Of a stretch of 32,000 bases of DNA, positions 1 to 32,000 are shown piece after piece. A model generated the notes under the pieces. It searched no databases, was not told the DNA's origin, and was given only the letters and a program-made list of their open reading frames with translations. This stretch comes from Candidatus Nitrosopumilus koreensis AR1 (lineage in GTDB: Archaea > Thermoproteota > Nitrososphaeria > Nitrososphaerales > Nitrosopumilaceae). The DNA is taken from assembly GCF_000299365.1 (NCBI RefSeq), contig NC_018655.1:1590001-1622000 (forward strand). The letters run 5' to 3'. Every line of letters begins with the position of its first letter. Within the stretch, counting starts at the first letter, position 1. Position numbers and translations under genes: made by a program.

Positions 1-88
1 GTAAAGTCATTTAGAAAGAATTACCAAAAGGTGAAATTCTGTTTTGACAATAAATTAGGCGCATATGAATATGTCAAATTGCGATAAT

Positions 89-3000
89 TCAGGCATAGTC
101 TGTAAGAAGTGATTGGTCGCCTGGACTTTTTCCAAATACTAATTCAATTTCATCAGCAAGTGCATGAATCCTTCCCCGTTGATATTCACTAACATCATAT
201 TTGTCAACAAGTCTTTTTGCAAGTTTCAAATATTTTTCTACAGAGCCACGAGTTATTGTAGGAATTAGTTTATGGCCACATACACAAGTTTGGATTAGTG
301 GCATACGTCGATAAGATTTACCACATCCAGTACACCTAAAGTTTTGTCTAGCATATGCTCTTAGATTTCCCATAATGTCTGGTACAAGATGAGTTGAAAT
401 GACATCTGAAACAATTTCTGAAGTATTTACAGCATCAATCAATTCTGCATTTTTAACTTGCATATCAAATTTGTCTAGCATCGATCCAAGAGTCGAATAT
501 GCACTGCGTGATTTTGAAGTTGTAAGAGATGATGTTGAGTGAGTGAAATAATAGTCATAAAACTGTCTTTCTGTTTCAAGTCTAGATTTGATAATTTCAA
601 CTGATGAAATATCTGGGGCTTTGACTTGTTGAATTGTTGATTCAAAAAATTCCAAAGGAAATGATTTTGTGACCTCAAGATTATGTGCTTGTGGTTGGGA
701 TTCATGTGGTAAAACAAGAGGTTGAACAAGCAGTGGCGCATCCATCAATCCACCTATAGCATCTGAAAGGAATTGTCTTGAAAAATTCAAAAGACTATCC
801 ATCAATAACATTATTGAGTCAGCATCGCCGTCTGCGTCCCTTCTTTTTGCTGAATGCCAGTTGGGAGTTGCAAAACAGACATGGGTTTCAGAATATCCAA
901 TGATTCTACCTACTATGCCAACTGATGTATGAGGAGCAAGACCAATTACCAAATGTCCAATCAGTTCTTTTGAGTTGTGTACATTGTAAAATGGAGTTTT
1001 ACCATAGAATTTTTCTAAAAGCGTATCAATGTATTTGCAGATAGAAACAAGATATCTTCCACTTTCATAGGGGATTACCACATCTTGCATACGGAGTTCA
1101 ACTATCTGTTCAGGATTTTCAAGGGGGTTGCCATCAATATCATGCGTATAACCTAATTCTTTGAGTTTTTCAATTGAGGTTCCAATCCAAGACGGTTTGA
1201 ATTGTGTGAGAGGTGAGTTTGTCGCATCAAATCTGACAGTTCCATCTTTGAACACTGTAAGTCCAAAGTTTTGTCGGGCAAGTCCTTTTTCCAAAGGTTC
1301 GGCAATCTTATCTTGACTGATTAATTCCTTTACTCCCTTGAATGGTTCTTGTGCACGTAAACGGATTTTTTCTTGAGCTTCAAGGAGTTTTGATTTTAAT
1401 GGAAATTCTTTATGTGAATACGCTAAAGCGGTTCGTTTGCATTTATCACAAAAAGGTTCTTCAAGTGTATCTCTACAATAAGGACACCTATAAGAAACGG
1501 TAGTTTTTGTACCACATTTTGAGCATTTTATTCCAATTGATGGTTGGTTACATTGTGTACAATGTCGATTGTAAATGTTAGTGAAAAAGTGTTCATTTCT
1601 AGATGCCTTTAACAGATCCCGTGTAGGCCCACCTTTGTCACTTATAGGAAACAACACATGTGTTGGCGGTTTCATCTGTCTAGGTGCAGCCTTTTCTGGT
1701 CTTCCAATCCTAACCCCAATAGATGTAGAAAACTTGTTTCTAATTTTAATTCCAGAGGATTTTGAAATTAATTGAGGAACGGATGAATCATTGATTTTAA
1801 TTTGCTCTCGAAATAATAAATTAAAGAAAATTTTTGCTTCAAGGTTTTCAAGGAGGATGTTATCATTTTCAACTATATGTGGAACTCCTAATGTTTCAAG
1901 GATTTTTTTTACTTGTATAGAATATTCAATTGAGGTTTCATTGATTTTTTCAGGTTGTAAAAGTAGGTTGAGTTCTTCGGAGGATATTTTATCCCAAAAA
2001 TACAGATAGTGTGGGTGAAGAGCCATATCAAAATCAATGGAGATTTTTAATGCTTCATCTATGGTTGGTATTTTATTGAGAAATTGGGTCAGATATTGAT
2101 CCTTAGGTTCATATTTTTGGAGTTTTTGTTTTAGCTCTTCTATCCAGAATTCTTCTACATATCCTGATGGGATAAGTTGAGCATTATTTTCTAGGAAATC
2201 TCCAAACGATATTAGAATATCTCCAAGATGAAGTATTTTTTCAATGTCATTTTTAATTTCTATTCCATGTTTTGTATCTCTAATCTTCACAACATTTCCA
2301 TTTTTCAGACGAACCACAGGAGTATCAATTGAATCAACAAATGCAACAGTAGAACCTTTTCCTGGAGTATCAATTTTAATTTGAGTTCCGACTGCAATTG
2401 TATGATCAAGTATCTCTGCAATTACAGGATGAATTCCGACTGCTGCAAAACCAGTATTACATGCTCTTCCATATCTTAATCGGAATCCGCCTAGTTTGTT
2501 AGGCATTGACAAGACTGATCTTCCTGTAATTACCTCATGCATCCTTTTTGTGGCTGCGTCTTCTTGTTTTTCACCAGTTTGAACAGCACCTTTTAGATCA
2601 TTGAGCCATTCCCAGCCATCAAGATTGTACATTTCAATTCTTTTGAGTAGTTTTTTGGATCTTCCAATAAGACCGTCATTTAGAACACGTAAGGCACCTC
2701 CTCGTACTCTATCAGTTTTTATTCGTGCCATAGATTTGTGGTTTACAACCTCATAAGGATCTGTGTCTACACCATCTAGTTCTACAGGTAGATTTGAAAT
2801 CACATGTTCAATATCTTCATCCAGTATATGGAATTGAAAACTACTTGCCTCTCTTTCATAGATTCTTAATTCCTCGACAAACCTGCCTGTTTCATCATCA
2901 AAAGAATTGGCTTGAAACTTTGCTAATCCGGCTGTCTTTCTAACATGATCAGCTATCAACATCGTAACGGCTGATTCTGTTCCTCCTGCTGAACGCATAG

Positions 3001-3466
3001 GGCCTGCAATAGAGACTGAAAGATATTCAGAGCCGTCTTTGTTTTTCTTTATCTTAACTTCACTGATTCCTTGTAAAGGAGCAATGGTAACTCCTTCAGT
3101 GACGATTGCCAATCCGACACGAACCGCCAAGTCAAGTTTTTCTTCCAAAGTCGAATCAGGTAGAGAGTATTTTCCTTGTGCAATCTCTTTTGATAGAATT
3201 AGTGCAGAAAGTTCTTTTCCATTGATTTTTAAGAGTTCTCTTAGAGGTTCAGCAATATCAATCTCATGCATTTTTGCTACACGATCAGCAAGATCAAATG
3301 CGATTTTCGGCTCAATTATGCCTGAGGAATCAACCAAACTGGATTTTGCAGATGCTGCAGCTTCAAAAATAGAATATGTTTCTGTGGACAAGTTTGAGTA
3401 ATAATCAAGATAGTAATCAGGCATTTTGATGCCACTAATACGAGAAATTGCATCGTTTTCAGACAT
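89..3466 (-). CDS. polC: DNA polymerase II (family D) large catalytic subunit DP2
   Basis: Uninterrupted 1125-aa ORF of DP2 size. It has several Cys4 zinc-finger clusters (CTQC..CSKCG, CPYC..CDKC, CTGCG..CVCG) and an N-terminal region typical of archaeal PolD large subunits. Confidence 0.85.
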   Translation of the reverse strand: MSENDAISRISGIKMPDYYLDYYSNLSTETYSIFEAAASAKSSLVDSSGIIEPKIAFDLADRVAKMHEIDIAEPLRELLKINGKELSALILSKEIAQGKYSLPDSTLEEKLDLAVRVGLAIVTEGVTIAPLQGISEVKIKKNKDGSEYLSVSIAGPMRSAGGTESAVTMLIADHVRKTAGLAKFQANSFDDETGRFVEELRIYEREASSFQFHILDEDIEHVISNLPVELDGVDTDPYEVVNHKSMARIKTDRVRGGALRVLNDGLIGRSKKLLKRIEMYNLDGWEWLNDLKGAVQTGEKQEDAATKRMHEVITGRSVLSMPNKLGGFRLRYGRACNTGFAAVGIHPVIAEILDHTIAVGTQIKIDTPGKGSTVAFVDSIDTPVVRLKNGNVVKIRDTKHGIEIKNDIEKILHLGDILISFGDFLENNAQLIPSGYVEEFWIEELKQKLQKYEPKDQYLTQFLNKIPTIDEALKISIDFDMALHPHYLYFWDKISSEELNLLLQPEKINETSIEYSIQVKKILETLGVPHIVENDNILLENLEAKIFFNLLFREQIKINDSSVPQLISKSSGIKIRNKFSTSIGVRIGRPEKAAPRQMKPPTHVLFPISDKGGPTRDLLKASRNEHFFTNIYNRHCTQCNQPSIGIKCSKCGTKTTVSYRCPYCRDTLEEPFCDKCKRTALAYSHKEFPLKSKLLEAQEKIRLRAQEPFKGVKELISQDKIAEPLEKGLARQNFGLTVFKDGTVRFDATNSPLTQFKPSWIGTSIEKLKELGYTHDIDGNPLENPEQIVELRMQDVVIPYESGRYLVSICKYIDTLLEKFYGKTPFYNVHNSKELIGHLVIGLAPHTSVGIVGRIIGYSETHVCFATPNWHSAKRRDADGDADSIMLLMDSLLNFSRQFLSDAIGGLMDAPLLVQPLVLPHESQPQAHNLEVTKSFPLEFFESTIQQVKAPDISSVEIIKSRLETERQFYDYYFTHSTSSLTTSKSRSAYSTLGSMLDKFDMQVKNAELIDAVNTSEIVSDVISTHLVPDIMGNLRAYARQNFRCTGCGKSYRRMPLIQTCVCGHKLIPTITRGSVEKYLKLAKRLVDKYDVSEYQRGRIHALADEIELVFGKSPGDQSLLTDYA

Positions 3467-3478
3467 ACTAGAGTTCTA

Positions 3479-4231
3479 TCACTTGCTTCTTTGAATTGCT
3501 TTTGCTATTTCTTGGAGTTTTTTAAGACTACCACCTTTTTCAAGGAATGTGCCTATTACCAATGCATCAGCTCCTGCTTTCACTAAACTTTGGGCAGTTT
3601 TTACATCCTTAATGCCCCCACCTACAATCAAAAATCCATTAAACGTGTGTCTTACAGTTTTAACCATCTCTGGGGTGACACTAGATTTTGCACCAGAACC
3701 TGCCTCAAGATATACAAATCTCATTCCAAGAAATTGGGCTGCAAGTGCATATGCTGCGGCAATTTTGGGTTTTTCAAATGGAATGCCCCTTGCAGAACCA
3801 ACAAACCATGCAGATGTTCCATCTCCAATTACAAGATATGCTGTTGGAAGTGGTTCTAGACCAAATTTGAGAACGCTTGGAGCCCCCAAAGCTTGGGCTT
3901 GGGAAATAAAATATGGATTCTCTGAGTTCATCAAAGAACTGAAAAGTATTGCATCTGCTTCAGGCACGACACCTGTAACATTACCAGGAAACAAGATTAT
4001 TGGGATTTTGATGCCTTTTTTGATTCCTTTTACCACTTGTGCCATCTCTATTTGATCTGTAGCAGAGGAACCTCCAACTAAGATTGCAGACGCACCAATT
4101 TTTTCGACATCTTTGGCAAGTTTGGCTGAAGCTTCTAAGTTTGATACCTCAGAATCTATTAGAATAAACAATAGTGCGTTTTTCTTTTTTAATTCTGATT
4201 TCAGGAATGTTTCGACTTTGTTTCCAGCCAT
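3479..4231 (-). CDS. geranylgeranylglyceryl phosphate synthase (GGGPS/PcrB family)
   Basis: 250-aa ORF 12 nt downstream of polC on the same strand. Gly-rich motifs ILVGGSS, YLEAGSGA and LIVGGGIK are typical of the GGGPS/PcrB TIM barrel. Confidence 0.75.
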   Translation of the reverse strand: MAGNKVETFLKSELKKKNALLFILIDSEVSNLEASAKLAKDVEKIGASAILVGGSSATDQIEMAQVVKGIKKGIKIPIILFPGNVTGVVPEADAILFSSLMNSENPYFISQAQALGAPSVLKFGLEPLPTAYLVIGDGTSAWFVGSARGIPFEKPKIAAAYALAAQFLGMRFVYLEAGSGAKSSVTPEMVKTVRHTFNGFLIVGGGIKDVKTAQSLVKAGADALVIGTFLEKGGSLKKLQEIAKAIQRSK

Positions 4232-4296
4232 AGAAATGGTTCGTATGTGGCTCTTTAAAGTTTAATTGGAATGCAATTATACAGATTTGTATAGCT

Positions 4297-4659
4297 ATGA
4301 CAGGGTTTGAAGAATCTAATTTTAACAACATTATTAAAAAAATTATCAAAAAATCTTTGTTTACGGAGCGACAAATTGAAATTATTTTAAATCAAAAGAA
4401 TCTTCTTGATTCAGAGTTTTCCATCTCAAAAGGTGCGTATTATAGGCAAGTTGGGCAGTCTAGGGAGAAATTAGTTGCATTATTCTATTCAATCATACTT
4501 TTACGTGGTCTAGGCATCATTTTGCCTGATGATATAGACGTGATATCAAAGCTTTCTGAGCAGATTAGTGTGATAAATGAGAGTGATATATTCCCAGAAA
4601 GGGAAGATGAGGTCATTGATGTGATTGACAGGCTTGTTAGGCAGGCATGTAATGTGTGA
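4297..4659 (+). CDS. small putative helix-turn-helix DNA-binding protein
   Basis: 120-aa ATG-initiated ORF. The segment LFTERQIEIILNQ...ISKGAYYRQVGQSREKL resembles Tfx / sigma-70 region-4 type HTH. The function is tentative. Confidence 0.5.
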   Translation: MTGFEESNFNNIIKKIIKKSLFTERQIEIILNQKNLLDSEFSISKGAYYRQVGQSREKLVALFYSIILLRGLGIILPDDIDVISKLSEQISVINESDIFPEREDEVIDVIDRLVRQACNV

Positions 4660-4663
4660 TGTT
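4642..4663 (+). repeat. copy 1 of a perfect 22-bp direct repeat CAGGCATGTAATGTGTGATGTT
   Basis: Read directly from the sequence. It covers the last codons and the TGA stop of ORF 4297-4659. Confidence 0.95.
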
Positions 4664-4767
4664 GTGAGAATTGTTCATCAAACAAGTTGAATTGTTTGTG
4701 ATAAGGTATGTGAGTTTGTTAATCTAAAGTGTGAAATAATGTTGTTCTATCACGATAAATCACGATA

Positions 4768-4789
4768 CAGGCATGTAATGTGTGATGTT
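4768..4789 (+). repeat. copy 2 of the perfect 22-bp direct repeat CAGGCATGTAATGTGTGATGTT
   Basis: Read directly from the sequence. It covers the GTG/ATG start of ORF 4782-5387, 126 bp from copy 1. Confidence 0.95.
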
Positions 4790-5387
4790 AGTTGAAATTC
4801 CGGACCCAGAAGTGATTTTGGGTGTGATTTTAGCCTTCATAGTAGGTTTGGGAGGGTTGTATGGATACTATAAGATTCGTCCATTCATAAAATCTAGGAG
4901 TGATATGGTTGATGCATCACAATCTGAACGTTTGGAGTATTATGAAAGGCAATTAATTGACATGAAAATACGCCTAGATGCATTAGAAATACAGGGAATT
5001 GAGCAAAAAACAGTGGATCCAAATTTAGAATTAAAGCAATTCTTGGAGAAATTAACAAAAAATGAAGTTAAGAGTAAGGAAAACCCAATATCACAAGAGT
5101 CACAACCAACATCTGAAAAACCAATATCCACGCCTAAAAGTTCCAATATTGAGCACACAAACCCTACCAATCATGTGTTGCATTTAATCACAAACAAGGA
5201 TATGACATCACGTGACATACAAATCACATTAAAGAAGAGTCGAGAACACACTTCAAGATTGATGAAAAAATTGTTTGAAGAAGGACTTGTTAACAGAAAT
5301 ACACAAACCAAACCATACACTTATTCTATTACTGAAAAAGGAAAAGAAAAGGTTGAGGAAGTCGAAACAAACCCAGTTGTTGTTTGA
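4782..5387 (+). CDS. membrane-anchored winged-helix (MarR/ArsR-like) protein
   Basis: 201-aa ORF with an N-terminal hydrophobic helix (ILGVILAFIVGLGGLYGYY), a coiled-coil segment, a Ser/Pro/Thr-rich linker and a C-terminal wHTH-like segment (MTSRDIQITLKKSREHTSRLMKKLFEEGLVNRN..KPYTYSITEKG). The start is GTG 4782 or ATG 4785. Confidence 0.6.
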   Translation: MMLVEIPDPEVILGVILAFIVGLGGLYGYYKIRPFIKSRSDMVDASQSERLEYYERQLIDMKIRLDALEIQGIEQKTVDPNLELKQFLEKLTKNEVKSKENPISQESQPTSEKPISTPKSSNIEHTNPTNHVLHLITNKDMTSRDIQITLKKSREHTSRLMKKLFEEGLVNRNTQTKPYTYSITEKGKEKVEEVETNPVVV

Positions 5388-5512
5388 AGATATTTTTCCA
5401 GTTTTCCCAAAGTCATTTTGTATAATTTTAGGCTAAAATTACAGGTTTTTATTATTAATTATAATTTACATAATTTATTAAATTATATATATTATTAAAT
5501 TATAGTCATAAT

Positions 5513-5674
5513 ATGTCCGTACAAGAAAATGAGGTTTTAGTAAAGATTACATCTGCAGGAACTATTTCTATTCCAAAACAGTTTAGAAAGTATATGGACA
5601 TTCAAAAAGGTGAATATGTTAAATTGATTTTGGGAAAAGACCGTCTTATTGTTAGAAAAATCATTATTTCTTGA
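5513..5674 (+). CDS. AbrB/SpoVT/MazE-type DNA-binding domain protein (53 aa, not in the supplied ORF track)
   Basis: My own translation from ATG 5513 to TGA 5672-5674 gives MSVQENEVLVKITSAGTISIPKQFRKYMDIQKGEYVKLILGKDRLIVRKIIIS. The pattern G.ISIPK..R....I..GE.V.L matches the swapped-hairpin AbrB fold signature. An extremely AT-rich promoter-like region lies upstream. Confidence 0.6.
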   Translation: MSVQENEVLVKITSAGTISIPKQFRKYMDIQKGEYVKLILGKDRLIVRKIIIS

Positions 5675-5678
5675 TCAG

Positions 5679-6065
5679 TTAGTGTTGTTTTTGGCCAATT
5701 TTTATGGTTTGGTAGGTCCATTCTCTACCATTTCTAATCCTATCCACCCTACCTTTTGATGAAAATCTGGATAAATATGTAGAAATTACACTAAGTTTGA
5801 TAGGTTCATTGAATTCATCTTCGTATTTCTCAAGAATGTTTGTTGATGTGAATTTTCCCATTGGGAAGAATTTATCTACAATATGCCAAATTTTAGAGCC
5901 TACAGAATCTATGTTTGTTGTTTCTTGCTCTTCTTCTATATTCATCAAATCCATCATTTCAAATATCTTCAAGACTTTTTCCCTAGTCACATTACCTTCT
6001 AATTTAATATCATAACGTGCACCATCAGTATCTTCCATATCTATACGAATACGTTTTTTGGCCAT
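5679..6065 (-). CDS. small winged-helix-like protein divergent from orc1/cdc6 across the origin
   Basis: 128-aa ORF. The C-terminal segment FTSTNILEKYEDEFNEPIKLSVISTYLSRFSSKGRVDRIRNGREWTYQ looks like helix-turn-helix plus a beta-wing. The start codon abuts the origin region. Confidence 0.55.
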   Translation of the reverse strand: MAKKRIRIDMEDTDGARYDIKLEGNVTREKVLKIFEMMDLMNIEEEQETTNIDSVGSKIWHIVDKFFPMGKFTSTNILEKYEDEFNEPIKLSVISTYLSRFSSKGRVDRIRNGREWTYQTIKIGQKQH

Positions 6066-6218
6066 AGGATCTATTCGATCTGATGTTAACAGTTCAAATG
6101 ATCCGCGAATTTTTGTTAACTAAGTGGTTTGTTAACGTTGACTGTGTAAGCCACGCCTAGTCATTATTTTGTTATTAACAACTGATTATAATTAATTCCC
6201 CCAAACCATAGATTAATC

Positions 6219-6243
6219 ACGCCTGGAGTGGAAATAAAGGGGT
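6219..6243 (+). repeat. origin recognition box ORB-1 (ACGCCTGGAGTGGAAATAAAGGGGT)
   Basis: Perfect 25-bp repeat. The GTGGAAA core plus a 3' G-string resembles archaeal ORB elements bound by Orc1/Cdc6. Confidence 0.8.
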
Positions 6244-6280
6244 TATTTTTACCATATTCACACTGTTAACGTCAATCTTA

Positions 6281-6305
6281 ACGCCTGGAGTGGAAATAAA
6301 GGGGT
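6281..6305 (+). repeat. origin recognition box ORB-2 (identical to ORB-1)
   Basis: Identical 25-mer lying 62 bp downstream of ORB-1 in the same orientation. Confidence 0.8.
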
Positions 6306-6375
6306 CAAAATGGGGTTTTTTTGTAATTCCTTAACAAGAAATTAACAGTTTGTTAACACCAAAACCCACACACCA

Positions 6376-6387
6376 TTATTTCCACTC
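6376..6387 (-). repeat. inverted mini-ORB (TTATTTCCACTC)
   Basis: Matches 12 of 13 positions of the reverse complement of the GGAGTGGAAATAA core. It sits at the edge of the A/T-rich stretch. Confidence 0.55.
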
Positions 6388-6480
6388 TTCTTTTTTTAAT
6401 TATTTTTTTTTGGGGAAAAAACAAAAACAAACTAAAAATAATTAATTACAAACTAAACTACAATTACTATTCTATTCTTT
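6388..6480. other. A/T-rich duplex unwinding element (DUE) candidate
   Basis: About 93 bp of almost pure A/T with long T and A runs. ACAAACTAAA occurs twice, 21 bp apart (6427-6436 and 6448-6457). Confidence 0.6.
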
Positions 6481-6532
6481 ACTCTCTTAATTTAGATATG
6501 GATATGATGATATTGATAGGAAACAAAGGTGT

Positions 6533-7720
6533 GTGAGTATGTCGGACCCAATTGATAGGTTGTTAGATGCCGCTGAATCTGGAAAATCAATTATTAAAAA
6601 CAGAGAAATCCTACATTTTACCTATATTCCAAAAACCATCCAACATAGAAATGATGAACAGGAGCAGGTTACCCAATCTCTATTACCAATTCTTAAACAA
6701 TCCAGACCATCAAACCTTCTAGTATATGGAAAACCTGGCACCGGCAAAACACTTGTTGTTAAAAAAATTATTTCAAAAATTCAAGAAAGGGTAGAGAAAT
6801 CGAATTTCCCAATAAAACTAATCTACTCTAACTCAAAAAAAGAGACCACACTTTATGGATTATTAGTAAGTTTTGGCCGTCAATTAGGATTAAATGAAAA
6901 AGAATTACCCTCAACTGGTTTGGCTATTAGTGAGGTTTTCAAACGAATCCTAAATAATATTAATCAAGAAAAAACCAATGTAGTCTTTGTAATTGATGAA
7001 ATTGATTATCTTGCAGAATTGGTTTCAAAAACTGGCAAGGATATACTTTACCAACTAACTAGAGCCAATGAAACTCTTAACACTGGTTCACTAACTTTGA
7101 TTGGGATCTCAAATGACTTGACCTTCAAAGAAAAACTAGATCCTAGGGTGATTAGTGGTCTTGGAGAAGAGGAAATTGTCTTTACAAACTATAATGTTGA
7201 ACAAATCAAAAAGATTCTAGAGGAGAGAATATCTGAGGCTTTCGAGGCTGATTCTGTAGACGAATCAGCACTAAATCTATGTGCTGCTTTGGCAGGGGGG
7301 GAGCATGGTGATGCAAGACGAGCAATCGATTTGATTAGGGTTGCAGGAGAATTAGCCGAAAGGCAACAATCAGACAAAGTCACTGAAAACCATGTCCGAG
7401 AAGCCTCTCAAAAAATTGAAGAAAATAAAGAAGAAACATCCCTCAAATCATATCCTCTGCATGAGAAACTAGTCATACTTGCTATAATGAAGGCTAATGG
7501 TTCATCTACTGGAGAAATCTATTCATCATACAAAAATCTCTGTAAAGTAGTAGGGCGAGACGAACTTACCCAAAGAAGAATTACTCAAATGTTAAGTGAG
7601 ATTGAACTTTCTGGGATAATCTCTGGAAGACTAGTACACCAAGGAATTCATGGTAGAACCAAAAAATACAAACTAACAATTCCATCTGAAATGATAAAAA
7701 GACCTTCAAAGATGATTTAA
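6533..7720 (+). CDS. cdc6: Orc1/Cdc6 replication initiator
   Basis: 395-aa ORF with the AAA+ Walker A motif GKPGTGKT, the Walker B motif VFVIDEID and a C-terminal winged helix (GRTKKYKL). It lies next to the ORB repeats. The likely start is ATG 6539. Confidence 0.9.
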   Translation: MSMSDPIDRLLDAAESGKSIIKNREILHFTYIPKTIQHRNDEQEQVTQSLLPILKQSRPSNLLVYGKPGTGKTLVVKKIISKIQERVEKSNFPIKLIYSNSKKETTLYGLLVSFGRQLGLNEKELPSTGLAISEVFKRILNNINQEKTNVVFVIDEIDYLAELVSKTGKDILYQLTRANETLNTGSLTLIGISNDLTFKEKLDPRVISGLGEEEIVFTNYNVEQIKKILEERISEAFEADSVDESALNLCAALAGGEHGDARRAIDLIRVAGELAERQQSDKVTENHVREASQKIEENKEETSLKSYPLHEKLVILAIMKANGSSTGEIYSSYKNLCKVVGRDELTQRRITQMLSEIELSGIISGRLVHQGIHGRTKKYKLTIPSEMIKRPSKMI

Positions 7721-9162
7721 CTTTGCAAGATATTGTCTAGATTAGAATTATAATTTTGGTGGAAAACCTGAAAGGTCTTCAAATTTACTAACAAAGCAAT
7801 ACCTGGATTTGGAGTCATTCCAACACTTGCCTGAAATGGTGTCTGTTTTTGCCAAGAGCCTGAATTAACCAATAATATTCCCTTGTACATATCTAGTTGA
7901 GCCTTATGGACATGGCCTACATGAAAAATATCTGGTATGTCCTCTATTACCATAAGATCCTGCATTTCAGGAGCAATTGGGGTCTGACTGCCATAAATTG
8001 GACTCAAATGTCTGGCTCTCAGAAGATGTTTCATAACATTTGTTGGTTTGTCATAACTTAGACCAGGTGTGGTCTTGACAATATCATCAATACTTTGTCC
8101 ATGAAACATCATAACTTTAACCCCATTCAATGAGACAACAGCTGGATTTCCAACCATGATCACATTCTCTCTATCCCACAATCCTGAGTTGTATTTTTTT
8201 GGTATTGCTGGTTGAGGAAGCGCTCTTCTTCCCGGATCGTGATTTCCAGGCATTATGACTATTTTGATATTTTTTGGAATATTCTCGATCAAACCTTCCA
8301 CTTTTTTGAGTTGTTCCTCAATGGTTTGACAAACTAATTCCTTGTTTTGATTTGGATATATCCCAACTCCATCTACCACGTCCCCACAAATTAAAACAAA
8401 TCGAATTTTTCTAGCAACAGGATCAGGGCTTGATATCCAAGAAACAAAGTCTGTAAACTCTTCTTCCATGAAATATTTACTTCCAATATGCAAGTCAGAC
8501 AGAAATACTGCATATGCTTCTGACTCTGACTTGTTTGTGGCCTGATCAGGAATATCTGGCAAAATTAAATCCTTTATGATAAATCCAGAATTTTTCCCTG
8601 TACTGACCCTTACCATGACAAATTGGTCGATCAAAAGCGTGTCTGCATTTTTTTGTAACTCCTCATCAAAAATAACCCCTTCAAATGAGCCTGACGGATC
8701 CTCTAAAATCAACTTTGTTATGTTTCTCTCGCTATTTCTTGCAGTTACAAGACCACAAACATACATGTCATCCTTAGATCTTTCATTTTTTACAAAAGTT
8801 ATAGACTTTAACATCCTAGCTTCTGGCCTGTCTGAAATTATTCTTTTTAGTTTGTTAAAACGGCTAGAAAATAATGCGTTATACCCCTTTACACCCTCAC
8901 CAGTTGCTATTTTATCCGTAGGGTCCAACAAAATCTTAATTTCAGTTTCTAGTGATGGATCATCTTTGATTCCAAGATATGTTTCTAAATCATCCTGATT
9001 TATCTGAAATAATTTCTGTTTTGTTTTTTCTCTGACAATTTCCTTTATGATTCTCTCTAGTTTTCTTACATCAACATTTTCTAAGATCTTAAAAGCGTCA
9101 GGATGAATCTGGAATCCTTTGTTAAGTGCATAGTTTAACGCAAAGGACAACTCCTTTTTCAT
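7717..9162 (-). CDS. polB: DNA polymerase II (family D) small subunit DP1
   Basis: 481-aa ORF with calcineurin-like phosphoesterase motifs (LSDLHIGS, CGDVVDGVGIYP, MPGNHD, GHVH) and an OB-fold-like middle region. The size and motif order fit DP1. Confidence 0.85.
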   Translation of the reverse strand: MKKELSFALNYALNKGFQIHPDAFKILENVDVRKLERIIKEIVREKTKQKLFQINQDDLETYLGIKDDPSLETEIKILLDPTDKIATGEGVKGYNALFSSRFNKLKRIISDRPEARMLKSITFVKNERSKDDMYVCGLVTARNSERNITKLILEDPSGSFEGVIFDEELQKNADTLLIDQFVMVRVSTGKNSGFIIKDLILPDIPDQATNKSESEAYAVFLSDLHIGSKYFMEEEFTDFVSWISSPDPVARKIRFVLICGDVVDGVGIYPNQNKELVCQTIEEQLKKVEGLIENIPKNIKIVIMPGNHDPGRRALPQPAIPKKYNSGLWDRENVIMVGNPAVVSLNGVKVMMFHGQSIDDIVKTTPGLSYDKPTNVMKHLLRARHLSPIYGSQTPIAPEMQDLMVIEDIPDIFHVGHVHKAQLDMYKGILLVNSGSWQKQTPFQASVGMTPNPGIALLVNLKTFQVFHQNYNSNLDNILQS

Positions 9163-9227
9163 ATCAAAAACTATGGTTTGGTTTAATTAAATCTGCGCCT
9201 ACGCCGAACCCTCAAATATTGTTCTAA

Positions 9228-9782
9228 TTGTATTGTTTTGTGAATAAACTCCGGATTTCATTATTTTTCATATTTATGGGAATCTTTGCAGGTGCATATC
9301 ACCTTGGTTCAATATCTACAGTTAATGAAGAAGAAGCAAATACCTTCATGTCTGAATTTGAAGAGTTGGTTCTAGATATTGATGCATTTGGAATTTTTAC
9401 TCATAATACAGCAATAGCACTACCAATGTTTATTCCAGGATTTGGTGTTGGGTGGGGGATTTTTTCGGCCTGGTCAACAGGGTTTGCATTTGCAGCTATT
9501 GCCACAACAACTCCTATTTTAGATGATATACCTCCTCTTACCATTCTGTTTTTATCTCCATTTGGATTAATGGAGTTGACAGCATATTCTTTAGGAATTT
9601 CTAGAAGTTTCATTTTGATCAGAGCAATATTCAAAAAAACCAATCTCAAACAATTCATTAAACCCACTGCAATTGAAATTGGAATTGTGGTTGGATTGCT
9701 TTTAGCAGGAGGATATCTGGAATTTTATATGATTGAACTTGCTCAAGAACAAGGCATGCAAATGCCTGGGTTAGACCTCTAA
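9228..9782 (+). CDS. SpoIIM-like (DUF95) integral membrane protein
   Basis: Multi-pass hydrophobic ORF. The segment FTHNTAIALPMFIPGFGVGWGIFSAWSTGFAFA resembles the stage II sporulation protein M family signature. The start is uncertain and could be ATG 9276. Confidence 0.5.
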   Translation: MYCFVNKLRISLFFIFMGIFAGAYHLGSISTVNEEEANTFMSEFEELVLDIDAFGIFTHNTAIALPMFIPGFGVGWGIFSAWSTGFAFAAIATTTPILDDIPPLTILFLSPFGLMELTAYSLGISRSFILIRAIFKKTNLKQFIKPTAIEIGIVVGLLLAGGYLEFYMIELAQEQGMQMPGLDL

Positions 9783-9857
9783 TTTTTTAGTATTTGCCTA
9801 TTGAGTCTAAAATAATTTAGTAGCAAATTATAAACCAAATTAAAAGACAAATTTGTT

Positions 9858-10751
9858 GTGAAGTTAGCTATATCGTTATTAGCATTATTTGTAATATTCT
9901 CAGGATATTTGTTCAATAACTCCTATGCAGAAATTTCTGAAAATCAGGCATTACTTTTAGAGGGTTCTGGATTTGCCGTAACCGAAGAACAAATCAAATT
10001 TACTGAAATTGATCTAGGTATATCCTCTCATGAACAGCGTGGTAGCACAATTAATTTTGTAATTGAAGATGGGTTTCTTACACTAGATGATGAGGAATTT
10101 ATTATTTCAGAACTGGAAGGGAAATTTTTGCGTGAAGGCCGTTATATTAGAATTAATGGAAATATAGAAAGTTCTGATGAGTTTGATACTACCATTAGTT
10201 TCTTTGGAAGACTAGTTGCAGAAAGCAAAGACGCATCAATCTATGGTTTTACTGGTAGAATTACAACATCTGATGACACATACAAAATCATTTACACTAC
10301 AAAATTATCTACATTATCAAAAATTGTTGAAGCAGATACAATAGAGGAACCAAAAGGACTTACAATTAGTATCCTTAAAGGCGCTTCCTTGAAAGGTGTT
10401 TCAGATAGTTATATTGGATTAATAGGTAGTTCAGCAAAATTAGGATATTTTTCAAATGATAGAATCTCAATAGAACCTGGCACAACAATTACTATGATGA
10501 ATAACGATGTTGTATCTCATAGTATTCTCAGTGGAAAAGAAAATTACGGTGATAGACATAATCCATTTGATCCAGATGGAAGAATTTCAACTGGAGATAT
10601 TGCACCAGGAAAATCAATCAACATAACGTTTCATGAAGCAGGATTCTACAGATTATATGATCCAGACTATCCTTGGATGAAAATTATTGCATATGTATTT
10701 CCAAGTTCAGATTCTTTAGTTCTTAGACAAGGCCAGAATCTAGGAAACTAG
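9858..10751 (+). CDS. exported protein with a C-terminal cupredoxin-like domain lacking the Cys ligand
   Basis: A GTG start is followed by a signal-peptide-like segment (MKLAISLLALFVIFSGYLFNNSYA). The C-terminus (ISIEPGTTITMMNNDVVSHS...GFYRLYDPDYPWMKIIAYVF) follows the plastocyanin-like pattern but has no Cys. Confidence 0.55.
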   Translation: MKLAISLLALFVIFSGYLFNNSYAEISENQALLLEGSGFAVTEEQIKFTEIDLGISSHEQRGSTINFVIEDGFLTLDDEEFIISELEGKFLREGRYIRINGNIESSDEFDTTISFFGRLVAESKDASIYGFTGRITTSDDTYKIIYTTKLSTLSKIVEADTIEEPKGLTISILKGASLKGVSDSYIGLIGSSAKLGYFSNDRISIEPGTTITMMNNDVVSHSILSGKENYGDRHNPFDPDGRISTGDIAPGKSINITFHEAGFYRLYDPDYPWMKIIAYVFPSSDSLVLRQGQNLGN

Positions 10752-11464
10752 TTTTCCCATTGCCATCTATAATTCATGTATGAATCTAGGTTTGATTGAT
10801 TAAATACCATGACTGATAAATCTGAAAATTCTTTTCCTTCCAAATCTTTTACAGTTCCTGTAAACCTAGTCTCGTTTTCAGTAGTTATTGCTTCAAAAAC
10901 ATGAACCTTTATCTTTTCAGTATCAAATCCATTCTTACGAAGATAAACTGCAATTTCTGATGGCATAAAATGCTTGTCTGGTTGTTTTGGCCAAGGTCTT
11001 GGGACTAAAACAACACTAAATCCATCAATCAATGCTTTTTGCAGCTCTAATTTTTTGTCTTCAATTGGAGTTGTTACATGCATTGTAATTACTTTGGATT
11101 TATCAAGTGGTACTTGTGCTTTTGATGCTGCCACTTGGATTGAACTAATTCCTGGAATAATTTCCACTTTTCCAAAAATTTCTATTAGTCTATCGACAAC
11201 TTCTGATTCTGAAAAATTTACATCTCCTGTGAATGGTATTACCAAAGTCTTATCTCCTAATTTTGGAAGGATTTCTTGATATGATTTTTCTTGATCATTC
11301 ATTGTAATCTCATGAACATCTTTGCCTTGGAGAAGATGTTCAATTGTTTTTAGAGTGTATTTGTACCCAATAACAATATCACAACTTTGAATAATTTCTC
11401 TTACAATTTCTGTTACGTATTTTGGTGAACCTGGACCAACACCAACAGCGAAAACTTTTCCCAA
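10748..11464 (-). CDS. cbiE: tetrapyrrole (precorrin) methyltransferase, CbiE-like
   Basis: The N-terminal VGVGPGSPKYVT motif and IIPGISSIQVAASKAQVPL are typical of cobalamin-pathway SAM methylases. The overall layout is closest to CbiE, but the subfamily is uncertain. Confidence 0.6.
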   Translation of the reverse strand: MGKVFAVGVGPGSPKYVTEIVREIIQSCDIVIGYKYTLKTIEHLLQGKDVHEITMNDQEKSYQEILPKLGDKTLVIPFTGDVNFSESEVVDRLIEIFGKVEIIPGISSIQVAASKAQVPLDKSKVITMHVTTPIEDKKLELQKALIDGFSVVLVPRPWPKQPDKHFMPSEIAVYLRKNGFDTEKIKVHVFEAITTENETRFTGTVKDLEGKEFSDLSVMVFNQSNLDSYMNYRWQWEN

Positions 11465-11466
11465 TT

Positions 11467-11958
11467 TTACTTTGTAAATTTCTGTCTGTCTTTAATATAT
11501 TGCACAAAAGGTGCCCAATCTACCTTCATGTATTTTGTAGGCTCTTTTGCAGGATATTTTACCCAATCTTGGGCAACAGAGTATTGAAACTTCTCTTTTT
11601 TCCCATTTTTTTCATATTCTAATTGTAAAACACTGCCCCAAGTCTTTTCCTCAAAACTAATACTGGAAATATCGTCAAACCCTAATTCCACATTTCGTTC
11701 ATCTTCTACATCATTCATCAATTCATCCTCGTCATATCCATCATGACGAATCATCGTATTTTTTGATTTGATAAAATTTATCACCTGTCTTTGAGTAATA
11801 GCTTTCCACCATTTCATTTTGGCTTCTGTCTTGTGAATAAACATTAGATGTTTATCAGTAAGGACTAACATTCCTTCTTTGCCTCCAATTGATAGAAATT
11901 TTCTTGATTCTCTCCACACTGATACAATATGTGCCTGAATCTTTTCATCAGGTTGCAT
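11467..11958 (-). CDS. hypothetical protein, possibly a PH/GRAM-like fold
   Basis: 163-aa ORF packed 2 nt from the cbiE-like gene. GMLVLTDKHLMFIHK is reminiscent of bacterial PH domains. The domain call is weak. Confidence 0.45.
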   Translation of the reverse strand: MQPDEKIQAHIVSVWRESRKFLSIGGKEGMLVLTDKHLMFIHKTEAKMKWWKAITQRQVINFIKSKNTMIRHDGYDEDELMNDVEDERNVELGFDDISSISFEEKTWGSVLQLEYEKNGKKEKFQYSVAQDWVKYPAKEPTKYMKVDWAPFVQYIKDRQKFTK

Positions 11959-12030
11959 ATCGATAATCTATTTGACTTTGTTAAAAACTAATACAATTGG
12001 CTTTTAAGTGAGATCCATAGGGGAAAAATA

Positions 12031-13566
12031 TTGAAGAAAATATTTCTTGCAATTACATTTTCGTTACTTTTTGTGGGAGTTGTAAATCAAGCAACTGCTC
12101 AATCAGTTGAGTTTAATCCAATTCAAATAATGGATCCAGTAGTAATTATTGAAACTAATTTAGGGAAAATTGTAATAGGGTTTTTCCCAAATGATGCGCC
12201 AAAACATGTAGAAAATTTTCTTAAATTGTCGACTTCTGGATTTTATGATGGAACACTTTTTCATAGAATAATTCCAGGTTTTATGATCCAAGGTGGTGAT
12301 CCAAACACAATTGATGGTGATCCAAACACTTGGGGAACCGGTGGCCCAGAAAAAAGATTGGATGCTGAGTTTAACACAATCAAACATAATCGTGGAATTG
12401 TTTCAATGGCAAGATCTGCTGATCCAAATAGTGGTGGTTCACAATTTTTCATAGTTCACCAAGATTCTAATTTTCTTGATGAACAATATACTGTGTTTGG
12501 AAGAATTGTAACTGAAGAAAGTTTTGAAACACTTGACAAAATTGCAGCAGTTGAAACTAATGAAAAGGATGCCCCTGTAGATCCTGAACAGGTTAGAATA
12601 ACTAAAGTTACAGTTGTCAGCCGATCTGAAATTCCTGACTTGATTGAATTAACAGAGCCTGACCGAATTCAGACTGATGTTTTACCACCTACTGGAAACC
12701 AACAATTCGAAAGTGAAGAATATGATATTGCATTTGATGTACCTGAAGGCTGGCTCTTACAACAACCTGAAAAAACACAAGAAAACTCACCTGACTTTGT
12801 TGCAGTAGGACCTAAAGTAGGAAACATGAATCCTGTCTTTTCCTTAACAATACTTCCTACCGAACAGAAAACTTTGGATGATCTTATTGTGGAAAAAACT
12901 GATCAACTAACAGAAGTTATTGAATCAGGACAGTTGAACCTAATTTCAAAGGATAAAACCACAATTAATGGAAACGATGCATATGTAATTAATGCAGAAG
13001 GGCTCTTTTCTGCTAATGGCCAAAATTATAATGTAAAATTCAAAGAAGTTACCATTTATGATTTGGATAACTATTACACATTTTCATATAGTAACGGAAT
13101 CGATGATTTTGATTCACACCTTGAAAGATTTGATAAAACAATAGATTCTTTCAAAAAATTATCTGAAGAAACACCAACTAATGGAACTGATGAAAATGGT
13201 GGGTGTTTGATTGCAACTGCTACATTTGGCTCTGAGATGGCACCACAAGTACAACAGCTAAGAGAACTTAGAGACAATACCCTTCTTGCAACAGAATCAG
13301 GAACTACATTTATGACAACTTTTAATCAATTCTATTATTCATTCTCGCCAACCATTGCTGATCTAGAGCGTGAATCCCCACTGTTCAAAGAAATTGTAAG
13401 ATTATCAATAACTCCAATGTTGTCTACCCTTTCAATTCTAAACTATGCTGAAATTAATTCTGAACACGAGATGATCTCTTATGGTGTAAGTATTATTCTA
13501 ATGAACATTGGAATGTATTTTATTGCACCTGCAATAATCATCTATAAAATTAGAAAACTAAACTAA
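12031..13566 (+). CDS. exported cyclophilin-type peptidyl-prolyl isomerase fused to a PsbP-like domain and a C-terminal Cys-box membrane anchor
   Basis: It has a signal peptide (MKKIFLAITFSLLFVGVVNQATA) and cyclophilin hallmarks (FHRIIPGFMIQGGDP, GGSQFFI). The middle domain has a PsbP/DUF1795-like pattern (FDVPEGW...). The C-terminus has GGCLIATATFGSEMAPQVQQLRELRD followed by hydrophobic helices. Confidence 0.85.
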   Translation: MKKIFLAITFSLLFVGVVNQATAQSVEFNPIQIMDPVVIIETNLGKIVIGFFPNDAPKHVENFLKLSTSGFYDGTLFHRIIPGFMIQGGDPNTIDGDPNTWGTGGPEKRLDAEFNTIKHNRGIVSMARSADPNSGGSQFFIVHQDSNFLDEQYTVFGRIVTEESFETLDKIAAVETNEKDAPVDPEQVRITKVTVVSRSEIPDLIELTEPDRIQTDVLPPTGNQQFESEEYDIAFDVPEGWLLQQPEKTQENSPDFVAVGPKVGNMNPVFSLTILPTEQKTLDDLIVEKTDQLTEVIESGQLNLISKDKTTINGNDAYVINAEGLFSANGQNYNVKFKEVTIYDLDNYYTFSYSNGIDDFDSHLERFDKTIDSFKKLSEETPTNGTDENGGCLIATATFGSEMAPQVQQLRELRDNTLLATESGTTFMTTFNQFYYSFSPTIADLERESPLFKEIVRLSITPMLSTLSILNYAEINSEHEMISYGVSIILMNIGMYFIAPAIIIYKIRKLN

Positions 13567-14923
13567 TTACCAAACATCATCAACTTCATCAAGAACCTTG
13601 TATTCTTTTTCTGGCTCACGTCTCATGAATTTCAATCTTGAGATGTCTCTATCAAAAATTGCATCAGCTACCCAATCAAGAAACACTCTAACTCGTTTAT
13701 TCCATGTTGGAATTTTTGAGAGGTAGATATTTCTCCAAAGGAACCATGCAAAAATTCCATGAATATTCATTCCCAAAAATGATGCAATTCCAGTTCTTTT
13801 TCCAATAATTGCCATCTGACCTTTTGATTCGTATGTAAATTCAGTTTTTTCTCCATTTCTAATTAAAGCATGAAGATTTTTTGCAGCAATTTTTTGCTTG
13901 AGCTTCTGCAATTTGTGCAGTTGGAGCAAATGGCCTTTTAGTATTAGGATCTATAAATAATGCACAATCTCCTATTGCAAACACGCCTGGGAAATCATTT
14001 ACCTCTAAATTTTTATCAACAATGATTTTTCCCTTATCTGTTTTGAATAATGATCTTTTGATGGTATTGACCGGTGTTACACCTGCAGTCCAAATTACAG
14101 TCTTTGATTGAATTGAACTTACAATTGAATCGTCAATTGCATCTTTATCAACATCTAATCTCTTTATCATGACCTCATCACCATTAAAACTGGTTACAGC
14201 TGTTTGCAACTTAATTTCAATTCCATGTTCTGTTAGTTTTTTTTGTGCAAACTTTGCAAGACTTTCAGAAAAACCTGGTAAGATATTTGGTAATGCCTCT
14301 AAAACTACAACTCGAATATCTTCTTTTTTGATATTTGGATAATACTTTCTGACATCCAGTAAGAGATCCACTATTTCTCCTGCAGTTTCAATTCCTGCAA
14401 ATCCTCCACCAACAACGACAAAAGTTAGAAGACTGTGTTTTAGAATTGGGTTGGTTTCATTTTCTGCCTGCTCTAACATATCTATCATTCTATTTCTAAC
14501 CATAACTGCATCGTTGAGTGTCTTCATTTGATAGGCATTTTTTTCAAGATCACTCATTCCAAAAAAGTTAGTTTCACTCCCTAATGCTACTACAAGAAAA
14601 TCATAATGGAGTGAAATCCCTCTCTTGTTGCCACTTCCCCACAAATTTACAATCTTTCCGTAAGGATCAATGTTTTTGACTCTACCTTCATAGAAAATTG
14701 CTTTTTTTGTAATTGTTCTAATTGGCATAACGATATGTCTGGTTTCAATCATTCCGGATGCCACTTGGGGCAACATTGGAGTGAATAAAAGAAAATTATC
14801 CTCACTGACTAAAACAATTTCAATTTCTGAATCATTTTTGAAATATTTTTCTAATTGCCTGGTGCACTCTAATCCTGCAAAACCGCCACCTAAAACGACA
14901 ATTTTCTTCTTATTTCGAGCCAT
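13567..14923 (-). pseudogene. ndh: type-II NADH dehydrogenase-like FAD/NAD(P) oxidoreductase, split by a frameshift in a T6/A6 run
   Basis: Dinucleotide-binding motifs are present (VVLGGGFAGLE, VVVGGGFAGIE) together with GDCA. The reading frame changes at 13890-13895. Frame A ends ..APTAQIAEAQAK and frame B continues IAAKNLHALIRNGEK..IIGKRTGIA. Confidence 0.8.
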
Positions 14924-14995
14924 TTGCTTACCCCAGAAAAATACTGAATATATCCTATAAGCTTATTTTCTCAAATTATTCTCATATCTGCCTAT

Positions 14996-15661
14996 TTAGG
15001 CTCTAATGATATCTGAATGTAAGATCTCATACGCTTTAGATGCGTCTTTTTCATTTAGAATAATTATAATGCTATCTTGGCTGAAAAAGGCATTAACAAG
15101 TTCAATGCCGTTTGCATGTAATACTTCAGCAACATATGAGACAACGTCTGACTTATTTTGTGAATTTGGTATCGTGATCATGATTTTTGCAAGACCCGTA
15201 CTGAAAATATCATCACTATTTGGGATATTGCCAAAAATTTGCCTAATGTCTTCCACATCTTCTGTAAGAAATCTAAACGAATCGGACATTCTAAAAAATT
15301 CATAGTTATTGGTAATCTTTGAGAATTTGTCTAAAATTTCCATTGGATTCATTTGGTTAGAATCTTTGATTGAAAATTTGATATCCATTATTCCATCTGT
15401 TAATACCAATCTTGCGTTCTTCAAAATTGGTTCTTCTCTTACCTCTTCTTTGATTTCAAATGAATCTGCATATCTCTTGATTGCTACGACTATTGTATTG
15501 AGGTTAACTCTGTTTCCTAGAATCTTTTCTATCTCTGGTTGAATTTTTACTGCTAAAGCTGTATAATTTATCAAATCCATTTTCATACAATCATAAATTG
15601 AACGATTTCTGGTAATTATCTCCCTGACAACCTCAGGTACAGACATGCTTGCTATTCTCAT
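14996..15661 (-). CDS. ACT-domain protein, predicted regulator of amino-acid metabolism (COG2150-like)
   Basis: 221-aa ORF. The C-terminal segment (IMITIPNSQNKSDVVSYVAEVLHANGIELVNAF..IIIILNEKDASKAYEIL) looks like an ACT fold. The assignment is tentative. Confidence 0.45.
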   Translation of the reverse strand: MRIASMSVPEVVREIITRNRSIYDCMKMDLINYTALAVKIQPEIEKILGNRVNLNTIVVAIKRYADSFEIKEEVREEPILKNARLVLTDGIMDIKFSIKDSNQMNPMEILDKFSKITNNYEFFRMSDSFRFLTEDVEDIRQIFGNIPNSDDIFSTGLAKIMITIPNSQNKSDVVSYVAEVLHANGIELVNAFFSQDSIIIILNEKDASKAYEILHSDIIRA

Positions 15662-15759
15662 TAAGATTATTATATTATGTCAGTTATAATAGGATTATGT
15701 AAGAAATCAAAGATATATCAATAATCTTTATATAATGTCATATACATTACATATTATAG

Positions 15760-16263
15760 GTGAATATGACAATGTTCTTTGATAGTGAAATCGATAGAAT
15801 CTTCAAGAGAATGTCTAGATCTTTTTTTAACACCAATGACATTTTTGAGGAATTCAAGGGAAATGGTTCTGAATCTGGTCCATTTTATTATGGTTATACA
15901 ATGACCGTGGGCCCTGATGGAAAACCTGTTGTACAAGAATATGGAAATGTTAAACCAGGACAACTTCCAGCTTCTGATACACGAGAACCAATTGTTGACA
16001 CAATTGTTGATGAAAAAGAAAAAGTTGTAAAACTCATAGCAGAAATGCCAGGAGTTGAAAAGACTGATGTCAAAATTGTTGTTGACAATAAAGTTGTAGA
16101 TCTTTCTGCAGAACATGGTGATAAGAAATATCATGTTAAAGTACCAGTACAACACAAAGTTGATGAAAACTCTGCAAAAGCTTCCTACAAAAATGGAATT
16201 TTACAACTAGTCTTCAAATTAATTGAAGAAAAACCAACTGGTAAAAAGGTGGAGGTTGAATAA
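15760..16263 (+). CDS. small heat-shock protein, Hsp20/alpha-crystallin family
   Basis: It has the alpha-crystallin domain pattern (VVKLIAEMPGVEKTDVKIVVDNKVVDLSAEH...AKASYKNGILQLVF). Confidence 0.85.
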   Translation: MNMTMFFDSEIDRIFKRMSRSFFNTNDIFEEFKGNGSESGPFYYGYTMTVGPDGKPVVQEYGNVKPGQLPASDTREPIVDTIVDEKEKVVKLIAEMPGVEKTDVKIVVDNKVVDLSAEHGDKKYHVKVPVQHKVDENSAKASYKNGILQLVFKLIEEKPTGKKVEVE

Positions 16264-16290
16264 TCCTCCCTTAATTTTTGAGGTAAAAAA

Positions 16291-18432
16291 ATGAGTGAAA
16301 TTATTTTAAAAGTTGATGAAATTCCACAACAACATGTTGGACGAGGAAGAGCAATCATTGATCCAAAAATTATTGAAGATCAAAATTGGAACACTGGCCA
16401 AATTTTGGAATTAACATATAATAAAAAAACCCATGTAAAACTCTGGCCAGGTAATCCTGAAGAATATGGTACAGGAATTGTCAAAATTGATGGGATGACA
16501 AGACAAAATATTGGAGCTGGAATTGGCGATAAAATTTCTTTAAAATCAGTAGAAGCCTCTAATGCTGAGCAAATTGTTTTGTCCCCAACTGAAAAGATCT
16601 CTGCTGAAGGATTACAAGAATATATGACTTACAACTATCTTAATCATGTATTTACAACTGGAGATACATTATCTCTTAATACACAAATGGGTGGACGAGT
16701 TCAATTCATTGTAACTAGTACAAAGCCTTCAAAACCAGTAATCGTAACTGAAAACACAATTTTCAAACTGGGGTCTATGACTAAGGCAGTTGATGTATCT
16801 GTTCCAAGAATAACATATGATGAATTAGGCGGTCTTAAAAACGAAGTTCAAAAAATTCGTGAGATGGTTGAATTACCAATGAGACATCCAGAATTATTTG
16901 ATAAGATAGGTGTAGAAGCTCCAAAAGGAGTGTTGTTGTATGGTCCTCCAGGCACTGGAAAGACTCTACTTGCAAAAGCAGTGGCTGGAGAAACAAATGC
17001 CCACTTTATCTCACTTAGCGGTCCTGAAATAATGGGTAAATACTATGGAGAAAGTGAAGAGAAAATTCGAGAAATTTTCAACCAAGCAGAAGAAAACTCT
17101 CCAAGCATAATCTTCATTGATGAAATAGATTCTATTGCTCCAAAAAGAGATGAAGTTTCAGGCGAAGTTGAAAAGAGGATTGTATCTCAACTTTTGACTT
17201 TGATGGATGGAATGAAATCCAGAGGCAAGGTTGTAGTAATTGCAGCTACAAACAGACCAGACTCTATTGATCCAGCACTTAGACGACCTGGTAGATTTGA
17301 CAGAGAAATTGAAATTGGAATTCCTGATGATGAGGGAAGATTTGAAATTCTTTCGATTCATACACGTGGAATGCCAATAGATGAAAAAGTTGATCTCAAA
17401 CAAATCTCAAAAACAACACATGGATTTGTTGGAGCTGATTTGGAAGTATTATCTAAAGAAGCTGCAATGAGATCACTTCGTAGAATTCTTCCAGATATAG
17501 ATCTTGATGAAGATAAAATTTCTTCAGAAATTCTTCAAAAAATAGAGATTACAAGTGAAGACTTTAGAGATGCGTTAAAAGAAGTCCGACCAAGTGCATT
17601 ACGTGAAGTTCAAGTCCAAATTCCTAATGTAAGTTGGGATGATGTTGGAGGTCTTGATGAATTAAAAGAAGAATTACGCGAAGCAGTTGAATGGCCAATC
17701 AAGTACAAAGAGGCATTTGATTATGTTGATGTTGAAACACCAAAAGGAATCTTACTTCATGGTCCTCCTGGAACTGGTAAAACATTGATTGCAAAAGCAC
17801 TTGCAAAAATGACAGAATCTAATTTTATCAGCATAAAAGGACCCGAACTACTCTCAAAATGGGTAGGTGAATCTGAAAAAGGAGTTAGAGAAATTTTCAG
17901 AAAAGCACGACAAGCTGCACCATGTATAATCTTCTTAGATGAAATAGATGCACTTGTACCACGAAGAGGCAGTAGTGGTTCAGAATCACACGTAACAGAA
18001 AGTGTGGTATCTCAGATTCTAACTGAGATTGATGGACTAGAAGAACTACACAATGTACTGATAGTTGGTGCAACAAATCGACTAGATATTGTAGATGATG
18101 CATTACTTAGACCTGGTAGATTCGACAGAATTATCGAAGTCCCAAATCCTGATGCAAAAGGTAGACAAAACATCTTTGAGATTCATACCAAAAAGAAACC
18201 CCTTGCAAGTGATGTGAATATTGCAAAACTTGTAGAGTTGACTGATGGATTTAGTGGTGCAGAAATTGCTGCAGTTGCAAATAGAGCTGCGATTGCTGCT
18301 CTCAAGAAGTATGTAGGTGGCAAAGCACAAAATGTTAAAGACATCAAGATATCTCAACAGGAATTAATTGATGCAATTGACAAGGTCAAGCCTCGAAAAA
18401 AAGAGGCTCCACCAACTCAATCCATAAAATAG
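16291..18432 (+). CDS. cdc48: CDC48/VCP-type AAA+ ATPase (two AAA domains)
   Basis: 713-aa ORF with two Walker A motifs (GPPGTGKT twice), two Walker B motifs (IIFIDEID and IIFLDEID) and an N-terminal CDC48 double-psi-barrel-like domain. A GAGGT Shine-Dalgarno-like motif lies 8 nt upstream. Confidence 0.92.
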
Positions 18433-18449
18433 TCTAAATACTAAGGAAA

Positions 18450-18680
18450 ATGAGACAAAACATGAAACTGTATCTTGACTTTAACCCTTGCCAAGAATGC
18501 AACACCATGATGGCAGAACTTAGTAGTCCTGAGATGTTGTTTGCTGATGAAAAAACCCGAGCAGACGAATCTGCAAAGTTTCTCAGACACTTGACATATA
18601 ACCACAACGAAGTGGTTCAAGCTGTAATGGATGATCTTCCAAAACAAAAAAGAGATCAAGAACCTGACTTCTACAAATAA
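18450..18680 (+). CDS. hypothetical small protein
   Basis: 76-aa ORF 17 nt downstream of cdc48 on the same strand. It contains a CQEC pair. The start may be the internal ATG. Confidence 0.4.
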   Translation: MRQNMKLYLDFNPCQECNTMMAELSSPEMLFADEKTRADESAKFLRHLTYNHNEVVQAVMDDLPKQKRDQEPDFYK

Positions 18681-18744
18681 TCTTCTTTTTCATTACTAGA
18701 AATTAGTAATCATATTCATATACAAAATTACCCTAAATTCTTTA

Positions 18745-19188
18745 GTGCAAAAAATAAAAATCAGTTATATATTTGGCCTGATTGCAATTATCGTCTTATT
18801 TGGCATAACCCCTTCGTTTGCAGTTGAAACTGAACAAGAACCACAACCGCCAGAAATTCCTGAACCTTCACCTGAACCTAAACCAATTCCACTACCTGAA
18901 CCAGAACCAACACCACAACCATTTCCAGGGGAAACCGAATCAGAAAAAATCCAAAGACTGACTGAAGAAAATGAAAAACTAAAACAACAAAACAAGAATC
19001 TTCAAGACCAAATATCCAGCCTGAAAAATGAAAAATTAGGATTACAATCTCAGATATCTGAGCTACGTGAAAAGATAGATAATCTAAAGGAAATTACAAT
19101 GGAGCAAATTCGTGTAATTATGGATTTAGTAAGTAGATTAAAAGATGTATTTTATGAAAAAATAATTTCTCCTACAATTAACATGTAG
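18745..19188 (+). CDS. exported Pro/Glu-rich coiled-coil protein
   Basis: It has a signal-like N-terminus (IFGLIAIIVLFGITPSFA) and a PE/PEP repeat tract (PQPPEIPEPSPEPKPIPLPEPEPTPQP). A heptad-rich segment follows (LKQQNKNLQDQISSLKNEKLGLQSQISELREKIDNLKE). Confidence 0.55.
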   Translation: MQKIKISYIFGLIAIIVLFGITPSFAVETEQEPQPPEIPEPSPEPKPIPLPEPEPTPQPFPGETESEKIQRLTEENEKLKQQNKNLQDQISSLKNEKLGLQSQISELREKIDNLKEITMEQIRVIMDLVSRLKDVFYEKIISPTINM

Positions 19189-19202
19189 GATTTTTTGGTT
19201 TT

Positions 19203-20123
19203 TTACTCATCAAGCTTTAATGTTTTCCTAATCAAAACAGCTCTGTTTCTTATTGTAACATCGCTTACTCCTGCCTCAACTGAGAATTTCTTTTGACTGA
19301 TTTTTTCCCCGTTCATTATACATGAAATGTATAATGAAGCAGCAGCTTGTGCCACTGGATGTTTTCCGGCAGTGATCTGTTCTTTTTCACAGAGCTTTAG
19401 TATCTCAAATGCGCCCCGTTTTGTCTTTTCTTTCAAATTCATATTGTTTGAAATTTTTGAGATAAACGAGGAAGTGTCGTATTGATTAAGATTCAATCCA
19501 AGCTTTTTGATTATGGTTCTTAAATCTCTGGAAAGTATTCTTCTTTCTACATTACCGGCATTGGCAATATCATCTAATGTTCTTGGGATGTTGTTTTCTC
19601 TACATGACGCATATAACGAGGCTGAAATCAATGATGCCATTGTTCTTCCTCTAGTTAGTTTTGCACTAACTATTTTTCTGTAAATGTATGCAGCATTTTC
19701 TACTACGTTATCTGGTATTCCTAATTTTGTTTTCATCGAATGTAGTAAAGTAAAGGCCTTGCTCAAAGTAGCAGTTTTTCTTGATTTACTTCTTTGATCC
19801 CATGTTCTGAGTCTATTGAATTCATATTTTGTTTTACTTGATAATGCATTTCCAGAAGAATCTTTATTATTTCCAATCACAGTTGATAATCCTTTGTCAA
19901 ACATCGTTAGTGATGTTGAAGGACCTGTTCGTGCTTGTTTCATAAAGTCTTCCTGAGTGTAACCGTTGTTTTCGTATGATGTGTCAGCTAAGTTTTGCAC
20001 TAGAATAAGACCGCAACCCCCACAAAAAATTTCTCCTCGTTCAGAATCTGTTATTGCAGGATAGGTTTTGCAAGCGTCTAGTTTACACTTGACATCATAA
20101 TCATTTGAATAATTTTCTACCAC
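19203..20123 (-). CDS. tfb: transcription initiation factor IIB (TFB) paralogue
   Basis: It has an N-terminal Zn ribbon (CKLDAC...CGGCG), a B-linker (GPSTSLTMFDKGLST), RTWDQRS and two cyclin-like repeats. Confidence 0.88.
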   Translation of the reverse strand: MVENYSNDYDVKCKLDACKTYPAITDSERGEIFCGGCGLILVQNLADTSYENNGYTQEDFMKQARTGPSTSLTMFDKGLSTVIGNNKDSSGNALSSKTKYEFNRLRTWDQRSKSRKTATLSKAFTLLHSMKTKLGIPDNVVENAAYIYRKIVSAKLTRGRTMASLISASLYASCRENNIPRTLDDIANAGNVERRILSRDLRTIIKKLGLNLNQYDTSSFISKISNNMNLKEKTKRGAFEILKLCEKEQITAGKHPVAQAAASLYISCIMNGEKISQKKFSVEAGVSDVTIRNRAVLIRKTLKLDE

Positions 20124-20299
20124 TGTTAACTAGTATTAGTCGACATAAAATAAAAATAAACTGTTAGAGGAAATTTTGAGATGAAAACTAAACTTTACAA
20201 ACAAAAAATTCCTGATCTTTTTAAAAAATAAACTTCTTAAAAACAGTACGTCATACATCATATTAAATGTTAAAAATGAAAAAGAAATTCCTTTGAAAA

Positions 20300-20491
20300 T
20301 TATTTTTTGATTGATTCTAAAGAATGGCCACGATTTTGGATCATCTGTGTAACTGCTTCTACAGTATAATCAATTCCATGCTCTTCTTCAAAATGGTTTC
20401 TTAATTTCTCAATTGTGCCAACAGATTTTTCTTCATCAATTTGATATTGACATTCAAAACCATAATCTTCACATCTAAGTTTGAGAGTCAT
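20300..20491 (-). CDS. DUF1059-type small metal-binding protein
   Basis: 63 aa. The pattern MTLKLRCEDYGFEC...HFEEEHG matches the DUF1059 family. Confidence 0.65.
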   Translation of the reverse strand: MTLKLRCEDYGFECQYQIDEEKSVGTIEKLRNHFEEEHGIDYTVEAVTQMIQNRGHSLESIKK

Positions 20492-20616
20492 TTAGTCTGG
20501 AGAAAATATTAAACCTATAAAAACCATGGACCTGTCTTTCACACAAACGAAATTAGTCATTTTGAACCTAAAATGTATCAAATAGCACTAATAACATCTG
20601 TTATTATGAATTAGAT

Positions 20617-20997
20617 ATGAAAGGGTTAGAGTTTATTTTTCTTGCAGCGGGTTCTGTTCTTGGAGCATTTCTAAGATACAAAGTAACAGAATCACCTTTG
20701 ATCTTCAATACATTACCACTAAACGTTTTGATAGTAAATATGGTTGGCGCATTTGTTCTTGGAGCATTTATTGTTATTTCAGAACAATGGAATCTTGATG
20801 GAAGATATTCTCTTTTTGCAGCAGTAGGATTTTGTGGTTCTCTTACAACAATGTCTTCATTTGCTCTTGATTCTAGTAATCTGATAGAAAGCAATCATTA
20901 TGGAACACTTGCAGTCAACATAATTGCCAATGTTGGGTTATCTATTGGAGCATTAATTGGAGGAAAATCCTTAATGAGTGCAATAATATCTAATTAA
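20617..20997 (+). CDS. crcB: fluoride ion channel CrcB/FluC
   Basis: 126-aa protein with four TM helices. The motifs GSVLGAFLRY, NMVGAFVLG and GFCGSLTTMSSF are typical of CrcB. Confidence 0.88.
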   Translation: MKGLEFIFLAAGSVLGAFLRYKVTESPLIFNTLPLNVLIVNMVGAFVLGAFIVISEQWNLDGRYSLFAAVGFCGSLTTMSSFALDSSNLIESNHYGTLAVNIIANVGLSIGALIGGKSLMSAIISN

Positions 20998-21003
20998 TTA
21001 GAA

Positions 21004-21231
21004 ATGGTCTATTCCTATCAAGTTGTAAAATTTCAATCAATATCATTTGTTCAAGGAACTCATTGGTCACAATCTGTAGGCGATAAAGGAATACTATACA
21101 AATCACTCAAAGATCCATTTTCAAAACTAATAGTTCAAACTAATGATGCAAAAAAATTATTTCATGTGCCAAAAGACAGAACTGTGGTTGTTACAAATGA
21201 TACTGTTCATTTTCTAGGCGAATTAGCTTAG
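21004..21231 (+). CDS. hypothetical protein
   Basis: 75-aa ORF 6 nt after crcB on the same strand. No recognisable motifs. Confidence 0.35.
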   Translation: MVYSYQVVKFQSISFVQGTHWSQSVGDKGILYKSLKDPFSKLIVQTNDAKKLFHVPKDRTVVVTNDTVHFLGELA

Positions 21232-21504
21232 TTATTTAAAAAACTGATCAACTTGATCTCTATATTTCAGTGCAATCTTTCCAAAATCTGAAAAATCCTC
21301 TACAGTTGGATTTTTCATTCTCATTGCGTATTGATTCACAAATACAGACAAAGCACTACCTATGATTAAATTGTACACACCATCTGCAACATTATTTGAG
21401 TACGGAAATGCAACTTTAATAAAAGGCAGATATGACTCTGTTTGAGATATCATTAACTTGATATGCTTTTCAACAACATCTTCTACATCAGTAGGTATTG
21501 CCAT
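21232..21504 (-). CDS. hypothetical protein
   Basis: 90-aa ATG ORF filling the gap exactly. No recognisable motifs. Confidence 0.4.
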   Translation of the reverse strand: MAIPTDVEDVVEKHIKLMISQTESYLPFIKVAFPYSNNVADGVYNLIIGSALSVFVNQYAMRMKNPTVEDFSDFGKIALKYRDQVDQFFK

Positions 21505-21612
21505 GATTTTACTAGTATTGATTTCTTATAAGTAGATCTTTTACACAGGGTGTTGTTTTCAAAGTTGATAATTGCTTTTAGAATTTATTAAAAAAAATAC
21601 TGGAATGGTTTT

Positions 21613-22092
21613 ATGGTGGCAAAAAAACCTACCAAAAAACCTTCAGTCCCATCTCCATTTCTAACTTCAAGTTGGTTTGATATTGACAAATCAATTAATA
21701 ATTTAAAAAAGGAGATGGAAAAAGCATTTTCTTCATTCCCAACAACAATGATGCCAAGAATATCACAAACATCTTGTGATATTATTGATGAAGGGAAACA
21801 GTTCCGTGTAAAAATGGATGTTCCGGGAATAAAGAAAAATGAAATAAAACTGAATGTGACTGAAAATTCTCTTGAAATTTCAGGAGAGCATAAGGAAGAA
21901 TCCGAAGAAAAGAAGAAAAATTTCCTTACAAAAGAACGCAGTCAGGTATCATACTATAGAACTCTGCCTCTTTCTGAAAACATAGTTGCATCTAAGGTAA
22001 AGGCAAAACTTAGTGATGGGGTTTTAGATATAACACTACCAAAATCTAAACCTACAAAGACCCAAAAGAAGAAATCAGTCTCAATTCAATAG
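21613..22092 (+). CDS. small heat-shock protein, Hsp20/alpha-crystallin family (second copy)
   Basis: It has an alpha-crystallin domain (FRVKMDVPGIKKNEIKLNVTENSLEISGEH...VKAKLSDGVLDITLPK). Confidence 0.85.
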   Translation: MVAKKPTKKPSVPSPFLTSSWFDIDKSINNLKKEMEKAFSSFPTTMMPRISQTSCDIIDEGKQFRVKMDVPGIKKNEIKLNVTENSLEISGEHKEESEEKKKNFLTKERSQVSYYRTLPLSENIVASKVKAKLSDGVLDITLPKSKPTKTQKKKSVSIQ

Positions 22093-22311
22093 TTGTTCTT
22101 TCACAACCACTTGAGATAGATATTTTTCTTTTCCTTTTCTGCTTCTAGGCAAACACCTTAACTGCCTGTTACAACATGGGCAAGTTAGCCCGTCATAGTC
22201 TACAAATACTTCACAATAATTACATCTCTTCTGACCTGCAGCGTATCTTCCAATTTGTGACGGTTTTAGTGCTTTGTACTCTTTGCATTTACCAATACAA
22301 TACGTCATCAA
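22081..22311 (-). CDS. Cys-rich zinc-ribbon protein
   Basis: 76 aa with CIGKC, CNYC and CPCC pairs and a basic C-terminus. Its 3' end overlaps the second hsp20 by 12 bp in convergent orientation. Confidence 0.5.
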   Translation of the reverse strand: MMTYCIGKCKEYKALKPSQIGRYAAGQKRCNYCEVFVDYDGLTCPCCNRQLRCLPRSRKGKEKYLSQVVVKEQLLN

Positions 22312-22415
22312 TGAAGCCTAAAATTATTCAAAAATAAAAGGTTTGATTGCACTGCAACGCACTTTTTGAATATCTTCCAAATTGAATTTATAATACTAGT
22401 CTCCACTTTTGGCTG

Positions 22416-22715
22416 TTGCATTATCTGGATGAAAAAGTATTTGGAAATATCACTACAAAAGAAATCATTGGTGCAGAACCACCAGAAATTCCTGATACGA
22501 GAGATAATTTAGAAAACGAACTTGCAACTTTACTGTCCGAATTAGAATCACAGTCAAAAGAAAATCTTGAAAAACTACTAGAAAAACAAAAGGCTGCAGA
22601 GGATCATGTCAATAGTAGGCCTGGAGCTATGGCACTATCCCAACCTAAAATTCAATTGTTTACAACATACAGTCAAAGATACATAAAATCAATTAAAGAA
22701 AAATTAGAATCTTAG
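22416..22715 (+). CDS. hypothetical acidic/helical protein
   Basis: 99-aa ORF with a non-ATG start in the track. Both the start and the reality of the gene are uncertain. Confidence 0.35.
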   Translation: MHYLDEKVFGNITTKEIIGAEPPEIPDTRDNLENELATLLSELESQSKENLEKLLEKQKAAEDHVNSRPGAMALSQPKIQLFTTYSQRYIKSIKEKLES

Positions 22716-23656
22716 ACTTTTTTCTTTTTGCTACGTTTTTTTGGAGATGCCTTTCTTCGTACTAGTAATGATATGATTGCACCTGCTGGAATTCCTATAA
22801 TTGTTCCAAGACTAACATAGGGGGCAATAAAGAAACTTCCAATCCAAATTCCACCATCAGTTGTCAATTCCATAAATGTTCGTGGTCTTAGAGTTACTGA
22901 AACTGTCTGTGAATCTTCTTTTTGTTCTCCAACATCGTCTGTATATTGTACAATAATCTCAAATGGAATCTTGTATTCCGTATTTACTTCATCAGTTGGG
23001 GTGATGATTCTTGATGTTATTCCTATAGGAGTATTTTTTTGTATTTTAGAAAAAGTATGTGATGTTTCACCTCTAAACTCAATATCTTTAGGCGAAATGA
23101 TCTTGATTCTAACATCTGTAATATCAATATCTTCAGAAATCACACCTACTTCTATTGGAAACTCTGCATTTGCAAAAATTGATTCAGGTGTTTTTGTATA
23201 AATTGTAACATTTGGATCAGCTTTTATGGTAATTGGAATTGCAATGTCATAAAAGAATGGTTCTTGTGGTGTTTTATTATTTGATACAAGAACCTGAGAA
23301 TATTTTATGTTAAGAAAATGAATTCCTGGATTTGCATTATCTGTGATGTATAGATTGATATTTTCTCCATATGATCCACCTTGCGCCAATTTGTCAATTA
23401 TGATATTTTTTGGCTCTACATTTAATCCTCGAATCTCAGATACCAAGAACTCAAATGAAATATCCTGTTTTTCTTCCCATCCGTTATTTTTTACTAAAAT
23501 CGAGATAATTCCTTCTCGCCCTACTACAATTTCACCAGGATGCGTGATCTCAATATCCATCCCTCCTTCTAGATTCTGAACTAGGGTTTCTGCGTAAACA
23601 TTTGGAATTAGCATAAAGAATCCCAACATCAAGGGGACGGTCCATAGCGGTCTCAT
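22712..23656 (-). CDS. exported cell-surface protein with a C-terminal membrane anchor
   Basis: It has a signal peptide (MRPLWTVPLMLGFFMLIPNVYA) and a beta-rich body. The C-terminus has a TM helix and a Lys/Arg tail (RRKASPKKRSKKKKV). Confidence 0.6.
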   Translation of the reverse strand: MRPLWTVPLMLGFFMLIPNVYAETLVQNLEGGMDIEITHPGEIVVGREGIISILVKNNGWEEKQDISFEFLVSEIRGLNVEPKNIIIDKLAQGGSYGENINLYITDNANPGIHFLNIKYSQVLVSNNKTPQEPFFYDIAIPITIKADPNVTIYTKTPESIFANAEFPIEVGVISEDIDITDVRIKIISPKDIEFRGETSHTFSKIQKNTPIGITSRIITPTDEVNTEYKIPFEIIVQYTDDVGEQKEDSQTVSVTLRPRTFMELTTDGGIWIGSFFIAPYVSLGTIIGIPAGAIISLLVRRKASPKKRSKKKKV

Positions 23657-23771
23657 TTCTTACCTCAAATAACTCCGTAATCCCTATTCTGTGTTATTGT
23701 CAGGCTCAAAATTTTGCAAAAAAACTTGTTGATTCATAAATACCAACCAACGGAGGACTCTAGAAATAATC

Positions 23772-24676
23772 ATGGTAAGTAAAACAAAAGAACTCTGTCC
23801 AAGATGTGCGCAGGGAAAACTAGTAACTGATAATGAATCCGGAGAGATGTTTTGCTCCAAATGTGGGTTTGTGATCACTGAAAAATTACAAGAGGCAGGC
23901 CCTGAATGGAGATCATTTACACAAGACGAACACGGAGACAGGGCAAGAGCAGGCGCTCCTACCTCATTGACTATGCATGACATGGGTCTTGCTACAATAA
24001 TTAATCCAGTAAACAAGGATGCTTCTGGAAGACCACTAACAGCTTCTATGAAAAGTACTATTGAGAGATTACGAACTTGGGATAGTAGAAGCCAAGTTCA
24101 TGAACCAGTTGATAGAAATTTCAGACAAGCATTTAGTGAATTAAACAGACTAAAAGACAAACTAGCAATTTCTGATGCAGTAATTGAAAAGGCAGCTTAC
24201 ATTTACAGAAAAGCATTAGATAAAGGACTCGTTAGAGGTCGCTCCATTTCAGCTTTGATGGCATCAGCACTTTATGCTGCATGTCGTGATACTGAAACTC
24301 CAAGAAATCTAAAAGATGTTGAACAAGCAGCAAACATCAAAAGAAAAGATATCGCAAGATGTTACAGATTACTAGTAAAAGAACTTGACTTGAAGATGCC
24401 AGTAACTGATTCAATTCAATGTGTTGCAAGAATTGCCAGTAGAATTGGAATTGCAGAAAAACAAAGAGATATGCAGTTAAAGTGCTCAAAAAAGCACAAG
24501 AAAACGAAGTTTCAGCAGGAAAAGATCCAATGGGATTAGCTGCTGCTGCACTATACCTATCATGTGTCAAAAATGGTGAAGATAAGACTCAGCGTGATAT
24601 TGCAGAAGCTGCAAACGTGACTGAAGTTACCATTAGAAATAGGTACAAAGGTCTCAAAGAATCCCTCGATCTTTAA
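23772..24676 (+). pseudogene. tfb: transcription initiation factor IIB (TFB), canonical-looking copy, split by a 1-nt frameshift in an A5 run
   Basis: It has a Zn ribbon (CPRC...CSKCG) and GAPTSLTMHDMGLAT. The frame breaks at 24457-24461. Frame 1 reads ..RIGIAEK and the -1 frame continues TKRYAVKVLKKAQENEVSAGKDPMGLAAAALYLSC. This parallels EKTKRGAFEILK..ITAGKHPVAQAAASLYISC in the other TFB in this window. Confidence 0.85.
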
Positions 24677-26148
24677 TCAAATTTTTCTTGAAAATTTACT
24701 TTTTTTACAAATCCACCTTCGTTTGACTCATCCATTAAATTTTCTACTTTTTTTGATTCATCTTTAGATGCACCATCATCAGAATCTTCAGGTGGTTTTA
24801 CAAATCCACCTTCAGTTGATTCTGGAGGAGGAATATTTTTTGCTCTTCCCATTCCAATTGTTGTAATAATTACTGATGCCAAAATGATAAAGAATATGAT
24901 TTGTGGATATGCTTCTGCATTTGAGAGCCCCATAGTTATTGGATATGTAGCGAGTACTGCTGCAGCAAGCCCTCTAGGAATCATAGAATTTGTAACAGCT
25001 CTGTCCAACTTGGAAAATCTTTTTGTCAGTGTAATTTTTGCAACAATTCCTCTTCCAAAGAAAACTGCAATTGTTACTAAAATTCCAAATATCATATATT
25101 CTATTTGTCCAAAACTTGCCATTAATCCAACAAATACAAAGAAAAATGCTCTTACCAAAAATGTGAGCTGGTTATGAGTTGGATCATCCATCTCGATTTT
25201 TGGTAATTTGAACTTAAGAATATGTGCTAGATGACTCTTATTTCCAACCATTAATCCAAATACTAATGCAGTTAATGCACCTGATTCTCCAAATGAATTT
25301 GCTAAGAAGAATAACACAAACAAAATTCCTAATGTAAGCATGTATCCATGTTGAGCATTTCCAAGCTTTGTTGAAACATACATCCAAGGAATTCCTACAC
25401 CAAATCCCAGAACTAAACCTACTATAACTGCCCTTCCAAGTGTTTCTTGTAATGTCTGAATATCAAAATGTCCTGCAAGTACTGCTTCAAATAATATGAA
25501 TGCAATAATTGTAGCTAAAATATCAGTTAGAGCTGATTCAAAACTTAGCATAGATTTTGCTTCTTCTGAAATCTGGACATTTCTAACCAATCCAAAAACA
25601 ATTGCAGAACTACTTCCTCCAACAATTGAGCCCAACAAAATACTTTCTAACCATAACCATCCCAATGCATAATGTGCTGCAACTGCAATTACTGTAACTG
25701 ACAAAATAAAACCAAGAATAGCTAATGTGGATGAAAAATGTGCTGTTCTTATAACATGTTTGATATCTAAATTTAATCCTCCATCAAACATGATGATTAT
25801 TAATGCCAGTGCTGCAAAATATGGAACCACTTGAATTACAGCTTCTGGTTGAATCAAACCTAGTACTGGTCCTAGAATCACTCCTAGAATCATCAAGAAT
25901 GCAACATCTGGTATTCCTGTTTTTTTAAAAAATGCTTCACCTGCAACTCCAAGAAAAATTACAACCCCTGCTGCAAGCAAAATTACATGAGCTGGAGCAA
26001 TAACACCATCTTGAACAGATAATGTTCCAATTGAGTTTTGCAACTCTGTAATTCTTTCTAAAATAAAATTTGAATCAAAATTAGATAATGGTATTTCACC
26101 AAACTGGCCTCTAATTAAATTCAAAATAGACAAAACTATTGGATTCAT
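24673..26148 (-). CDS. Na+/H+ (cation:proton) antiporter, CPA1/NhaP-like
   Basis: 491-aa protein with about 11-12 hydrophobic helices. The sequence is exchanger-like (FFKKTGIPDVAFLMILGVILGP, MFDGGLNL). The acidic cytoplasmic tail has a duplicated EGGFVK motif. Confidence 0.75.
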   Translation of the reverse strand: MNPIVLSILNLIRGQFGEIPLSNFDSNFILERITELQNSIGTLSVQDGVIAPAHVILLAAGVVIFLGVAGEAFFKKTGIPDVAFLMILGVILGPVLGLIQPEAVIQVVPYFAALALIIIMFDGGLNLDIKHVIRTAHFSSTLAILGFILSVTVIAVAAHYALGWLWLESILLGSIVGGSSSAIVFGLVRNVQISEEAKSMLSFESALTDILATIIAFILFEAVLAGHFDIQTLQETLGRAVIVGLVLGFGVGIPWMYVSTKLGNAQHGYMLTLGILFVLFFLANSFGESGALTALVFGLMVGNKSHLAHILKFKLPKIEMDDPTHNQLTFLVRAFFFVFVGLMASFGQIEYMIFGILVTIAVFFGRGIVAKITLTKRFSKLDRAVTNSMIPRGLAAAVLATYPITMGLSNAEAYPQIIFFIILASVIITTIGMGRAKNIPPPESTEGGFVKPPEDSDDGASKDESKKVENLMDESNEGGFVKKVNFQEKFD

Positions 26149-26261
26149 CTATTATTGCATCTCAATATCTATGGATAAAAATTAAACTAGATTTGGTTAG
26201 TCATTTTAGCCTCATTAATTTTAGATACACCTTAAATCACCCCAAACAGTATTTTTCTTGA

Positions 26262-26804
26262 ATGAGTGCTACAAATGAACTTCGCGCAGATCACGTACAG
26301 GTAAGACGTCTTGAAAAAATTGTTTTCAAATGTGCAGAGGAATTAAAAAATGGAACAGATATTCCATTTTCTGATCTTACAAAGATAACTATTGTTATAT
26401 CTGAATTTGTAGATACAATTCACCATTCTAGAGAAGAGGACTCTTATTTTCCATGTGTAGCAAGCTATGATTCTCTAAAAGATGAAATTCATAAATTTCT
26501 GGTTGAACATGAATTTGGAAGAAATGTTGCAAGAAAAATCCATCACCATCTAAAACAATGGAAAGCAGGTGAAGATGCAAGAGAACCTGTCTCAAGATAT
26601 CTTAAAACATATGCAATATTTCTCAACGATCATCTAAACAAAGAAAACAAATTCTTTGATAACGTAGAAGCTAATGTTTTATCAAAAGAGGAAGAAACAG
26701 ACATGTATGAACAATACAGATCTATATTTGCAGTCGTAAAGAAAGTTGAGGATATGATCAAAGAAATTGATTTCTTAGAGAATCAACCTTGGTTTAAAAA
26801 TTAA
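26262..26804 (+). CDS. hemerythrin-like (HHE cation-binding) domain protein
   Basis: 180 aa with His/Glu ligand spacing (LRADH..., IHHSREED, VEHEFGR, NDHLNKENKFF) characteristic of hemerythrin-like four-helix bundles. Confidence 0.6.
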   Translation: MSATNELRADHVQVRRLEKIVFKCAEELKNGTDIPFSDLTKITIVISEFVDTIHHSREEDSYFPCVASYDSLKDEIHKFLVEHEFGRNVARKIHHHLKQWKAGEDAREPVSRYLKTYAIFLNDHLNKENKFFDNVEANVLSKEEETDMYEQYRSIFAVVKKVEDMIKEIDFLENQPWFKN

Positions 26805-26825
26805 CGTAAGCTCTTTATGGGCTGA

Positions 26826-27356
26826 TTGGAAATTTTTTACATGAAACCTTTTGTTCTTTGGATGACTGGTCTCCCATGTTCTGGAAAGACTACAATCGTA
26901 AAAGATCTGCAAAAAGATATTCCAAATTTGGCAATGCTTGATGGAGATGAATTAAGAGAATGGTTTTCTCCAAAAGACTTTTCAAAAGCAGGACGTGATG
27001 AACACAACAAAAAAGTTGCTCATTTGGCAAAATTGTTGTTAAAACATGGTGTTCCAAGCGCAGTATCTCTGGTATCTCCATATCTTGAGAACCGAGAAAA
27101 TGCCAGAAAGATTATCGACGCAGGTGATCAGTTTGCAGAGTGTTATGTCAAATGTTCATTAGAAGAGTGCGAAAAAAGAGATGTCAAAGGCATGTATGCC
27201 AAGGCAAGAAAAGGGGAGATCAAAGGATTCACAGGAATTGATGATCCTTACGAAGCTCCAGAAAAAGCAGATCTAATTGTTGATACAGAAAATGAATCAC
27301 TTGATGATAGTGCAAACAAAGTAAAGGACTTTCTTAAATCAAGAAACCTACTCTAA
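26826..27356 (+). CDS. cysC: adenylylsulfate (APS) kinase
   Basis: It has the P-loop WMTGLPCSGKTT, LDGDELR and the SLVSPY motif. The likely true start is ATG 26841 (MKPFVLW). Confidence 0.85.
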   Translation: MEIFYMKPFVLWMTGLPCSGKTTIVKDLQKDIPNLAMLDGDELREWFSPKDFSKAGRDEHNKKVAHLAKLLLKHGVPSAVSLVSPYLENRENARKIIDAGDQFAECYVKCSLEECEKRDVKGMYAKARKGEIKGFTGIDDPYEAPEKADLIVDTENESLDDSANKVKDFLKSRNLL

Positions 27357-28163
27357 TTTTTTAAATTCATCAACTATTGTTTGATGAATAATTCCATTTG
27401 TAACTAGAATTCCATTTTGATGATACACTTCCTTATTGTTGTATGAAATATCGTTTCCCAGCATATCTGTCATTTTGCCCCCTGCTTCAGAAATTATACA
27501 ATATGATGCAGCTGTATCCCATTCTTTCATTTTATTTGTAGTTGTAATGTATGCATCAGCCTCACCTGATGCAATTTTTCCAACCTTTAATGAACTACCT
27601 ATACTTGTAAAGTCTTCAATTCCTAATTTTTTGATAAATGCTTTTTCTTTGTCTGACAGGTGATGCCTGGAGCCCACAGTTCTACACTTTGGAAGTTCTG
27701 ATGTTGTAGTAACTGAGATCTTTTCCCATTCTTCATTATGATATCTAAATGCGCCCCTCTTCTTTTGTGCAACAAACAATGTTTTTTCAGTAGGCCAACC
27801 TATTACTCCTAGAATTGGTTTTTTGTTTTTTACAAGTGCAATCATTACAGTAAATTCACCTGTTTTATCAATAAAATCTGAAGTGCCGTCTAAAGGATCA
27901 ACTATCCAAATTATCTCTTCAGATAATCTACTTTGATCATCATTATCTTCCTCAGATAAGATTTTGTACTCTGTTTTAGAAAGAATTTTTTTAATGATCT
28001 CGTTACTTTTTAGATCTGCCTCTGTAATTGGCGAATCATCTTTTTTGGTAAATTCTTCGAACTCACCTTTGTATATCTCCAAAATTGTATTTCCTGCTAC
28101 TTGTGCTGCCTCAATTGCAATATCTAATTCAGGAATTTTTTCTGTAATTGGTATGCCTTTCAA
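27348..28163 (-). CDS. cysQ: inositol monophosphatase family protein, likely 3'(2'),5'-bisphosphate nucleotidase
   Basis: IMPase-family motifs are present (ILSEED, WIVDPLDGTSDF, GSSLKVGKIASGEADAY, WDTAA). The CysQ role is inferred from convergence with cysC. Confidence 0.7.
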   Translation of the reverse strand: MKGIPITEKIPELDIAIEAAQVAGNTILEIYKGEFEEFTKKDDSPITEADLKSNEIIKKILSKTEYKILSEEDNDDQSRLSEEIIWIVDPLDGTSDFIDKTGEFTVMIALVKNKKPILGVIGWPTEKTLFVAQKKRGAFRYHNEEWEKISVTTTSELPKCRTVGSRHHLSDKEKAFIKKLGIEDFTSIGSSLKVGKIASGEADAYITTTNKMKEWDTAASYCIISEAGGKMTDMLGNDISYNNKEVYHQNGILVTNGIIHQTIVDEFKKLE

Positions 28164-28172
28164 AATACATTC

Positions 28173-28382
28173 CTATGTTGTAAGTTCTGGCTTTAGTGTC
28201 CATACCACCCCAAGCGCGATAAATGGAATGGAAATAATACCAATAATTCCCAGAATTGTGAAAAACTGAGATTCTGAAACTTCTGGATTGTTTACTATCC
28301 ATGGAAGTGGCAAAGATACAATTATCCAAATAACTCCTAATAATACGATCAACTTTGCTTTAGCTTTTCTACTTTTCATCAT
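28173..28382 (-). CDS. small two-helix membrane protein
   Basis: 69 aa with two hydrophobic helices. It lies between the SDR and cysQ genes on the same strand. Confidence 0.45.
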   Translation of the reverse strand: MMKSRKAKAKLIVLLGVIWIIVSLPLPWIVNNPEVSESQFFTILGIIGIISIPFIALGVVWTLKPELTT

Positions 28383-28419
28383 GATTCATCTCTTTAGGTT
28401 GTATTAAATTCATGTGAAT

Positions 28420-29172
28420 TTATTTTGTTGATTCTCCTCCATCTACTGCAAGAATAGCTCCAGTGATCCATAATGCGTCATCTGACGCAAAATAGAGTAC
28501 AGCCTTTGCTACTTCTTCTGGTTTTCCTATTCTACCTAATGGATGTTCTGCATTCATGAAATCCCTATCTTTTTGAGTTTTTACAAATGGTTTTGTCATG
28601 TCTGTGTCTACTACTCCTGGACAAATACAATTCACCCTGATTTTGTTTTTTGAATATTCAAGAGCCCAACACTTTGTAAGTATGATTAATGCTGCCTTTG
28701 TTGCTGAATATGCATCAGCGTTAAATCCTTGATATGCCTTCAATCCTGCATCTGATGAAATATTAATTATTGATCCTGATGTTTTTTGTAAATGTGGGAT
28801 TGCCTCTTTTGTAACCCTGTATTGTCCTGTAAGATTTACATCTAAAACTTCATTCCATTCATCTTCTTCAATTTCATGCAGTTGTTTTATCCTTGGAAAA
28901 ACCCCTGCATTATTTACAAGAATATCCAACCTTCCAAATTTTTCAACAATTTTTTGTACTGCATTTTTCACCTCATTAGAATTTCTGATGTCCGCAGTAA
29001 TTGCAAATACATTAGAAATTTCAGCTAATTTTTCTAATCGCTTTTGATCTTTTCCTGTAATTGCTACTTTGGCTCCATTTTCTAGCAAAACTTTTGCAGT
29101 GGCAAATCCTATTCCTCTGCTTCCACCAGTCACTAAAGCAACTTTTCCTGATAAAGACAACAGCTTTAGCAT
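28420..29172 (-). CDS. short-chain dehydrogenase/reductase (FabG-like)
   Basis: It has the classical SDR motifs TGGSRGIG, NNAG and the S...YSATK catalytic triad. The length is 250 aa. Confidence 0.85.
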   Translation of the reverse strand: MLKLLSLSGKVALVTGGSRGIGFATAKVLLENGAKVAITGKDQKRLEKLAEISNVFAITADIRNSNEVKNAVQKIVEKFGRLDILVNNAGVFPRIKQLHEIEEDEWNEVLDVNLTGQYRVTKEAIPHLQKTSGSIINISSDAGLKAYQGFNADAYSATKAALIILTKCWALEYSKNKIRVNCICPGVVDTDMTKPFVKTQKDRDFMNAEHPLGRIGKPEEVAKAVLYFASDDALWITGAILAVDGGESTK

Positions 29173-29326
29173 AAAACTTCGTAATTTATAGATCGATTTT
29201 TAGTAAATAGGAATAAAATATTTCAATAATTAAAAATTTATTTGTAATTTTTTATATAAACTATTAAATAGTTGAAGTTCCTATAACTATTAATGCCGAA
29301 GGATATAATTCCTATCGACTAAAATC

Positions 29327-29420
29327 GCGTAACCCCGCAGAACGACATAGGCAATCAAACGCAAGGTCGTTTGACAACGAGAGGGAATCTCTCATAGTTC
29401 TGCAATGAAGGGGATTACGC
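29327..29420. ncRNA. candidate structured RNA element (three-way junction), class unknown
   Basis: A 94-nt island at 47/94 GC sits in a ~12% GC spacer. A closing helix pairs 29327-29336 with 29411-29420 and 29337-29343 with 29397-29403, with a 6-7 nt one-sided bulge. Two perfect hairpins lie at 29355-29374 and 29379-29393. The single non-Watson-Crick position is C.A on the plus strand and U.G on the minus strand. T-runs follow the element on either strand. Confidence 0.45.
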
Positions 29421-29425
29421 CTCTT

Positions 29426-29857
29426 TTAATTTTGTAAAATATCTACTGATACTGACCCTATCACATTTCCATTTGGATTAATAGAAATTGTAATTTGTTG
29501 ATTCTCTGAAATCAAAATTTCTTTTTGACCTATATACTCCCAAGTAAAATATTGTGAAATTCCAGTTTCATGTGAAGTACCTTGTAGCCTAAAATCTTCT
29601 GAAAAATCTATCTTTTCTCCACTTAATGAAATTGATAAAATTTTTGGACTGCTACCATTTGGAACAAATCTAAATGAATATTCTCCACTATCAATTTCAA
29701 ATGTTTCAGAATATACTCCCTCAATATACAAATCAGGATCTGCCAGTGTTACATGAAATATAACATTGCTTTTCTCACCAGAATCCTCTAGAGAGAAACT
29801 AACTAGAAAAATTCCAATAATTATAACTACGGGAATTATTATTAATTTTTTATTCAA
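29426..29857 (-). CDS. small exported/membrane-anchored hypothetical protein
   Basis: 143 aa with an N-terminal hydrophobic anchor (LIIIPVVIIIGIFLVSF) and a beta-rich body. No recognisable family. Confidence 0.5.
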   Translation of the reverse strand: MNKKLIIIPVVIIIGIFLVSFSLEDSGEKSNVIFHVTLADPDLYIEGVYSETFEIDSGEYSFRFVPNGSSPKILSISLSGEKIDFSEDFRLQGTSHETGISQYFTWEYIGQKEILISENQQITISINPNGNVIGSVSVDILQN

Positions 29858-29894
29858 TAAAACAAACTCTAAATTCCATTATAAAAACAAATTT

Positions 29895-30446
29895 CTATTT
29901 TTCTCTTATCTTTTTTGTTAGTGCTTCTAATTTTTCAAGATTTTCTAAAATCCATGGATCATTTATCAAATCCATAATTTCTTCCATCTTGAATAGTTTT
30001 GGAGTAGTCATGCCCTCTTCAAAATCATATAGTTTGATTATTCTATTTTTTACGTTTTTAGATTCTATCTTTTTATTATGTGCAAAATTATGTGCAAAAT
30101 CATTTCTAATTTCTCTAATTTTATTTAGCGTTTGCTGAATCCTTATTCTTGTTTTTTCATCAATCTCTTTTTTAAAATCTTGATGATTTTTCATGATTCT
30201 TGATATCCAAATTATTTTTGTTCCAAAAGATGCAGTTCTATCTTCATCAAATACTGTTTTGGCCCATAAAGGAAAATCATTTTTATCTCGCAAAAATAGA
30301 TCTGAAATAATCACAGTAAGAGTTGAATCTAATACTGAAACATAACTGAGAAAATTACCTCTTATTCGATTTACCAAATTGATATATTCTTTGTCTGTAA
30401 GTTCTTGGGAATTATCTGGTAAATCAAAACCAAATACTTCATTCAT
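29895..30446 (-). CDS. HEPN-motif protein (MtlR/Abi-like), candidate RNase or defence-type protein
   Basis: 183-aa all-helical ORF. LNKIREIRNDFAHNFAHN contains the Rx4H HEPN signature preceded by FGTKIIWISRI, as in MtlR/Abi-like HEPN families. Two 60-nt lines I counted are 25% GC. Confidence 0.55.
   Translation of the reverse strand: MNEVFGFDLPDNSQELTDKEYINLVNRIRGNFLSYVSVLDSTLTVIISDLFLRDKNDFPLWAKTVFDEDRTASFGTKIIWISRIMKNHQDFKKEIDEKTRIRIQQTLNKIREIRNDFAHNFAHNKKIESKNVKNRIIKLYDFEEGMTTPKLFKMEEIMDLINDPWILENLEKLEALTKKIREK
30076..30099. repeat. perfect 12-bp tandem duplication (TTATGTGCAAAA x2) inside the HEPN-motif gene
   Basis: Read directly from the sequence. On the coding strand it duplicates FAHN, giving RNDFAHNFAHN. 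Confidence 0.95.
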
Positions 30447-30521
30447 AAGTTATGCCTAAAAAAATACTAAATAGATTTTTGTACTGCATTTTTCATCTTT
30501 GTTAGTCAAGTTACACATACT

Positions 30522-31220
30522 GTGAATCATTCTTTACACATGAAATTAAGTACATTTTCCTATAGTGAAACCATGGCTAATCTTAGTAAAAAGTGGACTA
30601 AACCGCCAACTCCTAGTATTGGTGAAAAACTTGGTGATGCAGTCAAGCCTAAAGGTGCTCTAAAACCAAGAGTACAAGAAGGAGTCAAAAAATTACGATT
30701 ACAGATTCAAAAATTGGACAAAATGTTGTCAGGATTACAAGAACGTGATGGACAACTATTTGCAAGAATAGTAGAGGCAACACAAAAACATGATACTCAA
30801 ACAAGTAAGGTTCTAGGAAACGAACTAGCCGAAATTAGAAAAGTTATCAAAATTATGAGCAGTGCAAGAATTGCCCTTGAGCAAATCGAATTAAGATTAA
30901 CAACATTTAGTGATCTTGGAGATACCGTAGTAGCAATTATGCCCACCATGGGACTGATGAAGAATCTCAAATCGTCTCTTGGAAAAGTAATGCCAGGTGC
31001 AGAAGCTGAAATTGGCCAAATGGCTGAAATGTTAGGCGGATTTATGACTGAAAGTTTCTCAGGTGATGCAGCATTTGGTATGGATACATCCACAAATGCT
31101 GAATCTGATGCAATTCTCAAGGAGGCCGCAGCAGTGGCTGAGAGTTCAACAGGACAAATGTTCCCATCAGTTCCATCTGATGCAAGCACATCAACTGCAA
31201 CAACTTCAAAATTTTACTAG
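30522..31220 (+). CDS. cdvB: ESCRT-III (Snf7-family) cell-division protein CdvB paralogue
   Basis: The helical hairpin core (LFARIVEATQKHD...LGNELAEIRKVIKIMSSARIALEQIELRLTTFSDLGDTVVAIMP) matches my recollection of crenarchaeal and thaumarchaeal CdvB. The likely start is ATG 30573 (MANLSKKW). Confidence 0.75.
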   Translation: MNHSLHMKLSTFSYSETMANLSKKWTKPPTPSIGEKLGDAVKPKGALKPRVQEGVKKLRLQIQKLDKMLSGLQERDGQLFARIVEATQKHDTQTSKVLGNELAEIRKVIKIMSSARIALEQIELRLTTFSDLGDTVVAIMPTMGLMKNLKSSLGKVMPGAEAEIGQMAEMLGGFMTESFSGDAAFGMDTSTNAESDAILKEAAAVAESSTGQMFPSVPSDASTSTATTSKFY

Positions 31221-31245
31221 AATAAATAAACTAATTTTTAAATTA

Positions 31246-31707
31246 TTATGCTGACTCTCTAGATTCTTTTATCTTTTTAACTCTACTACCCTCATCATCA
31301 ATAATTCTATCAACACCTGATAGTTTCTCCCGTAAATTATTGATTATAGTTCCAACTTCATCAGCTTCAGATTCTACTCGTTTTCTCTTTTCAGCAAGCT
31401 CTGAAATCCCTCTATTTTCTTCCTCAATATACTCACTAACTTTTTGGAGTTTCTCTTTAAGATTTTTGATATCTACTGATTCTTCTTCAATGTCTTTTTC
31501 AAGCAAAGTTCGTTTATCTTTAAGATTCTTAATCATTAGACCAACATAATCAATTGCCTCTTCAAGCTGGGCACGTTTCCCCATTAATTCCCCAATTCCA
31601 ATTTGACTTGGAGTATCAGTAAATTCTGGAGTCTCTCCTGCAGTGTTTTCTTCAGGTCTTTCTTCTACCATTTCTCCTCCCTCTTCTTTCTTGAATTTAT
31701 CAAACAT
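31246..31707 (-). CDS. acidic coiled-coil protein
   Basis: 153 aa, heptad-rich and rich in Glu and Lys (KNLKDKRTLLEKDIEEESVDIKNLKEKLQKVSEYIEEE). It converges on cdvB. Confidence 0.5.
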   Translation of the reverse strand: MFDKFKKEEGGEMVEERPEENTAGETPEFTDTPSQIGIGELMGKRAQLEEAIDYVGLMIKNLKDKRTLLEKDIEEESVDIKNLKEKLQKVSEYIEEENRGISELAEKRKRVESEADEVGTIINNLREKLSGVDRIIDDEGSRVKKIKESRESA

Positions 31708-31809
31708 TTTATGATTTACTTTTCAAAATGGGAATAAAAAGTTACTATGAATCCCAAAGCTGACAAGGTGAATGATTTTTACTCAAAAAAAAAGGAAAAA
31801 TGTGGTGAA

Positions 31810-32000
31810 TTATCTCACCGAAATTGAATTTCTGAACTCTTGGTTAGAATCAACTGATTTTTCAAAATTAGTATCTCCAATCTGAAGAAATTTGATATTT
31901 TGGCCCATCTCAGGATTTGTTGCAGAATTGAAGAGAACTTCAAAAACATTCTCATTTTCTGTAAACTTTCCAGAAAATACAACTTTGTAACTGAGATCCT
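31810..32000 (-). CDS. 3' end of a gene running off the right edge (partial)
   Basis: My own translation of the minus strand is open from the window edge to the TAA stop (plus-strand 31810-31812). It reads DLSYKVVFSGKFTENENVFEVLFNSATNPEMGQNIKFLQIGDTNFEKSVDSNQEFRNSISVR. It is not in the track because no long start-to-stop ORF fits inside the window. Confidence 0.3.
   Translation of the reverse strand, partial: DLSYKVVFSGKFTENENVFEVLFNSATNPEMGQNIKFLQIGDTNFEKSVDSNQEFRNSISVR

What the first reader, a model, noticed from the sequence alone, without database searches (positions are those of the whole stretch)
29327..29420. A 94-nt, 50% GC element in a ~12% GC spacer that folds as a three-way junction: candidate unclassified structured RNA
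I counted 47/94 GC in the element against 7/60 in the adjacent spacer line. The pairings can be read by eye. GCGTAACCCC pairs with GGGATTACGC (29327-29336 with 29411-29420). It stacks on GCAGAAC/GTTCTGC (29337-29343 with 29397-29403), leaving a one-sided AATGAA(G) bulge. Inside are two perfect hairpins, TCAAACG-CAAGGT-CGTTTGA (29355-29374) and GAGAG-GGAAT-CTCTC (29379-29393). The only imperfect pair is C.A on the plus strand but U.G on the minus strand. This weakly favours a minus-strand transcript starting 5 nt after the stop of gene 29426-29857. TATA-like sequences and T-runs exist for both orientations, so the strand remains open. I could not fit the element to tRNA, 5S rRNA, C/D or H/ACA sRNA, or hammerhead patterns.
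Basis: seen in the sequence. Interest (0 to 1): 0.7.

Follow-up and report, generated by a model that had tools for sequence, protein, structure and literature searches.

The report
New two-domain small RNA in Nitrosopumilaceae
The GC-rich element is real and is the folded 3' half of a previously undescribed, roughly 135-base small RNA gene that ocean ammonia-oxidising archaea carry in at least two copies; its job is still unknown.

Summary
In detail: window 29327-29420 is 47/94 GC and folds as a three-way junction (3WJ; z = -5.3 against shuffles). The element recurs in about 190 Nitrosopumilaceae genome and metagenome loci. About 94% of modelled pairs are kept, 16 of 29 pairs show compensatory changes, and shifted-register controls pair at most 48%.

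The 94 nt are only the 3' domain of a larger unit:
- an invariant TATA box (29264-29270);
- a predicted start at 29293;
- a conserved 5' hairpin framed by AUG and a stop codon (9 codons, 29293-29322);
- a 4-nt linker;
- the 3WJ;
- a T-run terminator (29421-29433).

Two paralogues lie on the same chromosome in two genomes. One sits beside a 143-aa gene, the other beside a Zn-ribbon gene and usually purP. They share the 3WJ and differ in the 5' hairpin.

Nothing in Rfam 15, ARAGORN or the literature searched matches it. My best reading is a stable trans-acting small RNA in which the 3WJ is a shared scaffold and the 5' hairpin a paralogue-specific module. Ribosomes may also load on it. Function is inferred, not shown.

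The parts
29264..29270 (+). TATA box TTAAATA of the RNA gene, centred about 26 nt upstream of 29293.
   Evidence: TTAAAT is invariant and the next A nearly invariant in 52 aligned loci. It sits at the same distance in about 190 loci of both paralogues. The same geometry (TATA at -30 to -23 from the ATG) is seen for several protein genes of the window.
29293..29322 (+). 5' module. AUG sits at the predicted transcription start, followed by 8 sense codons and UAA (MPKDIIPID*). Nt 4-10 (29296-29302) pair with nt 20-26 (29312-29318) to form a hairpin with a 9-nt loop.
   Evidence: 180 of 186 loci have ATG, 8 sense codons and a stop (TAA, TAG or TGA). The other 6 have TTG at codon 2. For the hairpin, 85.7% of cells are paired against at most 52.7% in shifted registers, the covariation score is 0.281 against 0.156 (0 of 500 shuffles), and pair 7-23 switches A-U to U-A or U.G between paralogues. 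The module folds at -6 to -8 kcal/mol in all families.
29323..29326 (+). Linker of 3-4 nt between the stop codon and stem P1.
   Evidence: The distance from the ATG to P1 is 34 nt in 122 loci and 33 nt in 56 of 180 loci.
29327..29420 (+). Three-way-junction domain (the finding).
- P1: 29327-29336 with 29410-29420 (A29414 bulged).
- One-sided bulge: 29404-29409.
- P2: 29337-29343 with 29397-29403.
- J1: 29344-29354.
- HP1: 29355-29374.
- J2: 29375-29378.
- HP2: 29379-29393.
- J3: 29394-29396.
   Evidence: Folding. The covariance model R1 scores 99 bits here and 59-111 bits in homologues. 93.7-94.3% of cells are paired, 11-16 of 29 pairs have changes on both sides, and 0 of 500 shuffles reach the observed score. 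The strand comes from the G.U versus A.C count.
29421..29433 (+). A conserved unpaired C after P1, then the oligo-T terminator CTCTTTTAATTTT. It overlaps the stop codon (29426-29428) of the convergent 143-aa gene.
   Evidence: C after ...CGC, and TTTAATTTT, are nearly invariant in 52 aligned loci. A T-run follows the element in both paralogues.
29426..29857 (-). Convergent neighbour p143: a 143-aa protein with a hydrophobic N-terminus and no known family. It is context, not part of the RNA.
   Evidence: p143 lies next to the RNA in every family-1 and family-3 locus long enough to show it. No Pfam or NCBIfam match above cut-off.

Best explanation
The 94-nt element is the 3' domain of an independently transcribed, plus-strand small RNA of about 135 nt. 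The unit runs from 29293 to roughly 29425-29433.

Shown here:
- The gene has its own invariant TATA box and an oligo-T terminator.
- The RNA has two covariation-supported domains: a 5' hairpin (7 bp, 9-nt loop) and a 3' three-way junction closed by a long bulged stem.
- It is conserved across Nitrosopumilaceae.
- It occurs in at least two paralogous genes per genome. These share the three-way junction almost unchanged but carry different 5' hairpins.

Inferred:
- It acts in trans as a stable RNA.
- The GC-rich junction has invariant single-stranded nucleotides (J1 GAAAAAGG, HP2 loop GRAAU). It is taken to be the common scaffold that binds a shared partner, probably a protein, and protects the 3' end.
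- The 5' hairpin gives each paralogue its own specificity, for example by loop pairing with a target RNA.
- The RNA starts with AUG at a leaderless-type promoter and carries a conserved in-frame stop 3-4 nt before P1. Ribosomes probably load on it and terminate against the junction. This makes it ribosome-associated or dual-function, but the nonapeptide itself is unlikely to be the product.
For: - Conservation and synteny: found in 75 of 80 genomes fetched through the neighbouring short-chain dehydrogenase (SDR) gene, with no second copy within the roughly 3-kb flanks fetched.
- Structure: 94% of cells paired against at most 48% in shifted registers, up to 16 of 29 pairs with double-sided changes, 0 of 500 shuffles as high. 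An unfitted MAFFT/RNAalifold alignment gives the same fold.
- Strand: G.U 89 against A.C 27, or 5 once one mis-registered pair is removed. The 5' hairpin adds 64 G.U cells.
- Transcription unit: TTAAAT is invariant 26 nt upstream of the conserved block, and a T-run follows P1.
- Paralogues on one chromosome: L065 with L204 (1,859,078 bp) and L046 with L202 (2,038,535 bp).
- Modularity: the junction is shared, while the 5' module differs between families yet is conserved within each.
- Peptide not selected: in family 2, codon 5 varies freely at positions 1 and 2 but has an invariant A at position 3. Codon 8 changes are the transitions that keep the hairpin paired.
- GC is 50% in a 34% GC genome. 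By my own knowledge this is typical of stable RNAs.
Against: - There is no expression data. The start, the 3' end and stability are all inferred from sequence.
- No partner protein or target was identified. The neighbours are uninformative.
- Mutual-information analysis found no contact between the 5' and 3' domains and no obvious seed.
- The AUG (97%) and the stop (100%, all three stop codons used) are better conserved than a pure non-coding model predicts. When ATG is lost, TTG is present at codon 2, in what look like two lineages.
- In L029 and L069 the junction has decayed while the mini-ORF/hairpin module is intact. This is hard to reconcile with the junction being the indispensable scaffold.
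- Two forced invariances (P2, HP2) are partly an ascertainment effect of the search pattern used.
Confidence: 0.5

Rival explanations
1. Translation-coupled device. The leaderless 9-codon ORF is translated, and a ribosome terminating 3-4 nt before P1 would have to unwind P1. Ribosome occupancy and the folded junction would then be mutually exclusive, so the RNA reports or responds to translation status. The act and length of translation matter, not the peptide.
For: - AUG sits at the predicted start in 180 of 186 loci. The stop is at codon 10 in all 186, using TAA, TAG and TGA. ORF length and the 3-4-nt spacing to P1 are fixed.
- Both paralogue families keep the frame although most of the intervening sequence differs.
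- Where ATG is lost, TTG occupies codon 2.
- Leaderless promoter geometry is common in the window.
Against: - The absence of internal stops is not significant. Only 0.4-1.1 sequences with a stop are expected under an independent-sites model.
- Single A-to-G transitions in TAA always give another stop, so stop-codon variety is weak evidence.
- The hairpin starts at nt 4, and G3 is often paired. By my knowledge this should hinder leaderless initiation.
- There is no downstream gene to regulate.
Confidence: 0.25
2. A micro-mRNA whose product is a nonapeptide (MPKDIIPID in the window). The three-way junction would be only a 3'-UTR stabiliser or terminator.
For: The same ORF evidence as above. Within family 1 the peptide pattern M-[SP]-K-[DV]-[IV]-I-x-I-D recurs across genera.
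Against: - The peptides of the paralogues are unrelated except for M, S or P at position 2, and a terminal D or E.
- Variation follows hairpin pairing rather than codon position: third position invariant, first and second free.
- A mere stabiliser would not need invariant junction and loop nucleotides shared by both paralogues.
Confidence: 0.08
3. A cis-antisense partner of the convergent gene. The RNA overlaps or abuts the 3' end of p143 (family 1) or lies downstream of purP (family 2). It would act by pairing with read-through 3' UTRs or by transcriptional interference.
For: - The tail-to-tail arrangement is conserved. The terminator overlaps the p143 stop codon.
- On the minus strand there is no T-run between the p143 stop and the far side of the element.
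Against: - The two paralogues face unrelated genes yet share the junction sequence.
- In L202 the purP adjacency is broken by two inserted genes.
- Structure-preserving covariation is not needed for a simple antisense role.
Confidence: 0.07
4. A divergent member of a known RNA class that the models miss, such as a tRNA-like RNase P substrate, a Y-RNA-like molecule or an rRNA-mimic protein-binding site.
For: - The ends resemble those of a tRNA gene: G+1 of a terminal stem, one unpaired C, then a T-run.
- ACGAGAGGA in J2/HP2 equals 9 nt of the sarcin-ricin loop as I recall that sequence.
Against: - There is no Rfam hit at E up to 10 on the window, and none at E up to 5 on 12 homologue loci.
- ARAGORN finds nothing.
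- There is no T-loop or anticodon arm.
- The G of the sarcin-ricin-like 9-mer changes to A together with its HP2 partner in 15 sequences, so the local hairpin, not a sarcin-ricin fold, is what selection keeps.
Confidence: 0.05
5. A minus-strand 3'-UTR or terminator structure of p143, or a DNA palindrome bound by a protein such as an origin or operator factor.
For: The minus strand folds slightly better in the window sequence alone. The element starts 5 nt after the p143 stop.
Against: - Homologues carry many G.U pairs that would be A.C mismatches on the minus strand.
- A DNA palindrome would not tolerate strand-asymmetric wobble or a one-sided 6-nt bulge.
- Family 2 copies are not next to p143.
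- The promoter and terminator are oriented for the plus strand.
Confidence: 0.05

Closest known systems
GC-rich-island small RNAs of AT-rich archaea (HgcC and relatives, found by a GC-content screen; from my own knowledge of Klein, Misulovin and Eddy 2002)
   Same: A stable-looking, GC-rich, independently transcribed structured RNA of about 100-130 nt. It stands out from an AT-rich intergenic spacer and its function is unknown.
   Different: No sequence or structure match to the Rfam Hgc families. It comes from a different phylum and is mesophilic. It has a 5' AUG-to-stop hairpin module and two paralogues.
Dual-function bacterial sRNAs (SgrS/SgrT, RNAIII/delta-haemolysin, SR1/SR1P; from my own knowledge)
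   Same: A small RNA with its own promoter and terminator that also carries a short conserved reading frame.
   Different: Those ORFs encode peptides of 26-43 aa whose sequence is conserved and are Shine-Dalgarno-led. Here the frame is 9 codons, leaderless and lies inside a hairpin, and the peptide sequence is not conserved between paralogues. Translation is untested.
Nine-codon leader peptides of translation-attenuation systems (cat-86, cmlA, erm leaders; from my own knowledge)
   Same: A very short ORF placed immediately upstream of a stable RNA structure that a ribosome would have to melt.
   Different: Those control a downstream resistance gene on the same transcript. Here the structure is followed by a terminator and a convergent gene.
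Three-way-junction aptamers of the purine-riboswitch type
   Same: The topology: a closing stem, two hairpins of 5-8 bp, and conserved junction strands.
   Different: J1 is 11 nt. No covarying loop-loop pairing was found. No Rfam riboswitch hit. There is no downstream gene in cis.
tRNA genes and tRNA-like RNase P substrates
   Same: The gene layout: a TATA box, a 5' leader, G+1 of a terminal stem, one unpaired nucleotide, then a T-run.
   Different: No cloverleaf, T-loop or anticodon arm. ARAGORN and Rfam are negative. The terminal stem is 17 bp with a 6-nt bulge.

Membership tests
Conserved structured RNA (generic criteria used for new Rfam families) | Base pairs are maintained by compensatory changes beyond what sequence conservation explains. 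| tested here: met
   93.7% of cells are paired against at most 48.4% in shifted registers. 16 of 29 pairs show double-sided changes. The covariation score is 0.182 against 0.110, with 0 of 500 shuffles as high. The result is similar on the genome-only set and on an unfitted alignment.
Independent archaeal RNA gene | Own TATA promoter about 26 nt upstream of the 5' end, and an oligo-T terminator after the 3' end. | tested here: met
   TTAAAT is invariant and the T-run nearly invariant in sequence. Actual transcript ends cannot be tested with these tools.
tRNA | Cloverleaf with a T-arm and anticodon arm, detectable by ARAGORN or Rfam. | tested here: not met
   ARAGORN finds 0 genes in the window. 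No Rfam tRNA hit at E up to 10.
tmRNA | A tRNA-like domain formed by the 5' and 3' ends, plus an internal tag ORF without a start codon. | tested here: not met
   ARAGORN finds no tmRNA. The ORF is 5'-terminal and starts with AUG.
5S rRNA, SRP RNA, RNase P RNA | A match to the Rfam covariance models. | tested here: not met
   No hit at gathering thresholds in the whole window, nor at E up to 10 locally, nor at E up to 5 in 12 homologue loci.
Box C/D sRNA | C box RUGAUGA and D box CUGA forming a K-turn. | tested here: not met
   Neither box is present in the transcript sequence 29293-29434.
Box H/ACA sRNA | A hairpin with a two-sided pseudouridylation pocket, and ACA 3 nt from the 3' end. | tested here: not met
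   The only internal loop is one-sided (29404-29409). The 3' end reads ACGCC followed by a T-run.
K-turn | A 3-nt bulge followed by tandem sheared G.A/A.G pairs, with GA on both strands. | tested here: not met
   The non-bulged strand is CCCC|GCAG, continuous Watson-Crick. The bulge sequence is not conserved as NNNGA.
Hammerhead and other small self-cleaving ribozymes | The conserved catalytic core (for example CUGANGA ... GAAA at the junction). | tested here: not met
   The junction strands are GAAAAAGGCAA, CNAN and ANN. No Rfam ribozyme hit.
Riboswitch or cis-acting leader | Lies in the 5' UTR of a regulated gene on the same strand. | tested here: not met
   On the plus strand the element is followed by a T-run and a convergent gene in both paralogues.
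Leader-peptide attenuator | A short translated ORF whose ribosome remodels a downstream structure that controls a downstream gene. | tested here: inconclusive
   A short ORF next to a structure is present. The regulated downstream gene is absent. Translation cannot be tested here.
Dual-function sRNA | A small RNA that is also translated into a peptide. | not testable with these tools
   The frame is conserved in 186 of 186 loci. No ribosome-profiling or proteomic data are available.

The most novel reading that the evidence does not exclude
This is a new class of archaeal ribosome-engaging small RNA. A leaderless 9-codon frame is folded into a hairpin, and its stop codon parks the terminating ribosome 3-4 nt from a conserved three-way junction. 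Translation and RNA fold are therefore coupled in a free-standing RNA that has no downstream gene. It is kept in two specialised paralogues in one of the ocean's most abundant archaeal groups.
Probability: 0.25. Interest if true: 0.85.

Novelty: categorically new. Interest (0 to 1): 0.66.

Why it matters
Nitrosopumilaceae carry out much of marine ammonia oxidation and have small, streamlined genomes. By my own knowledge, almost no regulatory or structural RNAs are known in them beyond rRNA, tRNA, SRP RNA and RNase P RNA.

This small RNA gene is kept in at least two copies with an almost invariant promoter and a conserved structure. The loci span Nitrosopumilus, Nitrosarchaeum and Nitrosomarinus, from marine and non-marine samples, so it is likely to do something central.

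The family gives a concrete target that is testable straight away for Northern blots, dRNA-seq, Ribo-seq and pull-downs. The covariance model and alignments made here (R1, A3-A5) are the material for a new Rfam family. If the AUG-to-stop frame is used by ribosomes, it would be the first example of a free-standing translation-coupled small RNA in archaea.

Tried and rejected
- Rfam at gathering thresholds on the whole window, and at permissive E-values locally and on 12 homologue loci: only chance-level hits elsewhere.
- ARAGORN: nothing.
- The bacterial promoter/terminator scan is not informative for archaea. I read the archaeal TATA box and T-run from the alignments instead.
- Viral contigs: 0 matches.
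- Mutual information over the full-length alignment, looking for pseudoknots or 5'-3' contacts. The top pairs only reflected the family split and the known helices.
- J1 AAAAAGG pairing with the RNA's own CCUUUU tail, and linker UAAAAC pairing with the HP1 loop. Complementarity exists in some sequences but does not covary, so I dropped both ideas.
- A sarcin-ricin-loop mimic (ACGAGAGGA): rejected because that G covaries within HP2.
- A K-turn at the P1/P2 bulge: rejected because there is no GA on the opposite strand.
- Concerted evolution between the paralogues. Some lineage-specific HP1 variants are shared, but the two copies in chromosome OZ242220.1 differ clearly, so I make no claim.
- A test for the absence of in-frame stops in the mini-ORF: underpowered, with only 0.4-1.1 expected.
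- Pfam and NCBIfam on the neighbours: nothing above cut-off.
- Six literature searches and one paper read: no description of this RNA.
- Reaching other ammonia-oxidiser families. Distribution outside the family is therefore untested.

Full report
OBSERVATION. GC is 47/94, against 6/60 in the adjacent line, 18/120 in the spacer from 29173 to 29292, and 34% for the whole window. The four helices pair as stated. RNAfold returns the same three-way junction on the plus strand (-34.4 kcal/mol, z -5.3, 0 of 200 shuffles as good) and on the minus strand (-39.2 kcal/mol, z -6.0). Rfam 15 gives nothing at gathering thresholds over the whole window. At E up to 10 around the element, nothing overlaps it. 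ARAGORN finds no tRNA or tmRNA.

HOMOLOGUES AND STRUCTURE. I fetched loci through the neighbouring short-chain dehydrogenase gene (SDR, 28420-29172, minus strand). This gave 80 Nitrosopumilaceae genomes. nhmmer and a covariance model built here (R1) find the element in 75 of them. It always lies 150-400 nt upstream of the dehydrogenase gene and divergent from it, and no locus shows a second copy within its roughly 3-kb flanks. The remaining loci are cut off at a contig end, or hold decayed copies (L029 and L069).

On the model-fitted alignment, 94.3% of cells are standard pairs, against at most 48% when partners are slid by 1-3 columns. Eleven pairs change on both sides, and no shuffle reaches the observed covariation. 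After adding metagenome sequences, 16 of 29 pairs change on both sides. One caveat applies: the metagenome pattern fixed parts of P2 and HP2, so their invariance in that set is partly ascertainment.

STRAND. G.U or U.G pairs on the window's plus strand number 89 cells, against 27 A.C or C.A cells. Of those 27, 22 come from one pair that is mis-registered because of a bulge in HP1. For example, G11 pairs with U in place of C in 16 sequences. On the minus strand these pairs would be mismatches.

THE ELEMENT IS ONLY PART OF THE UNIT. Printing the flanks and aligning 52 loci shows further conserved features:
- an invariant TTAAAT(A) at 29264-29270;
- a conserved block starting exactly 26 nt downstream of its centre, with ATG at 29293;
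- a nearly invariant C followed by TTTAATTTT directly after P1.

The geometry of a TATA box at about -29 to -23 from an ATG is also seen for several protein genes in the window. This fits leaderless transcription in this organism.

The 30-nt block reads as ATG, 8 sense codons and a stop in 180 of 186 loci. The stop is TAA, TAG or TGA and lies 3-4 nt before P1. The other six loci lack ATG but have TTG at codon 2.

The same block is also a hairpin. Nt 4-10 pair with nt 20-26 in 85.7% of cells, against at most 52.7% in slid registers. There are 64 G.U cells, and pair 7-23 switches from A-U to U-A or U.G. The covariation score is above all 500 shuffles. The hairpin folds at -6 to -8 kcal/mol in every family.

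IS THE MINI-ORF TRANSLATED?
In favour:
- AUG sits at a leaderless-type start.
- The stop is universal and the length is fixed.
- The frame is kept in paralogues whose intervening sequence differs.
- TTG is present wherever ATG is lost.

Against, or neutral:
- The lack of internal stops is not significant. Only 0.4-1.1 sequences with a stop are expected.
- In family 2, codon 5 varies at positions 1 and 2 but never at position 3.
- The amino-acid changes in codon 8 are exactly the transitions that keep U.G or U-A pairs.

I conclude that the peptide sequence is not what selection sees. Ribosome loading remains possible.

PARALOGUES. The metagenome scan (120 loci) splits into three groups.
- Family 1 (M[SP]K[DV]IIxID*) lies between the dehydrogenase gene and a 143-aa gene, p143.
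- Family 2 (MSLVxKSGD* or MSLVTKTNE*) lies between an 86-aa CxxC Zn-ribbon gene and purP.
- Family 3 (MRKDANPID*) lies next to p143 in a syntenic locus that lacks the dehydrogenase. It is therefore an orthologue of family 1.

Both paralogues occur on one chromosome in two genomes. In OZ242220.1 (1,859,078 bp), family 1 is L065 and family 2 is L204. In OZ241981.1 (2,038,535 bp), the pair is L046 and L202. I equated the ENA contigs with the NCBI records by their identical lengths and shared source tag.

The junction is nearly the same in both paralogues. The 5' hairpin is paralogue-specific but conserved within each family across genera.

WHAT IT IS NOT. It is not any of the following:
- tRNA, tmRNA, 5S rRNA, SRP RNA or RNase P RNA;
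- a C/D or H/ACA sRNA, because the boxes are absent;
- a K-turn, because the strand opposite the bulge is fully Watson-Crick paired;
- a hammerhead-type ribozyme, because the junction strands do not fit;
- a riboswitch or attenuator, because no gene lies downstream on the same strand;
- a viral element.

Literature searches found no description.

MOST LIKELY MECHANISM. Shown: this is a conserved, two-domain, plus-strand RNA gene with its own promoter and terminator, present in at least two copies. Inferred: it is a stable trans-acting RNA. The GC-rich junction, with its invariant single-stranded nucleotides, would be a common scaffold and partner-binding site. The 5' hairpin would provide paralogue-specific recognition. 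Ribosomes may load at the 5' AUG. My confidence in this functional reading is about 0.5. The main rival, at 0.25, is a translation-coupled device in which a ribosome terminating 3-4 nt from P1 competes with the fold. The other readings each score at or below 0.08: a nonapeptide mRNA, a cis-antisense partner of the convergent gene, a missed known class, and a minus-strand or DNA element. The reasons are given with each rival.

OPEN POINTS. No expression data were available. No partner or target was identified. The decay of the junction with retention of the 5' module in L029 and L069 is unexplained.

VERDICT. The feature is real, and no description of it was found. Interest is 0.66.

Noticed in passing
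L029:2743-2870 (minus strand) and L069:2761-2880 (minus strand): In two genomes the three-way junction is decayed. These are a Red Sea Suakin Deep MAG (GC of the element 0.28) and Ca. Nitrosopumilus limneticus AOA-LC4. The model scores only 26-29 bits there, yet the upstream TATA box and the 9-codon hairpin module are intact (MPNNIISIY*, MSKGTICID*).
   Followed up: partly
window 29375-29387: ACGAGAGGA, spanning J2 and the 5' strand of HP2, is identical to 9 nt of the universal sarcin-ricin loop of 23S rRNA as I recall it. In 15 homologues the G changes to A together with its HP2 partner, so this is probably chance.
   Followed up: partly
window 29344-29351 versus 29420-29427: In most homologues the J1 A-run (GAAAAAGG) is complementary to the RNA's own 3' tail (CCUUUU). 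In the window copy (J1 GACAUAGG) the match is imperfect. No covariation was seen, so a pseudoknot is neither supported nor excluded.
   Followed up: partly
window 29895-30446 (minus strand): A 183-aa ORF two genes from the RNA has weak, sub-threshold similarity to Abi_2 and HEPN domains (E 0.005-0.1). It is present in only some family-1 loci.
   Followed up: no
window 29158-29200 (minus strand): The listed ATG of the dehydrogenase gene has its best TATA-like box (CTATAAAT) only about 15 nt upstream. Homologues align from residue 3-5 onward. The real start may be a leaderless TTG at codon 5.
   Followed up: no
L106:6550-6810, L204:5838-6107, L202:7947-8210: An 86-89-aa CxxC...CxxC Zn-ribbon gene with no family above cut-off stays divergently paired with the family-2 RNA, even where the purP adjacency is broken. 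It could be a partner or a regulator.
   Followed up: partly
L121:72-127 (minus strand): A weak match to the Pyrococcus C/D box sRNA family (24 bits, E 0.31, below gathering), near a family-2 locus. It is a possible unannotated C/D sRNA.
   Followed up: no
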